A stretch of 64,000 bases of DNA from the NCBI GenBank assembly GCA_003707115.1, contig PPNB01000011.1, forward strand, positions 1-64,000. Direction: 5' to 3'. Position 1 is the stretch's first letter, and each line of letters opens with the position of its first letter. The DNA is from Tortispora ganteri. Taxonomy: Eukaryota. A program made the translations under genes and the position numbers. Below, piece by piece: positions 1-64,000 of this stretch. Below the pieces are notes generated by a model. It was given only the letters and a program-made list of their open reading frames with translations, ran no database searches and was not told where the DNA came from.

Positions 1-320
1 ATAACCATGATTCCTCCTGCCCCTCCTGCAACAACAAGCTCGGATGGTTTCCCTGTTGTTATAACAATGATTCCTCCTGCCCCTCCTGCAACAACTAGCT
101 CGGACGGTTTCCCTGTTGTTATAACCATGATTCCTCCTGCCCCTCCTGCAACAACTAGCTCGGACGGTTTCCCTGTTGTTATAACAATGATTCCTCCTGC
201 CCCTCCTGTCCCTACTAGCTCGGACGGTTTCCCTGTTGTTATAACCATGATTCCTCCTGTCCCTCCTGTCCCTACTAGCTCGGACGGTTTCCCTGGTGTT
301 ATAACCATGATTCCTCCTGG
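1..320 (+). repeat. 60-bp tandem repeat, ~5.3 copies (ITMIPPAPPATTSSDGFPVV), probably continuing upstream
   Basis: Near-identical units start at 1, 61, 121, 181, 241 and 301 (partial). Confidence 0.97.
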
Positions 321-345
321 AATAGGCTTTAACATTAGTAGCTCA

Positions 346-495
346 TCTTCGTCGTCACTATCGTCATCGTCTTACTCAGTATCTTCGTCGTCACTATCGT
401 CATCGTCTTACTCAGTATCTTCGTCGTCACTATCGTCATCGTCTTACTCAGTATCTTCGTCTTCACTATCGTCATCGTCTTACTCAGTATCTTCG
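346..495 (+). repeat. 36-bp tandem repeat, ~4 copies (SSSSLSSSSYSV), with a further copy near 608-642
   Basis: Unit tcttcgtcgtcactatcgtcatcgtcttactcagta repeated directly. Confidence 0.95.
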
Positions 496-1544
496 TCCAT
501 CTGAGACTGTTGTATTACCGGGTTTCCCACCCCGGAACAAGCAAAGATGATTTCCTGGAGTTATAATAGTGGTTCCTCCTGGAACGGGCTATAATATTAG
601 CATCTCATCTTCGTCTTCACTATCGTCATCGTCTTACTCAGTGGATCGTCCATCTGAGATTGTTGCAATGACAGTTTTCCCACCCTGGAACAGTGACAGA
701 ATGGCAGGTGGTAATGATTCTGACGCAGTCGTCGTTGATTCTTCGGACGGCTAATTATCGTCCGATATAGTACTAGACGTGGACGCTGAAGCAACTGAAG
801 TTTCCCATGAAAGCCCTGATTTTCAAGATGAAGAAGACGCGCAAGCATGGCCAATTTTGAATGAAGATGGATCTGCAGGTAGATTAGTGACCGCAGAAGA
901 TCAACTGCTAAATATGACGGAATTAGTTGGATAGGATCTCAGAGAGCGGCAGCAATTCCTCCAGTTTGGTGGGCGAAGACGGTTTATGAAATATGCTCAG
1001 GGCTGACGATAATCCAGGAGACACAGAGAATACCATCGACTATAGTGACAATGAGTATCTATATTATAGAAGCTTTAGCACTCGTTATTCATACCTGCAA
1101 TATCAAACGCTGGTCGAAGTAGTTCGCACTTGTTAGGAGCCAATTTGTTTATTATTATGGATACTCCAAAGTTTAGAGCAATACAGCTTTAAGAATGCCA
1201 TATAAGTGATAAAAAGGAAGATGACGAGTAAGTTGGTAATAGTTCCGTCTAGTTAGCGATGTAACTAGCAATCTGATAGGCGAGAAGATTCAAGGTTGTT
1301 GTCCAGAAAAGAGAGCCGATTTTATATTATGGATAATCGTATGATTAAGAACTAAAGTAGAGAAATTAAATCGTGTGATATTTTTAGATAAACTTTCACA
1401 ACCGACCAATGCGAGCAAACTGTACAGCTAAGCTGCCTTAAAATAGACACGGTGAATAACACTATTGATCTATTTTAAGATTAAAGATAATGGCTATCTG
1501 CTATGGATGTTTTAAAGAAGACATCTTTGCAAGTCGAGAAGTGT

Positions 1545-1735
1545 CTATGTCCGTTGATACAAATTTCACGGTACAGCGCCCTGTAGTCATTACTCACTGA
1601 AGTCACTTCAGCCACTTTAAGCCGTGCTACGAGCAAACTTGCTTCAGCCGTGTCTTTGTTGACATCCAGTCAACTCGATAGTTCAGTTGCTTCCATTCTA
1701 GACTATACTAGTAATGAAGGTGATGAGTTGTTTTA
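1545..1735 (+). pseudogene. Internal relic of the 4506..5645 gene (start and Cys-rich N-terminal part deleted, frameshifted)
   Basis: tccgttgatacaaat...agcgccct...agtcaactcgatagt...ttctagactatactag matches ~4765-4975. Confidence 0.75.
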
Positions 1736-1895
1736 ACTACATTGGTTTGACAGATGTCAATTTATCTGCCAGATATAAAGCTTAAATAGCTAATATTATT
1801 CAATATGGCATAAGAAGATATTTATAAAATATTTATATATTCAATTAATATTTACTCTATTATTATGCGTATTTTTAGTGGAGTATTCTGCTGCT

Positions 1896-1936
1896 AAATG
1901 CGAAATGCGAAATGCGAAATGCGAAATGCGAAATGC
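1896..1936. repeat. Heptamer tandem repeat (AAATGCG)x~6
   Basis: Five full units plus AAATGC. Confidence 0.95.
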
Positions 1937-2618
1937 TTCGCTATGTGACATTTTAGATCGGTTTGAGAGATTTCTGATGCTTTTAGTAGTCTCGAAGGAT
2001 TTAAGATAATTAACATATTTTACTTCTTATTTTTGTTAATTGATCTATTTTTAGTGCGATATTCATTAATACTCCGCCTTGGTCTAGCCAAATCATAGTC
2101 TTGAAAGTCATAATAGAAACTAAAAAGACGATCGAGGCCGTTCTATCTTCATTATTAAAGTTTAATCTCAATTAATTAGCAGCAAACTGGACTACTTATT
2201 GACTATACACCCCAAAATACAATTATCAGTTTATTACAATATTAAGTAGCTTAATTTAAATATCTATTTTGAAGTTTTTTTTACTCGTAAATACCGATAA
2301 AACTGTTCAGTAGTTTCATTTCTCTACTGTCAATATATTACCAATAGGGTAAAGGCAGTATATTATTTATTATCATATTAAAGTTCACAAAATTGACCTA
2401 ATTTAACCTAATGTCAAACTATTGCCTACAAATCGGGCTAATAGCTCGCCGATATCGTTTTAGTTATATTTCTCCATTTAATGAATAAGCTGATTAGTTA
2501 AAAAAAGAAAAAATCCATATAAAATGGTAAACTAAGAGAAATGACTAAAATATAAGCCTATCTTTGCCACCTTTTATATATATTCAGAAACGATTGAATC
2601 TCTTTCTTCTTCACCAAA

Positions 2619-3941
2619 ATGCTGAGCACAGTAACTTTAACGGATACGTCTCTTTGTAAACCACCAACAACTACTACAACTGTCTATGAAAAGACTTATA
2701 GGAGCGCAAATGGTATAGTCACTGCTTATGATGATTATTGTCTTTCAGAGACAAAATTCATCGATGACGTCTACTGTTATGCCTGTACACCAACAGTTCT
2801 GACATATGTTCCTCAGGGTCCTCTAGTAAGCGATTCTCATACTTATGTATGGGGAATGTACCAAGAAATTTCGTTTTCTGTATCTGTTACCTTAGATATC
2901 ACGATAGAGAAACCTATTGCCGTTACCAAATTTGAAGATGCTGATGCGATACAGATGACGCTAACTTCTGTCGAAAGTATGTCAGTTATGCCAGTATTTC
3001 CAGTATCTAGCAATCAGGCCCATATTACAAGCGAGATAGGCACTATAGCGAGTTCACTAGTGGCAAGCGACTCTACTGTTTCAGACATTTCAGCTGGTGA
3101 AGGACCTATCTTCAGAGTGACTTCCTCAACGGCAGTAGAATCGACAACAGTCTCGGGAATACCAACTTCATACATTGCAGATATTAGTAGCAGGACAGGA
3201 ACTCCTACTACTATTGTCGAGACCTTCCAGAGAATAACAGTATCGTCTTCTGTCGAGGTATCTTCATCTCCACAATTGTCATCATCCTATGCAGAATCTT
3301 CGTCAGCTATAACTAGTCATAGTAGTTTTAGCGCTGTGAAAAATGACATAAGCAGCTCATATCCGACTACATCAGTGAATATTCCATCTGGATTTTTTCT
3401 AGTGACGATGCCACCTCCTGAATTTCCTATTTTCGATGATGATATTATAAGTGATCACAAAATTACTTACGCATTTCCCACTGATCTTGAAATCACTAAA
3501 CCTCCTCTTATCGGCATAGAGGACACTGATTATCCTGTTGCTTCAACTGAGCCAGCAGAAACAGGTAGCGGTATCATTGTGGACGGATTGGAAGGTGGTA
3601 ATGATCCTGGTACAATCGTGGATGATTCTCCTGAAGAAGGAGACGAGTACGATTTAGTGCTAGAAGGGGACACCGATGAAAGTGGACATGATGAAGATAG
3701 TTCTGATTCGCTACTTGGTGACGATGCGGAAGAATCGTCAGATTCGTCTGAAGATGGATCTCTAATTCACGAATTAGTGGGCATAATTGATCAATTGCTA
3801 AATACGACGGGAATAGGCAACTCAGAATCAGAGAGCGGCATCGATCTTTCAGAACTTATTAGCGATGATCTTTTGTGGACTAATTCCAAACTTGAAGATA
3901 ATTCAGGAGACACAGAAAATATCACAGATAATGGTGACTAA
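2619..3941 (+). CDS. Hypothetical protein: Cys-containing N-terminal domain, Ser/Thr-rich middle, acidic tail
   Basis: 440-aa ORF with AAAATG context; first ~105 aa clearly paralogous to 4506..5645. Confidence 0.75.
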   Translation: MLSTVTLTDTSLCKPPTTTTTVYEKTYRSANGIVTAYDDYCLSETKFIDDVYCYACTPTVLTYVPQGPLVSDSHTYVWGMYQEISFSVSVTLDITIEKPIAVTKFEDADAIQMTLTSVESMSVMPVFPVSSNQAHITSEIGTIASSLVASDSTVSDISAGEGPIFRVTSSTAVESTTVSGIPTSYIADISSRTGTPTTIVETFQRITVSSSVEVSSSPQLSSSYAESSSAITSHSSFSAVKNDISSSYPTTSVNIPSGFFLVTMPPPEFPIFDDDIISDHKITYAFPTDLEITKPPLIGIEDTDYPVASTEPAETGSGIIVDGLEGGNDPGTIVDDSPEEGDEYDLVLEGDTDESGHDEDSSDSLLGDDAEESSDSSEDGSLIHELVGIIDQLLNTTGIGNSESESGIDLSELISDDLLWTNSKLEDNSGDTENITDNGD

Positions 3942-4505
3942 TAGTGTTTTTTAGGTATCAATTTAAAAAAATATTTGATCTTTTAATTCATACCTAGCAT
4001 ATCATGCGTTTATCGTAGTACCTCGCATTTATTAGATGCAAATTTGTTTTTTAATATTAAAGCGAGTTAATAATATTTCCGTCTAGTAAGTAATGTAACG
4101 TGACATACGAGAAAGCTCAACCTTGTTGTGATCGGTTGAATAAAGTATAGTAACACTAACTAATTGTTCACTCTTTTAATAAAGAGTTTTGTTATATACA
4201 GTTTATATCACTTTCTTAAGGATATTCGCATAAGAAAGAGCCACCAAAAATAGACAAACCCAAATGTGTTATATTTTTAGATTAACTTTCACAACCGACC
4301 AATGCGAACAAGCTATACTTATAAGTCATATAGATGACTTATAATAAACACGGTAAATAACACCATTGATCTATTCTAAAAATAGAAAACAGTAACTATT
4401 TTCTGCTGTAGATGTCGTAAAGAATGTCCTCTATTGCCAATATAAAATGATGTCCCGCAAGCCTTTACAGAACGAGAATAAACTGACTCATACATTTCTG
4501 CCACT

Positions 4506-5645
4506 ATGTTGAGCACTGTAACTGTAGTAGAGACATTTCTTTGCGAACCTCCAGTAACAACAACAACAGTTTATAGGAGGTCGTATAGTTCATATACAGG
4601 AGTAGCCACTGTATATAATAATTATTGCATTTCAGATATTAAATATGTGGAAGATGCTTATTGCTTTGCGTGCACGTCGACTGTGGTCACTTACGTCCCC
4701 AAAGGTCCCTTAATTCGTGGTTCCAACACGTATATATGGGGGTACCATGAAGAAGTAACTGCGTCTATCTCCGTTGATACAAATATCACAGTAGAGCGCC
4801 CTATAATCATCACTCACACTGAAATCACTCCAGCCACTATAAGCCGTGCGACTGCGACTATTACCGATGCAAGTGCTGACCTTGCTTCAGCGGTGACTTT
4901 TTTGGCATCTAGTCAACTCGATAGTACAGTTGTATCCGTTCTAGACTATACTAGCAGTGATGATGATAAATTATTATCCGCTGCGACAATAGTAACGTCC
5001 GATAGTTCAGAACAAACACCAGCAAATTTCGAGAGCAACAATGAGACTGAGCAAACCTTACAGAATAATGAGGGAGTGCCGGGTGCCAGTAGTTCTAAGC
5101 AGCCTGAGATGAGCTCTACCGCAGCAGGTTTAGTTAGCATCACTTATCGTTCTGGAGAAGAAATGAAGGAATCCATATCTAGTTCTGAAAGCAGCGACAG
5201 GAGCGGATTGCCGACTATCACAGACTATAATGAGATCTTTTCTTCAGAACCAACTGTAGGATCTGCAGTTGAATTGAGTAACTTAAGCGGTGAATCATCT
5301 ACCACTTCAGAAACCGTTTCTGTTTGGTCAAATGAACCAGCGAGTAGCTTCATAAGTGATTCTAACTCAAATGGGGTAGCATCTACTACATCAGAAAGCA
5401 TCTCTTTTGGTTCAATTGGGTCAGCAAGCAGTACCAAAGATGGTTCGAGTGGCAGACCAATGATCACTGATGTGATCATTCCTATTGGTACAGATTTAGC
5501 AGGTGGAGGAGGAGGAGGAGGAGGAGGAGGAGAAGGAATAATTGTTCTAGATCCTAATGCACCACAAATTGACGATAACCAAGTGGCTATAAGTGTATCA
5601 GGAGTGGAAACTTTTATTTATGCTGAGACGACAAGGATAACATAG
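4506..5645 (+). CDS. Hypothetical Ser/Thr-rich protein, paralog of 2619..3941
   Basis: 379-aa ORF sharing MLSTVT..LC.PP.TTTTVY, YC.S, YC.ACT.TV.TYVP.GPL and TY.WG motifs; (GGA)9 poly-Gly tract at 5505-5531. Confidence 0.75.
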   Translation: MLSTVTVVETFLCEPPVTTTTVYRRSYSSYTGVATVYNNYCISDIKYVEDAYCFACTSTVVTYVPKGPLIRGSNTYIWGYHEEVTASISVDTNITVERPIIITHTEITPATISRATATITDASADLASAVTFLASSQLDSTVVSVLDYTSSDDDKLLSAATIVTSDSSEQTPANFESNNETEQTLQNNEGVPGASSSKQPEMSSTAAGLVSITYRSGEEMKESISSSESSDRSGLPTITDYNEIFSSEPTVGSAVELSNLSGESSTTSETVSVWSNEPASSFISDSNSNGVASTTSESISFGSIGSASSTKDGSSGRPMITDVIIPIGTDLAGGGGGGGGGGEGIIVLDPNAPQIDDNQVAISVSGVETFIYAETTRIT

Positions 5646-5829
5646 TCAATTATATAGAGCGCTTTTACATGATTGGTCAGCTTGTAAATGTATAAATAAT
5701 ATTAAGTTGTTTTCTGGTAAAAAGCATGTATATTCTAAGTAATAAGCGAAACACAGTTAGAGTTGACTTTAGCGTAAATTTCCAGTCAAAACCTTACAAT
5801 TTTCATTTCACCAACCAATACATTTTGTT

Positions 5830-6513
5830 ATGAGATTGACGCCAGACACGATATTAGGTGCTCAAAGCTATTTAAATGCGATAGACGAACGTGAATTAAA
5901 CCTAAGAGGACTTAAAATACCACTATTAGAACATTTAGGTGCAACTAATGATCTTAACGATTCGATTGATGCAACAGACAATGATCTTAGAGTACTATCA
6001 GGATTTGGCTGCTTAAAACGTCTCAAGACATTGCTAGTAGCTAAGAATCGTATAAAACGCATAAACAATTCATTTGGTGAAAGTGTACCAAATTTAACTA
6101 CTTTAGTTCTTGCACAAAATGAGATAGAATCACTTGAAGCTTTGGCTGCCTTGAGTCAATGTTCTAAACTCACATACATTTCCCTTCTCGACAACCCCGT
6201 TACTAACAGACCTAATTACCGGTTATGGCTAATTCACAGAGTATCTACGTTGCGTGTAATTGATTTTCGAAAAGTCAAGGATGCAGAGCGTCGTGCTGCT
6301 GCCACTTTGTTTGGCACATTGGAGGACCCCACTGAAGCTGCGACTGCTGTACTTACTGGTGATGACAATGGCGATACCGGTCAAGCCAGCCTTTTGACTG
6401 GTATTGCGCTGACGGACGAAGAGAGACAAAAATTGGAACGCGAATTGGAAGCGGCTACTAGCCTAGCTGAGATAGAACGAATAGAACGTCAACTACAGAT
6501 GGGGTACAGTTAA
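5830..6513 (+). CDS. LEA1: U2 snRNP protein A' (leucine-rich repeat)
   Basis: MRLT...ERELNLRGLKIP..E.LG N-terminus, LRRs and LRRcap NPV...NYR....RVIDFRKVKDAER. Confidence 0.93.
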   Translation: MRLTPDTILGAQSYLNAIDERELNLRGLKIPLLEHLGATNDLNDSIDATDNDLRVLSGFGCLKRLKTLLVAKNRIKRINNSFGESVPNLTTLVLAQNEIESLEALAALSQCSKLTYISLLDNPVTNRPNYRLWLIHRVSTLRVIDFRKVKDAERRAAATLFGTLEDPTEAATAVLTGDDNGDTGQASLLTGIALTDEERQKLERELEAATSLAEIERIERQLQMGYS

Positions 6514-6556
6514 TGACAAACAGAATGACGAAAACAATAGCAGATGTATACCGTGT

Positions 6557-8023
6557 TCAAAGAATTGCAATGAAAAGAGTTGACACCAGAACAAATGTTG
6601 AAACTAACATAGGAAGTCCCATGCTAGGTACAGCTGTAGGAGCCGCAGCACTTCGAGAAGTGGACTGGCTTGTAGACGAGGACGTTGAGGAGGGTGAGGA
6701 ATCGTCGACACCCGAAGGGCTGTTGATTTGGTTGTCAGCGAGCATGGTGAGAGTGGCATCGATCGCGTTTCCTGCAGTTCCATAAACACTGTAAGGTAAT
6801 GTGGTTTTAGTGACAGGAATAATTGATCCAATATGCGATGGGCTGACTCCAGACTTGATGAGATCTTCATCTGGGCACGCGGGCAAATCAAAAGAGGCAT
6901 CGAAGCCACTGTACATTGCTTCAATGGCGTCCTTGTCACACTCTGGGAACGGAACATCGGCAATTGAAGATTCAGAAACATTAGGAAGCACAACGTTGTT
7001 GTATGCGCTTTGAAGGTTAATGAAATCATCCAAAAGGGTGACAGTTTGGTCAGAGTTTATCTCAACGAGACCATAATTGTTGTCTTCGTTGGAGTACTCG
7101 TAAACAAGGCCCCCAGAAAAGAAAGGAAGAAGTCCCTCAGAGCTGTACACAGCATCATCAACTTCAGTGAAAATACGCGGAGTTTCGGCGTTGCAACCGT
7201 ACTCTGAAAAGAACATCGGAACAGCAGTATCGTAGAAAGTCTCGTTCAAAACATCATATCCGGAAGTAGTCCAGCTGGAGTCACCGCACCATTGATAGGA
7301 GTTGATACCGTAAAAGTCAGATACAGAAATGTCAATGTCGGACGAAGCATCGCCGCCCTTACAAACAAGATATGCCCACATCGCCTCACGGAGCTGAATA
7401 TCGTCGGCAGCTGAATAGCCTACAGGAATGGTGCGATTGACATGGGCAGCGATGTATTCCTTGAGGTCGCGCTGAACAGCACGTATATAGGGAGGGGACT
7501 TTTCGGCAGATACCTCAGAATTAACGACTTCGTTTCCGGCGAAAAGGCCAGCAAGGTTCGGATAGCCCTTGAAGTTCTCGACAACCTTGAATATACGCGT
7601 CAGATAGTCCGAGTTGTAAGATTCCTCAGGGTCGTCTCTGTGGATAGACTCGTTTTCAAAAGGAGAGTTAACATCGAGAATAACGTAGATACCCGCAGCA
7701 TTGAAAATGGACATGCATTCGTCGTGATTGAGTTCTGGGTTGATTGTATACACGCGTATAGTGTTTATACCAAGACGTTGCATGACAATTGCATCACGTA
7801 AACACGTATCTCCATCTGTCAGAACATCAGCATTAGGGTCAGAACCGTATGCCGAAGAACCACCAGGCTGGTAATCAATACCTAAGATCTGAAATTCGGT
7901 TCCTTCACTTCTCGCGTCGGTCGAAGGTCTAATAAACCGGGCGCCTTTAATCTCAAGCGAGATCAGGCCAAAGGCTCCAGGAGCAGTGAGCAAGAGAGAA
8001 GCAAAGTTAAAAGAAAGCCTCAT
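6557..8023 (-). CDS. GAS3: GPI-anchored 1,3-beta-glucanosyltransferase, GH72, lacking the X8/CBM43 domain
   Basis: Signal peptide; GIDYQPGGSS, AGNEV, IPVGYSAAD, FFSEYGCN, SGGLVYEY motifs; Ser-rich stalk and hydrophobic GPI signal. Confidence 0.9.
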   Translation of the reverse strand: MRLSFNFASLLLTAPGAFGLISLEIKGARFIRPSTDARSEGTEFQILGIDYQPGGSSAYGSDPNADVLTDGDTCLRDAIVMQRLGINTIRVYTINPELNHDECMSIFNAAGIYVILDVNSPFENESIHRDDPEESYNSDYLTRIFKVVENFKGYPNLAGLFAGNEVVNSEVSAEKSPPYIRAVQRDLKEYIAAHVNRTIPVGYSAADDIQLREAMWAYLVCKGGDASSDIDISVSDFYGINSYQWCGDSSWTTSGYDVLNETFYDTAVPMFFSEYGCNAETPRIFTEVDDAVYSSEGLLPFFSGGLVYEYSNEDNNYGLVEINSDQTVTLLDDFINLQSAYNNVVLPNVSESSIADVPFPECDKDAIEAMYSGFDASFDLPACPDEDLIKSGVSPSHIGSIIPVTKTTLPYSVYGTAGNAIDATLTMLADNQINSPSGVDDSSPSSTSSSTSQSTSRSAAAPTAVPSMGLPMLVSTFVLVSTLFIAIL

Positions 8024-8284
8024 TTCTTTTATTAGCCCAGCAAATAATTAGAACAAATAAAACGAATGTGGTAGTGCTGATTTTCAGAAAAAAAGAGAAC
8101 GAAAGTGATATCCAAATAGAATGACTGACTGGTTCCTGGCATTTTATTGGATCAGACCTATACGGCCAATAAAAAAGATGTTGCCATACCAACAAAACGG
8201 CTTTTAAATTCCTCTTTTTGCGAAATGACCATATAGAAATTGCGACAAATTGTTGTATTTCGAGATATAGCGCTGTAATAATAT

Positions 8285-8704
8285 ATGGTAGACGAGGTTA
8301 AAAATGCGAAAGCATTGCTAGATGCCCTTGAATTGCAATCTGAAGATGTGGAGGAGAAAGTAGCGGCGTTTCTAAAAGAATCATCGCAGTATGAGTTGTC
8401 AATCGAGCGCGCTCGGTATTATGGACTTGTATCCTTTATTTTGCTAAGTTTAGGCTATTCAATTCTCAGATTAGATGGAAAAGATGTATCTAAACATCCT
8501 ATTGCATCTGATCTTGCACGAGCCCAAAAGTACTTGTGTCTAGTGGATGAACTGGAGCAAGAAGCCCGTAAGGAGGAATCATCGACTGCAGAGACACAAC
8601 CAAAACCGGAGCCCGCAAAGAAACTACCTGATTTACCAGATCATTCACAGAAATGGCCTAATACTAGCAGATCTAGTAATAGAAAGAAGAAAAGAAAAAG
8701 CTGA
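8285..8704 (+). CDS. LRP1: Exosome-associated C1D/Sas10-domain protein (Lrp1/Rrp47)
   Basis: ERA.......LSL.YS.LRL.G.D...HPI..DL.R..KY core plus basic tail RKKKRKS. Confidence 0.75.
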   Translation: MVDEVKNAKALLDALELQSEDVEEKVAAFLKESSQYELSIERARYYGLVSFILLSLGYSILRLDGKDVSKHPIASDLARAQKYLCLVDELEQEARKEESSTAETQPKPEPAKKLPDLPDHSQKWPNTSRSSNRKKKRKS

Positions 8705-8959
8705 CCGAAAAGCTAGCATTTTTCAAGATAGGCGAACTGCTTTAATGATTTACTACAACCTTAACATGCAAGCTACAAGTACAGTAGAACTGCAGATGAA
8801 AAATAATGATATAATTGATGAGTGTCAAAACTAGTAGAATAATTAGTACACATAGCAGTATTGTCAATAAATCAATGACAATTCAGCTCCGTCGATCTAA
8901 GTCATCAAAACATAAAGCTAATGAGTATATATAAATCACGTAGAGCCAATGCATATAAT

Positions 8960-9178
8960 TTAAGAGGAAATTTTTACTTCTTGATCTTTCTCAATATCTT
9001 CAATATGAGGATGAGATTTCATAGTGCTGACATAATCATCAGGAACAACTGCCGCAAATCCATTTACGAGTGTATATTCATGAGTAATAGATCCTCCGTT
9101 ACCTTTGATCTCCTCTTTAACCTTCGTGACCTCTTCAGCAGGTGCATTGTCCTTAAATCTAAAAATATAAGAAGGCAT
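8960..9178 (-). CDS. Peptidase inhibitor I9 family protein (proteinase B inhibitor Pbi2-like)
   Basis: 72 aa with YIF.FK...GGSITHEY.LV.GFAA....IE.DQEV pattern; TATA-like TATATAAAA upstream. Confidence 0.85.
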   Translation of the reverse strand: MPSYIFRFKDNAPAEEVTKVKEEIKGNGGSITHEYTLVNGFAAVVPDDYVSTMKSHPHIEDIEKDQEVKISS

Positions 9179-9428
9179 TGTAAGTTTGCGTATTAATTGT
9201 CGAATAATAGTTTCTATTAACTCTTGTTATCAAAAGATAAGTGACGTCTCCTTGCAACTCAAATCGCCCCGCCTTTTATATATCTTGCAGGCTGGGGCGG
9301 TTGCCAGGCCGGCGTTGCCCGATATGGCAGCATACTACATTTACCCCTTGGCGCGTCACCAAGCCGTATCGCTAACATGCCGCGTCATTAGCTGCATGAC
9401 ATTAACTTTAAGCGCTCGTTGCCCTTTT

Positions 9429-11033
9429 TTATCCGATTACAAAACCGCTAATCATTGCTGCAGCAACTAGCGCTGATGATAATCCTGCCAAGGCCTTAGC
9501 AATTCTCTTATGTTGGGTGTCGACGTTACCAACGATCTTATCGAGTTGTCCCCATCCCAGTAAAATCCACAACGGCGGACAGATCACAAAGAATGCAAGA
9601 AACACTCCAGACACTTGTTTAGGACAAATGCGGGACTTGTGCATCAATTGAGGTTTTTCAGTATTTGTAGCTAAAGATCTCCAGGCGTACCGTGTTTCAT
9701 TGGCCTCTTCGACGTCTTCGCCAGCATAAAGTTTTAGGTATTTCTCCAATTTGTCTCGATCCTGAGGTCGATGAACAATGAGAATCTCATTTTTATTTCG
9801 TTTACCAGCAATCATATTTTCCGCAAAACTTACGTCCGTACCCACAGATACTTGAGATATACCAAGACCTTGCGGTCTGACAGGTTTGATTTTTTGTTGC
9901 AGGGCTTTTGACGGCTCCGCGGCTTTCGCTCCTGGAAGTGTCGGTAGCGGCAGGTCAGGAACTGGACTCCTTCCGGTATCTTGCAGCACTGGGCTGTTCA
10001 GTGGCTTTTGTGTGATGTCTGTGAGCGTGGGCTCTTCAATGAGCGAAGTCATGTGTGATCGAGCGTCAGTGGTTGCAGGGTGAGGAGAAGGATAGAAAGA
10101 TTCAGGGGTAAGAATATCAGACCGCGGGGTATTGATGTTCTCTTGTAGCTTTTCTATAGGTGCGCTGTATGCATGCGGAAGTATATCGTCATCTATTGGA
10201 GGCGTTGGGGGAATAACGCTTGCCCGTTCAGAAGCAGCAGTAGTAATAGCAGTAGCAGTGTTTCTTGGTGGCTTATCAAAGATTCTTGAACTATTACTGC
10301 TTTTGAATACATCTTTAGCGGGATCAAGAGTAGGGTATGTTGGGACCGCTAGAGGCTGCGCAGTCGGGTCATTTTGTTGGTGTCGAATGTAATAAGCAGG
10401 ATTGGAATTCTTGATTCCAAGATGAGGATGGACAATGGGCTTAGCCACTGACTTGTTCTTGTTTGAGAAGAAAGAAACCATTTTATCGATTTCTGTATCC
10501 CAAAGAGGGGATTCGATACTAGCACGACTATCTTCGTAGGGTTCTCCTCCGATAGTTGTGGCTTCAGGATGGTATATCACGGTACCATAAGACTGATCGC
10601 CGCTACTTATTGAATGATCAGAGACCGTAGGTATATCAAGGGACCCTTCATATTCAAGGGTTCTGAGCGCGTTTACATTCGTATCGCCTAAAGTTGTGGT
10701 TCCAGAACCATTCTCAGGGTCCAGAATTGTGCTTGAGTTATAGCTTCCCGCATGCTGTTTTATCGCGAGATTAGTTATACCTGCCTTGCGTCTTAATTCT
10801 TTATACGCGCCAAATGAGGACACTGGAGATACCGGTATATTTTCTTTACCTCTCATGCTGGATATACTGCGTTTATTAGACATCTGTCTCAATCGATTAG
10901 ACTCGATTATCCGTACACTTCCTCCTTCGCTGGATGTACTAATATCAGGCTCTTGCATGCGCATTCTGCCTAATGAATTGGGCGAGTCGTCGAGATCGAA
11001 ATTTTGTGCTAGTAATATGTCATTGTCCGCCAT
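9429..11033 (-). CDS. Membrane protein with long disordered N-terminus and two C-terminal TM helices, possibly Bud8/Bud9-like
   Basis: 534-aa ORF; Pro/Ser-rich; TM1 FFVICPPLWILLG and terminal AAAMISGFVIG. Confidence 0.6.
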   Translation of the reverse strand: MADNDILLAQNFDLDDSPNSLGRMRMQEPDISTSSEGGSVRIIESNRLRQMSNKRSISSMRGKENIPVSPVSSFGAYKELRRKAGITNLAIKQHAGSYNSSTILDPENGSGTTTLGDTNVNALRTLEYEGSLDIPTVSDHSISSGDQSYGTVIYHPEATTIGGEPYEDSRASIESPLWDTEIDKMVSFFSNKNKSVAKPIVHPHLGIKNSNPAYYIRHQQNDPTAQPLAVPTYPTLDPAKDVFKSSNSSRIFDKPPRNTATAITTAASERASVIPPTPPIDDDILPHAYSAPIEKLQENINTPRSDILTPESFYPSPHPATTDARSHMTSLIEEPTLTDITQKPLNSPVLQDTGRSPVPDLPLPTLPGAKAAEPSKALQQKIKPVRPQGLGISQVSVGTDVSFAENMIAGKRNKNEILIVHRPQDRDKLEKYLKLYAGEDVEEANETRYAWRSLATNTEKPQLMHKSRICPKQVSGVFLAFFVICPPLWILLGWGQLDKIVGNVDTQHKRIAKALAGLSSALVAAAMISGFVIG

Positions 11034-11438
11034 TTTGTACTTTTATTCGTATGTGATATGCTCTACTGGCAATAACACTGTTAGTTCGCTTGATCGCGTA
11101 TTTTCACAAACCACGTCAAACTTTCACTAATGTGATTTTTTATTTACAAAACTAAAATGAAGAAGCAATATGCGGCTTGTCGTAGCGCAGTAAAAGTCTG
11201 CTTAAATAACAAATTGGCTTTTGTTTACTAGTCAGATTGTTTTCGTAATTTAACACGCGGTGGGACTGTCGCGCGTTCTTACAGGGTTAAGGGTTCATAT
11301 CTATAGTAATATTAATGCAAGGGCTGAACAATGTAGGAATGCTGAGTAAGACACGCATATGGCATCGAAAACATTTAGGCGTGTTCATAAATTAATGCTT
11401 CATAAGTTGGAGCCTTAACTGCGACTGCCAGATGTGGC

Positions 11439-13973
11439 TCAAGGTGGACCAAACCACTCGTTGTCGCCTAGAGGTACGAGTGCACAGGATTTCCAGTCAC
11501 ATGTTTGCTTGTATATCTCTGTTCCCCACCAAGTAATGTGAGACGAGATGCCAGTAGCGTGAAATAGAAAAAATATACACACTGTACAAAGTGCGAGCGA
11601 AGAGTCCAGAGCGGCAGACACAGTCATAGCGCTGTCTTTCCACCAGCCAGGGTATCTTTGCTTCACTAGATAGTTAAAAATGAAACCAAACAGGCCCCAG
11701 GCAGCCACGTTTAGCCCATTAGCTGGTGGAATCCACGTCAGGCCACCAAGGAGAACAGGTATATGAATATACTGGATCCAGGATTTGGGTTTTGAACGAT
11801 ACAGTAAGTAGACCATCACAGTAACGATAATACCTGCAGGTAATGCTAGAGGCAATGCCCAGTAAATATGGTCCAGGGAAAAGAATTTCCACGGGCCTAC
11901 TACTCCCCATAAAAGAGTTCCATTAAAATGAACTCTAGCAAATGGACACGAAAATCCAGATTCAGCATCGAGAAAGCACATATCTGGAACGATGAGAAAG
12001 AGCAGGTTCAGTACAAGTATCTGCGTGAGTCCAGCGACCAGCGTGGAAATAATTTGAACAGAAAACAAAAGTTTTGGAGCTAGTTTCATGTACTGGCCGA
12101 GCTTCAGGTCCGCTGAAAACTTCATGCCCTGTGATGCTGTGATGTAACCGTAAGCCAAAAACATCATGTTTCCCATGGGGTTACCAGGTAAGAGGTATCC
12201 GGCCAAAATTTGAATAGCAAGGTAAGTAGATTGGAACTGATTCGTGATTGCGTATATGAACGATACAGGAAGGAAAGTCATAACTGCAATGACAATGGCA
12301 ATAATAAGTTGCCAGAGATCAACATGCATAGGATAAAACTTAACCACAAAGTAAGCGAGCAGGAAACATACGATGAACAGTAAAAAAAACCACGATTTGG
12401 GCACGTTCGATGGAGGGGTACTATGTGTATGATCGTTTTCCGTGCTAGCATTATGGTCAGTTACATTGCCGTAAGTTTGCCTATTCTGACTGGCAATAGA
12501 AGGCGATCTCTTAGTGAGAGAAACGATTTGTTTGCCATGATACAAGATGACATAAGTAGCCACTGCACCAAGAGCTGCAAACTGTGCAGCATAAGAGCAC
12601 ACGTAAGTCATGGAAAGATAGACGGGGGAATAGTCTTTATACGCCTGCTCGTCGAGTTTGAAATCTGGAGAAAGTATTCGAGTAGTATTGTAGCTTTGAC
12701 CAAACCGATCGTACATTTGAGGAGAAGACACAGGCATGTACGAAGAGTAGAACCAGTTTTTAAAATAGCCTATTCCACATATCAGCCAGACAAATACTAC
12801 CAAACCCACAAGTACATTGGCCTGAGCCCACCAGGGGGTAAGTATTGGTGAACCTAAATAGGATATTTGGGCCCAGTCAAAAGAAATTGGAAACATTCCT
12901 AAACCGGAATGAGTACCAAAGAGAGCTGAAAGAGATGGACTGGAAGGGTTTAGCCAGGTCAAAACATTGAAATAGCTCAAGAAGGGAGTAAATAGGCCAG
13001 GAAATAAGTACCACACGGCACCAGCAGCAAATAGAGACTTAAACAGATGTACTCTGGATGCTACTGTGAGTTTTAAGTCGCTATGAAAACTGTCGAGTAA
13101 TGAGACAGGCACCAAGGTACTGGGCCAGATCATAGATGCTGGTTCAATGAGGATTTTTTGGGCAAAACCGGCAAATGCATATCCCATTACTTGCGAAGAA
13201 AACAAAAGACCAATTTGATATAGTATACCAAGACTGGCGTTGTAGAATTTAGTCTGTTCGACGATGATGTCAGTAGCGTAAGCAAAACCGAAGGAGACGT
13301 TTGCACCTATATAGACTAGCGCGTGTTCTTTGCAATTCCATCTGCCCTTACCGGCAAAGTTTTTAAGCTTAGCGAAAAAACCAGATACGGGCTGGGATGC
13401 AGGAAGCGATTCAGGAAATATGCGGTCCCACAGGAGGCCGAGAGGGTGGGCGACGAGGAGGGCCAGTGTTGGTGATATAGTGATTGAAGGATAGCGCAGA
13501 GAGAAAAAGAGATTCATTGCAGATCCTACAACTGCTAATAACAGCGTAAGGACCCACATTCTGAGAGTGTTTGTATCTGCAAAGGGATAACGGTCAATAG
13601 AGTTGTCAGGAACGAAGTCTTGGAAATCGTCTTCAGAATCTGAAATGGCAAACTCGGAATCGTCGACGATGTCTATATCTGATTCATCAAAAAGTTGCGG
13701 TCTATAGAGGTCGCTTAGATTAACAGATTCCGAAGTTCTGGGCCTAACTGTATAGGATTGACGGTGAGGGTCATTGTTGTGAATGCCGTCAACGGCGAAC
13801 TCAGGATCGTCAATTCGTCTGTAGTCAGCCAACGCGCTTCTTCGACGGTTTAATCTTCTAAATTCACGTTCAATTAAAGTTTTTCTACCAATAGAATGAA
13901 TATCAAAATTCGGTAACGACGAGATGCTTCCGTAATCGCGTATATCTGAAGAATACGAGAACTTAGCACTCAT
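11439..13973 (-). CDS. OPT-family oligopeptide transporter
   Basis: NTLRMW, FFSLRYPSI, KEHALV, YATDII, MIWPSTL, DLKLGQYMK, SAALD motifs; many TM segments. Confidence 0.93.
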   Translation of the reverse strand: MSAKFSYSSDIRDYGSISSLPNFDIHSIGRKTLIEREFRRLNRRRSALADYRRIDDPEFAVDGIHNNDPHRQSYTVRPRTSESVNLSDLYRPQLFDESDIDIVDDSEFAISDSEDDFQDFVPDNSIDRYPFADTNTLRMWVLTLLLAVVGSAMNLFFSLRYPSITISPTLALLVAHPLGLLWDRIFPESLPASQPVSGFFAKLKNFAGKGRWNCKEHALVYIGANVSFGFAYATDIIVEQTKFYNASLGILYQIGLLFSSQVMGYAFAGFAQKILIEPASMIWPSTLVPVSLLDSFHSDLKLTVASRVHLFKSLFAAGAVWYLFPGLFTPFLSYFNVLTWLNPSSPSLSALFGTHSGLGMFPISFDWAQISYLGSPILTPWWAQANVLVGLVVFVWLICGIGYFKNWFYSSYMPVSSPQMYDRFGQSYNTTRILSPDFKLDEQAYKDYSPVYLSMTYVCSYAAQFAALGAVATYVILYHGKQIVSLTKRSPSIASQNRQTYGNVTDHNASTENDHTHSTPPSNVPKSWFFLLFIVCFLLAYFVVKFYPMHVDLWQLIIAIVIAVMTFLPVSFIYAITNQFQSTYLAIQILAGYLLPGNPMGNMMFLAYGYITASQGMKFSADLKLGQYMKLAPKLLFSVQIISTLVAGLTQILVLNLLFLIVPDMCFLDAESGFSCPFARVHFNGTLLWGVVGPWKFFSLDHIYWALPLALPAGIIVTVMVYLLYRSKPKSWIQYIHIPVLLGGLTWIPPANGLNVAAWGLFGFIFNYLVKQRYPGWWKDSAMTVSAALDSSLALCTVCIFFLFHATGISSHITWWGTEIYKQTCDWKSCALVPLGDNEWFGPP

Positions 13974-14294
13974 ATACTAGAAATGTATAGGGTGATTTAG
14001 TATAATCTATGAAATGCGGTTTATAAATGCAAAATAAATAATACGCCTCAAAAGCTCATTTAGGAGCAATTTATGCCAAAAATTCTCGAATACACGCCTC
14101 CACAAGAACGAAGATGTTGCCAGAATGTAAGTTACAAGGGGGTGGTGGGAACTACTAATAGCATGATGCTATATTGTGTAACTAAAATAAATGTCACATC
14201 AATAAACCCGCTAAAATACAGCGTTTGAAATGTCAAAAATAGCAATAATTGTTAAATTATTGCATGAGAATAAAATAATAAATAGAACATTTCA

Positions 14295-17200
14295 TCAAAT
14301 CATAAGAGCAAACTCCGCAACTGTACATCCAAGTCCGTCCTCATCGAACGAATCTTCAACGACAAGTACAGCCGATGCAGCTAAAGTGCGCTCAAAGTTC
14401 ATATCAGTAGTATTACCAACTTTAAGTTTCACTTCCAGAGCTTCTTCAGCAATCCAAGGGTCGTTGATACGCACTTCTTCATCGGTTACAACCCACTTAA
14501 CAGATTCAAGCGAGCTGCACGGATCAAGTACAGACTCAGACAGACCTAGAGAAAATTTCTTTGCAGGAACCTTGTTCCAATTGATTGAAACATGCGAGAC
14601 TAGTTGCTTTTGTCCAAGACTCACGTACAGACTTGAAGCATTGCTAGTGGAAGAACGCCAGTGGGAGCCGTTGAAACCGTCCACGGCCGCCATAGGGTAT
14701 CCACCGGGTACCCAGGTCGTGTTCGACGTTGCCGGCATGCATTGAGCAGCATTACCAGGAATTGAGGCCACGTTGAGATCCGGTCTTCGTGTACTAACCG
14801 TGTACGTTTCGTTCACAGCAAGAAACGTTTCCTCAGTTTCGCGTAGAGGTCCTTCTAGTCGTAGCAGCACTTTCTCAGGCGCTTGAACCGAACTATTGCT
14901 GTCTGCCACACGGGTGATAGTGGTCTCGGTCATATTAATCTCAATATTAAATACTGCACCATGCCATTTAAGACCATTGACCGCGTATCCTCCTTCAAGT
15001 TGCGGCGAAATTGACGGATCAAGAATCAGTGCGTCGTCAGCAGGACGGTAGCCAGTGTATCCGTGCGTGAGCGTCTGTAAAAAGCCTCCATTTCCTGTCA
15101 AGAAGGGGAAGGCAGGATGCGTTCCACCGTTTTCGTAAGGGTTGTCATTCAATTGCTCAGAAAACTGGTAGAATGGCGTCCGTAAATAGGGTTGATGTGA
15201 GTACTCGAGGAACGTGTAAGCAGAGCACCCAGAGTTCTGCAAATGTGCAGTTGAAATTTGAAAGATCGCCCATGTCATTGCTGGCCCATCTGGGGACTGG
15301 GCTTGAGCATAGAATTGCAAGTCATTCCGGGATTGGTCTAAAGAAATAGAGTAGTTGAGCGGATAATAAAGCAATACCACGTCCGCTTGCTTAATCACCA
15401 CAGAACCGTTCATAGTGTCGTATTCATATACCAGATCCAAGCTTTCATTAAAGGGAATGTAAATATTGGTTTCGATATCCTGCCACTTTTCCAAATCGGC
15501 TGTTGTGTCATTGATAATGCCAGCAACCTCGCGAGCCCACCCCATAAGTTTGGAAATACCAGCATTTGTAAATGCGCCATTGTTTATGTGGTTCGCGTAC
15601 TCGTCCGGGTCAGTAAGGTTAAGCGTCCAGTACTTTCCATTAGTCGACGAGTTCTGGAAAACATAAGAGGCAAACATGTCAGCTGCGTCGCGGATAATGG
15701 GCCATGCATTATCCGCGAGGAATTGAGTGTCACCAGTAGACAGGTAGTAGTGGTAGAATGCCATAGCAATATCTGTGTTGAGGTGGTACTGGTAGTCAAC
15801 GCAGGGCCCAACGCCTGTGCAATTTCCGTATCTTCCTGACGTCCAGGGGTAGATAGCGCCATCCAGGTTGTTCTGCTGAGCATTGATGACAGCCTGGCCG
15901 TGCAGACGTTGACGATAGTCTAACACAGATTTGGACACTTCAGGGAACAGAGCCAGTATACCTGGGTACATCCAAATATCAGCATCCCAAAATATAAGTC
16001 CAGCATATGCGTCAGAGGAGATTCCACCTACGGCGATAGAGTTTTCAATCTCCATGTCGTTTTCGTCAGAAGAGCGGAGGTTGGCCAACAGGTGGTAGAT
16101 TGTGGACCGCGCAGCTATTTGAAGATTAACATCAAAAGGAAAAACAATATCAGCAGAATTCCAGATGGAGTCCCATGCCTTTCTGTGGCTGGCAATCAAG
16201 TCATCCCAATTGGTGCTGTTACCGTAAATGATCGCTTCTTGGGCAGCATTGTTAGCGGCAGCGAAGCTTCCGTTAAAGGTGTCAGAAGAAGCAATTCCAA
16301 CATATTTTGTCACTATATAAGTAGTGTTAGCCTTGAGATCAACCATTTGTGCCTGTTGGATAACGGTAGACTCGTTTTTAGGGAGAAGTTCAGAGTCTTC
16401 AGGTGATATGCAAGTTAAATTGCGTAAGTCGGTGCCAGTGAGCGTAGCGTACTCGTAGGCGACTGTTGAATTAACGTAATCAGGATGTACAGCAACAAAC
16501 AAGGCAGTTGAGTTGCATCCGTTGTCATAAGGATTCGTTCTCCATGCGCCCTGACCGTCAAGTGCGTTGGTAATTGTAAAAGTTCCGTTTACCGAAGCGA
16601 GAGGGACAATTTGGAGCCTTACAGCTGCCAAAGTAGGGTGGGAGCGATGCGCGATGACAGTGAAGTTAAGAGAGTAAGCTTCTGAAGAGTCGTCGAGACC
16701 ATGCGGATACCAGTCGAGTGACGTAGAGACGATACCATCGCGTATGGATAGGGCCTGAACGTAATTAGTGATCTGGGATTGGTTGTTAGTGTTGACTCCA
16801 TAAGTGAGGCCAGAGGGCGTAGTAAAGTAGAGCGAGGACCAGACAGGTAAGGCAGAAATGACAGATTCGCGTCCAATTCGCGGGAAGTTTGTACCTGGTG
16901 TGGAGTACTGATTATTCCAAAAGCCAGAAACAAAGGCGCCAGTGTACCGTTCGTTGAAGAGCGGCCAACCTGCGTAGGGCTGCGTAGCATTATCTAAGGT
17001 AGAAGTTCTGTTCTGATCTTCTGCGTAGCCTGTTCCCTGGACGGGGAGACGAGCGCCTATGTAGCCGTTTGCAACATAGGGTTGGATCTGGTACTGATTC
17101 TCCTGGAACAAAGTGGAGAAGAGTGTCCAGGAAGAGGAATTGAAGAATGTGCCATTTCCTGTGATATGGAAGTCCGAAAAGTTTGCACGCTGTGACGCAG

Positions 17201-17348
17201 AAGTACATTCGCTGAAATGCAAGGGCGGTTTGGCAGCTCCAGGGTAGGACTGTGGTGGTAGCTGTGGTGGAGCAAGTTGACGTTTTGAAACAATAGATAG
17301 ATCAAGAGCTAATGATAGCACAGTACATGTTATTAACAATATAATCAT
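14295..17348 (-). CDS. ATH1: Secreted/cell-wall acid trehalase, GH65
   Basis: QPYVANGYIGARLP, YAGLIFWDAD.W, TDPDEYANH, VIKQADVVL, AFPFLTG.GGFLQ. Start moved to ATG 17348, which gives a signal peptide (MIILLITCTVLSLA). Confidence 0.93.
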   Translation of the reverse strand: MIILLITCTVLSLALDLSIVSKRQLAPPQLPPQSYPGAAKPPLHFSECTSASQRANFSDFHITGNGTFFNSSSWTLFSTLFQENQYQIQPYVANGYIGARLPVQGTGYAEDQNRTSTLDNATQPYAGWPLFNERYTGAFVSGFWNNQYSTPGTNFPRIGRESVISALPVWSSLYFTTPSGLTYGVNTNNQSQITNYVQALSIRDGIVSTSLDWYPHGLDDSSEAYSLNFTVIAHRSHPTLAAVRLQIVPLASVNGTFTITNALDGQGAWRTNPYDNGCNSTALFVAVHPDYVNSTVAYEYATLTGTDLRNLTCISPEDSELLPKNESTVIQQAQMVDLKANTTYIVTKYVGIASSDTFNGSFAAANNAAQEAIIYGNSTNWDDLIASHRKAWDSIWNSADIVFPFDVNLQIAARSTIYHLLANLRSSDENDMEIENSIAVGGISSDAYAGLIFWDADIWMYPGILALFPEVSKSVLDYRQRLHGQAVINAQQNNLDGAIYPWTSGRYGNCTGVGPCVDYQYHLNTDIAMAFYHYYLSTGDTQFLADNAWPIIRDAADMFASYVFQNSSTNGKYWTLNLTDPDEYANHINNGAFTNAGISKLMGWAREVAGIINDTTADLEKWQDIETNIYIPFNESLDLVYEYDTMNGSVVIKQADVVLLYYPLNYSISLDQSRNDLQFYAQAQSPDGPAMTWAIFQISTAHLQNSGCSAYTFLEYSHQPYLRTPFYQFSEQLNDNPYENGGTHPAFPFLTGNGGFLQTLTHGYTGYRPADDALILDPSISPQLEGGYAVNGLKWHGAVFNIEINMTETTITRVADSNSSVQAPEKVLLRLEGPLRETEETFLAVNETYTVSTRRPDLNVASIPGNAAQCMPATSNTTWVPGGYPMAAVDGFNGSHWRSSTSNASSLYVSLGQKQLVSHVSINWNKVPAKKFSLGLSESVLDPCSSLESVKWVVTDEEVRINDPWIAEEALEVKLKVGNTTDMNFERTLAASAVLVVEDSFDEDGLGCTVAEFALMI

Positions 17349-18693
17349 GATTGCTATGTTTTTTGTGGAATAACAATATTGTAATGAGTTACTATATATG
17401 AAACGAAAGAAACAGGCTAGGCGCCTAAATCTAAGCCGTCGGCGAAGTATAGTAAACGGAAAAAGCGGAGGTCTATTTCGCATTAGGAATGGCTTCTTAA
17501 AAAAGAGACAACAGGGTTCATTTTGTTGGATTATGATTTGTTGAATCAATTATCTTAAGTTAGTTCGCTAGTTTCGAAATCCTAACTTAGCATTAATAAA
17601 CGTAGTAGTAAAAGGTCAAAATGAAAAGTACCATGGGGCCGTGTAAAGAGTATGATAGAACAAGATTAAGCTTTCTGGGCGGCACGCGAAGGAAACAGGG
17701 CTTTCTTTGATCAAGGACCCCCCTCCCCTCATCCTCCACATTAAGCAGATTTTTGCAGCAAATTGTCAATCATTCAAGCATCTAATTAGCAATTTTAAGA
17801 ACAATTTTAATTTGCTTGATTATAAAGTCACCGATCAGAGTTCGCTACTAGGTGCAATTGAGATATTCGTTCGCTAAACCATCCCGCTGATATACAAACT
17901 TTATTCTCGCTTCAAATATAATAATTAGAGTTTTAGACATTGTCTTATTAATAGTACCATGACTTAATGTCTTTTTGAAATGCCTTATGCCGCTGGTTCC
18001 CCTCACTAATTAGGCAAAATGATCTTATTTTAGAATATATCCTCTAATTTTCTAGTTTAACAAGGTAAAACATTCTTGTACTTTTTTTAGCATGGGGAAT
18101 GTAACTTGCGGCCCGACTTATGAATCATCTTTTATTTCCGGCCCAAGACGCAAAAATGATCTAAATTAATCTTTGAAACGACCTACTTCGGCAATTATTT
18201 TTTACTTACTCAACAATATACATTTCCACTATTTTAGGCACTCACCGTCACGTGTTACAGTTACATTCTCGCACTCATGATCGATCGCGAGCTATGCTTA
18301 CACACTTCTGACATCTCACACCCGTTCATATCTTTGTCATCTGCCTGCACGCCCTAAAAGTCACAAATTATCCCAACTGGTCTGGTGTAAATGTACCTTT
18401 CAATATTAAGGACCTTGATAGCCATTTGTAGCGCTTAAATTGCTCGCATACACTTCTTTGTCTTGCCAATTTTACAAAATCATCTCACACCTATATAGTG
18501 ATGCTGCCCTATGTACCCTACTTTGTAATAGCAGTTAAAATTTACAAAACCACTAATTTTATTACCCTCAGCCCTGAAATACTGCGAACTCGCAAACACC
18601 ATTTCTCAACCTTCACTATCTCGCATTTGGTAATTTCGCCTTGCTAGACGCTACTTTATCGCGACTGTGATTGGACTGTCAGACTTCAAAAAT

Positions 18694-20121
18694 ATGGCTC
18701 CTATACACGACAAAGATGTGCTTATAATATTTCCTGGCTCAGAAGTCACGCACGTGCAGTATGGGTTGCCTGAGTCTTTCACTCCTCCCTCCGTGACCAT
18801 CCCTTCAGTTGTCTATAAACATGCTGACGGGGCTGAAAACCACTTTTCTGCCACTGAAGGAACACCTATCAGTCCAATTGTTGCAGGAAAAATTGTTGAT
18901 CTTCCCGCATTCTGCTACCTTCTGCGCGTCATTATCAAGACCTTTGTACCCATTGGCGCAAGCCCTGCCGTACTCCTGGCGTCTAGTATTCATTGGACGC
19001 CTTTGCAAATAGAGAAAATTACACAGTTTGTATTTCAGACTTGCCACGTCCCGTATTTCACTATCGAATTGTCGAGCCTGCTGACAACCTGCGCCTACAA
19101 CTGCCACACTTCCCTGGTTATTGAAGTCGGCAAGGAAAAAACGGACATCACTCCCATCATCGACTGGGTACCGGGATCGTCTATGGCTGTGACAGTTGAA
19201 GCCGGTGGTGATAGTATTACTCAGTCGATTATTGATGCTTCGCCGTCCGACGTTTCTGGGCCTTTGTCCTGGGAACAGGCGACCGCCCTCAAGAAATCAG
19301 GTATTTACGAAGTGTTTAACAAAGACAGCGACAGCTATTCGCGTTTCTTCGGCGAGCCAGATACAGCCAATAAAGAGGCTGATGCCGGCGAGTTTGACGT
19401 TGCTAAAATCGTTGTAGACGGTAAGGCACATGAATTTGTGGCTTCTCACGATAAAACGAATGCCGAGGACGGCGACGAAGGTCGGAACCGCGAATCAGAC
19501 CTGCCCAACCATGAAAGAGACACCAATTTCTTGGACTGCGACGGTATGAAAATAGAGGTGGGATCTTTGCGGTTTCAAGGCACTGAAGATCTTGTGAATA
19601 AGATTGTGGATGGCGTAGGGATTGCCGTTAGTCACATTGATAGCATCCCTACCCGACAGGACTGCTGGTCAAATATATGTTTAGTAGGACGGACGCTCAC
19701 TATTCCCGGACTCAAGGAATCTATAATGGCCGCACTGCATACACGATACAATATTGTCAGATCTAGCACGATGTCTGAAATACCCACAAATATTAACACA
19801 CCAGGCAGCCAAACGCCTATAGGGTCTGCTTCTGGAGCTGCTACGCCTATACCGGGATCGGGCGCATCTGGCACTCCTGCCCCGGAGGCCTGGTACGACG
19901 TCGGCCATGGCCAGGTGCCTACATTTATGCGTTTGGCAAAGATAAGCGAGCACTTCCCGGAATGGAAGAACTACAAGATCGAGGATACACCATTTTTAGG
20001 CGCGCAGATCGCAGCCAAAGTCATATTTGGTGCTGCACCTACTGCCTCAGATTCTCTCTACGTCACAAGGTACAGCTACAACATGTCCGGTCCGAGAACT
20101 ATATGGGACGTTTACGGATAA
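18694..20121 (+). CDS. ARP9: Actin-related protein of SWI/SNF and RSC
   Basis: MAP....VLIIFPGS..T.VQYG N-terminus, actin fold, FPEWK and FLGAQI.AK motifs. First ATG is at 18694. Confidence 0.85.
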   Translation: MAPIHDKDVLIIFPGSEVTHVQYGLPESFTPPSVTIPSVVYKHADGAENHFSATEGTPISPIVAGKIVDLPAFCYLLRVIIKTFVPIGASPAVLLASSIHWTPLQIEKITQFVFQTCHVPYFTIELSSLLTTCAYNCHTSLVIEVGKEKTDITPIIDWVPGSSMAVTVEAGGDSITQSIIDASPSDVSGPLSWEQATALKKSGIYEVFNKDSDSYSRFFGEPDTANKEADAGEFDVAKIVVDGKAHEFVASHDKTNAEDGDEGRNRESDLPNHERDTNFLDCDGMKIEVGSLRFQGTEDLVNKIVDGVGIAVSHIDSIPTRQDCWSNICLVGRTLTIPGLKESIMAALHTRYNIVRSSTMSEIPTNINTPGSQTPIGSASGAATPIPGSGASGTPAPEAWYDVGHGQVPTFMRLAKISEHFPEWKNYKIEDTPFLGAQIAAKVIFGAAPTASDSLYVTRYSYNMSGPRTIWDVYG

Positions 20122-20252
20122 AGTGATTGCAAATTCACAGCGTATCGATTAATGTAATATAACCTAATATTTTTGTGCTGTTGTTTGGTCGTTAATAGTA
20201 TCTGACCCCCACGTGATTTGAACCTAAACTCCACCATACCCATCTGATATTC

Positions 20253-21083
20253 ATGGATCTCGAGGAAATTCGCGATTTTCTGGTAAAGTTGGCTAGAAAT
20301 GCCGGCGAAATGATCAGAGAAAAAACAGGAAAAGTCACATGGGACGATAAAATGAACTCTGTAGATTTAGTGACGGAAACAGATGCTGCTGTTGAGAGAA
20401 TGGTCAAGGAACAGCTCGCCTCCAAGTACCCGGACTTCAAGTTTATGGGCGAAGAGACCACTCACGGTATATTGACGGCCGATCCAACTTTCATTGTTGA
20501 TCCAATCGATGGTACAACAAACTTCATTCACAGATTCCCCAGTTCCTGCATCTCACTGGGCTTTGCCGTCGACAAAGTACCCGTGGTGGGTGTCGTCTAT
20601 AACCCACTCCTCGACCACATGTACGAGGGTGTTAAAGGCAAGGGTGCGTATTTCAACGGACAGAAACTGCCGCTCAAACCCCCGTCCGAACTATCGCTGG
20701 GTACAGCTCTGATCGCCATTGAATGGGGATCTGAACGGTCTGGGCCGAATTATGCTTGCAAAACCCAAACGTTTGCCGATCTGGCCGCCAGCGACGGGGC
20801 CATGGTCCACGGATTCCGGTCTATGGGCTCCGCTGCACTCAATTTGTGTGGCGTAGCAGCCGGCACGCTAGATGCATACTGGGAAGGCGGATGCTGGGCA
20901 TGGGATGTTTGCGCAGGATGGGCCATTCTTGCAGAGACCGGTGGAATAGTCGTCCACGGCAATCCGGACACTGACAAGGCGGCAGTTGACTCACGCGTGT
21001 ATTTAGCAGTGCGCGCCGGTTCAAACCAGCAGAAGTTTATCGCTGACTTCAAGTCACACATCAAGGGCAGCTTGTCGTATTAA
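20253..21083 (+). CDS. Inositol monophosphatase (Inm1/Inm2/QutG family)
   Basis: DLVTETD, FIVDPIDGTTNF, GSAALN, WDVCAG motifs. Confidence 0.95.
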   Translation: MDLEEIRDFLVKLARNAGEMIREKTGKVTWDDKMNSVDLVTETDAAVERMVKEQLASKYPDFKFMGEETTHGILTADPTFIVDPIDGTTNFIHRFPSSCISLGFAVDKVPVVGVVYNPLLDHMYEGVKGKGAYFNGQKLPLKPPSELSLGTALIAIEWGSERSGPNYACKTQTFADLAASDGAMVHGFRSMGSAALNLCGVAAGTLDAYWEGGCWAWDVCAGWAILAETGGIVVHGNPDTDKAAVDSRVYLAVRAGSNQQKFIADFKSHIKGSLSY

Positions 21084-21117
21084 TACATTATGCCACCATT
21101 AAAATTCATCGTTTTGC

Positions 21118-23478
21118 CTAAAATATAGCTGGCAATTCCGCTATAGTTGTAGCATTATTCTCTGCATCTACCTCGTCCTCGTGGTCATCAGTAGCCATCC
21201 CTACACGCAAGTCATCCTCACAGTTTTCTTCTGAAATTGTATCTTTTTCGTCAAGTGTCAATGCGCCGACTCCATAAACAGCACTAGCACTCTTCGCCGG
21301 TGCCTTAAACCGCAGGAACGCCTCTTCTGTTTCCTTCCGGCGCTCTTCGGGTGTCTTGTCGTCATCGTCATCGTCATCGGATGGATCGAAAGTAGTCGGA
21401 CTCCACAGCTGAGAAGTGTCTGACTCTGCCATGCTGGAGAGAGATGTCGATGACGGGGTGTGGTGGTCCGGATGGTCCACCACATACTCAGAAGGTGACT
21501 TAGATTCTCTCTCTTTGCGTTTATCCTCAAACGAATACGGAGTTGCAAAGTGTTCTTGAACGAGGTGTTCCAGCACCGGCCAGCCGTACGCGTTCGCAAA
21601 CATCCGACGGACAATCATATTGTTGTGGGCGTCTGGCTCCAAATGCACAAGCACTTTCCGCCAGGCCATGCCCGTATGCCATTTGCGCGCTATTTTCTCT
21701 TCTGTGCGAGCTCGTAAATGAGAGTCGTCCGTAGGATCATCAGAATGCGTTCGTTTCAGTTTAGGAGGAGGTATATCTTCCGGGAAGTAAACTCTGTCAT
21801 GGAATATAGTTTCTCGCCGCGAAGACGGGTCCATGATGAACTTGTTATCAGGCAGTGGCGGGTTCAACACAGCAGTCGCAGATACAAGTACGTTTGCTTT
21901 CGGAGGTAGTGCGCCTCCGTCATCTTCGCCTCCTTCTGCGCCAACGGTTTGCGCGCTCAAAATCGCCGACGGAATCTTTGAGCTGCCACCTGAAGGGCGG
22001 ATAAGCGAGGTGAAAAATGAGCCCAGCGGCTGAAAAAGGTTAACTATTGGATTTTCATCTTTAGATTCGTTCGGGCTCGCTTTTGTGACTTCACTAGATG
22101 AATGTGAATGTTCTCCATTGGAGTCAATAGTCTGTGATTTGGGGGAGGCAGGGACGCTCTCAGGAGATTCAGGTTCACTGGAAAAACGAGATTGGTCTGC
22201 AATGTCTTTGCTGTTAGAGTCTGAAGCTTGGGCGTCTATTTGCAGCTTTAGCATATCGTTTTGGTCTGCATCTCCGTCAGTACGATCGACGGACCGTTGA
22301 GACGACACGGACGCGCGCCGTTTATTTTCCTCATGCTTGATCTTATGTGCTCGTCGAAGCGCGCGGTAATCAAGAAAAAGAAGTGAAGACGTACGCAGTG
22401 GGACAATGCCGTCGTTTACGACGTTCGCGTATACTGTGCGACGATGGAACCGGCGGAGAATCTCGGCAGCTGGGCCTGTAGGCAATACTTTAAGGACAGG
22501 ATGCTTTGCAATGAGGGACGGGCGCCAAGTCAAGCCGAGGTCCTGGCCAGTGCGGCCGAGAACGCCTAGATCCAGGCCGAGTTTGACATACATGGGATTT
22601 TCGCCAGTGAGGCCAAGAAGCGGGCTGGCGAGAGTGATGAAGTTGATTGGTTCGGCCTGTTTAAAGACAGAAGGGTAGTGAACATTGAGGTATGCAATAG
22701 CGTAGGTCATAACAAGACCACCTAAAGAGTGGCCAATGAATGAAATCTTAGTGACATCAGGTGTCATTAGCTTGTCATGGATGTGTTTCGCCATTCGTCT
22801 ACCTAGATACTTGACGCCTCGCTCCGTGAGACCAGCGTTGTCGAAGTAGCCACGCACAGCAACGGCTTCTCCGGTTTTCGCCACAGCAGAGTCAATAAAT
22901 TCTTTCAAGAAGAGCATATCTGCAGACGTGTTCGAGTATAGGCCGTGACTCAAGATGACAAGATGTAGCGGTTTGGATGGGATGACGACTGGCAAGTTCC
23001 ATAGATCAAGAGTATCCTTGTGGACAGCCTGGAGTGCAGGTGACGCCGATCCGTCTTGAGGTAGCTGATTAGCAGTATCTTCTTTAGTATGTCCGATTGT
23101 CAATGAGAATGCCACTTCAGACCCGCGAGAGAAGATCAGCTGTGATACGATGTCAATTATCCAAACATGTGTGCCGTCTTTACTAGGTACCGGAAGATCA
23201 GCATGAAAAGACTGCGCTGGTCGGATAGTCGGATTAAATATCGGACATAGATTCGGTGGAGATTTACGGAAAGGATTGAACTGTTCTGGATATACGTGAG
23301 CGTAAAGTAGAAAAGGGCCGTTGAAATAAAGGCCTCTGAGGGCGATGTTCTCCTCATTGCGTACTCTCAAATGCAGCGATTTGATGTTGGCAACGGTATC
23401 ACGGCTTGGTGTATAAAATATTTGGTACCGATGGACTTGCCCTATCTTGACTTTACCGTGAGCCTGGTAAAGCGGCAT
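21118..23478 (-). CDS. ROG1: DUF676 putative lipase (Rog1 family)
   Basis: HLVILSHGL, ISFIGHSLGG (GxSxG), YANVVNDGIVPLRTS, DAHNNMIVRR.FANAYGW motifs. Confidence 0.85.
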   Translation of the reverse strand: MPLYQAHGKVKIGQVHRYQIFYTPSRDTVANIKSLHLRVRNEENIALRGLYFNGPFLLYAHVYPEQFNPFRKSPPNLCPIFNPTIRPAQSFHADLPVPSKDGTHVWIIDIVSQLIFSRGSEVAFSLTIGHTKEDTANQLPQDGSASPALQAVHKDTLDLWNLPVVIPSKPLHLVILSHGLYSNTSADMLFLKEFIDSAVAKTGEAVAVRGYFDNAGLTERGVKYLGRRMAKHIHDKLMTPDVTKISFIGHSLGGLVMTYAIAYLNVHYPSVFKQAEPINFITLASPLLGLTGENPMYVKLGLDLGVLGRTGQDLGLTWRPSLIAKHPVLKVLPTGPAAEILRRFHRRTVYANVVNDGIVPLRTSSLLFLDYRALRRAHKIKHEENKRRASVSSQRSVDRTDGDADQNDMLKLQIDAQASDSNSKDIADQSRFSSEPESPESVPASPKSQTIDSNGEHSHSSSEVTKASPNESKDENPIVNLFQPLGSFFTSLIRPSGGSSKIPSAILSAQTVGAEGGEDDGGALPPKANVLVSATAVLNPPLPDNKFIMDPSSRRETIFHDRVYFPEDIPPPKLKRTHSDDPTDDSHLRARTEEKIARKWHTGMAWRKVLVHLEPDAHNNMIVRRMFANAYGWPVLEHLVQEHFATPYSFEDKRKERESKSPSEYVVDHPDHHTPSSTSLSSMAESDTSQLWSPTTFDPSDDDDDDDKTPEERRKETEEAFLRFKAPAKSASAVYGVGALTLDEKDTISEENCEDDLRVGMATDDHEDEVDAENNATTIAELPAIF

Positions 23479-23930
23479 TGTTATTCATGTGAATGTTATA
23501 AGGCGGTGCTGGTAGAGTGTAAGTGCGAAGTATTATTACCAAACTAGGAAATACCCAATGTATCTCTTATTCATATTGGCATAAACCAGACGCATTATAA
23601 TGTTACTATATTTTGTAATAATGTGTTATTGAAATTTCTCACGCGTTTAGAATCGCGTTTGGTAATGATGGCCGCGGCTGAAGGTTCAGACTTCGTGATT
23701 CAAACGCTTTCCAGATAGTATCGACCAATTGCAAGCTTACAATGGCCTATCTTGATATGAATCTACTAAGGTCAGCGAGATCAAGTTAATAGTCTAGAAA
23801 CCCACCTATTAGAAATCCACTTCGTTTCTCGATAAACAGTCGGTATGATGTTGCTGGTAAAGTTGTACATCTTGCTATCATACGAAATTAAATTTGACAT
23901 GGTGCAGTCTACCGCTTCACCACTGACGTA

Positions 23931-23990
23931 GATGTACTATTGAACCTCGTTGATGTACTCTTGAACCTCGTTGATGTACTCTTGAACCTC
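23931..23990. repeat. 21-bp tandem repeat, ~3 copies (gatgtactcttgaacctcgtt)
   Basis: Directly visible in intergenic DNA. Confidence 0.9.
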
Positions 23991-24813
23991 TGTGATTTCG
24001 CCCACGAAGATGCCGGCTGATGAATATTCTCTTTAGTGCTGAAAGATAAGATCTAAGCGCAATGACTTGTATATCATCAGTTCACACACTCCATGGTACC
24101 TTGGACTCCTTTTAAAAAGTATCAAGCAACCAGTCGTATCAGATTCTATTTGTCATACAGTGTATACTCGGCTGAACTGCCAGGGTTCTAGCACCAATTA
24201 GATGATGATTCAGTAAATTGACTCGTAAATTTCAAATAAGTATCTCCGGCGGTAATATCGTTTGGCTGTTTAGTGTTCGTTACCTCCGGACCAATTAGTC
24301 CTTGATTCCTAAATTGTTAGCCACATTGATCCCATGTTTGTGTTCTCTTGATGATATTTTAAGAACCGTTTGGGTTTGAAACTTGAATTGTATACTTTAA
24401 TTCTTTAGAGCATTCACGAATTTCGTGTAGACGGTCTTGATACAACAAGAGGTAATCATTTCTTTAGATTTTGAAGATACGACATACACGCAGACGTCAG
24501 GATCATAAAACAGTCGAGTAAGGTATTCAGACGTTTAAAGTATTGAAATTAGCATACAGTCATAACTCCGAATAATTAACTGCGCTGCTTTTCTAATTTG
24601 CCGGATATTCCGAGGTTTGCTAGTGCAGTTTGCGGGCGAGGTGCTGACAGGCGGGTGTTGAGACAAGATTATCTAAAAAAACCTTATTTTAGATGGAAGT
24701 AGGCATTTATGTCCGTGGTACGGGGATATCGATAAGTGTGATGGAATATATAAGTGCATGGAAATCCCATTAAGTAGACCATTAGAAATCTGATATTCGA
24801 AATCTAACAGACA

Positions 24814-25806
24814 ATGAGCACTTTAGCAGGAAAAGAAATTGGACCTATTGGTCTTGGTCTTATGGGCCTTACATGGCGTGGTACGTCAGTGCCACGGGAG
24901 CAGGCGTTTGGGGCAATCAAGGCAGCTCTTGATGCCGGCTACAACTTTCTCAATGGAGGCGAATTCTATAACTCACCTGAACGCCCTTTTGAGAATTTAG
25001 AAGTAATTTCTGAGTTTTTCACCAAGTATCCGGAGTACCTTGACAAGGCCGTGTTAAGCGTGAAGGGCGCGCTCGGTCCTGATTACGTCCCGCATAGCGA
25101 CTCTGAATCATTGAACGCATCAATTGACAATATCATAAAACGTATTGCACCTAAATCGCTTGACGTTTTTGAACCGGCTCGTATTGATCCTGCTGTACCT
25201 ATTGAGGATATTGTTGCAACTCTCGGCAAAGCCGTTGAAGCAGGCAAGATAAAGGCGATTTCCCTTTCGGAAGTGAACGCCAAGACGCTCGAGAGGGCTT
25301 GTGCGGTCTACAAGATCTCTGCAGTCGAGATAGAGTTCTCAATGTTCACTCCTGAACCTCGATCTAACGGTTTGTTTGAAGTTGCAGCAAAAAATGGCGT
25401 CACCGTGGTCTGCTACTCACCCTTTGCGCGCGGTTTCCTTGCAGGCGCTTTCCGCGGTAAGACTCAGTTTGATGGCGACGATATTCGCCAAACTTTTGAT
25501 CGATTTAGCCCTGAGAACTTTGTTGCTAATCAGAAAACTGCTGATTCGATCCACGCTTTCGCTGAAAAGAAAGGTGTTGAACTCTCGCAAGTCGCTCTCG
25601 CTTGGGTCAAGTATCACGAAAAGCTATTTCCTGGACTGCAAACCGTTCCGATCCCTGGCGCATCTTCTGCCGATAGAGTGAAACAGAACATTGTTGATTT
25701 TTCTTTGACAGAGGCTGAGTTCAACGAGCTCGAACAGATCCTCGCATCTGCTGAAATCAAAGGCTCGCGTGCCAATAGTGTCATGTTGAAGCACATGCAC
25801 TTGTAG
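24814..25806 (+). CDS. Aldo-keto reductase, pyridoxal reductase-like
   Basis: IGLGLMGLTW, NGGEFY, LSVKG, FEPARID, SLSEV, YSP..RG, PIPG motifs. Confidence 0.88.
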   Translation: MSTLAGKEIGPIGLGLMGLTWRGTSVPREQAFGAIKAALDAGYNFLNGGEFYNSPERPFENLEVISEFFTKYPEYLDKAVLSVKGALGPDYVPHSDSESLNASIDNIIKRIAPKSLDVFEPARIDPAVPIEDIVATLGKAVEAGKIKAISLSEVNAKTLERACAVYKISAVEIEFSMFTPEPRSNGLFEVAAKNGVTVVCYSPFARGFLAGAFRGKTQFDGDDIRQTFDRFSPENFVANQKTADSIHAFAEKKGVELSQVALAWVKYHEKLFPGLQTVPIPGASSADRVKQNIVDFSLTEAEFNELEQILASAEIKGSRANSVMLKHMHL

Positions 25807-25881
25807 ATACTTCAACCAACTTATAGTACATTTAAACAATAATAACATATATCGAGATTTATTAGTCAAAAAAAAATAAGT

Positions 25882-26907
25882 CTAAGACTTTTCTAACGTA
25901 TATACTTGCTCAACAAAGTCTTTGATAGTCTTTTCCAAAGGAATGTAGTCAAACTTGAGCAACTTGGTAGTGGCAGAATTGTCATAGCTAGGAGAATTCT
26001 TTCGAACTGTCTCTATATCTGAAGTACCAATATTTGGATTAATACGCTTCTCGTTCGGGAACAGCTTGCGCATTATAGTGGCGACATACTCTAGACTGAA
26101 AGGACCGCCATTCACGAATAACCTCTTGCCGGCGATCTCCTTATTAGAAGGATCCGCGGCGAGAACATGTGCCGTTGCAACGTCCCTCACGTCAACACAG
26201 AACGCCGCCGAAAACTTAGAATTCGACCCCATTTTGCCCGTGAGTACATTGTATAGCACCTCATTGGACGTATTCAAGTTGCCAACACTGATGTCGTTGA
26301 GAATAGGTCCCCACACAAAAGGCGGGTTCACAGTAGTGATAGAGAACTTAGCATCAGGGTGATCTTTCAAAAACTGCCAAGCAGTCTGCTCAGCAACTGT
26401 CTTGGAAGCACGGTAGGTACTTGCTTTGTCTTTACGGCCTTGTTCAAGGGTCAACGGAGACCACGATTCCTCAGTATATAGTACATCAGGACTGTTAGGC
26501 TTGGACGGATCTACAATCGCAGCAAATGACGACGTGATAACCAGCCTGGTGACGTTCTTGCCGTACTTGTACACTGCTTCAAGCATGCTTCTGGTGCCAT
26601 TAATAGCAGGAATAAGAATATCCTTATCGGGATCGGTAATGTTATGGTGGAAAGGAGAAGCTGTATGCACAACAACATCCAAGTCCTCGGTAATAGCATC
26701 GTCAAATGCGCCCAAAACAGAAATATCAGGAACTATCGCAAAACTCAATTGACCTGCTTTCACTTCCTTCTCATACTTTCCAGCAATGAAATCAGCCTTG
26801 CTTTGACTGCGAACCGTCGCAACAACTGTATCTCCTCGCGCAAGCAGCTTCTGCAGCACATGCGCAGCAATAAATCCTGATGCTCCCGATAAAAGTGTCT
26901 TAGTCAT
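25882..26907 (-). CDS. NADPH-dependent aldehyde/methylglyoxal reductase (Gre2/Ari1 family)
   Basis: SGASGFIA, HTASPF, TSSFAA, YRASK, VDVRDVA motifs. Confidence 0.9.
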   Translation of the reverse strand: MTKTLLSGASGFIAAHVLQKLLARGDTVVATVRSQSKADFIAGKYEKEVKAGQLSFAIVPDISVLGAFDDAITEDLDVVVHTASPFHHNITDPDKDILIPAINGTRSMLEAVYKYGKNVTRLVITSSFAAIVDPSKPNSPDVLYTEESWSPLTLEQGRKDKASTYRASKTVAEQTAWQFLKDHPDAKFSITTVNPPFVWGPILNDISVGNLNTSNEVLYNVLTGKMGSNSKFSAAFCVDVRDVATAHVLAADPSNKEIAGKRLFVNGGPFSLEYVATIMRKLFPNEKRINPNIGTSDIETVRKNSPSYDNSATTKLLKFDYIPLEKTIKDFVEQVYTLEKS

Positions 26908-27333
26908 CTTTCAATTGAGGAAAAATAGATAACGCTTAATCTTACTTATCCGTTTCTTTATATAATAATAATACGCTCGGACTTGTTAGTTTCGTCTTCG
27001 GAAATGCTCATTCGACGGGCCAATCACGCCTTCTTATCTTGTCTTAATTCCATGAGCTTCACCCATTTAAATTATACTTTAATCCCCACTTTTCAAGTAC
27101 AGATCTACCTTGGCGTGCTTTAACGCTTCGCCAACACTTGAATACTAAAGGTTCTCTTTGCTATCATTGAATTCAATTGCTTTTTAATTGTAGTTTCATC
27201 TAATTGTCTTGTAAAGTACAACAATAGTCAATGTAATATAAAAAACAAAATAAATAAATAAAGTTTATTGCGTCAAAACCTAACCCTACCTAGCGTTATA
27301 TAGTAACTGATCACTAAGTTAAGCCGAGGGTCT

Positions 27334-27449
27334 GCTCCAGTGGCGCAGTGGTTTAGCGCTTCGTGCTTATAGCCGTACAACGACGTCTATGCTGATGTCA
27401 CGGTCGTGTGAGAACGCGACGGTCGTGGGTTCGACCCCCTCCTGGAGCA
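27334..27449 (+). tRNA. tRNA-Ile(UAU) with a 42-nt intron (27372-27413)
   Basis: Acceptor stem GCTCCAG/CTGGAGC; A box TGGCGCAGTGG; anticodon arm TCGTG-CTTATA^A-CGCGA; B box GGTTCGACCC; downstream T-run terminator. Confidence 0.95.
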
Positions 27450-27523
27450 GCTCTCTTTTTTTTTTTATTTTTTATTTTAAATAGTCGGTTAAAATTTGAA
27501 AGAATTATATTTTTAACATAATA

Positions 27524-29575
27524 TTAATCATAATCTGAATCATCCGCTTTTGAATGCCCAGCGACGCTGGCCTGTCTTTTGTAGAAATCAATAATTTGCT
27601 CTGAAGTCGTAGCATCTTCAGGTGTTTTATCGTCACGAATTCGTATAAACCGCGGAAACCTTAGTGATATGCCTTTCGGCATGCTGTCCGCACCGGCTTT
27701 ATATATAGGAGACAGTGAAAGATCAGCTGCTAATACTTCCCATACCATTTTTGGTTCAAACCACACATCAGGTTGAGATGGCCCACTTTGATCGTGCTTG
27801 TAATATGATTTCTTCGAAGTTACTAACGGTGACAGTTCCTTGTACAGTTTGTCTAACACCTCTTCAGAGAATCCAGTTCCTATTTTGCACGTGGTTTCGT
27901 ATTCATCAGTGTTAGGGTTGTAACATCCAAGAAGGAATGCACCGTACCAGTTTGTGCGCTTACCTTTACCGTAAAAAGCACCAAGAACTACCAAGTCTAA
28001 GGTATCGCCAATACCATCTAAGTAGTCCTTCTTCAATTTGAGCCAGTTTTGTGTTCGCTTGCTAGGCAGATAATGACTCTCTGGACCATCGAGGGCTTTT
28101 ATCATCAGTCCTTCGCAATTATCCTTGATACTTTGATCCAGAAATTCCTGTATAGCTTCAACCTCTCGGCAGTTTTCAAAAGTTGCAAAGCCATAACAGT
28201 CTTCCACTGGACGAAAGTGCTCTTGAAGAATCGCACGGCGTTCGGTTAGTGACTTTGAAAGTAAATCTTGGCCATTTAGGTACAGAATGTCAAATACAAA
28301 GACAAAAACCCGCACAGAAATATCTGACTCCTGAACATCTTTGCGTTTTCGCGTCGATAACACTTGAAATGGTAAAATTACATGTTTCTGGCGATCCCAC
28401 GCAACTGCTTCGCTGTCAATGATAAAGCTCTTGACAGAAGGTTTAATAAACTGGTTGATAGAGCTGAGAATATCAGGATATCTTTGTGACATGTCTTCGG
28501 AGTTTCTTGAGTACACTTTAAAAGAACCGTCTTCAGTCATATGAATTTGAGCACGCTCGCCATCATACTTATATTCACAAGTAAAGTGGTTATCCAAGTC
28601 AGAAAAATGATCTAGCACTTCTGTGATAGATTTAGTAGGTTTAGCCAACATCGGTTTAGGTGGCACGCCAGGCACAAGCACGCAATGCTCTGTCAGACCC
28701 TTTACTCCGTATTTCAGTGCAGCCTCAATGATCGTCTCATAAGAGGGTACTCTACTGAACACCGATTTGAAAATCTCTTCTGCTTCTTTTAGTTCTTCTT
28801 CGGACACAGACTTTCCTTCGCTATCGGCCTCGTGCATAGCAAAAGCACGCGCTAAAGCAGTGAGCACTGTCTTTTCGGCTAAGCTAATTCTAAGTTTGCC
28901 TTGCAGTGATCTTATGAGAAATTTGGTTTCATTGTTGCGAGAATTCACAATCAATTTTTTTATGAGGCCTATTTTCCGAGACTGGGATTGGGCACCTGTA
29001 GTCTGCGCGATTAGATGGAGATCCTTAAACACGCTATCTACGGTGAGTATCTGTGGCTTAAACATAGTGCGCTGAGACGATTTAGCAGAATTTGCAATTG
29101 TGCCTAGATCTCCCGTTTCTTGCATATCCTTTTTTAGGTTGGCTAGAGTTTTTCCAGTAGACTCGCATACAGCTTTCATCAAGATGCTATCACCAAGACC
29201 TAATTCAAGTCCTTCGTAGTCTGGACCCAGTCGATTGATAAATAGATAGACTATAGTTGAAAGCGAATGAGGACTGCGATCCAATATTTGGCGAAAGAAC
29301 TCCGAACAATAGGATATGATCTCGAGCCTTTTAGTGGTGCTCTCGATTTGTTCGAAGACCGCGCAAACATCTGCATACGGGATCGGAGAACTTGTAGAAG
29401 AAGCCGGCAATGATGAAGATGGCGAGTTAGAGGTATTGACAGCATCGGAATGATCAAGTTTGGCTTTTTTTGGAGGGGGCAAACTCGTCGGCGTCGCGCT
29501 GTTCTCGACGGCCGATTGCGATAGGGGTTGGCGTTTGCCGAAAAAAGCAGCTAAACTTGCTGAGCCGGAAGACAT
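27524..29575 (-). CDS. CDC9: DNA ligase I
   Basis: PKPMLAKPT, CEYKYDGERAQIH, EGLMIK, WLKLKKDY, SLRFPRF; PIP-like SLAAFF at the N-terminus. First ATG at 29575; possible upstream CUG start at 29665. Confidence 0.97.
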   Translation of the reverse strand: MSSGSASLAAFFGKRQPLSQSAVENSATPTSLPPPKKAKLDHSDAVNTSNSPSSSLPASSTSSPIPYADVCAVFEQIESTTKRLEIISYCSEFFRQILDRSPHSLSTIVYLFINRLGPDYEGLELGLGDSILMKAVCESTGKTLANLKKDMQETGDLGTIANSAKSSQRTMFKPQILTVDSVFKDLHLIAQTTGAQSQSRKIGLIKKLIVNSRNNETKFLIRSLQGKLRISLAEKTVLTALARAFAMHEADSEGKSVSEEELKEAEEIFKSVFSRVPSYETIIEAALKYGVKGLTEHCVLVPGVPPKPMLAKPTKSITEVLDHFSDLDNHFTCEYKYDGERAQIHMTEDGSFKVYSRNSEDMSQRYPDILSSINQFIKPSVKSFIIDSEAVAWDRQKHVILPFQVLSTRKRKDVQESDISVRVFVFVFDILYLNGQDLLSKSLTERRAILQEHFRPVEDCYGFATFENCREVEAIQEFLDQSIKDNCEGLMIKALDGPESHYLPSKRTQNWLKLKKDYLDGIGDTLDLVVLGAFYGKGKRTNWYGAFLLGCYNPNTDEYETTCKIGTGFSEEVLDKLYKELSPLVTSKKSYYKHDQSGPSQPDVWFEPKMVWEVLAADLSLSPIYKAGADSMPKGISLRFPRFIRIRDDKTPEDATTSEQIIDFYKRQASVAGHSKADDSDYD

Positions 29576-29945
29576 TGGTAAGAAAAATAAAGAAGGTCGT
29601 ACGATTGTCTTACAAGCACGAAGAGCAATAAAAGTGCGAAACAGCTTGACGCGATTGAGAGACAGTTTGAAGCGGGCCGGTAAGTAACAGGGAGAGGTGC
29701 GGTCAAAATAGCAGTTTTTCTGAATAAAGCGCACGGTCAATGATTAAATAGTGCAGGTTTGATAAGCTCTAGATACGAGAAACGTTATGACAAGAGAAAG
29801 AAGCGCGTATCTGCTTAGTACAATATAGTTGTTGTGAGAGCGAAGGGTTGGAGATCGCGCATCAGAATAAGGTTTTATCCTGTATATCTTTGGTTTCGTA
29901 ATTCAGTGCAAGGTAGTCAGAGCGAACGGGCGGAAAAGAGGTATG

Positions 29946-30548
29946 TCAGGATTCTGTGATTTTACTGAGAATGAGCGTCCATAGAATACCAACGATGCCA
30001 GCAGCGGGTACTATGAGATGTTGTGGGATAAATTGGAATGAAACAAAGGAGAAGAGCGGCCATATGATGTATGCGTTAGTGAGCGTTGTACGCAGCTTCG
30101 AGCGGACTGTGTAGAGGATATTGTGGTTTTCCCATAGCGCACTGAAGGACAGAAACATGACATTAAACACAGGCGTACCTATACACTGGTCTATTATGAC
30201 ACGCAGGAAGATGCTGGGAATGAGCGGTGTGATGAGGTCGTACCAGTACTTGTTGACGATGCCGTTAACTATACCCCATGTGTGGAACTTCAGCGTACGT
30301 GCGGGCATGAACTTGTGGACAAATATTAATTGGTTCAACAGCTGCGATATAGCGGCCAGAATCGACGATACAAGCGCTGTTACGACGTAAGGGTATGCTT
30401 GGTGAAGGGTTTGGAAGTTGACATATATTGCGAATATCAAACCACATTCTATGAGTAAGAATAAGACGATAATGGAATGCTCAGTCTTCCGTTTACCAGA
30501 AGGTTTCCATTCAGATTTACTAGGACCTTTCTCTGGGTCATCGGCCAT
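29946..30548 (-). CDS. Mpv17/PMP22 family membrane protein
   Basis: RVIIDQ...TP, IWP....FQFIP, ..W...LS pattern; four to five hydrophobic helices. Confidence 0.8.
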   Translation of the reverse strand: MADDPEKGPSKSEWKPSGKRKTEHSIIVLFLLIECGLIFAIYVNFQTLHQAYPYVVTALVSSILAAISQLLNQLIFVHKFMPARTLKFHTWGIVNGIVNKYWYDLITPLIPSIFLRVIIDQCIGTPVFNVMFLSFSALWENHNILYTVRSKLRTTLTNAYIIWPLFSFVSFQFIPQHLIVPAAGIVGILWTLILSKITES

Positions 30549-31373
30549 GTGTTTTGTGAATAATGTATAATAATAGAGGGAGGGTAAAGGACTGTTATCA
30601 CCGTCTTAAGCCTTGTGTAGGTGGGAGAGGTCAAGTGACAGATGACCTTGCTAGCCTTAAGAGTTTGCGAGATATGGTCTTCTACGCCCCAAATGCGTAC
30701 TGAGGTTTGTTTCTCAGTTAAATAAAAGACAAAAAGGTGCTTGAAAGCTAGCATTATAGTAATTGCAGCTAGAACTGCGGGTGCTGTACAGGTACCATTA
30801 TTTAGCGACAATACACTACTGAAGATCGGTACATCCGCGTCCCAGTTCACAATCATCGTTCTACAAACGCATCACTAAATATTTAATAGCTTTATATTAG
30901 TAGTAATAGTACATTAAAATGCATGTTTTGAAGCAAGATCAGCAATTACAAGTCGTTGTGGTGACTGATAAAGAGCTCAAAAGTGAACTAACTATCAAAA
31001 ACTGGGGCAAACTTTAAGCGCGTTGCCAGGCAACCTTAATGTTGGGCTAACGCCGGTCTAGAGTATATCGCCCACCATTCATCTAACACCAATCCCCATC
31101 TTTCCCCCCCTTCTCCTACCGTCGTGTGGTAATATTAATAAGTACTGGGTCGTTTTCTACTAAGAAGATAAAATTAGACACAAGGGCACCTACGAATAGT
31201 TGGTTGTTTACATCCATAGAAATTTGGAAAAGTATTTTTGACGCGCACAATTTGAAACTACTGGGAAATAACAAGGTCTATTTGCCGCTCCTGATCTGAC
31301 CAGTTCGAAAAGCTACAAGAGTTTCCTTTTACCAACAACCTGATAAACTAAGAATTATAGCCACAATCAAACC

Positions 31374-31952
31374 ATGCAACAAACAATAAAATGCGTCGTC
31401 GTGGGAGACGGTGCTGTAGGGAAAACCTGCCTGCTTATATCTTATACCAACAACAAATTTCCCTCAGAATACGTGCCTACAGTATTTGACAACTATGCCG
31501 TGACTGTCATGATAGGCGACGAGCCTTTCACATTAGGTCTATTTGACACCGCTGGCCAGGAAGATTACGACCGTCTTCGACCTCTGTCATATCCGCAGAC
31601 TGATATATTCCTTGTCTGTTTTTCAGTTACAAACCCTGCTAGTTTTGAAAACGTGAAGGAAAAATGGTTTCCCGAGGTTCGACACCATTGTCCCGGTGTC
31701 CCCTGTCTTCTAGTTGGTACTCAAATAGATCAGAGGGATGAACCTGCTGTGCTTCAGCGTCTTGCTTATTACAAAATGCGTCCAATTACTGCCGACCTAG
31801 GAGAAAAACTTGCCAAGGAGCTTGGCGCAGTTAAATATGTAGAATGCTCTGCATTGACACAACGCGGGTTAAAGAATGTTTTCGATGAAGCAATAGTTGC
31901 CGCTTTAGAGCCGTCTATGCCCAAAAAGAAGACGAAATGCGTTATATTGTAA
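31374..31952 (+). CDS. CDC42: Rho-family GTPase Cdc42 (intronless)
   Basis: [45 protein letters not shown]. Confidence 0.97.
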
Positions 31953-32767
31953 GACACTCTGCCTGTGCCTTATTTCCGTCTTTATTCGTTTTGCCCTTTT
32001 GGCCTGTTGATTAGACTACATTTTTGTTCAGTCTATAGCTCTCTCTACAGCTCCAATTCCTTGATGACCCCCCTTCTTCTCCCTCTTTCTTACTTTTTTC
32101 CCCGTTGGTCTCCCTTGGTTCATTTTCATTGACTATACTATACATTAACCGATATTACGTTATATGCGTTCGCTGGCATTACTTTGCTAAACTTTACGGT
32201 AGACTCCAGTTCAGGCTTCTAGCGTTATTCCTATCTACCACTTTTACCTGTTGTTCTCGCGATTTCCATAACTTCCAGGTCTCGAGCACGCCCTGCAGTA
32301 GTGCTTATAGTTCATGTCCGTTATAGTATCATGATAGATTGTCTCGCATCAACCGACGCAGTGTCTATTTTTGGTAGCCGTTACGCCACGCGATCTGCTG
32401 GTTGCATCAACATGCATTCACTGACTTGTAATTATCATATCCGGATCGGGTAACGCGGTTGCGATATTGCATGTCCATCAGCCACGCCGTCCTATATAGT
32501 GTCCAGGTGTATTACCATAGTGACAAAATCAGCTTAGACTGAGTATTGCGATAATAGATGCTATTTTTATATATTTTCCAGGTGAAAATCCAATAGATAT
32601 CAGCTGAACGCTAAGCGGAAAATCGACCTCGGATATATGCCGCTTCAACCATATAAACTTGAAAACCTTAAATCATTTTAGCATATTTGTCTCCTTTACC
32701 GCCGTTGATTCTCCACTTTTCTATCCACACATAATCCCGTCGCCTCTTAAATCAATTGAATAAGACA

Positions 32768-33502
32768 ATGGCTTCTTTACCTCCAGGAGAATGCTGCAGC
32801 CAAGGATACCGCTACACTGGCGAGACTAAAGGCACTGTTACCGAATTTGCTGGTGTCGAAACGTATTTGGCTGGAGATCCTTCGAAAACCGATAAAGTAA
32901 TCCTCATATTGACTGATGTGATCGGCCCGTTGTTCACTAACGTTCAATTGATCGCCGACCAATTTGCTGAACAGGGTTACTATGTGGTTATACCCGACAT
33001 GTTCAATAAAGATCCAGTTCCACTGAACCCCACAGATCGTGACTTCCTCTTCAAGGTATGGTTCCCCAAACATGGCCCTGAGACTGTCTACCCTATAATT
33101 GAAGCTGTCACTAAAGAGGTCAAGGAAAAGCTCAAACCTAAATATTTTGTGGGCGTCGGTTACTGTTTTGGCTGCCGTTTCCTGGTTCATCTTCAGGCAC
33201 GCGGTATCCTTGACGCCACCGTTCTTAACCATCCCTCATTTGTTCAGGAGGAAGAACTCGCTAATGTCAAGAGCCCCGTTTCGATTCAAGCTGCACAAAT
33301 TGACGATATATTCCCTACAAACCTTCGTCACAAATCAGAGGAAATATTGATTGGCACTAACCAGCCCTTTGAAATTACTTTGTACTCTCATGTGTCTCAT
33401 GGTTTTGCCGTCCGCGGTGACCCTGATCATCCGCGCGAGAAGTTCGCCAGAAAGCAGGCTTTTTGTGCTGCAATTGACTGGTTTGCAGAGTTTGCACCTT
33501 AA
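32768..33502 (+). CDS. Dienelactone hydrolase family protein (Aim2-like)
   Basis: MAS.PPG.CC N-terminus, GYCFG nucleophile motif, HPS, HGFAVR. First ATG at 32768. Confidence 0.9.
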   Translation: MASLPPGECCSQGYRYTGETKGTVTEFAGVETYLAGDPSKTDKVILILTDVIGPLFTNVQLIADQFAEQGYYVVIPDMFNKDPVPLNPTDRDFLFKVWFPKHGPETVYPIIEAVTKEVKEKLKPKYFVGVGYCFGCRFLVHLQARGILDATVLNHPSFVQEEELANVKSPVSIQAAQIDDIFPTNLRHKSEEILIGTNQPFEITLYSHVSHGFAVRGDPDHPREKFARKQAFCAAIDWFAEFAP

Positions 33503-33578
33503 ACAGGCTTACACCATTACCCATACAACTTAATTTTATATCTTATATGCACAATTGTGAATAATTCGTAAATCTAGG

Positions 33579-35396
33579 TCATTCTTCATCATCTTCGTCT
33601 TCGTCTTCGTCTGCATCTTCCACTTCCGAGTAGTCTTCATCATCCTTTGAGTCACTGTCCACACTCAAGTCATCCGCCAGATCCTCGTCTTCGTCTTCGT
33701 CCTCGATCCGGATCCGTTTCGCAACCATAGAGGTACGTCGCGTCGCATTACTATACCCGTAGGCCGCCATCCAGGAGGGTCTTTGCCTCGTGTCAATCTG
33801 CGGGTAAACTAACTCGTACCGCCAGGCGGGTATATCAATTTCATCTAACTCATAACTACTCGTATCCAGCTGAATGCCCTCAGGCAGCCACATACCTCCA
33901 TGACGATTCAGTATAAGTGGAGTCCAGATAAGCTTGGCTGGATCCACTCGTCGGTAGTTTTTTGTCTCCCATGCCTCAACAGTTGAGTCTATCAGTTCTC
34001 TGTCAAAACGAATGGCATACCTACCGGTATAAGGATCTTTCAATAAAGCATTCAGCGACTCCATTGCCGAGATCACATTATCCGGCATCATACAAGTTTC
34101 ACGACAAATGTCGTTTATAGCAACATTTTGGCCTTCAGGCCGTTGTTGTAGGTACTTTGCAATAACATATTTCCAATAGGCTCTATAAGACAAAAGGCCC
34201 ATCTCCGACAACGGCTTTTCCGGAGTACCTAAGCGCTTCTCGGAGCGAGATAGTTGGTAAGAGAACTCGATAAGGAAAGAACCGTAGCCCTTTCGCTGAT
34301 GTACAGGAAGGGTCAATATACATGATACATTGTATGAAGCAATGGATCGCTTTTCTTTGCTGAAATAACCAACAAAATGGTAGCCACTCCTTTTGTACTC
34401 CGTTAACACGTAAAACATAAAAGGTTCGACGTCGTAGTACAGGGTTTTACTGCCCAGAAATAGCCTGGAAAGAAGACAGAGGTTCTGGCAGTAGAGTTGT
34501 TCTTTTTTACCATCAATTTCAAATACGGATATGTCGCCATCCCTGTATATTTCAGATCCTGGCGGGCGGTGAAAAGAACATTTTAGTTCGTGCCGCCACG
34601 CCACATAGTCGTTGTTGAAGTATTTGAGACAGTATTCGCAAATGTATAGAAGACCCATGCAGCTATATTCTTCGGGATAAGGCGCGGAATACCATGTTTC
34701 TATTTCATAGTCGCCAAATCGAATGCACTTGACTTTGGAAGCTGGTTGGATTATGTTGCCCGCTTGTGAGCCTTTGCGCTGTTCGGGAGCGGACTGCTCT
34801 TCATAGTAGAGCCATTCAGAGTCTGGGTCAGAACGTAGACGCTGAAGGCGCTGTAGTTGTGCAGCAAAGTAAGTAGTCTGAAATTGTTTATAGGTGTCAA
34901 AAGTGAGAGCCGTCTCATTTCTGTTAGAGTCTGGTTGCTTTAGAATGCCGTAATAGGGTTCTTCGCGCGCCGAAGACGAGACAAGGTCAGGTGGATCTGG
35001 CAGCAAATCAACATGGTACGGAGCATAAGAGTCTCGTGCAGTTGAATATTCAAGCATGCGCAACAGACGCGGGTGCATTTTTACAGCAACTATACATGAA
35101 TTTGGGGTGATCCAGCAATCGACTAGATGCTGACCCGTTGACGCAATTCCTTCACTGACTCCTCGACTTCGGCTGCGCTGATGTTTCTTAGCAGATGGTA
35201 GCGGGTCTTCAATAGAGTGATGCGATCTACTAGAACGATGACGTTGTGTTTCTGGGGTCGCTGAAACATGTTGATCAACAGTTGCTGGCATATTGGACCT
35301 CGAACGTACGACCCTGCCCGACCTGGTAGTAGGTAAATCAGCAAGGGGTCCAACTATGCCGTTCTCATTTCGTGACCGCAAAATTCTAGAAGCCAT
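33579..35396 (-). CDS. SAS3: MYST histone acetyltransferase, Sas3-like
   Basis: TWYSAPYPEEY, C2HC zinc finger, KTLYYDVEPF, QRKGYG, GTPEKPLS, acidic tail; no chromodomain. Confidence 0.82.
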   Translation of the reverse strand: MASRILRSRNENGIVGPLADLPTTRSGRVVRSRSNMPATVDQHVSATPETQRHRSSRSHHSIEDPLPSAKKHQRSRSRGVSEGIASTGQHLVDCWITPNSCIVAVKMHPRLLRMLEYSTARDSYAPYHVDLLPDPPDLVSSSAREEPYYGILKQPDSNRNETALTFDTYKQFQTTYFAAQLQRLQRLRSDPDSEWLYYEEQSAPEQRKGSQAGNIIQPASKVKCIRFGDYEIETWYSAPYPEEYSCMGLLYICEYCLKYFNNDYVAWRHELKCSFHRPPGSEIYRDGDISVFEIDGKKEQLYCQNLCLLSRLFLGSKTLYYDVEPFMFYVLTEYKRSGYHFVGYFSKEKRSIASYNVSCILTLPVHQRKGYGSFLIEFSYQLSRSEKRLGTPEKPLSEMGLLSYRAYWKYVIAKYLQQRPEGQNVAINDICRETCMMPDNVISAMESLNALLKDPYTGRYAIRFDRELIDSTVEAWETKNYRRVDPAKLIWTPLILNRHGGMWLPEGIQLDTSSYELDEIDIPAWRYELVYPQIDTRQRPSWMAAYGYSNATRRTSMVAKRIRIEDEDEDEDLADDLSVDSDSKDDEDYSEVEDADEDEDEDDEE

Positions 35397-35767
35397 TGTC
35401 CGGATTATAATGCAGTTCTGGCTTGTTTATTGCAGTCAACAAGTCTCAGATAAACCATGCACTTTAGCATAGAATCCGTGCGATATAAAGCAATCCAGAC
35501 AGCTAAAATCCAATTTTTTAATAGTAAGCTTCGGGTCAACAGTTCCGATAATTCGGAAACGGCTTCAAACAGCGGTTTATAATATACAGATCTCTAAAAA
35601 TATCGAAGAAACGCGTATGAAACGAACATCTATTATTGAGGAACATCACCAGTTCGTTGTCATGGATACAACACTGACCAATGAAATTCAACGAATAGAG
35701 TTATGGGTCCTTCCTCTCTATTCATCATTCTATCTTCGATTGCACCGGCGAAGAAATACAGATATAA

Positions 35768-36028
35768 ATGATTCCATGGGAAGCTCTTTTGCCATATGGC
35801 GTTATTACTGCCTTTTTGACTGTAGGTGGCGGTGGTATGGCTTTTTTCCAGATGGCAGGATACAAATGGAGGCCTAAGAAACAAAACCTCGACATGTGGG
35901 AAAAGCGTATGCAAGACAGAGACTATCGTTTGACCGGTGAAATGCGCAAACAAAGCGACGAAGCTGTCGCTCCTGAAGAATTTAAGGTCAACTCGTTCAC
36001 TAAAGTTGTTAAGCCATATTTGTGGTAG
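35768..36028 (+). CDS. NADH:ubiquinone oxidoreductase subunit NDUFA1/MWFE
   Basis: PWEALLPYG + TM helix, LD.WE..M..RD.RLTG..R.QSD...AP..F pattern. Confidence 0.88.
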   Translation: MIPWEALLPYGVITAFLTVGGGGMAFFQMAGYKWRPKKQNLDMWEKRMQDRDYRLTGEMRKQSDEAVAPEEFKVNSFTKVVKPYLW

Positions 36029-36227
36029 AACAATTGCTTCTGCGGCTTCTTTTTGAACGACAAACATGACGAATTTAGATCTAAAATTATATAATGAAGG
36101 CTGAAAATCTAGCATGTAGATGAATATACCGTAGGAAAAATTGAGCTAGCGGAGATCAAAAGGCAAGCATATTTAGAAAAGTTAGGGGGAAAAAAGAACA
36201 AACCAATGCGACCACAATTGCGTGAAC

Positions 36228-37430
36228 TTAAACATATATGAATGAAGATACGGAATCGTAGTTCTTGAACACATTAAGCACTTCAATGCCAGCATCTGGG
36301 AACAGCTCTTGAGTATCACGCGAGTTGGTAACCGGCTTGTTCATATTGTTCTTGACAAGAATATGACGAAGCGCCGAGTTAGGTATATTCTTTACGAATA
36401 TCCAGCGTAAAGAGAAAGCCCCTTCAGACGGTTTCGTTGGATCAAGCGAAGGTGTAGAAGCCAGCGAAGAATGAACTAATTCTGCAACACCGCAAAATTG
36501 TCTAGATTCGTTTACAGAAAAGTAAAGCAAAACTGTGAACTCTGTCTCCCCGCATTCTTGAGCTTGCTCGTGGCAGGACCAAAATGCGCGATGCAACCTT
36601 TGCGTTCCATGCTCTGTGCTAGACCAAGTGCAAGTATTATAAGCTTGTAAAACATGTCGCTCAGTGAATGATTTAATAACAAAAAATCTGGACACTTTAG
36701 CGGGAGTATAGTCGGGTGAATTGATTATGCGATATACCTGCGACGTCGGTCGCCTATTGGATGTTCGGGCGACTGTAGAAGATGACGAGGACCCTAAGCG
36801 TTGATCAGTGACTGGAGTAAAACATACAGATGTATTCACTGCTTTCATGCTACTTGGTTTCTCTGTTTCAGTTTTAACACTAGTAAGACAAAGATCGGGT
36901 TCAGGGGCGGTGTGTGTAAAGACATGCGCTTCAGGCGAAGATGAAAGAGACGCAGGTTTTAGCAAATCCAAACTTCTGGAAGAGACTTGAGATAGATTTG
37001 AGTCAATTGACCTTTTGCTCCAAATACTGGGAGGTGTACTAGCCTGAATCGGAGATGAGAACGTCGATCCTGATGCGCCAGAATAGGTCGATGAAGTATC
37101 AGCAGTCAGAAAACTAAAGCGTCGTTGAGATGGAAACGCGGTTTGCCCCCAGCTTTGAGATTTGTCAAAAGGGGAAATTTCTAAAGGAATCGATGCTGGT
37201 GTCGGTCTGGTAGCCAAGCTAAGTGGATCAGTCTTTCTAGCTAGCGCTTTAGGTGTATAGAGCTTAGCAGACTCAAAAGAGGGGTCACTGCGCTTGTTTC
37301 GAATAATCGAAGACAACAAGGGGCTTGGGTGTACTTGACTAGTTAAAGCATCATCGGAATCCGAAAACAAGTCTGAAGGAATATGCCAGAAATCAGCAGG
37401 GGAATACTGTTTTGAATGAAGTGGATCCAT
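36228..37430 (-). CDS. YTH-domain RNA-binding protein (Pho92/Mrb1-like)
   Basis: RFFVIKSF, WSST, FSVN.S..FCGVAE, KPVTNSRDTQE; Ser/Pro-rich N-terminus. First ATG at 37430. Confidence 0.87.
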   Translation of the reverse strand: MDPLHSKQYSPADFWHIPSDLFSDSDDALTSQVHPSPLLSSIIRNKRSDPSFESAKLYTPKALARKTDPLSLATRPTPASIPLEISPFDKSQSWGQTAFPSQRRFSFLTADTSSTYSGASGSTFSSPIQASTPPSIWSKRSIDSNLSQVSSRSLDLLKPASLSSSPEAHVFTHTAPEPDLCLTSVKTETEKPSSMKAVNTSVCFTPVTDQRLGSSSSSTVARTSNRRPTSQVYRIINSPDYTPAKVSRFFVIKSFTERHVLQAYNTCTWSSTEHGTQRLHRAFWSCHEQAQECGETEFTVLLYFSVNESRQFCGVAELVHSSLASTPSLDPTKPSEGAFSLRWIFVKNIPNSALRHILVKNNMNKPVTNSRDTQELFPDAGIEVLNVFKNYDSVSSFIYV

Positions 37431-38021
37431 GCCAATCACAGAGGCACTGATAAGTCAGGAAATGTAAGTGAAGAAAAAGGAATAAGGCAATACCAAGCAT
37501 CTTTATATATCTGGAGATATGCTGAATAGATATCCAAAAAAGGAAATAGACCTGGTTGCTGTGTATAGATCAGCATATCATTGCATCTAGTTGACTTTAG
37601 GTGGTGACAGTGGTGTCGATCGAACCGTCGCGAGCAGGAGAACACAGACCGACCACCATTTCAGTCATAGCCATCAATTACAGAACATTAGCGTAGAAAA
37701 TATAGTATGTTTCTCGCATTATATCAGTAAATATATATTCAGGGGACAAAGTCTATGCTGCGACACACAAATATGTGTATGTTACATTGACCAATTAAAA
37801 GGTGAAGTGTTAATGACAAAGCCTAGTTAGCCAATAAAGTAGGTCGTTGCCACAGCTTGCGCAACTGCTTTTTAGAATAAAGTTCATATCCGCTACTTAT
37901 ATAAAGGCAGATCATGTTTAGTTATTATTATACGCGTTCCATTCTTCACGAAATACGATGAACTAGCTATATATGAGATATTTAAAGGATTTAATGAATT
38001 GACAACCTATGGTAGTAAATT

Positions 38022-39014
38022 TCATTTTAAAGCTTCCATGGCCTTCTCGATTTCACCTTTGGAACCAAGCCAAACAGGCGTACGCTGATGAATGGTAGTA
38101 GGTACAATTTCCAGCATGCGTCTCTTACCGTCAGTAGCCAAGCCACCAGCCTGTTCCATTAAGAAAGCCATTGGAAATCCTTCGTAAAGAATTCTAAGCT
38201 TACCGTTTTTGCTTTTAGAGTCAGATGGGTACGCAAACATGCCTCCGTACAGAATAGTTCGGTGAACATCGGCTACCATAGAACCAATATAACGGGCTGA
38301 ATATGGCTTAGAACCATCCTTCGGAAATTTCAACGATTCAAAATAGGCCCTTGTTTTTTCATCCCAGTACAGAGAGTTTCCCTCATTCACTGAATAGATG
38401 GAACGTCTGTTAGGGATCTTCATATTCGGATGGGTAAGAATGAATTCACCTAGTGAATTGTCCAAAGTGAAACCATTAACACCAGATCCAGTGGTCAAAA
38501 CTAAATTAGCAGAAGCACCATACATTGTATAGCCGGCAGCCACCATTTCAGTTCCGGGTCGCAGCACGTCGTCAATAGTGCCTTCGGATCCTTCTTTTAC
38601 TCTATAAATGCCAAAAATTGTACCAACAGATACACCGGCATCGAGATTACTTGAACCATCGATTGGGTCACATACGACACAATATTTTCCATTTCCAGGA
38701 AAGAAAATTGGATCCTCTTGTTCTTCGGAAACAACAATTTTGACGTTCTTACTGTCTCTCATAGCGTTAACGAAAATTTCGTCACCAATCACGTCTAGTT
38801 TTTTCTGATCATCACCAGTTGAGTTGGAAGCACCCGCCAGACCCATCAAGTTAATAAGAGTTGCACGACGAATGTTGTATGCAATCGTTTTGAAGGCGAA
38901 CTGAAGCGAGTTTAATAATAACGTGAACTCGCCAGACGCTCCAGGTACTTTACTCTGCTCGGCCAAGATGAAGCGAGAAAGCGTTACAATATCAGTTTCT
39001 ACTAGTCCAGACAT
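38022..39014 (-). CDS. FBP1: Fructose-1,6-bisphosphatase
   Basis: GDDQKKLDV, DPIDGSSN, RYIGSMVADVHRT, GKLRILYE motifs. Confidence 0.98.
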   Translation of the reverse strand: MSGLVETDIVTLSRFILAEQSKVPGASGEFTLLLNSLQFAFKTIAYNIRRATLINLMGLAGASNSTGDDQKKLDVIGDEIFVNAMRDSKNVKIVVSEEQEDPIFFPGNGKYCVVCDPIDGSSNLDAGVSVGTIFGIYRVKEGSEGTIDDVLRPGTEMVAAGYTMYGASANLVLTTGSGVNGFTLDNSLGEFILTHPNMKIPNRRSIYSVNEGNSLYWDEKTRAYFESLKFPKDGSKPYSARYIGSMVADVHRTILYGGMFAYPSDSKSKNGKLRILYEGFPMAFLMEQAGGLATDGKRRMLEIVPTTIHQRTPVWLGSKGEIEKAMEALK

Positions 39015-39096
39015 TGTGTTGAATTAATATGCTTGTGTCGTGTGAATATCTCCTACTCAAAGCCAAATATGAAACTGGCTATTAGTGTATGAGTTC

Positions 39097-39107
39097 GAAA
39101 TCTGGGG
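39097..39107. promoter_or_regulatory. Candidate Mig1/CreA glucose-repression site upstream of FBP1
   Basis: gaaatCTGGGG matches SYGGGG with an AT-rich 5' flank, ~90 bp upstream of the FBP1 ATG. Confidence 0.4.
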
Positions 39108-39249
39108 TAGCGAAAGATCGTGTTCACCTTTTAAGTGGGCAGATTAGGGTCGGTCAATCTCGGGACAAGGTGTGAGGGGGACACCGGTAACTTAGCGGAA
39201 AAGCGGAACTAACAGGATTGTCTCATAGAAACTAAAGGAGAATTTCTGT

Positions 39250-39257
39250 TTAGGGCT
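39250..39257. promoter_or_regulatory. Candidate Tbf1 site in the snoRNA host promoter (second site TTAGGGTC at 39144)
   Basis: TTAGGGCT is the reverse complement of AGCCCTAA, the aRCCCTaa motif typical of yeast snoRNA promoters. Confidence 0.45.
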
Positions 39258-39421
39258 TTTCGAGCCAATTTTTAGGTCTACAAGGAGATTCAAAGCAACG
39301 GCGCGCCTGCTTCCATGGGAGACAGGCATACACATTTGAGCCTAGCATTCGATCCTAAAATTTCGGTACAAACACAAGGATATGGAACTGGTATGTGTAC
39401 TGTACATAACTTGATGCCAGA

Positions 39422-39510
39422 ATCGAAGATGACAAGCATAAAAATTTCAAACTAGAGTTTATGAAGTTATTTAATAACGCTCTTGATTTAATTTGCTCGT
39501 GACTGAAGAA
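39422..39510 (+). ncRNA. snR78: Box C/D snoRNA snR78 (LSU rRNA Um2421 in yeast numbering)
   Basis: Variant C box AAGATGA 39426; guide TCAAACTAGAGT 39447-39458 complementary to LSU ACUCUAGUUUGA; D' ATGA; D box CTGA 39503. Confidence 0.8.
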
Positions 39511-39639
39511 TCTGTTTCTGCCTAGTTATTTTGTATGCGCTTAGCGTATCATCATGAAGAATTTTCTTTGCTAACATACATTTATAGAATTGAATTATTT
39601 GCAACACAGGGTACGTCTTGAAAACATGAAGCGAGAGAT

Positions 39640-39720
39640 TAGGATGATGATTGATACAAAACAAAGTTGGAATTACCGACTGAATTCTTTTGTTGAGAAA
39701 ATTGCGGCACTTCTGACTTA
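39640..39720 (+). ncRNA. snR77: Box C/D snoRNA snR77 (SSU rRNA Um578)
   Basis: C box ATGATGA 39644; guide AGTTGGAATTACCG 39665-39678 complementary to 18S CGGUAAUUCCAGCU; D' CTGA; D box CTGA 39713; flanking stem. Confidence 0.9.
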
Positions 39721-39860
39721 TCTTTCACTTTTTTTTTGATATCGCATTGTATGCATAACTAACTATCCAGAACAATATAGCCGATGTATCGCTGGCGAGC
39801 ATTTTGTGTTATGTTTCTTACATTTGTATGAATTGGTAAGTGAAATGACTTATTGTGATT

Positions 39861-39974
39861 GAGAATGATTACTTTTTTCAATTGATCGAGGACGATTTAT
39901 AGCACTGGGCACTGAATTTTGATTTGATTGACAATGCTTTAATGCAGGCCTCAGAAACCTGTGTGACTGAGATC
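39861..39974 (+). ncRNA. snR76: Box C/D snoRNA snR76 (LSU rRNA Cm2197)
   Basis: C box ATGATTA 39865; guide AGCACTGGGCA 39901-39911 complementary to LSU UGCCCAGUGCU; D' CTGA; D box CTGA 39967. Confidence 0.85.
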
Positions 39975-40090
39975 AAGAAACTTTTTATTTCTATTTATGA
40001 ATCTTTTTTCTAACAAATTGCTCAGCTTATAGGTAAGTTATAACTGGAACAATGAGGCAAGTTTGTGTGTATGTGTTTTGCGCATACACA

Positions 40091-40180
40091 TTATTTGATG
40101 ATTTCCTAGATGACGAGTCGGACTGGGTTTTCCACTGGCGACAACTAATTTTTTTTAACCATTCATGCATAACTGAATAA
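40091..40180 (+). ncRNA. snR75: Box C/D snoRNA snR75 (LSU rRNA Gm2288)
   Basis: C box TTGATGA; TAGATGACGAG 40107-40117 and CCATTCATGC 40159-40168 pair with neighbouring LSU segments CUCGUCAUCUA and GCAUGAAUGG; D box CTGA 40173. Confidence 0.9.
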
Positions 40181-40319
40181 CTGCCTCTATAGTTTTATCG
40201 GAAACTATTGCTAACCATGTCTAGTTAATGGATGTTCCTTACTTGAATTAACAAGTAGGTATATTATGTTAAGTTACAGTGTCAGAATTTTTGATACTGT
40301 AATCTTTCTTTCTTTCTTT

Positions 40320-40397
40320 GGACAGGATGATATTTTCATTAAAGACAAGCATATGTCTGAAGGTACATGTGTTGATATTATAAGAATGTCTGAGCCT
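40320..40397 (+). ncRNA. snR74: Box C/D snoRNA snR74 (SSU rRNA Am28)
   Basis: C box AGGATGA 40324; guide AGACAAGCATATG 40343-40355 complementary to 18S CAUAUGCUUGUCU; D' CTGA; D box CTGA 40390. Confidence 0.9.
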
Positions 40398-40502
40398 GCG
40401 ATTGAGATCCTTTGATCGGAATTAAGAACTAACAAAAATGAAGTTTATATGGTATGTATTTATATGGATGGCGGGTTTGTCTGCATGCATATATTATTGT
40501 TG

Positions 40503-40585
40503 TTTTATGATGATTTATTCTACTCACGACGGTCAACCGAACTTCATTGACGAGAATGCCTATGACAGGGCTTTGATCTGAACAG
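40503..40585 (+). ncRNA. snR73: Box C/D snoRNA snR73 (LSU rRNA Cm2959)
   Basis: C box ATGATGA 40507; guide CTCACGACGGTC 40523-40534 complementary to LSU GACCGUCGUGAG; D' CCGA; D box CTGA 40578; terminal stem. Confidence 0.9.
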
Positions 40586-40700
40586 CAATTTGCTAATGCT
40601 GAGATATATAGTATTGAGGTTTTTGTACTAACTGACAGTTTTAGTTTCTTACTAAATTTATTAATAATTATATAATTAAAGAAGAATTTTAATTTATTTC

Positions 40701-41456
40701 TTAATGAGACTTTGATTTCTTAGTTTTTATAGATTTTTTTGATTTTTTGGACTTCTTTTGGATTCCAGAATATTTGTTTTCCAGTTTAGATATGAGACTA
40801 TCAAATCTATGAGCCTGGCGTTTCATTATTATTGACTTCAGATTATCTTCACCTTTTGATTTATCTATTCCAAGTTCTTTTGCAAGAGATTTAGCTTCAT
40901 TAGCTTCTTTTAGTGCCTTTTTCTTGCGGCTCTTCTTTTTCTTTTTGGACTCATTGATATACATGTCGTATGCCAAGACTTCTTCTGATTCTATGGCGCC
41001 GTCAATAATTTCACAAAATCTGTTATAATCATCGAGAATATCTGAATGTAGCACATTCTCAAAAACGAAGTCCATGTCGCCTTCTGATACTACGTAGAAG
41101 TGGATCACGTCTCTTCGCTCTTCTCCCGAACTGCGGTACTGATCGCGATCTTGTTCAATCATTTCAGCAGTGATAGGTTCACTAAACATGCTCTTAAAAA
41201 GTTCAGCCCAGTCAAAATCATCATTTATAGCCTGTGACTCCTCAATGCTTCCAGTAAGGTCGTATGTCTTACGTCGCTGTTCATCGCTCAGCACGGCGTA
41301 CGCGAGCGCAATCTCTTGAAACTTCACATGTGCTTCAGCTGCTTGATGAGCTGGAACTTTATCTGGATGGTGTTGTAATGCTTTGCGTCTATATGCGCCT
41401 TTGATTTCAGCAGTCGTCGCATTTGTGTGCACTTCGAGTACTTCATATGGATTCAT
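40701..41456 (-). CDS. J-domain protein, DNAJC9-like
   Basis: N-terminal J domain with HPDK; Y..S.EE..D, EA.EA..LAKELG, FD..I..LE.KY; Lys-rich tail. Confidence 0.85.
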   Translation of the reverse strand: MNPYEVLEVHTNATTAEIKGAYRRKALQHHPDKVPAHQAAEAHVKFQEIALAYAVLSDEQRRKTYDLTGSIEESQAINDDFDWAELFKSMFSEPITAEMIEQDRDQYRSSGEERRDVIHFYVVSEGDMDFVFENVLHSDILDDYNRFCEIIDGAIESEEVLAYDMYINESKKKKKSRKKKALKEANEAKSLAKELGIDKSKGEDNLKSIIMKRQAHRFDSLISKLENKYSGIQKKSKKSKKSIKTKKSKSH

Positions 41457-41726
41457 TGATTTTTTTTTTTTGCGAAAAGCGTTGTGGGGATCCCTCGTTT
41501 TGGTTACACTAGTACGTTCAAGTTTGTGGTTAGGGTTTTGTACTATTTACGCGTACTGTTCAGACGTGGTATAGGCTGTTTTAGGACTGAAAAAAAAATA
41601 ATGTAGATAATTATATTAGAGTAGATAGCAAAATCAGGTAAATTATATATAAATATATGATGTAGTGTGGGGTCTAATTGGTGGAATAGAAGATTGAATT
41701 AACGCTACACCTGAACTTACCTTTTT

Positions 41727-44700
41727 ATGTATATTACGCCAATGGAGGTTCCATATAGTGTATTGAATGAAATTGAGCCTTTAAGTAAGTGGATAGTATC
41801 AAAAAAAGGTGATATATTGTGCTATGATGAAGAAAAAGTGATATTATATAGGAATGAAGTTCTTGACAGAAAATTCACATTTGACGCGGAACGTATACTT
41901 GTTGCATTGTTTTATACGTTTCCTACACAATCTACCGAATCGGTAGTGATAGTTACTGATTCATATATACATACATTTTTCTCTTCTGGATTATATTATC
42001 AGACTGCTGCGCCATTTAAAGTTTTCGCTGCATATTCAACAAATATTGGTATAATTTTGCAAAGGTCTGACGATTCTGATCCGTCTCTACCACGGTTTTT
42101 AGTGTTTCATCATCCTATTAAAAACTTCGGATTAATACAGTCTCACGGCCCGAATCACGTTATTCTTTCTAAAGAGTCGCTTCTTTACACTACAGACATT
42201 TCTTCTCATTCAATTGTCGTCACATATAGTCACCCTAACGCTGTCATCCATGTATATACTGTCTCACCTATACTCAATACTCCTCCGGCTATTGTCGGCA
42301 CTGCTGATTCTAAGTCTATTAGAAAGTTCTCCTCTAAACGCATATCATCTTTGATAACCGCTTCATCTAATATGAGCGAAGACAGCATACATGAAATGTC
42401 AATAGACCGCTCTTTGGACCTTGACTTCTCCACGAACGTCTCTCGTGCTGATCTTTCCGCCGGACAAGATCGCATGAGCTTTGCAGAATCTTCAAAACCG
42501 CAATTTGATTTTGACGCTCTTAAACCTACTTGCGCTTTCAATTTTGTCACTTCAATCGCCCCTTCTTCGCAGTTCTCTATTGACACCGTTCGTATCCTGA
42601 TTGCCTCACACACTTATGGTTTCCTCCTAGGAATATTTGAATCCTCTTCTTCCAATCTCTCTTTACATTCTTTTAGATTTCCTGCTGACTCATCACTTCC
42701 CGGTTACATACGTCCTAACCCGACTAAAGTCTCTTCTTTCTCGCTGCCGGCATGCGACGCCCAACCACTCGCCTATTCTGCCGACTCGTCCTGCATCTTT
42801 CTTCTCCTCGACGAATCTCATGGTTACATTTACTATTATGGCCTGGATTATGACCCGCAAATGGCTTTTAATTTGCCATTTCCTACTAAAGCCGTTCGTG
42901 GCGCCTATGGAAACACGCTGCATTTAGTGCCAGTACACTCTGAATCCCCTGTAGCATGTCGTTTCTTGCTCCGCCCTGAACTGGATATTCAAGCTGACCT
43001 GCTATTTTCTGTCTTTAGATCTCGTGTAACAGTTTCATCGTTTTGCAGCGTTTTTCATATCTGGATTCTTTTAAGGTCCCATTTGAAAACAGACTTAAAG
43101 GCGTTAGTAGCTTCTATTATGGCGCTCATCATCCCCCTAGACGCTCTCGAAACCGTAAAGAACGAGATTGATGCATCATTTTCGGATCACCTAATGCAAT
43201 CTTTGCTGGAAAAAGGATCTTCAACAGTCTGGCTCAAATCATTAAAGGGTTCTACTTCCAACCCATTTATTTTAGAGTGCTTACGGGCTGTACTACTAGC
43301 ACGAAAATCTATTCCTTTCTCATCTCTAGATCCTGATGCTTGCTCTTCATTACTTTATGCTTTACATATTTGGATAGAGGAGATGTCTTTGCGTTCTGTT
43401 CTTCAGTCGGATGTGGCGGTTCTTTCTGAGGTGTTTCTTCATTTTGCTACTTGGTGTGCATGGAGCCCAGACTGGATCGACTACTACACCACATCTGATT
43501 CAAGCGTATCAGTGTCTATAAGCTTAAAATGCCCTCCCATTTGTTCAGAACCTCCGTCTGTTTTATATTTTCTCTCAGAAATGCTCCAGGGAAATTATGT
43601 CAATTTTAACTCACTCGCCCTTCCAAACGAGTTCTGTCTCCCTGGAAGCTACGGTATTCTTCCACTGACATACAAAGCGTTCAGCTTGTTCCAACTGATA
43701 TCTGAAGGGTTGCTAGACTCTTATCAACTTGTTACTAAAGCAATGGAGCTGGACATCTCACTGTATGATCTACATCAATTCCCACCTGGCGTTGCATTCC
43801 CATTGATGAATGCTATTTCCGATCTGAAAAATGCCGTCCCTTCAGCTTGGCACTATGCTGCACTTGACTATATAGGACGCGATGACATTAAGGCAATTCA
43901 TTTGCAGAACAATTCAGATAAGGGTGGATCTCGATCTGTAATTCCTCCTGAACCGCAGCACATTCACGAAATTGTCAATACTTTGGAGCATGAGGAGGAG
44001 CAGAACTACGATGACGTTTTAGAACACGATAAGCTATTGATATCACGGCTAATATTTTCGGATGACAGACGGTTTCTGGAAGTAAATAAGATATTGAACG
44101 CTCCTAAGCGGCCTCAAATCGTGCGATGGGATACGTCTCACTTAACTGGAGATCAAGAGATTATAGAGTCTAACGAATCAATTGCAAACACTATGGCTAT
44201 GAGATCGCTAGTTGTATCTCTAGGTCGCGCGGGACTTATTTATGCCACCCGCGAACCGCTTATCACCGAAAAATTCCCTATTCCTGCGATTAACTTCCGC
44301 GTTGTGATCCGACCCTCAATGACAACTGTAATGCCGGATATGGCAAACGTTGGTGAAGAAAATATTGCATGGGGTGCATTCCATTCGGGCGTAGCGGCTG
44401 GACTTAGTATATCACCTGGCGCAAAGAATGTCACGGGTAATTGGATTGTGTTTAATAAGCCTGCAGAGCTCAATCCACGTCACGGAGGATTTCTTCTTGG
44501 TTTAGGACTGAATGGCCATCTGAAAACCCTTGAAGAATGGCATGTATACAACTATCTCGGACCTAAACACTCACTTACCAGTGTCGGTTTGCTACTCGGA
44601 ATGTCTGCTAGCTATATGGGCACTATGGACACCAAAATGACCAAAGTTTTATCCGTACATGTGAAGATGCTGCTTCCTCCTGGTTCCTCAGACTTAAACG

Positions 44701-46367
44701 TCAACACTTTGGTTCAATCCATTGGTATTGTTGGAGTTGGGCTGGTATTCTTCAATCGAAAACACCGGAAAATTACCCAAATAATGATAAAAGAACTAAC
44801 CGACATTGATAGTACGGTTGTGTCTGTTTTATCTAAGTCTACTTTTAATGAAGCTTACTATTTGTGTGTGGGCTTTGCTCTTGGACTCATAAATATTGGC
44901 AACGGCAACTATTTTCTTGAGCAGTCCGATAGTGATCTAGTACGCAAACTCTTAAGCATAACGACTCCTGCGAACTATTCCACGAATAATTTCAAGTTGT
45001 CTAAATTCACACCAGGTGCACTTATGGCTCTTGCGCTAATATTTCTGCGTACCGGTAATAAATATATTGCTAATAAGCTGGATTTGAATGACTCGCAATA
45101 TATGATTCAATACATCCGGCCTGATCAGATGTTCTTGAGAATTTTAGCACGAAATCTGATTCTGTGGGATGATATAGAAGGTACTATGGACTGGATCATG
45201 GTACAGCTGCCTAAAGGCTTGAGAAATAAATTTTCTCAGAAGTTCGCATCAGAAAAGCTGGACAGTCTTGACCTTCCTTTCTTTTATGCAATTGCTGGTG
45301 CAGTGTTTGCTATGGCTCTGAAATATAACTCACAATTGAATACTGAGGTACGTGATATCATGCTAGAACTGCTTGATCGACTAATTCACATGGCTAGAAT
45401 TTCATCTGACCTGCATGATGCTGATATCGCTAGAAATGGTTTAATTAACGTTATCGGATCTGTTGCACTGGCTCTTTCCATTGTTATGGCGGGATCAGGG
45501 GATGTTTTAGTAATGCGAAGATTGAGAAATTTGCACGGACATCCGTATTCGACATATGGAGGATTCATGGCTGCCGAAATGGCTTTGGGATTTTTGTTTT
45601 TAGGCGGAGGTCAGTGTCAGTTTTGCGATAGCGATATTACTATTGCAAGTTTAGTCATGGCATGCTACCCATTGTTCCCTAACATTGATGGAGATTCGCC
45701 AGCCAGTATTGAAGCTCTTCGTCATATATGGGCCCTTGCAGTAGAAAAACGCTGTGTGGTGGTCAGGGAACTTGAAACTAATAAACCATGTAAGGTTAAC
45801 CTGAAATTCAAAGCATTTGGGTCCGGAAAGGCAATAGACCTTAGGTCACCAACTTTGTTGCCGATGAAGATGCATGAAATATCGTCTATCGAGACGCTGA
45901 GCGACAAATACAATCCTGTGGTACTAGATTTCAACACTGATCATGATGTTTTGGAAAGTTTTTCTAAGAATCTGACTATATTTGTGAAAAAGAGAGATAT
46001 CAAAAACAGTTCCGAAAGAAGAGTTGACAAAATCCTGGAGTATGTTACTGAGAATAACAAATGCATTGAAAGTTCATCAATTTCAGCATCTCAGACTTTA
46101 GGTAAACTGACTTCTTTTTTGAAATTTTATGAAGACGACAAGCTCAGTATCTTTCCTATGCATTTAGTGCCATCATTGCGATCTAATGTGGCAGATGAAG
46201 TGTTCTACTTTGAGAAGACATTAGAAGAGAGCAGAGACTATAGAAGTTTATTGAGCATGAAATTACTTCTTCTTTATGCGGATAAATATTCAGGTGCGAT
46301 GAAATACATTCCACAAAAATACATTGATCACATGCGGTTAAAACTAAATTTGGCTGTATATTCTTGA
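41727..46367 (+). CDS. APC1: Anaphase-promoting complex subunit 1
   Basis: IFSDDRRF.EV, WGAFHSGVAAGL, HGGFLLGLGLNGHL, VMAGSGD PC-repeat motifs; 1546 aa. Confidence 0.93.
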   Translation: MYITPMEVPYSVLNEIEPLSKWIVSKKGDILCYDEEKVILYRNEVLDRKFTFDAERILVALFYTFPTQSTESVVIVTDSYIHTFFSSGLYYQTAAPFKVFAAYSTNIGIILQRSDDSDPSLPRFLVFHHPIKNFGLIQSHGPNHVILSKESLLYTTDISSHSIVVTYSHPNAVIHVYTVSPILNTPPAIVGTADSKSIRKFSSKRISSLITASSNMSEDSIHEMSIDRSLDLDFSTNVSRADLSAGQDRMSFAESSKPQFDFDALKPTCAFNFVTSIAPSSQFSIDTVRILIASHTYGFLLGIFESSSSNLSLHSFRFPADSSLPGYIRPNPTKVSSFSLPACDAQPLAYSADSSCIFLLLDESHGYIYYYGLDYDPQMAFNLPFPTKAVRGAYGNTLHLVPVHSESPVACRFLLRPELDIQADLLFSVFRSRVTVSSFCSVFHIWILLRSHLKTDLKALVASIMALIIPLDALETVKNEIDASFSDHLMQSLLEKGSSTVWLKSLKGSTSNPFILECLRAVLLARKSIPFSSLDPDACSSLLYALHIWIEEMSLRSVLQSDVAVLSEVFLHFATWCAWSPDWIDYYTTSDSSVSVSISLKCPPICSEPPSVLYFLSEMLQGNYVNFNSLALPNEFCLPGSYGILPLTYKAFSLFQLISEGLLDSYQLVTKAMELDISLYDLHQFPPGVAFPLMNAISDLKNAVPSAWHYAALDYIGRDDIKAIHLQNNSDKGGSRSVIPPEPQHIHEIVNTLEHEEEQNYDDVLEHDKLLISRLIFSDDRRFLEVNKILNAPKRPQIVRWDTSHLTGDQEIIESNESIANTMAMRSLVVSLGRAGLIYATREPLITEKFPIPAINFRVVIRPSMTTVMPDMANVGEENIAWGAFHSGVAAGLSISPGAKNVTGNWIVFNKPAELNPRHGGFLLGLGLNGHLKTLEEWHVYNYLGPKHSLTSVGLLLGMSASYMGTMDTKMTKVLSVHVKMLLPPGSSDLNVNTLVQSIGIVGVGLVFFNRKHRKITQIMIKELTDIDSTVVSVLSKSTFNEAYYLCVGFALGLINIGNGNYFLEQSDSDLVRKLLSITTPANYSTNNFKLSKFTPGALMALALIFLRTGNKYIANKLDLNDSQYMIQYIRPDQMFLRILARNLILWDDIEGTMDWIMVQLPKGLRNKFSQKFASEKLDSLDLPFFYAIAGAVFAMALKYNSQLNTEVRDIMLELLDRLIHMARISSDLHDADIARNGLINVIGSVALALSIVMAGSGDVLVMRRLRNLHGHPYSTYGGFMAAEMALGFLFLGGGQCQFCDSDITIASLVMACYPLFPNIDGDSPASIEALRHIWALAVEKRCVVVRELETNKPCKVNLKFKAFGSGKAIDLRSPTLLPMKMHEISSIETLSDKYNPVVLDFNTDHDVLESFSKNLTIFVKKRDIKNSSERRVDKILEYVTENNKCIESSSISASQTLGKLTSFLKFYEDDKLSIFPMHLVPSLRSNVADEVFYFEKTLEESRDYRSLLSMKLLLLYADKYSGAMKYIPQKYIDHMRLKLNLAVYS

Positions 46368-46529
46368 TTTTTGACGCGTGGATGTACACGCTGTCACGGC
46401 GGGAGATTTTAACTTTTTTTTGACATTGGCGAAGGCGAACTCAACTTTAAAGCTTGTGATTGATTGACTAGTGTTGCAGTTTGGCCCGATTCACAGCTGC
46501 AAAGTGACAATTTATTTTGTTATACAAGT

Positions 46530-47141
46530 ATGCATTTTCAGAATAAAAGTGTTAAGGACTTATCTGATGCTGGTTTTGTTATTAGATCAGATTATGTCAT
46601 ACCTAATCGCAGAAATGAAGCTCCTAGGATCCCGTCGTCTATAATTGACCACAATAGGGAATCCAGTATATTTACCGGATCATTTATATACCTTGATGGG
46701 AGTGAGTGTGAAATAGAAAGTGCGGTTGCTGAATCTATAGTTAGTGCCGTATGTGAAGCGGCGAATGATTGTGCGTCCCTTAAAGGCTCGATCAAGCATG
46801 AGACTAGATCTGAAGAAGCAGGTGCACGGATATCGGTCATTTTCTACCGCATAAAAGCCAAACTATCCAACAAGGAACGGATTACAAAAGCATTCGATGA
46901 TCTAAAGCTTAAGCTTAGCCAGGTTAACCAGCGATTATTTCACAAGAAACCAAAAGATACAGAAGCTGTTGTCACTGCTGACAGCACAGAGTTGTACACA
47001 CCAGTAGGCTGCAATCTTAACGAGGATGACGAACTTTTTCTAAATGATATTAGAAATTTTGTTCCTGCTCTTAGGGTGACTGCTTCGAAAAATAAAGAGA
47101 AAAGACAGAAACTAGAATTGGCAATTGCCTCTTCAGAATAA
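46530..47141 (+). CDS. Hypothetical protein with helical/coiled-coil-like C-terminal half
   Basis: Open frame filling the gap between genes; first ATG at 46530; no family recognised. Confidence 0.55.
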   Translation: MHFQNKSVKDLSDAGFVIRSDYVIPNRRNEAPRIPSSIIDHNRESSIFTGSFIYLDGSECEIESAVAESIVSAVCEAANDCASLKGSIKHETRSEEAGARISVIFYRIKAKLSNKERITKAFDDLKLKLSQVNQRLFHKKPKDTEAVVTADSTELYTPVGCNLNEDDELFLNDIRNFVPALRVTASKNKEKRQKLELAIASSE

Positions 47142-47329
47142 TCGGTTCAACATCGGCAGGACCGCTTTGAACAGTCCATTGACGTTATTTCTGCTTTGCT
47201 TCTTCTTTTAGACCTTTTTAATGCCATATATTGTAAAATACTATCTGCTAACTCATCTTGTTGTTTTATCTTTTTTCTGAGCACTGGTAACTTAACTTTA
47301 GTCAATTACATTATGCACCGTGCCGAATT

Positions 47330-48304
47330 ATGGCTAAAGATCAAATATTACTAGTTGGTGCTGCTTACCAAGATATTATTCTTGATATCCCGTATTTTCC
47401 GCAGGAAGATACTAAATTACAAGTGAAAAATTTGTCTCGAAGATGGGGTGGCAATGTGGTGAACATCGCTCGCGTCCTTAGAGCGCTGGACGATAATCTT
47501 GATATACATTTAATGGTGCCACTGCCTAGTGAGTCTGCCAGCAAGGAGTTCTTAGAATTTTGTGCTCGAATTAATGTTACAGTCAGTCCTTTATTTTCAG
47601 ATGCGACAGACTTTCCTGTTGCCTATGTAGCGCGATCCCTGGAGCGGAACACTAGAACTATTCTGAATTACTCTAATGTTCCACAATTCAACCAGACTGC
47701 TACTCAGCATCTGCTTGATTTAATCAGTTCTCACGAATACAAGTGGCTGCATTTTGAAGGACGAACACAAGAGTTTCTTGAAAAATGCTTAGATACTCCG
47801 GAAATTACCTCCATAACAAACATCTCTCTGGAGCTCGAGAAACCAGATAGATTATGGCTATTGCCTTTGGCGAGCAAAGTCAGTACAATTTTCTCAAACT
47901 GGGAATTTGTAAGTAAAGTTCATCGCCCGGAATGGAATGCTGACTTTCGTCAGAAATGTCTATCCTTCCTGAATTCTGGTATCAGTTCAAATTGTTTTGT
48001 CACCTCGGGTAGCAGTGTCACCTTCGGCAGTGTAGCGGGCGATCCAGTATTTATACCGATTGAAAAGATCAGTTCTAAAGAATCTACAGGTGCAGGGGAT
48101 GCGTTTGCGGCTGCTTGCATATATTATTTAATGCACAATGCTGGTGGTACAAAAGAGACCGTTCGATTTGCCAACTTTGTAGCCTGTCAGTACCTTGAAT
48201 CAAAAGACAACGATATCAGTTCCAGTTCCAGCGACAAAGATGCTCATAATTATGAAGATATGCTTATTCCTGATAATTTTGCTGAAAGACTGCGCAATTC
48301 ATAG
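47330..48304 (+). CDS. PfkB-family carbohydrate kinase, ketohexokinase-like
   Basis: FPQEDTK, RRWGGN, WLHFEGR, ELEKP, TGAGDAF motifs. Confidence 0.85.
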   Translation: MAKDQILLVGAAYQDIILDIPYFPQEDTKLQVKNLSRRWGGNVVNIARVLRALDDNLDIHLMVPLPSESASKEFLEFCARINVTVSPLFSDATDFPVAYVARSLERNTRTILNYSNVPQFNQTATQHLLDLISSHEYKWLHFEGRTQEFLEKCLDTPEITSITNISLELEKPDRLWLLPLASKVSTIFSNWEFVSKVHRPEWNADFRQKCLSFLNSGISSNCFVTSGSSVTFGSVAGDPVFIPIEKISSKESTGAGDAFAAACIYYLMHNAGGTKETVRFANFVACQYLESKDNDISSSSSDKDAHNYEDMLIPDNFAERLRNS

Positions 48305-48505
48305 AATTGCAGGATGTTTTAATGATGCATGTAGTGCATATATTACTGCTATGCACCTCATACTGCATAAAATGCGCTCTGCATGCGACCTTGAAACTTG
48401 GCTCTTCCATACACTTTGTAGGTAGAGTAATTACAGTCCAGATTATTTTAGATCTAAAGTTATTGCTGGAGATTTTGGGTTATTGCAAATCTTATTTGTT
48501 CAATA

Positions 48506-50713
48506 ATGTCTTCTCGTCCTAAAACATTGCAAACGTCTGGTGGCCTGTTCACTGCTCTGAAAACGAGCAGCACCAATCCAGCTGCAATACTTGGGGCTCA
48601 GCAACATCCTTTGGCTCTAAAGGATCAGTTGACTGACCAAAATCCTATTGAGACTAACAAGTTTTATGGAAATTGGCTCGTTGACGATCAATCTGGACCT
48701 GTATGGACTCATCCTTACAGTATGTGGTGGAATAAGTCCGCTCCTGGAATGGCTATAAGCTATAGGCCAAGGTCTACTTTTGTTTATGGTGGAACTTCTG
48801 TCGAAGGCAGTTCTCAATACTATTTTGCTCCCGTTGGCGTCATTTCATTCCAATTCTCGGCTGCTGAACTTACTACTTCCAATACAATCATGCAGCTTGA
48901 TACTCCGGAGATGATGTCCATTAATTGTAACTTGGTTAACAGAAATAATACTGAGCAAAAAATATGGTTTCCTACTGTTCAAGGTATGGGTTTCATTACT
49001 GCAAAGTATATAGGCACTACTCCGATTATTTCCTCTGCAGTTGGATTCAAAAATATTGCTTATGTTGGACTAGTAAACAATAATGTACAGTTCTTCAGAA
49101 TTACTTTATATGATGACTCCAACTGGCTTCTGTTTGCTTTCCTCTCCCCAAGTGTTACAAACGACGGAAAAACTCTTTCCCTGAGTCTACAAGGCGGTTC
49201 TCTTCGTGGCTCTATGTCATATGGCCAATGTGTTATTCAAGTTGCCTATTGTCCTACACCTGCCGATGAATCTGCGTATATAAATGCTTGTGGAGTGTAT
49301 GTTCGTACTGTTACTGTGAATGGATCTTCAAGCAATAACACGGGAATAGTTGAGTTTCAGTACCATAGAGAAGAGTCCACAAGTAGGCCCGTGTTGCAAT
49401 TTGCTTTACCTCATCAAATTGATCTATTTGATGAGGATACTAAAAGCACTGCTACATCTATTTACATGGATTCTACTTCTAAAGGAACTTTACGTGCATA
49501 CCACACTACCAAGTTTACTTTAGTTTCGACTCTGCCTAACCGTTCAAACGTGTACTTTCTTCCTAACACGCATTCATCTGAAAATAGCCTTGAAGCACCC
49601 TATTTGAGTTTTAATCAGGCCAGTTTGAATAGACTCTCATCTGTATCGGATTCAGAAATCGGATTCCCCTGGAAAAGCCAGGACACTATTGTTAATGAGA
49701 TTGTAAACGCCTGCAACCTTGACAGTGTTTATTTTTCAGGAAAAGCAATTGACAAGTATGCCTGTTTATTACTGTCGCTGAAGTACGTTTTGAAAGACGA
49801 TACTAAGGCTGCAATTGTTGCATCTGGACTCAGATCTGCATTTGCTTTGTGGGTTAGCAATAATCAACAGACCAAGTTAGTATATGATTCTAAGTTTCAT
49901 GGGATTGTTTCTTTATCTGGAATGGCTAGTTCAGGAGCAGACTTTGGTAATGGATACTATAACGATCATCATTTCCATTACGGGTACTTTATTCATGCTG
50001 CGGCAGTCCTTGCACTGTATGATTCTTCATGGATTGCTGATTCTACAAACAAAACTTGGGTCGATATGCTTGTAAGAGACATTGCTAATCCTTCAGAAGA
50101 TGATAAATATTTTCCAGTGTCTAGAGCGTTTGATTGGTTTCATGGGCACTCGTGGGCCAAAGGACTGTTCGCGTCAGGCGATGGAAAAGACGAGGAGTCT
50201 ACCTCTGAAGATTATCATCATATATATGGTATTATGCTATGGGCAATGGTTAGTGGAGACTCTAACATGGAACACAGAGCGGCTATGCAGTTGGCTCTCA
50301 TGAGAAAGTCTTTTAACCATTATTTCCTGTACACTTCAGGGAATAACACGATGCCCAGCCCTATTGTTGGCAACAAGGTGTCTGGAATTTTATTCGAGAA
50401 CAAAGTAGATCATGCTACATACTTTGGCATGAATAGAGAATATATTCACGGTATTCAAATGCTACCATTGACGCCGGCTAGTGTTTATATTCGACAGAAA
50501 CAGTTTGTGCAGGAAGAATGGGATTTGCTATTCGCGTCCTACAATAATTCAGTTAATTCTGGCTGGAGGGGTATTCTCTATCAGAACCTTGCGCTTGCTA
50601 ATAGCCCTGTGGCCTACGGGTTCTTTTTCTATAATGATTATAATCCCAACTGGATCGATGACGGAGCTACTTGGACGTACTCGCTCGTTTTTACTGGAGC
50701 GTTGACCCTATGA
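48506..50713 (+). CDS. ACF2: Endo-1,3(4)-beta-glucanase, GH81, no signal peptide (Acf2/Eng2-like)
   Basis: PIETNKFY, DFGNGYYNDHHFHYGY, GHSWAKGLF, DEESTSED, YIHGIQMLP motifs. Confidence 0.88.
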   Translation: MSSRPKTLQTSGGLFTALKTSSTNPAAILGAQQHPLALKDQLTDQNPIETNKFYGNWLVDDQSGPVWTHPYSMWWNKSAPGMAISYRPRSTFVYGGTSVEGSSQYYFAPVGVISFQFSAAELTTSNTIMQLDTPEMMSINCNLVNRNNTEQKIWFPTVQGMGFITAKYIGTTPIISSAVGFKNIAYVGLVNNNVQFFRITLYDDSNWLLFAFLSPSVTNDGKTLSLSLQGGSLRGSMSYGQCVIQVAYCPTPADESAYINACGVYVRTVTVNGSSSNNTGIVEFQYHREESTSRPVLQFALPHQIDLFDEDTKSTATSIYMDSTSKGTLRAYHTTKFTLVSTLPNRSNVYFLPNTHSSENSLEAPYLSFNQASLNRLSSVSDSEIGFPWKSQDTIVNEIVNACNLDSVYFSGKAIDKYACLLLSLKYVLKDDTKAAIVASGLRSAFALWVSNNQQTKLVYDSKFHGIVSLSGMASSGADFGNGYYNDHHFHYGYFIHAAAVLALYDSSWIADSTNKTWVDMLVRDIANPSEDDKYFPVSRAFDWFHGHSWAKGLFASGDGKDEESTSEDYHHIYGIMLWAMVSGDSNMEHRAAMQLALMRKSFNHYFLYTSGNNTMPSPIVGNKVSGILFENKVDHATYFGMNREYIHGIQMLPLTPASVYIRQKQFVQEEWDLLFASYNNSVNSGWRGILYQNLALANSPVAYGFFFYNDYNPNWIDDGATWTYSLVFTGALTL

Positions 50714-50794
50714 GGTAGTTTTATTATAATTGTTTCCTCCCAACTGCAGTTTCTGTACAATTTCGACATTGCATCATTATTTTTGTAATAGAGA

Positions 50795-51211
50795 ATGTGG
50801 CATCAGAAGCAGATCAGCGTAGGCAATAAATCGCGAGGATGTCATTTAGTTACAGATGATATTTTAAAGCAATTGCCTGAGATTAAGAACCTAAAAGTTG
50901 GACTTTTGCATTTGTTTATGCAGCACACATCTGCGGGACTGACACTCAATGAGAATTGGGACTCTGATGTGCGCTTAGATATGGCTGACTCACTCTCACG
51001 AATTGCACCTGAAGGTAATATGTACAGACACGATGCTGAAGGAGCTGATGATATGCCTGCACATATAAAGTCTAGTTTGGTTGGCGCTTCTGTTAGTATT
51101 CCGATTTCGAATGGAGCGCTGGCTACAGGTACCTGGCAGGGTATTTGGCTGTGTGAGTTTCGTTCTGGCAGACACACTCGACGCATTCTTGCTACTATTC
51201 AAGGTGAATGA
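50795..51211 (+). CDS. UPF0047/YjbQ family protein
   Basis: HTSAGLTLNEN.D.DV, H..EG.DDMPAHIKSSL.G, GTWQGI motifs. Confidence 0.93.
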   Translation: MWHQKQISVGNKSRGCHLVTDDILKQLPEIKNLKVGLLHLFMQHTSAGLTLNENWDSDVRLDMADSLSRIAPEGNMYRHDAEGADDMPAHIKSSLVGASVSIPISNGALATGTWQGIWLCEFRSGRHTRRILATIQGE

Positions 51212-51411
51212 ATAAGCAAAAAGGACATATTGAATGTGATCTTGTATATATGTTTATAGTAAATTGAATTTTTATTTGCAAGTGGAGCATGTTGACAATA
51301 ACTGGACCCTTTATAGAGCCCAATTTCTGACTTGGGTGTAAAATCCTAACCTTCGATACAGCGCCCTTCCCCTCCCCCACACACATACATTCTTTTGCAT
51401 TATCTATAACA

Positions 51412-54318
51412 ATGGAATCAGATACTTCATCTAGCATCTCGGAAGAAGACGAGCCGAGGTTGCAATATTCTCGTATTACAGAATTACCACCGTCATTGTT
51501 TGGATCTGATCCTCTAGCCACCGTAGCGTCGCACTCGACTACCCTAGCATTTGCATCACACGGTGGAACAGTATACCTCACAAACCCGCAATTAAAGCTG
51601 ACGCGGTCATATAGAGCACATACGGCGTCTATACTGGCGCTAAGTTTTTCTGGTGATGGATCACATATTGGTTCTGCCTCTTTAGACGGTCGCGTTATCA
51701 TATCATCAGTAAATGATGACTCTGACACTTCTGGTTCTGACTTTTCCAGGCCTATACATGCATTAGCTCTTGACCCCGCTTATCAGTCTACTAGATCTTT
51801 TATTTCAGGTGGCTCTGCTGGTAAGGTTATTTTGTCTGAGCGCGGCTGGTTTGGTAACCGAATAGACACTATCCTGTATGAAGGTGATAGCACAATCACT
51901 GCATTATCGTGGAGGTCGGAGCTCGTGATATGGACTTGTGAGCCTGGAATCCATGTAATGCATGTCCCTACTCGGAAATACATCTGCAAAATAGCTTGGC
52001 CAAAACCAGATTTGGCCAATGGTGAGTCGTACATCAGCCCTGAACTCTATAAACCTCGTATATATTGGCCTTCTGCAGATCATATCATCATTGGGTGGGG
52101 CCCAAATATATGGTTGCTTCGAATTGAAGGCATAGAATCTAGAAATGTCGCGGATAATAACGCCAGCATATACCCGAAACTGCCAGTATTACAAGGTTCC
52201 ATAAAATCACGGTCAATACGTCCTGTTATGTCTTCAAATTCCATTGGTTCGGCTCGCTCTGCACAAACTACGAAGTCGACGGACACTATCACCTCCTCTA
52301 GAGGAGCAAGACGTCGATGTAGAGTTCTGGCTACTCTTGAATTATCTGGTGGAATTGTATCTGGTGTATTGCCATTCGGCCCTGATATGCTTATTGCGTT
52401 AGTCTACGTTACTGAAAATGGACGAGCTGTATTACCAGAACTCCGCATTATTTCTCCATATACGGGCGAGGAAACATCCGTTGACCAAATATCATGCAGA
52501 GGGTATGAAAACCTTGGTGCTAATGATTACCATTTGGCACGGTGGAAAAATCCCGAGGACGAGAATGATATCAACTACCTGTTATTGAGTGCCCGAGACT
52601 CTATTCGAGCTAAGGAGAGAAGCCTTCATGATAGGTACGAATGGTTCTTAGAACATGAGCGCTTTGAAGAAGCATGGGCTATAGGCTCTGAAATACTGAC
52701 AGATACCGATATCATAAAGTTTTTACATCAATGGGTGAACAGCATAATTGACACTGAACCTGCTATGGCTTCCGTTGTGATCAAAAAGGTTCTAACGCAT
52801 CTAGTGCCTGACTTGATTGTTGAGCAATCGACGATAGGCACCAATGCTGAGGACTATGATGATGCTATAGTGTCAGAAAAGGTTAACACAGTTCGCAATG
52901 AATGGAAGTCATTTATTAAGCTGTTTACAAATAAAAAGATACCTTGCTCTATTATACACCTGGTGCCTGTGCAGGAGCCGTTGCTTGACTCAGAAGACTA
53001 TACAGCTTTGCTGCAGGACGGTATAGCACAGTTTATGTATTCTAAAGATGAAGAGGACTGGAATAAGATTATCCAAGCTCTGCATGTTTGGCCTACCTCA
53101 AGCTACAAGGTTAAAGATGTCTCTAAAACCCTAGAAAACGTTCTCTCGAACAAAGACGGCATACTTTCAGAAAACAACAAAACACATCTGCAACGCGTTC
53201 TAGTTGATTTATATCTTGATATTGGCAGTCCTAGTTTGGCGTTACCGCATCTTTTGCAACTAAAGGACGAATCAGCAATTGAAATAATTTCCTCTAACCA
53301 TCTACTGTCAAGTTTGGGCAACTATATCTCTTCAGTTTTTTCCATATCACTCACTGAAGACGAGAAGAAGTGTCTTAACAGTTCTCATTCGATCACGGAC
53401 CAGGAAAGAACCAACATCACTGAGAAAGTCACAGCAACTATTCACCTCTTTGCCGCCGGAATAACTGAACTTCCTATGAAGAATGTAATTCAAAGTTTAA
53501 AGGAAAGTTCCTGCGATTTTCTTTTATATCTTTATATGATTGAGGTTGAAAAGCTGAACGCAGAGGCTATAAATCAACATGCAAACGATTTCATAGAGAT
53601 ATTGAGCGTTTATGACCGGCCTAGATTATCTGCATTCTTATCTAATCCTGAGTCTACTTATTCAATTGAGAAGGCTTTAAAAATCTGTGAGTCTAAAGGG
53701 TTTGATAATGAACTTATCGAGATATTTGGACGTACTGGAGAAAGTAGAAGGGCTTTGAAACTAATTCTTAACAAGCTGAAAGATCTTTCAAGAGCGGTTG
53801 AATTTTGTAAAACGCAAAACGATCGTGAGCTATGGGAGGACTTCGTCAAATACGCTTTGGAAAATGAAACCAGTTTGAATGTCGTAATAGAAGCGTCTGA
53901 TGCTGCTGAGGCTGGAGTATCTGGTATCGATATTCTAAAAAGAATCGAGAAACCTCTAGCGCTGGAGAAGATTTGTGACTCACTGTTAGCGCTCTTCGCA
54001 CGTAAAGAAAAAGTTAAAAGAATCGTTTCAAATGGTTTACGCTTATCATCATGGGAAGCAGAAATCTACACTGCCCAACTAAGACAGGGGCGACAACGAG
54101 CTGTGAGGTTCAATAACAAGAACCTGAATTCCAGTGCCGTCACGGTCAGATTTATATCTGGAGAAACCACTTCTGAGGAAAACCTATTGGGTGATCAAGC
54201 GTCCAAAATTATAAGACCTGCTAATGGAATATATTCTACAGGGCAAAAGATCACACATGCAGCATATATTCGAGAAATGCTAAAAAATCGTGATGCAGTT
54301 GTTAGTGACACACCTTGA
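51412..54318 (+). CDS. VPS41: HOPS complex subunit Vps41
   Basis: Acidic N-terminus then EPRLQY.RI, WD40 region (ASLDG, ALDP.Y, ILSERGWFG), clathrin-repeat region (AVEFCKTQND.ELW). Confidence 0.9.
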   Translation: MESDTSSSISEEDEPRLQYSRITELPPSLFGSDPLATVASHSTTLAFASHGGTVYLTNPQLKLTRSYRAHTASILALSFSGDGSHIGSASLDGRVIISSVNDDSDTSGSDFSRPIHALALDPAYQSTRSFISGGSAGKVILSERGWFGNRIDTILYEGDSTITALSWRSELVIWTCEPGIHVMHVPTRKYICKIAWPKPDLANGESYISPELYKPRIYWPSADHIIIGWGPNIWLLRIEGIESRNVADNNASIYPKLPVLQGSIKSRSIRPVMSSNSIGSARSAQTTKSTDTITSSRGARRRCRVLATLELSGGIVSGVLPFGPDMLIALVYVTENGRAVLPELRIISPYTGEETSVDQISCRGYENLGANDYHLARWKNPEDENDINYLLLSARDSIRAKERSLHDRYEWFLEHERFEEAWAIGSEILTDTDIIKFLHQWVNSIIDTEPAMASVVIKKVLTHLVPDLIVEQSTIGTNAEDYDDAIVSEKVNTVRNEWKSFIKLFTNKKIPCSIIHLVPVQEPLLDSEDYTALLQDGIAQFMYSKDEEDWNKIIQALHVWPTSSYKVKDVSKTLENVLSNKDGILSENNKTHLQRVLVDLYLDIGSPSLALPHLLQLKDESAIEIISSNHLLSSLGNYISSVFSISLTEDEKKCLNSSHSITDQERTNITEKVTATIHLFAAGITELPMKNVIQSLKESSCDFLLYLYMIEVEKLNAEAINQHANDFIEILSVYDRPRLSAFLSNPESTYSIEKALKICESKGFDNELIEIFGRTGESRRALKLILNKLKDLSRAVEFCKTQNDRELWEDFVKYALENETSLNVVIEASDAAEAGVSGIDILKRIEKPLALEKICDSLLALFARKEKVKRIVSNGLRLSSWEAEIYTAQLRQGRQRAVRFNNKNLNSSAVTVRFISGETTSEENLLGDQASKIIRPANGIYSTGQKITHAAYIREMLKNRDAVVSDTP

Positions 54319-54350
54319 ATGAAAAATGCAATACTTATTATTAGACTCAT

Positions 54351-55646
54351 TTATCTGTCACCTGTTTGAAATAATGCATCTGCAATATTTAAAGCTGATG
54401 AAGAGGACTCTGCATTCCCGACATGTTCTGCGAATGCCGATGTTACCTGCGGGTCGACCGGTATAGGTTGGCCAGTTTCAGCAAATCTTTCGCTAGTATA
54501 TTGATTCCCATGAATTGCACGAGAAATGGCTGCAACTGCTACGTGATCAGGAAGCTGTGGCCGAGTTTGATCAGTGCCGTCAGGATATGGAAATGATGAG
54601 GTTGGTCTGCCTATACCTTGAATTTCATCATGACCAACTAAAGACGATTTGCGTGCAGAGAACTTGTTAGTTGCCGACCTACATACATGACATGAGCGAA
54701 CTACTGACCGTGCTGTGGCTTTTATCTGCGGCCAATGATAAAGTTCTGCTGTGAGTCCTGTTAGTTTGTTGACACCAGCATGATCTGATGAATGTAATGC
54801 TCGGACTATATTAAGGCGATCAACCTCTGATTCGATTACTTGTTTGTTTCCTAGAAGTAAATTGCCTTCAGGAGAGATCCTATATTTTGCAGCAGATGCT
54901 CTTATTCTTGATTTCTCCACGCGATCTGTACCCGGGGGGTAGATTCCATGCTGGATGTACATTTTAATATGAGAAAACCGAGAGTTTGAATTCAAAGCTA
55001 AGTTTTCTGGGGTTTCTATACCATATGACCAAATATCACAAGTTTCTTTTGACGGTAAAACGGCTCCATCTATAATGAGATTGCAACGGGCGAACTTCAA
55101 TGATGCAGCTAGCTTGGAGGCAGCAGTGTTTACAGATAGTACCGGGTCCATATACACATAGTATATATTAGCCATTCTTGCATAAGATAAAGCTGTCTTT
55201 CCAAGAACTTTTCCAATACCTTGATTGCGATAGTTCTGGTTAACTAGAATTGTGAGATCTCCGATTGTTGATGCTGGACCTTTGTACTTATGCCTAACAA
55301 AAGCGACGCCCAATATTCTGTCTGGTGTTTGGTCAGTAGTTATTTCTGAGTTGCGCTCTATTTTCGCAGGATTTTGGAGTGAATAATCTAATGAATCCTT
55401 GAGATCGAGTTCATCAATTGAATCCAGTGGGCCTTTTAGAGCTACTATAGCTACACCAGTTGACATAAACATATCCTTGAAAGACTGTAATGTTATAGGA
55501 CTGTCAAATGGCAAGCTCCCAGGATTAGAAAGTATCTCATAATTTAAATGTATACATGCGAACTTATTAAGAGTTTCATTTGAAGAATATGGAAGCACAG
55601 TGAAAGGGAAGGGATTAGTTAGCAGTATGGGCTGCATTTTTGACAT
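54351..55646 (-). CDS. SPT10: GNAT acetyltransferase plus His2-Cys2 zinc-finger protein, Spt10-like
   Basis: Motif A YRNQGIGKVLG, then YP...DR.EKSRIR and H...H.G.NK.....YHW..I......CHVC. Confidence 0.75.
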   Translation of the reverse strand: MSKMQPILLTNPFPFTVLPYSSNETLNKFACIHLNYEILSNPGSLPFDSPITLQSFKDMFMSTGVAIVALKGPLDSIDELDLKDSLDYSLQNPAKIERNSEITTDQTPDRILGVAFVRHKYKGPASTIGDLTILVNQNYRNQGIGKVLGKTALSYARMANIYYVYMDPVLSVNTAASKLAASLKFARCNLIIDGAVLPSKETCDIWSYGIETPENLALNSNSRFSHIKMYIQHGIYPPGTDRVEKSRIRASAAKYRISPEGNLLLGNKQVIESEVDRLNIVRALHSSDHAGVNKLTGLTAELYHWPQIKATARSVVRSCHVCRSATNKFSARKSSLVGHDEIQGIGRPTSSFPYPDGTDQTRPQLPDHVAVAAISRAIHGNQYTSERFAETGQPIPVDPQVTSAFAEHVGNAESSSSALNIADALFQTGDR

Positions 55647-55986
55647 AAAGTGGCGCAGTTCTTGTCATAGGTGTGCGTAAAATCTGGACGGACAATTGAG
55701 TGTGTGTCTATCTGGGCGAATAGCACTGTGGCTCTTGTCTTATACGGCTTGCCACTTCTACAGAGATTATTAACTCTCTAAAAAGAATTGGAACACTGTT
55801 ATTTAAGATATTATTAGTGACTCAAATAATTATTAAATCTCTTATCCATTAACGTGGCATTTATCGTATCAAACATCCAGAGTTGAATGAACCTGGGTTA
55901 GGGTTGAACGTATATTTTCTTCGCTAGTTCGGGAGTCCGCCAGAGACAGAGAGGACGACTTTAAAAAAAGCGACGCAATACGCAAG

Positions 55987-56982
55987 ATGATGGCTGGAAT
56001 TTCTGTACGAGGCTTGTTTGGAGCCCAAGTGCGTCAGTTTCACAGTACTTTAATTAATGAAGCTAAGAAAAAGCGGATCACTAAATATCAAAGGGCACTA
56101 GAACGTGTTCGGAAGCACATGCTGCGTCGACAAGAGATCTCGAAGAAGACTCTTAAGATAGACCCTATTTTAGGTACGTCTACACCGTTTATTAAAGCTA
56201 TTACGAGCCTACAAGGACTTAGTGGCAGATATAGTTATGGCATTTCTGAAGAAGAGAAGACAAAGTTGGAGTATGGAGCGGCTATGGCCAATGTGCGTCG
56301 GCGAGCTCTAACGATAGACAGATTGCAAGTTTCGGACATTCAACTTGAAGACGAAGTCGGTGAAGCTATTGGTTCTTCGTCTTCGCGATCACCGGCTCTG
56401 ACGTTAGAAAAGGAAGAGCAGAAGGCTGAGGCAGTAGACCGGATTCTCAATTTGCAGAACGCCAATATCCCACAAGTTCGCAAGGCTCTAATAAACTTCG
56501 CTATTGAGCAGTTTCAAAGACAAGATGGTGATGTAGGCAGCAGTGGCGTGCAAGCTGCTGTTCTGACTGTGAGAATCCAGCTGCAGTACAAACACTACAT
56601 ACAGAATCTGAAAGATTACAAGGCAGTCCATCATTTGCGCGACTTGGTCCAAGCAAGGCAGCGAATACTGCGCTATTACAAGCGGCATGATCCTGATGGA
56701 TATTATGCATGCATAGAGCGTCTCGGATTGACCGATGAAATAGTCATGGAAAGATTTGAAATGAGCAGAAAGGGTCGCATGCAGTTCAATCCCGAAGAAG
56801 TTGGACGTCATAAGATTAGAGTATCTAAAAAGGAGCTCAAACAACAGCAAGAACTTGACTCTATTGTCCGTGAAGCAGCCAAACTCAAAGCTGCTGAGTC
56901 AAAACGTGTTCGTCGTGCGCAGACGAAAGCCGCTAGTCGACAAGCCACAAAAGAAACAACTTCTACTGACACATTCGCATAA
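55987..56982 (+). CDS. MRPS28: Mitochondrial small-subunit ribosomal protein uS15m
   Basis: Presequence (VRQFHST); S15 core D.GSS.VQAAVLT.RI....KD......LV..RQRILRY. Confidence 0.88.
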   Translation: MMAGISVRGLFGAQVRQFHSTLINEAKKKRITKYQRALERVRKHMLRRQEISKKTLKIDPILGTSTPFIKAITSLQGLSGRYSYGISEEEKTKLEYGAAMANVRRRALTIDRLQVSDIQLEDEVGEAIGSSSSRSPALTLEKEEQKAEAVDRILNLQNANIPQVRKALINFAIEQFQRQDGDVGSSGVQAAVLTVRIQLQYKHYIQNLKDYKAVHHLRDLVQARQRILRYYKRHDPDGYYACIERLGLTDEIVMERFEMSRKGRMQFNPEEVGRHKIRVSKKELKQQQELDSIVREAAKLKAAESKRVRRAQTKAASRQATKETTSTDTFA

Positions 56983-56997
56983 GGAAGTTTGTTATCT

Positions 56998-58218
56998 TTA
57001 GCTTTGAGAATCGGTATCTGCGTCGTCTGCCATCTCTTTGTTTGAGGTTTCGTCATCTTCTGTACTTGCTAGCGATTGCGCAATTGACTGGCCCGAGTCT
57101 GTAATTTGTTCGTCTATCACAGGGTTTAAACGCATGCTAGATAGTTTTGATTGTCTTTGTGTGGCCTCAAGCCACTCGTCACGCGGGATAGCGCCGAGAA
57201 GCAACGGCCAAAATCTAGCACCAGCTTTCGCCAGTGACTGCGAGCAGTAGTTCAGTTGTACCCAGATATTGATTCTGTCCTGACGACTGACGATACTGGA
57301 ACCCAATGTAGATATTTCCTTGATGAGATCGTGTATGACATGTCTTATGAAAATGCCTAAATCTGTAGAGGGCCCTTCTGGGAATATAGAGTTGTAGGCC
57401 ACTATTGCAGAGACTACATGATCGCGGAAAATGTCGACGTATCTTGTGAGACAGTTCAGCGGGTCATTCTGAGAAACATGCGCAAATTGCCGCTGAAGAT
57501 GAGAGTATCTGGCCACAATAAATATTGTTGGCAGCGAGACCGCCTGCAGGTGCGGGAGCAGACGTGCAAGTCTGCGTATATAAGAAACCACTCGCACAAC
57601 TACCGAGAGTCTGACGTTGTCTCTGAGAAGTCGTAGTAGCTGTATCAGCGCAATATTTAGATTTTTGTCGACCTCCTCAAGAACCATGGCGATCACAGGA
57701 AAGTCAGGGAATCTTTGTTGCAGACGCTTGGTGTGATCAGCGAGGTCCAGCGCCTCAGAGAAATGGCCATACCGTATGCAGATATTGAGCAGACCTGGTA
57801 GCTCTAAAATATCACGTAGCCGAGAAGAATTCCGCAAAACTGTCTGTGCTTCTGTTAGCCGTTCCGCATCTTGGTCGTTCAACGCTTGCTGACGTTCGTA
57901 GAGCCGCGAAGCTTCGGGAATCAAATCTGCCACCGCCGCCACTGCATCCGGTAACAGCATCAGCAGCTCGTTGTAGCTTTTCTGTGCACTAACAATTGAT
58001 TCACTAGCCTGTAAAATCTCTTGAAGGTGCGTTCTGGTAGCATTGCTTAGCTGGCCAGCAATAGCTAGCTGTTCCTCCTCGAGCTTCGCCCGCGTTTCCG
58101 CGACATGTTCAAGCGGTAACCCTCGAACCTGAGAAACATATTGCGCAGCAATATTGACTGATTCAGGCTCAGAAATATCTACAAATTCCTTTACAATATC
58201 CAGCAACGGATCTTCCAT
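56998..58218 (-). CDS. COG8: Conserved oligomeric Golgi complex subunit 8
   Basis: DILELP.LL..CIR.G.FSEAL.L, L......VSYIRR, QL.YC.QSL...G motifs. First ATG at 58218. Confidence 0.85.
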   Translation of the reverse strand: MEDPLLDIVKEFVDISEPESVNIAAQYVSQVRGLPLEHVAETRAKLEEEQLAIAGQLSNATRTHLQEILQASESIVSAQKSYNELLMLLPDAVAAVADLIPEASRLYERQQALNDQDAERLTEAQTVLRNSSRLRDILELPGLLNICIRYGHFSEALDLADHTKRLQQRFPDFPVIAMVLEEVDKNLNIALIQLLRLLRDNVRLSVVVRVVSYIRRLARLLPHLQAVSLPTIFIVARYSHLQRQFAHVSQNDPLNCLTRYVDIFRDHVVSAIVAYNSIFPEGPSTDLGIFIRHVIHDLIKEISTLGSSIVSRQDRINIWVQLNYCSQSLAKAGARFWPLLLGAIPRDEWLEATQRQSKLSSMRLNPVIDEQITDSGQSIAQSLASTEDDETSNKEMADDADTDSQS

Positions 58219-58400
58219 GGATGTGTAAATGGTATACACTCTAGTGCGTGATGTGGTGTGTACGGTTTACCAACTGTGACATTGGGCTGCACTCAAAGTG
58301 GAGTTACCCGGTTTGCATGAGAACTCCCAATTCGGCCTATAGCAGATTAATAAAGACACTTGCAGCTTTCTCCTTGCACACAACACCAGAAAACAACGCC

Positions 58401-59435
58401 ATGGAAGGTCTTTATTTCAACATTAACACCGGATACCTTGATGCGCTAATTCGTGGTTACCGTAATGGACTTTTATCATCTGCGAATTACATTAATTTAA
58501 CACAATGTGAGTCGCTAGAAGATGTCAAGTTACAACTTTCTGCAACGGAATACTCCACGTTCCTATCGAATGTCGGCGGACAGCTCTCCACCAGCATCAT
58601 TTCCCAGCATGCTACCAAAAAATTGATAGAAGAATACCAATATTTTAGGTCACAAGCTGTAGAGCCGCTCACTACGATTATGGACTATATTAGCTACGGC
58701 TACATGATCGACAATATGGCACTACTTATCACGGGCACGCTGCACGAGCGAGACACCCACGAGCTATTGGACAGGTGCCACCCATTGGGTTGGTTTGATA
58801 CTATGCCTGCACTATGTGTGGCCACAAATATTGATGAACTGTACAATATGGTGCTTGTCGACACGCCACTTGCAAAGTTTTTTAAGGAAACCGTTACGGC
58901 TGCGGACTTGGACGATCTAAATATCGAGATTATTCGAAACTCGCTCTACAAGTCTTACCTGGAAGACTTCTACGAATGGGCAGGCAAACAAGAATCACCT
59001 ACTAAAGAGAATTTGCAGTCGCTGCTTGAGTTTGAGGCAGATCGAAGAATAATTAACATTGCGCTCAATTCATTTGGTTCTGAACTGACGCCAGAACATA
59101 GATTGGCTTTGTTCCCGCAGTTTGGCAGTGTGTGGGAAACCGCGGCCAAACAGCTTGCGCGCGCGGACGATTTCGACCAAGCCAGAATCGCAATTGAATC
59201 AGTAGGATTATATAAATCCTTGTTTGATTCTTCTGGCGGCCAGTCAATTGAAGACCATTTCTATCGTCGTGAAATGGAATTGTGCAAAGCTGTGTTCACT
59301 CAACAGTTCTCCTACGCTGTTATTTGGGCGTGGCTCAAAGCCCGTGAACAAGAGATTCGAAACATCACATGGATATCAGAATGCATTGCTCAAAACCAGA
59401 AGGAGCGGATTCAGAATTTTATTTCCGTCTTTTAG
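58401..59435 (+). CDS. VMA6: V-ATPase V0 subunit d
   Basis: MEGLYFNI..GY, YMIDN.ALLITGTL, CHPLG.F, EQEIRNITWI.ECIAQ. True ATG at 58401. Confidence 0.97.
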   Translation: MEGLYFNINTGYLDALIRGYRNGLLSSANYINLTQCESLEDVKLQLSATEYSTFLSNVGGQLSTSIISQHATKKLIEEYQYFRSQAVEPLTTIMDYISYGYMIDNMALLITGTLHERDTHELLDRCHPLGWFDTMPALCVATNIDELYNMVLVDTPLAKFFKETVTAADLDDLNIEIIRNSLYKSYLEDFYEWAGKQESPTKENLQSLLEFEADRRIINIALNSFGSELTPEHRLALFPQFGSVWETAAKQLARADDFDQARIAIESVGLYKSLFDSSGGQSIEDHFYRREMELCKAVFTQQFSYAVIWAWLKAREQEIRNITWISECIAQNQKERIQNFISVF

Positions 59436-59622
59436 ATGCAGATGTGATATTTATTGGCGCGCACATTATTCTAATATACGCGATATTTAAGCCTGCTGCT
59501 TCGATTTTGACTCTCAACTCCCAACAACACCCAACTTTGCCCACTTACCTTGCTTTTCTTATCCTTCCTTTCTCCCCAACAAACATCAGACTGAATTCAC
59601 TTTCTTCACCAATTACACGGCA

Positions 59623-60486
59623 ATGTATTGGCTAGACCACGACCCATTATATGGCAAATTTGCTTTGCCAGCGCCTATTATAAATTTCATAGATACATAC
59701 CTGTCTAAACCGCTAAACCTTGATAAATTGACTGAATATGCTCCACAAATTGTCGTAATAACAATCGCCTATCACATCGTTTATTTGGTAGCATCTATGC
59801 TTACCCCTCTGCTTCCCGGTTTTAGCAGTTTATCAGTTAAACACAAGACTGATTTCAATATTCGAATTGTATCTCAGGTTCAATGTGCCGTAATTCTGTA
59901 TGTGATAGTGCCTTTATTTTACGACCAATCTTTGGCTAAAGATACTGTCTTCGGAACCTCGGATTATGGCTACTTTGCCGCATCTTGTGCTGCAGGATAC
60001 TTCTTATGGGACTCAATTATATGTATGGTCTACTATAATATGTTTGGATTTCCCTTTTTAATGCATGGTCTCATATCTCTTACTGTGTTTACATTTGGAT
60101 TCTATCCTGCTTTGCATTACTGGATCCCCAGGTTTTTGCTCTTCGAATGTTCCACACCCTTTGTAAACATTCATTGGTACTCTACACATATAGACTGGCC
60201 TGCAATATTTACTCCTACCTTCAAAACAGTCAACGGAATCGCCCTCATATTGATATTCTTTATCTGTCGTATCGTCTTTGGGTGGTACTATGCTGTCAAT
60301 CTCTACATAGATGTGTTCGCAGAAAGAGCTCGCATCAATTGGTTTATTTTGTCCTCCCTTATCCTTGGAAACACTTTCCTTAATTCGCTGAATGTCATTT
60401 GGTTTTCAAAAATGATAAAGATTGCAAAACGCTCTTTCTCTAAAGCCGGTACGAAACCAAACCAACATAAAGCCAAAACCCATTAA
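59623..60486 (+). CDS. TLC-domain membrane protein (Tda4/TMEM56-like)
   Basis: VSQVQ, AGYFLWD, FLLFECSTPFVNIHW, NG......F...R, LN.IWF.KM motifs. Confidence 0.87.
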   Translation: MYWLDHDPLYGKFALPAPIINFIDTYLSKPLNLDKLTEYAPQIVVITIAYHIVYLVASMLTPLLPGFSSLSVKHKTDFNIRIVSQVQCAVILYVIVPLFYDQSLAKDTVFGTSDYGYFAASCAAGYFLWDSIICMVYYNMFGFPFLMHGLISLTVFTFGFYPALHYWIPRFLLFECSTPFVNIHWYSTHIDWPAIFTPTFKTVNGIALILIFFICRIVFGWYYAVNLYIDVFAERARINWFILSSLILGNTFLNSLNVIWFSKMIKIAKRSFSKAGTKPNQHKAKTH

Positions 60487-60568
60487 GGTGAATAACTACC
60501 CTGATATTGTCATTGTCCATTATAATAAACGCAGTCTTATTTTATTGTATGCGATCGCACCTTGACTG

Positions 60569-62329
60569 CTAAAGGTCTGTAATTTTCAGCCTTTTTTTCG
60601 CTTTCTTCTCTGAAACAAGCTCTTTCCAATCTTTGGCAAGGTCGTCTTCGTCGCTGAGATCGGCATTACCAGAAGCAACGGATATGGCTTCGAGACGTCG
60701 CTTTTTCTTCTCCCGTCTTTTTTCCTTCGACTCTTTTTTTTCGGTTTGCTCAGACCAAGCGACACTCTTCGCCTTCTTATTTTTCAATTCCGATTTTTTT
60801 GTCTTAGAATTTTCAGTTGCTAGCCTTTGAGCCTCCTTCTTTTCTTCTAGGTACTTGTAGGTATGCATATTGAAATCCTTGACTAACCATCCTTCTGTAG
60901 GTACCGCACTGTTTCCCTTGAGCTCAGGCATTGAAGGCAATCTGATCAGTCCGTGTGCCCGAGCGAGAGATAGAAAATCGATCTCTTTCACCCGAAACAC
61001 AGTGGACGCTGTATGTTTTGTGTACGATCTGACATACGATACATACGCCTGTATAGCGCGATCGTGACGATCCCTGTCTTCCAGTACCCAATCAATAACA
61101 ATTTTGTTGAATTTAGCGGTCATTTTAGCCAGCTTACCCAGCGATATAGTGGTATCCTCTTTCGGCTCTATTCTTCGAACACCGAGGAGATCAAGGTAGT
61201 CCACTTCCGGGCCTTTGTTCAATAATACTATCCCGCGGCCGTACCGTCCAGCACGCGCAGCACGGCCCATTCTGTGCACAAACATGCTTGTTTGCGTAGG
61301 CGGATCCAATTGGATAACGATGTCGACCTGCGGGATATCGATACCGCGTGCAGCGACGTCTGTTGTGAAAAGGACAGTTCTAGGTTCACTGGTTTCCGCA
61401 AACTGCGCTAATGCCCGCTTTCGAATAGATGTAGATAGCTTTCCATGCAGAGAAATAAAAGAAAGAGGACCTGTATATACATCTTTGAGTAAAGAGTAGT
61501 AGTACATCACAGATGCACACGTCGGGAAATAAACAATAGCCTTCTCAAACTCCTCTATCTTTTCGAGTCTCCTTATAGTATATGGTAACTTCATGTCCGG
61601 TTCTACCACTGCGTATTGGAGATCGAGTGTTGGAGGAATGGAGTGCTCTTCGCCGTTAGGACCATTCACTTTGACCGATATTCGCACAGGATAGCGTAGA
61701 CCGACACGAATAAGCTGGTTTACCGCATCAGAAGCGGTCGCAGAAAAAAGTCCCGTTCTTCGCTGTTTAGGCAGTTTGGATATTATAGAATTGATAGAGG
61801 CATCAAATCCAAGATCAAGTAGACGATCAGCTTCATCAAGGATCAGTATGTCTAGTTTTGTAGTCTTAACGACACCAGAGTCAAGCAGATCAAGCATTCT
61901 CCCCGGAGTTCCAACAAGAATATGTGGTTTTATGGAAACGAACTCTTTTCTGTCGTTATTAAGCGAAGAATTGCCGCCGATAAGCAGTTGCGTACGGATC
62001 GGGTTATCTTCTGGCTGATGGTCTAGCAGACCTTCGAGGACTTTCATAGTCTGGGCAGCAAGTTCTTTTGTCGGTGACAATATTATTGCATTAATAAAAT
62101 GAGGTTTATAGTCATCTATAAGCCGAGACACTTTGTCTATAACTGGAACTAAGAATCCTATAGTTTTACCTGATCCAGTGACTGCCTCAACAACCACGTC
62201 TTTGTTGCCGCAGAACAGCGGAATAGTAGCTGCTTGAACAGGTGTCATATCAGCAAACATAAACATCAACCGTTTTAAAAGCCATTCCGGGACCTTACCA
62301 TCCAGTTCGGTCCAGTCGCGCGGAGCCAT
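60569..62329 (-). CDS. SPB4: DEAD-box rRNA helicase Spb4
   Basis: MTPVQAATIP, KDVVVEAVTGSGKT, DEADRLLD, LPKQRRTGLFSAT, LPSMPEL. First ATG at 62329. Confidence 0.93.
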   Translation of the reverse strand: MAPRDWTELDGKVPEWLLKRLMFMFADMTPVQAATIPLFCGNKDVVVEAVTGSGKTIGFLVPVIDKVSRLIDDYKPHFINAIILSPTKELAAQTMKVLEGLLDHQPEDNPIRTQLLIGGNSSLNNDRKEFVSIKPHILVGTPGRMLDLLDSGVVKTTKLDILILDEADRLLDLGFDASINSIISKLPKQRRTGLFSATASDAVNQLIRVGLRYPVRISVKVNGPNGEEHSIPPTLDLQYAVVEPDMKLPYTIRRLEKIEEFEKAIVYFPTCASVMYYYSLLKDVYTGPLSFISLHGKLSTSIRKRALAQFAETSEPRTVLFTTDVAARGIDIPQVDIVIQLDPPTQTSMFVHRMGRAARAGRYGRGIVLLNKGPEVDYLDLLGVRRIEPKEDTTISLGKLAKMTAKFNKIVIDWVLEDRDRHDRAIQAYVSYVRSYTKHTASTVFRVKEIDFLSLARAHGLIRLPSMPELKGNSAVPTEGWLVKDFNMHTYKYLEEKKEAQRLATENSKTKKSELKNKKAKSVAWSEQTEKKESKEKRREKKKRRLEAISVASGNADLSDEDDLAKDWKELVSEKKAKKRLKITDL

Positions 62330-62560
62330 AAAAAAAAGAACTGCGAAGTTAACGAAGGAGTAAGGAGCCAGAGAAAAAATAGTAAGTAAAAGTCTAATAG
62401 GATTTGACAGTTGCAACGGTCACATAATGTTCACAGTATATGCCTATTTCCGGGTAACTTAGCATTTAACCTTTTGCTACTTTTTTCTCTTTAGGAGATC
62501 TCAGGTTGTCTGAGAACGAAAGAAGCGTTTTAGATCTACCGATTTCATAGATCAAGTAGA

Positions 62561-63754
62561 ATGAAAGATCTTGTTGTTTTAGGAGGCTCTTCTCATCCTC
62601 AATTGACGAAGGCTATATGTTCAATATTGAACATTAATGAATCAGAAATGAGTTTGAGCAAGTTCAGCAACGGCGAGACTTCTGTCACAATCAAGGATTC
62701 TGTACGTGACAAGGATGTCTATGTGATTCAATCTGGATGTGGCAGTGTAAATGACAACCTAATGGAATTGTTAATTGCTGTTTCTGCTCTTAAAACTGCA
62801 TCTGCAAGCAAAGTCACAGCTGTTTTACCATTGTTCCCCTACTCCAGACAACCGGACGCCCCATACCGCAAAGTTGGCGCCCCACAACCGACTGCCAGTA
62901 ACAGAGCTGGACTGTACACATTTGATAGTGTTCCTTCTTCGCCTAGGCCGCAAAAATCATTATCATCGCTACAGTCTGATGCTGCACGTAAGCTCTTCTC
63001 TAAGGAACTACGAGACAAGCTGAAATTAGCTGAATCTGTAGATGAAGATGAAGACCCTGATGTCGTCACTGAGACAAATACAGGCTATAGACAATGGGTG
63101 GCACAGGCGGGAACACTTGTTGCCGATTTGCTGGCATGCGCAGGAACAGATCACATTATCACCATGGACTTACACGACCCTCAGTTCCAAGGATTCTTTG
63201 ATATCCCGGTAGACAATCTGTACGGTAAGCCACTGATTCAACGCTACATCACCAACTCAGTTGTCAATTATCAAGACGCCGTAATTGTATCTCCGGATGC
63301 AGGTGGTGCCAAAAGAGCTTCAGTAATTGCTGATGCGCTAGGCATGGATCTTGCCCTGATCCACAAAGAGAGAAAGTCTACAAAGCTCCCCGGCAAGGCC
63401 GCTCCGCTAATGCTCGTCGGAAGCGTCCATGACAGAGTCGCACTCATGATAGACGATCTCATTGATACCTCTGCGACTGTCACAAGAGCTGCCAGACTTT
63501 TGAAATTAAATGGAGCTACTAAAGTGTATTGCTTAGCTACGCACGGTGTATTCTCTGGCGACGCCATTGACCGTGTTCTGCAGTCTGACATTGACAAAGT
63601 GATAATAACGAATTCTGTGCCCCAGCAAAACACAAAAGCTCGTTTAGGCGATCGTCTAGAGGTGGTAGACATATCACCTATATTCGCAGAAGCAATCAGA
63701 CGAATTCACAATGGAGAATCTGTGTCTATGTTGTTCGATTTCAGTTCTATGTGA
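62561..63754 (+). CDS. PRS5: Ribose-phosphate pyrophosphokinase with an internal insertion (Prs5-type)
   Basis: PRPP synthetase motifs (FPYSRQ, ITMDLHD, VSPDAGG, ATHG); ~75-aa insertion after YSRQPD ending in QWVAQAGTL. Confidence 0.85.
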   Translation: MKDLVVLGGSSHPQLTKAICSILNINESEMSLSKFSNGETSVTIKDSVRDKDVYVIQSGCGSVNDNLMELLIAVSALKTASASKVTAVLPLFPYSRQPDAPYRKVGAPQPTASNRAGLYTFDSVPSSPRPQKSLSSLQSDAARKLFSKELRDKLKLAESVDEDEDPDVVTETNTGYRQWVAQAGTLVADLLACAGTDHIITMDLHDPQFQGFFDIPVDNLYGKPLIQRYITNSVVNYQDAVIVSPDAGGAKRASVIADALGMDLALIHKERKSTKLPGKAAPLMLVGSVHDRVALMIDDLIDTSATVTRAARLLKLNGATKVYCLATHGVFSGDAIDRVLQSDIDKVIITNSVPQQNTKARLGDRLEVVDISPIFAEAIRRIHNGESVSMLFDFSSM

Positions 63755-63939
63755 GATTAACTATTTATAATTAGGTGTTTTATGCTCATCTTATTTTCTA
63801 CTCGTCTTTCAATCTCCATAATAATTTAATATTGAATGATCAGAAAGATATATAAAAAAGAAGTCCAGAGTTGTTAGGGATAGTTAATTGTAGATTCTTC
63901 CATCATGTAAATCGTCGCAATTGTCTTTTTTCCTTCTTT

Positions 63940-63999
63940 TTAATTTTCAGATTTGCGACGTTTCTTCTCTTCCTTCTTTAACTTCTTCAACTCTTTGCT
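63940..63999 (-). CDS. Partial: Lys/Glu-rich C-terminus of a gene lying mostly beyond the window
   Basis: Reads SKELKKLKKEEKKRRKSEN* to TAA at 63940-63942. Confidence 0.45.
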   Translation of the reverse strand, partial: SKELKKLKKEEKKRRKSEN

Positions 64000-64000
64000 A

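Follow-up and report, generated by a model that had tools for sequence, protein, structure and literature searches.

What, if anything, is encoded in the ~1.7-kb gap that ORF-based gene calling leaves empty between the FBPase gene (FBP1, 38022-39014, minus strand) and the DnaJ/DNAJC9-HTH gene (40701-41456, minus strand) of Tortispora ganteri? In the ORF list, 45 ORFs of at least 120 amino acids cover the window (the whole stretch of DNA analysed, 64 kb in length), and the two genes are the left and right borders of a stretch free of ORFs. A sequence-only reading had claimed that ORF-based annotation misses here a non-coding transcript with six introns, each carrying one box C/D snoRNA. The gap is indeed passed over by ORF calling, and the one-snoRNA-per-intron reading is supported by the present analysis. 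The locus is, very probably, the budding-yeast orthologue of the fungal snoRNA cluster I, that is, a non-coding host from whose introns the snoRNAs are released. The host decodes CTG as Leu and is therefore placed outside the CTG-Ser clade.

Six box C/D snoRNAs on one strand

The gap holds six box C/D snoRNAs, which together span 39422-40583 on the plus strand:

39422-39506, plus strand: snR78-type box C/D snoRNA in intron 1; C box AGATGA at 39427, D' box ATGA at 39461, D box CTGA at 39503
39641-39718, plus strand: snR77-type snoRNA (Rfam snoZ7/snoR77) in intron 2; C box ATGATGA at 39644, D' box CTGA at 39680, D box CTGA at 39713
39884-39974, plus strand: snR76-type snoRNA in intron 3; degenerate C box AGGACGA, D' box CTGA at 39912, D box CTGA at 39967
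40093-40178, plus strand: snR75-type snoRNA in intron 4; C box TGATGA at 40096, degenerate D' box CGGA at 40119, D box CTGA at 40173
40322-40393, plus strand: snR74-type snoRNA (SNORD27/U27-type) in intron 5; C box AGGATGA, D' box CTGA at 40357, D box CTGA at 40390
40503-40583, plus strand: snR73-type snoRNA in intron 6; C box ATGATGA at 40507, degenerate D' box CCGA at 40537, D box CTGA at 40578

The identities, the strand and the order snR78-77-76-75-74-73, one snoRNA per intron and the same succession as in the Saccharomyces cerevisiae cluster, had been proposed by the sequence-only reading and are borne out by Rfam matches. Four of the six reach the gathering threshold of their model, namely snR75 (74.3 bits, threshold 40), snR76 (70.2 bits, threshold 55), snR73 (49.0 bits, threshold 37) and snoZ7/snoR77 (43.2 bits, threshold 43). 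The remaining two stay below it: snR78 scores 36.3 bits against 48 (E 0.0018 in 1.8 kb, 0.064 in 64 kb) and SNORD27, the model of the snR74 type, 33.3 bits against 52 (E 0.002 in 1.8 kb, 0.073 in 64 kb). A search of the 64-kb window for snR72 gave no match at E ≤ 0.5.

The D box is CTGA in all six snoRNAs. The C box is a perfect ATGATGA in snR77 and snR73 and TGATGA in snR75 (read from the sequence), while those of snR78, snR76 and snR74 carry one or two changes and keep both GA pairs. The snR76-type snoRNA has a GATC/GATC terminal stem. C and D boxes had been announced for six introns of 160-200 nt; the boxes are present in 6/6 and the intron lengths are 160-197 nt.

Guides and predicted rRNA targets

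Eukaryotic rDNA from metagenome contigs, most of it probably not fungal, stood in for the rRNA of T. ganteri itself as the target. The 106 rDNA loci used were fetched with a pattern built from two guide complements, that of the snR76 D' guide among them, and a full 18S-5.8S-LSU unit by Rfam (locus L008) served as the reference. Searches for rDNA elsewhere gave two matches in contigs of prokaryote genomes (one in a bacterial rRNA operon, the other without an rRNA call) and none in viral contigs. The methylated residue was predicted by the rule of the fifth nucleotide upstream of the D' box.

Against this metagenome rDNA, each D' guide has a perfect rRNA complement of 11-13 nt, with up to 14 pairs when a G-U is counted, close to the 11-14 nt given by the sequence-only reading. 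The snR78 guide (39447-39458) has a 12-nt perfect complement, with a predicted 2'-O-methylated U at the 25S-U2421 position; the complement occurs in three of the ~94 long-enough rDNA loci, at a fixed offset of +225/226 from the snR76 site. Most other long-enough loci have a variant form of the snR78 site, and the three with the perfect 12-mer presumably carry the fungal form. The 11-nt snR77 guide (39668-39678) points to 18S U568 in L008, the S. cerevisiae site being Um578, and its complement is present in 17 of the ~28 long-enough loci. The snR76 guide (39901-39911) points to LSU C2197, with its complement at 2193-2203 of the L008 LSU; the presence of this complement in the loci is by construction, because it was used as a fetch motif, but its position is not. 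For snR75 the guide (40107-40117) predicts LSU G2288 in L008, and the complement, which was outside the fetch pattern, is found in 39 of the 106 loci, 36 times at an offset of +92; a D-side element of the same snoRNA (40159-40168) pairs 19 nt downstream, at 2307-2316. The snR74 guide (40343-40355) has a 13-nt perfect complement that predicts 18S A28 in L008 (complement in 10 of ~26 long-enough loci), and the snR73 guide (40523-40534) a 12-nt perfect complement that predicts LSU C2957 in L008 (25 of ~48), the S. cerevisiae site being Cm2959. The complements of all guides outside the fetch pattern (snR75 D', snR73, snR77, snR74 and snR78) sit at fixed offsets.

The predicted targets thus lie on, or a few nucleotides from, six published S. 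cerevisiae sites: Am28 (snR74), Um578 (snR77), Cm2197 (snR76), Gm2288 (snR75), Um2421 (snR78) and Cm2959 (snR73) (PMC5199042). Each snoRNA would direct one 2'-O-methylation by the guide 5' of its D' box, the sites being 25S-U2421, 18S-U578, 25S-C2197, 25S-G2288, 18S-A28 and 25S-C2959 for snR78, snR77, snR76, snR75, snR74 and snR73, respectively. Five matches of at least 11 nt are found in L008 (one of them by construction), whereas shuffled snoRNAs average 0.42 and never exceed 3 in 300 shuffles; this comparison is biased because L008 was chosen for having the most guide matches. With antisense rRNA as the control there was no match of at least 11 nt, nor was there any for the 821 nt of the region that lie between and around the snoRNAs.

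On the D side, the guides of the six snoRNAs have no convincing rRNA target in L008 or L026, and a match of the snR73 D side at 18S 1068 (11 pairs, two of them G-U) is probably due to chance. We also considered snR78 as a double guide which had taken over the function of snR72, and rejected it: by the fifth-nucleotide rule its D side cannot target an A, and it has no convincing rRNA match.

Splice signals and the proposed release of the snoRNAs

Each snoRNA is flanked by a putative 5' splice site, branch point and 3' splice site. The six sets that the sequence-only reading had placed in the gap are present on the plus strand, with a donor-to-donor spacing of 193-226 nt, and delimit the following predicted features:

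39144-39149 and 39250-39255, plus strand: possible promoter region, two TTAGGG motifs, 247 and 141 nt 5' of the first donor
39391-39587, plus strand: intron 1, 197 nt; donor GTATGT, branch point TGCTAAC, 3' end TAG
39588-39610, plus strand: exon 2, 23 nt
39611-39770, plus strand: intron 2, 160 nt; donor GTACGT, branch point AACTAAC, 3' end CAG
39771-39835, plus strand: exon 3, 65 nt
39836-40025, plus strand: intron 3, 190 nt; donor GTAAGT, branch point TTCTAAC, 3' end CAG
40026-40032, plus strand: exon 4, 7 nt (CTTATAG), or 0 nt with the downstream acceptor
40033-40224, plus strand: intron 4, 192 nt; donor GTAAGT, branch point TGCTAAC, 3' end TAG
40225-40258, plus strand: exon 5, 34 nt
40259-40443, plus strand: intron 5, 185 nt; non-consensus donor GTATAT, branch point AACTAAC, 3' end AAG
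40444-40451, plus strand: exon 6, 8 nt
40452-40644, plus strand: intron 6, 193 nt; donor GTATGT, branch point TACTAAC, 3' end TAG
40645-40700, plus strand: beginning of the last exon; AT-rich tail, convergent with the 3' end of the DnaJ gene (read from the sequence)

A strict scan (GTA[ACT]GT, NCTAAC, AG) finds five non-overlapping sets in a region of 1321 nt where 0.146 are expected (Poisson P of at least five ~5e-7), the chance rate, obtained from Markov shuffles, being 7.05 ± 2.8 sets per 64 kb per strand. The motif CTAAC occurs six times on the plus strand of the region and not once on the minus strand, and the branch point is NCTAAC in all six introns. Elsewhere in the window the scan gives six sets on the plus strand and seven on the minus strand, no more than chance. 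Predicted introns are densely grouped nowhere else in the window, and the claim that the neighbouring genes are intronless is, with 45 ORFs covering the window, roughly right. One of the other sets (41720-41509, minus strand) was considered as a 5' intron of the DnaJ gene and discarded, the J domain beginning at residue 2 of the ORF. The picture of six clean introns holds for five consensus sets; the sixth, that of intron 5 around snR74, was missed by the strict scan, its donor being non-consensus, and two of the exons measure 7 and 8 nt.

The geometry is uniform: the donor lies 30-63 nt upstream of the snoRNA, the D box 36-68 nt upstream of branch A, and branch A 8-13 nt upstream of the acceptor, in line with the distances of 41-60 nt between snoRNA and acceptor in Neurospora crassa (PMC2780460). 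Several details of the individual introns are worth recording. An alternative acceptor of intron 3, the TAG at 40032, would adjoin the next donor and leave an exon of zero length. In intron 4 a hairpin (40064-40092) buries a cryptic GTATGT at 40069. The GTATAT donor of intron 5 is without the usual G at position 5, an alternative donor (GTTAAG) lies at 40268, a 14-bp hairpin forms inside the intron (40273-40303, -14.6 kcal/mol), and the end of exon 5 pairs with an upstream segment in a further hairpin (40226-40271). A CAG at 40638 in intron 6 is just 7 nt from branch A. The exons of 7 and 8 nt (or zero) leave almost no room between an acceptor and the donor that follows, and neighbouring introns therefore probably have to be removed one after another.

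Upstream of the cluster, two of the 15 TTAGGG motifs counted on both strands of the 64-kb window fall within the 376-nt intergenic stretch; at the scale of the whole window TTAGGG is not enriched. We take TTAGGG to be the Tbf1 site. In S. cerevisiae, Candida albicans and Debaryomyces hansenii, TBF1 is a main factor at snoRNA promoters (PMC4138321), and the pair upstream of the cluster possibly marks the promoter region.

We propose that one RNA polymerase II non-coding transcript crosses the interval from FBP1 to the DnaJ gene, left to right, with seven short exons separated by six introns of 160-197 nt. Each intron, together with its single box C/D snoRNA, would be freed by splicing as a lariat; debranching and exonucleolytic trimming to the assembled C/D snoRNP would then yield mature snoRNAs of ~75-90 nt, and the spliced host RNA, a few hundred nucleotides long, would be a by-product.

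The snR74 unit invites another interpretation, which we consider improbable: five introns are spliced, but the donor of the snR74 unit has decayed to GTATAT and the unit is no longer an intron. The snoRNA would then reside in a long exon 5 (40225-40451) and be freed from the spliced host RNA by an endonuclease and exonucleases, with entry perhaps at the strong hairpins just 5' of snR74, and the cluster would capture an intron on its way to being lost through decay of a splice site. The donor GTATAT, the acceptor AAG and the failure of this set in the strict scan fit such a state, and the spacer 40179-40321, which includes both the 14-bp hairpin and the hairpin that pairs the end of exon 5 with an upstream segment, is unusually structured (z = -3.28). 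Exonic members of intronic clusters are reported for Candida species, Yarrowia lipolytica and N. crassa (PMC5033589 and PMC2780460), and PMC3596301 attributes splice-site degeneration as a route of intron loss to Mitrovich 2010. However, the branch point AACTAAC and the spacing of the snR74 unit resemble what is seen in the other five units, AG|GT at the end of the exon would add pairing with U1, and the hairpins are without the AGNN loop recognised by yeast Rnt1.

It is very unlikely that the whole cluster is an unspliced polycistron in the style of S. cerevisiae, in which the splice-like signals would be relics or chance and RNase III (Rnt1) would cut between the snoRNAs, with Rat1/Xrn1 and the exosome doing the trimming. 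In S. cerevisiae, processing of the orthologous SNR72-78 along this route is proven (Qu et al. 1999, cited in PMC5033589), and T. ganteri, with CTG as Leu, is outside the CTG-Ser clade in which the intronic layout has been studied most. Such a polycistron does not account for five consensus signal sets where 0.146 are expected, nor for the NCTAAC branch points in 6/6, and the Rnt1-type signals are missing: AGNN-capped stems of at least 10 pairs are absent from 39300-40750, while six (plus strand) and four (minus strand) occur elsewhere in the window, and of the five spacers between the snoRNAs, three show no more folding than their shuffles do (z = 1.36, -0.07 and 0.25). Least probable of all is a protein-coding host, for although the longest ORF of the spliced-model RNA (56 codons, ATG at 39315, TAG at 40030-40032) is not interrupted at any of the first three predicted junctions, has its stop in the 7-nt exon and might specify a micropeptide, an open frame so long would arise in ~1/10 cases at such composition (a rough estimate, not computed), the N. 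crassa hosts of the same clusters hold ORFs of 159-267 bp and are regarded as non-coding (PMC2780460), and the exons of such host genes are poorly conserved (PMC3596301).

Known clusters of the same snoRNAs

The intronic layout of this cluster is already published, including tiny or absent internal exons and the loss of snR72. According to Luo et al. 2013 (PMC3596301), Donovan et al. 2016 (PMC5033589) and Canzler et al. 2018 (PMC5824354), all of which cite Mitrovich et al. 2010 for the layout, cluster I is intronic in the Candida clade, Yarrowia, Pezizomycotina and Basidiomycota. It is so in most fungi, EST or RT-PCR having confirmed 83 out of 323 such introns (PMC3596301); according to PMC5033589, RNA-seq of Candida parapsilosis shows that the cluster I introns are spliced individually, and tiny, single-base and zero-length exons are described in such clusters in both papers. 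The background given in the sequence-only reading, Rnt1 cleavage of an unspliced polycistron in S. cerevisiae and an intronic layout in other fungi, matches what these two sources say.

The T. ganteri locus shares with the intronic fungal cluster I its six snoRNA families and their 5'-3' order, short introns with one snoRNA each, a non-coding host and very small internal exons, in a cluster of ~1.25 kb compared to a quoted conserved size of ~1.5 kb. As in Y. lipolytica, Meyerozyma guilliermondii, C. parapsilosis, Pezizomycotina and many Basidiomycetes, snR72 is missing from the cluster's 3' end. In Yarrowia and Pezizomycotina the snR78 snoRNA incorporates the guide of snR72 by fusion, whereas the D-side guide of the snR78 type in T. 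ganteri cannot, by the fifth-nucleotide rule, target an A. All six snoRNAs appear intronic here, whereas five cluster I snoRNAs lie in introns in Candida species and one is exonic in Y. lipolytica (PMC5033589).

The snoRNAs of S. cerevisiae SNR72-78 are orthologous and have the same order, the same D' guides and the same methylation sites. That cluster has seven members, is unspliced and is cut by Rnt1 at intervening stem-loops (Qu et al. 1999, cited in PMC5033589), whereas the T. ganteri cluster has six snoRNAs, splice signals around each of them and no AGNN stems. The animal UHG/GAS5 hosts, as portrayed in PMC3596301 and PMC2780460, are likewise non-coding and multi-intronic, with one box C/D snoRNA per intron, at a fixed distance upstream of the acceptor, and with short, poorly conserved exons. 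Introns and exons are much shorter in T. ganteri, the branch points are of the yeast type, and no link by descent between the host genes is shown.

What the locus adds to the published clusters is small: a CTG-Leu host, six snoRNAs that all appear intronic, two internal exons that measure 7 and 8 nt, and a single degenerate donor. Taken together, a CTG-Leu yeast, six intronic snoRNAs, internal exons so short that they would impose ordered or recursive splicing, and a decaying snR74 donor next to unusually strong hairpins might mean that the change from intron-released to nuclease-released snoRNAs has been caught in the act, which we regard as rather unlikely, though conceivable. If true, the locus would help to locate this change on the yeast tree, at a point nearer to Saccharomyces than is possible from the Candida data.

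The value of the orthology to cluster I lies mainly in annotation, as a gap that appeared empty encodes six guides for conserved rRNA methylations. The locus is also a data point on the reach of the intronic cluster I among CTG-Leu budding yeasts. The possibly decaying donor bears on the published model of intron loss via splice-site decay, and the exons of 7-8 nt bear on ordered or recursive splicing in such clusters.

The snoRNA cluster and its flanks

The cluster lies between the FBPase gene (FBP1) and a J-domain gene. As the sequence-only reading had claimed, this gap is ORF-free, with no ORF of at least 80 amino acids between the two genes. An Rfam search of the window at gathering thresholds, a permissive scan of 39000-40800 and then a whole-window scan (E <= 0.5) gave six box C/D snoRNA matches in this gap, every one of which is enclosed by a donor, branch point and acceptor set on the same strand.

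Features of the interval and its flanks (introns are predicted; donor / branch point / acceptor)
38022-39014 (-), FBPase gene (FBP1); Pfam FBPase N-terminal E 2e-80, C-terminal E 2e-47
39391-39587 (+), intron 1, 197 nt; GTATGT / TGCTAAC / TAG
39422-39502 (+), snR78; permissive Rfam scan, 36.3 bits, cut-off 48, E 0.0018
39611-39770 (+), intron 2, 160 nt; GTACGT / AACTAAC / CAG
39641-39718 (+), snoZ7/snoR77 (snR77 family); Rfam 43.2 bits, cut-off 43
39836-40025 (+), intron 3, 190 nt; GTAAGT / TTCTAAC / CAG
39884-39974 (+), snR76; Rfam 70.2 bits, cut-off 55
40033-40224 (+), intron 4, 192 nt; GTAAGT / TGCTAAC / TAG
40093-40178 (+), snR75; Rfam 74.3 bits, cut-off 40
40259-40443 (+), intron 5, 185 nt; GTATAT / AACTAAC / AAG
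40322-40393 (+), SNORD27 (snR74 type); permissive Rfam scan, 33.3 bits, cut-off 52, E 0.002
40452-40644 (+), intron 6, 193 nt; GTATGT / TACTAAC / TAG
40503-40583 (+), snR73; Rfam 49.0 bits, cut-off 37
40701-41456 (-), J-domain gene with DNAJC9-type HTH domain

The run from snR78 to snR73 proposed earlier was recovered in order on the + strand. The matches to snR77, snR76, snR75 and snR73 reach their cut-offs; those to snR78 and to SNORD27, which we take to be the animal counterpart of snR74, score under theirs (whole-window E 0.064 and 0.073, respectively). The order 78-77-76-75-74-73 is identical to that of the S. cerevisiae cluster, and snR72 was not found in the 64-kb window (Rfam, E <= 0.5).

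Two copies of TTAGGG, the Tbf1 site motif, are present at 39144-39149 and 39250-39255 (+), 247 and 141 nt 5' of the first donor and both within the 376-nt stretch from the FBP1 start codon to that donor. In several yeasts TBF1 is reported to act at snoRNA promoters (PMC4138321). The two copies may serve the snoRNA host gene as Tbf1-type promoter elements, within a stretch that would then be a divergent promoter for this gene and FBP1.

Elsewhere in the window, a weak Rfam match to snoU2_19 at 62528-62604 (-; 34.9 bits, gathering score 39, E 0.36) overlaps the start of a PRPP synthetase ORF and is probably due to chance. A 431-aa ORF (54351-55646, -) matches nothing in Pfam except integrase-type H2C2 zinc fingers and may derive from a retroelement, as a remnant or a domesticated piece.

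Splice signals and processing

All six of the splice-signal sets claimed earlier, with one snoRNA each, were found. A strict scan (GTA(A/C/T)GT, NCTAAC, AG) detects five non-overlapping sets in the 1.3 kb of the cluster against an expectation of 0.146, derived from the 7.05 ± 2.8 sets per strand found in shuffled 64-kb windows; the Poisson chance of at least five is ~5e-7. The region has six copies of CTAAC on its + strand and none on its - strand. The geometry is uniform: the snoRNA begins 30-63 nt after the donor, the branch adenosine lies 36-68 nt after the D box, and the acceptor follows 8-13 nt later. This spacing resembles the snoRNA-to-acceptor distances reported for intronic snoRNAs of N. 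crassa and human (PMC2780460).

The internal exons measure, in order, 23, 65, 7, 34 and 8 nt, and use of the TAG at 40032 as acceptor would reduce the 7-nt exon to zero. Exons of 7 and 8 nt leave almost no distance between an acceptor and the donor that follows it; the introns would therefore probably be removed sequentially. Published accounts of such clusters describe stepwise splicing and internal exons that are small or missing (PMC3596301), as well as single-base and zero-length exons with nested and recursive splicing (PMC5033589). In the spliced model a 56-codon ATG ORF (39315-40032, +) reads through the first three predicted junctions and terminates at the TAG in the 7-nt exon; we regard it as a chance occurrence.

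Intron 5 deviates from the strict set, its donor lacking the usual G at position 5; its acceptor is AAG, and a hairpin at 40226-40271 (-10.2 kcal/mol) pairs the end of exon 5, adjoining the weak donor. These features, together with the exonic members of otherwise intronic clusters that are in print (PMC5033589), would suit a snR74 no longer released by splicing, which we consider improbable.

The S. cerevisiae cluster is, as stated in the sequence-only reading, an unspliced polycistron, in which the stem-loops that separate the snoRNAs are cut by Rnt1 (PMC5033589, citing Qu et al. 1999). Against this route at the present locus, there are no AGNN-capped stems of at least 10 pairs in 39300-40750 (six on the + and four on the - strand of the whole window), three of the five inter-snoRNA spacers fold no better than shuffles, and the hairpins at 40064-40092 (-15.0 kcal/mol) and 40273-40303 (-14.6 kcal/mol), which account for the structure of the other two (z = -2.4 and -3.3), both lack an AGNN loop. 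These + strand hairpins sit in introns 4 and 5, directly upstream of snR75 and snR74, and the former buries a cryptic GTATGT at 40069.

Outside the cluster, a strict set at 4086-4184 (+; GTAAGT, CACTAAC, AG; 99 nt), in the gap 5' of an ORF at 4506-5645, encloses no snoRNA match and may represent either a 5'-UTR intron or a chance set. A tRNA gene at 27334-27449 (+; Rfam 46.9 bits) carries a 43-nt insertion directly after the anticodon loop CUUAUA; its position-based anticodon is UAU (Ile), which makes it an intron-containing tRNA. ARAGORN, with the settings used, listed no tRNA in the window. Two ORFs (29946-30548 and 30449-30856, -) overlap by 100 nt in different frames, the downstream one encoding the final part of an Mpv17/PMP22 domain. 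The pair may be a single gene split by a frameshift or by an atypical intron; a search for a canonical donor between the two found none.

Guides and rRNA targets

The claimed rRNA-complementary guides were found as perfect 11-13 nt complements, in eukaryotic rDNA loci from metagenome contigs rather than in the rDNA of T. ganteri itself. The search pattern combined the sequences complementary to the D' guide of snR76 and to the D-side element of snR75, and it retrieved 106 loci, mostly with a 103-nt gap. The guides outside this pattern also match perfectly, each at a fixed offset from the anchor: snR75 D' (11 nt) in 39 of the 106 loci, 36 of these at +92, and, among loci of sufficient length, snR73 (12 nt) in 25 of ~48, snR77 (11 nt) in 17 of ~28 and snR74 (13 nt) in 10 of ~26. 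The snR78 complement (12 nt) occurs in only 3 of ~94, most having a different form of the site.

In L008, a complete 18S-5.8S-LSU unit among these loci, the residues opposite the fifth position upstream of the D' box are 18S A28 and U568 and LSU C2197, G2288 and C2957; the snR78 site, 227-228 nt past position 2193, corresponds to 2420/2421. The S. cerevisiae sites are Am28 (snR74), Um578 (snR77), Cm2197 (snR76), Gm2288 (snR75), Um2421 (snR78) and Cm2959 (snR73) (PMC5199042), and the shifts of 10 nt (U568/Um578) and 2 nt (C2957/Cm2959) fit differences in rRNA length. L008, picked for having the most matches, has five guide matches of at least 11 nt, one of them by construction; in 300 shuffles of the snoRNAs the count averaged 0.42 and never exceeded 3, and no match came from antisense rRNA or from the 821 nt of non-snoRNA sequence in the region. 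Convincing rRNA targets were not found for the D-side guides in L008 or L026, the two loci examined.

Just past its C box, the snR78-type snoRNA has a 10-nt complement (39431-39440, +) to 18S positions 27-36, the site to which the snR74-type guide is also directed. The Rfam snR78 consensus does not preserve this complement, which is probably a chance match. The bacterial 23S rRNA of a metagenome-assembled genome (L001, 7171-9944) has exact copies of both eukaryotic target motifs, those of snR76 and the snR75 D-side element, 95 nt apart, which indicates that these rRNA segments are deeply conserved.

A known arrangement and its host lineage

The cluster observation is confirmed, and its interpretation as one snoRNA per intron is supported at the sequence level; we infer splicing and methylation at the locus. 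Cluster I, defined as snR78-...-snR72, is intronic in Pezizomycotina, Basidiomycota, Rhizopus and most budding yeasts except S. cerevisiae and close relatives, with 83 of 323 predicted introns verified and the snR72 intron gone from the cluster in most species (PMC3596301); the earlier statement on intronic versions in other fungi agrees with this account. The cluster has been followed back to the Ascomycota root, its order being conserved and its length ~1.5 kb (PMC5824354), and RNA-seq of C. parapsilosis shows that its introns are individually spliced (PMC5033589). Given these reports, the T. ganteri locus is an orthologue of a well-described arrangement, which is already known.

CTG is a common codon, at 16.3 per 1000 codons in 15 genes of the window, and each of the five CTG codons in the FBPase gene falls opposite a Leu of the closest solved FBPase (7ns3 chain Fb). 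The host thus decodes CTG as Leu and lies outside the CTG-Ser clade. Most experimental work on cluster I has been done in that clade. In a lineage that may already be covered in print, the only points that go slightly past published accounts are the non-CTG-Ser host and the apparently intronic position of all six units.
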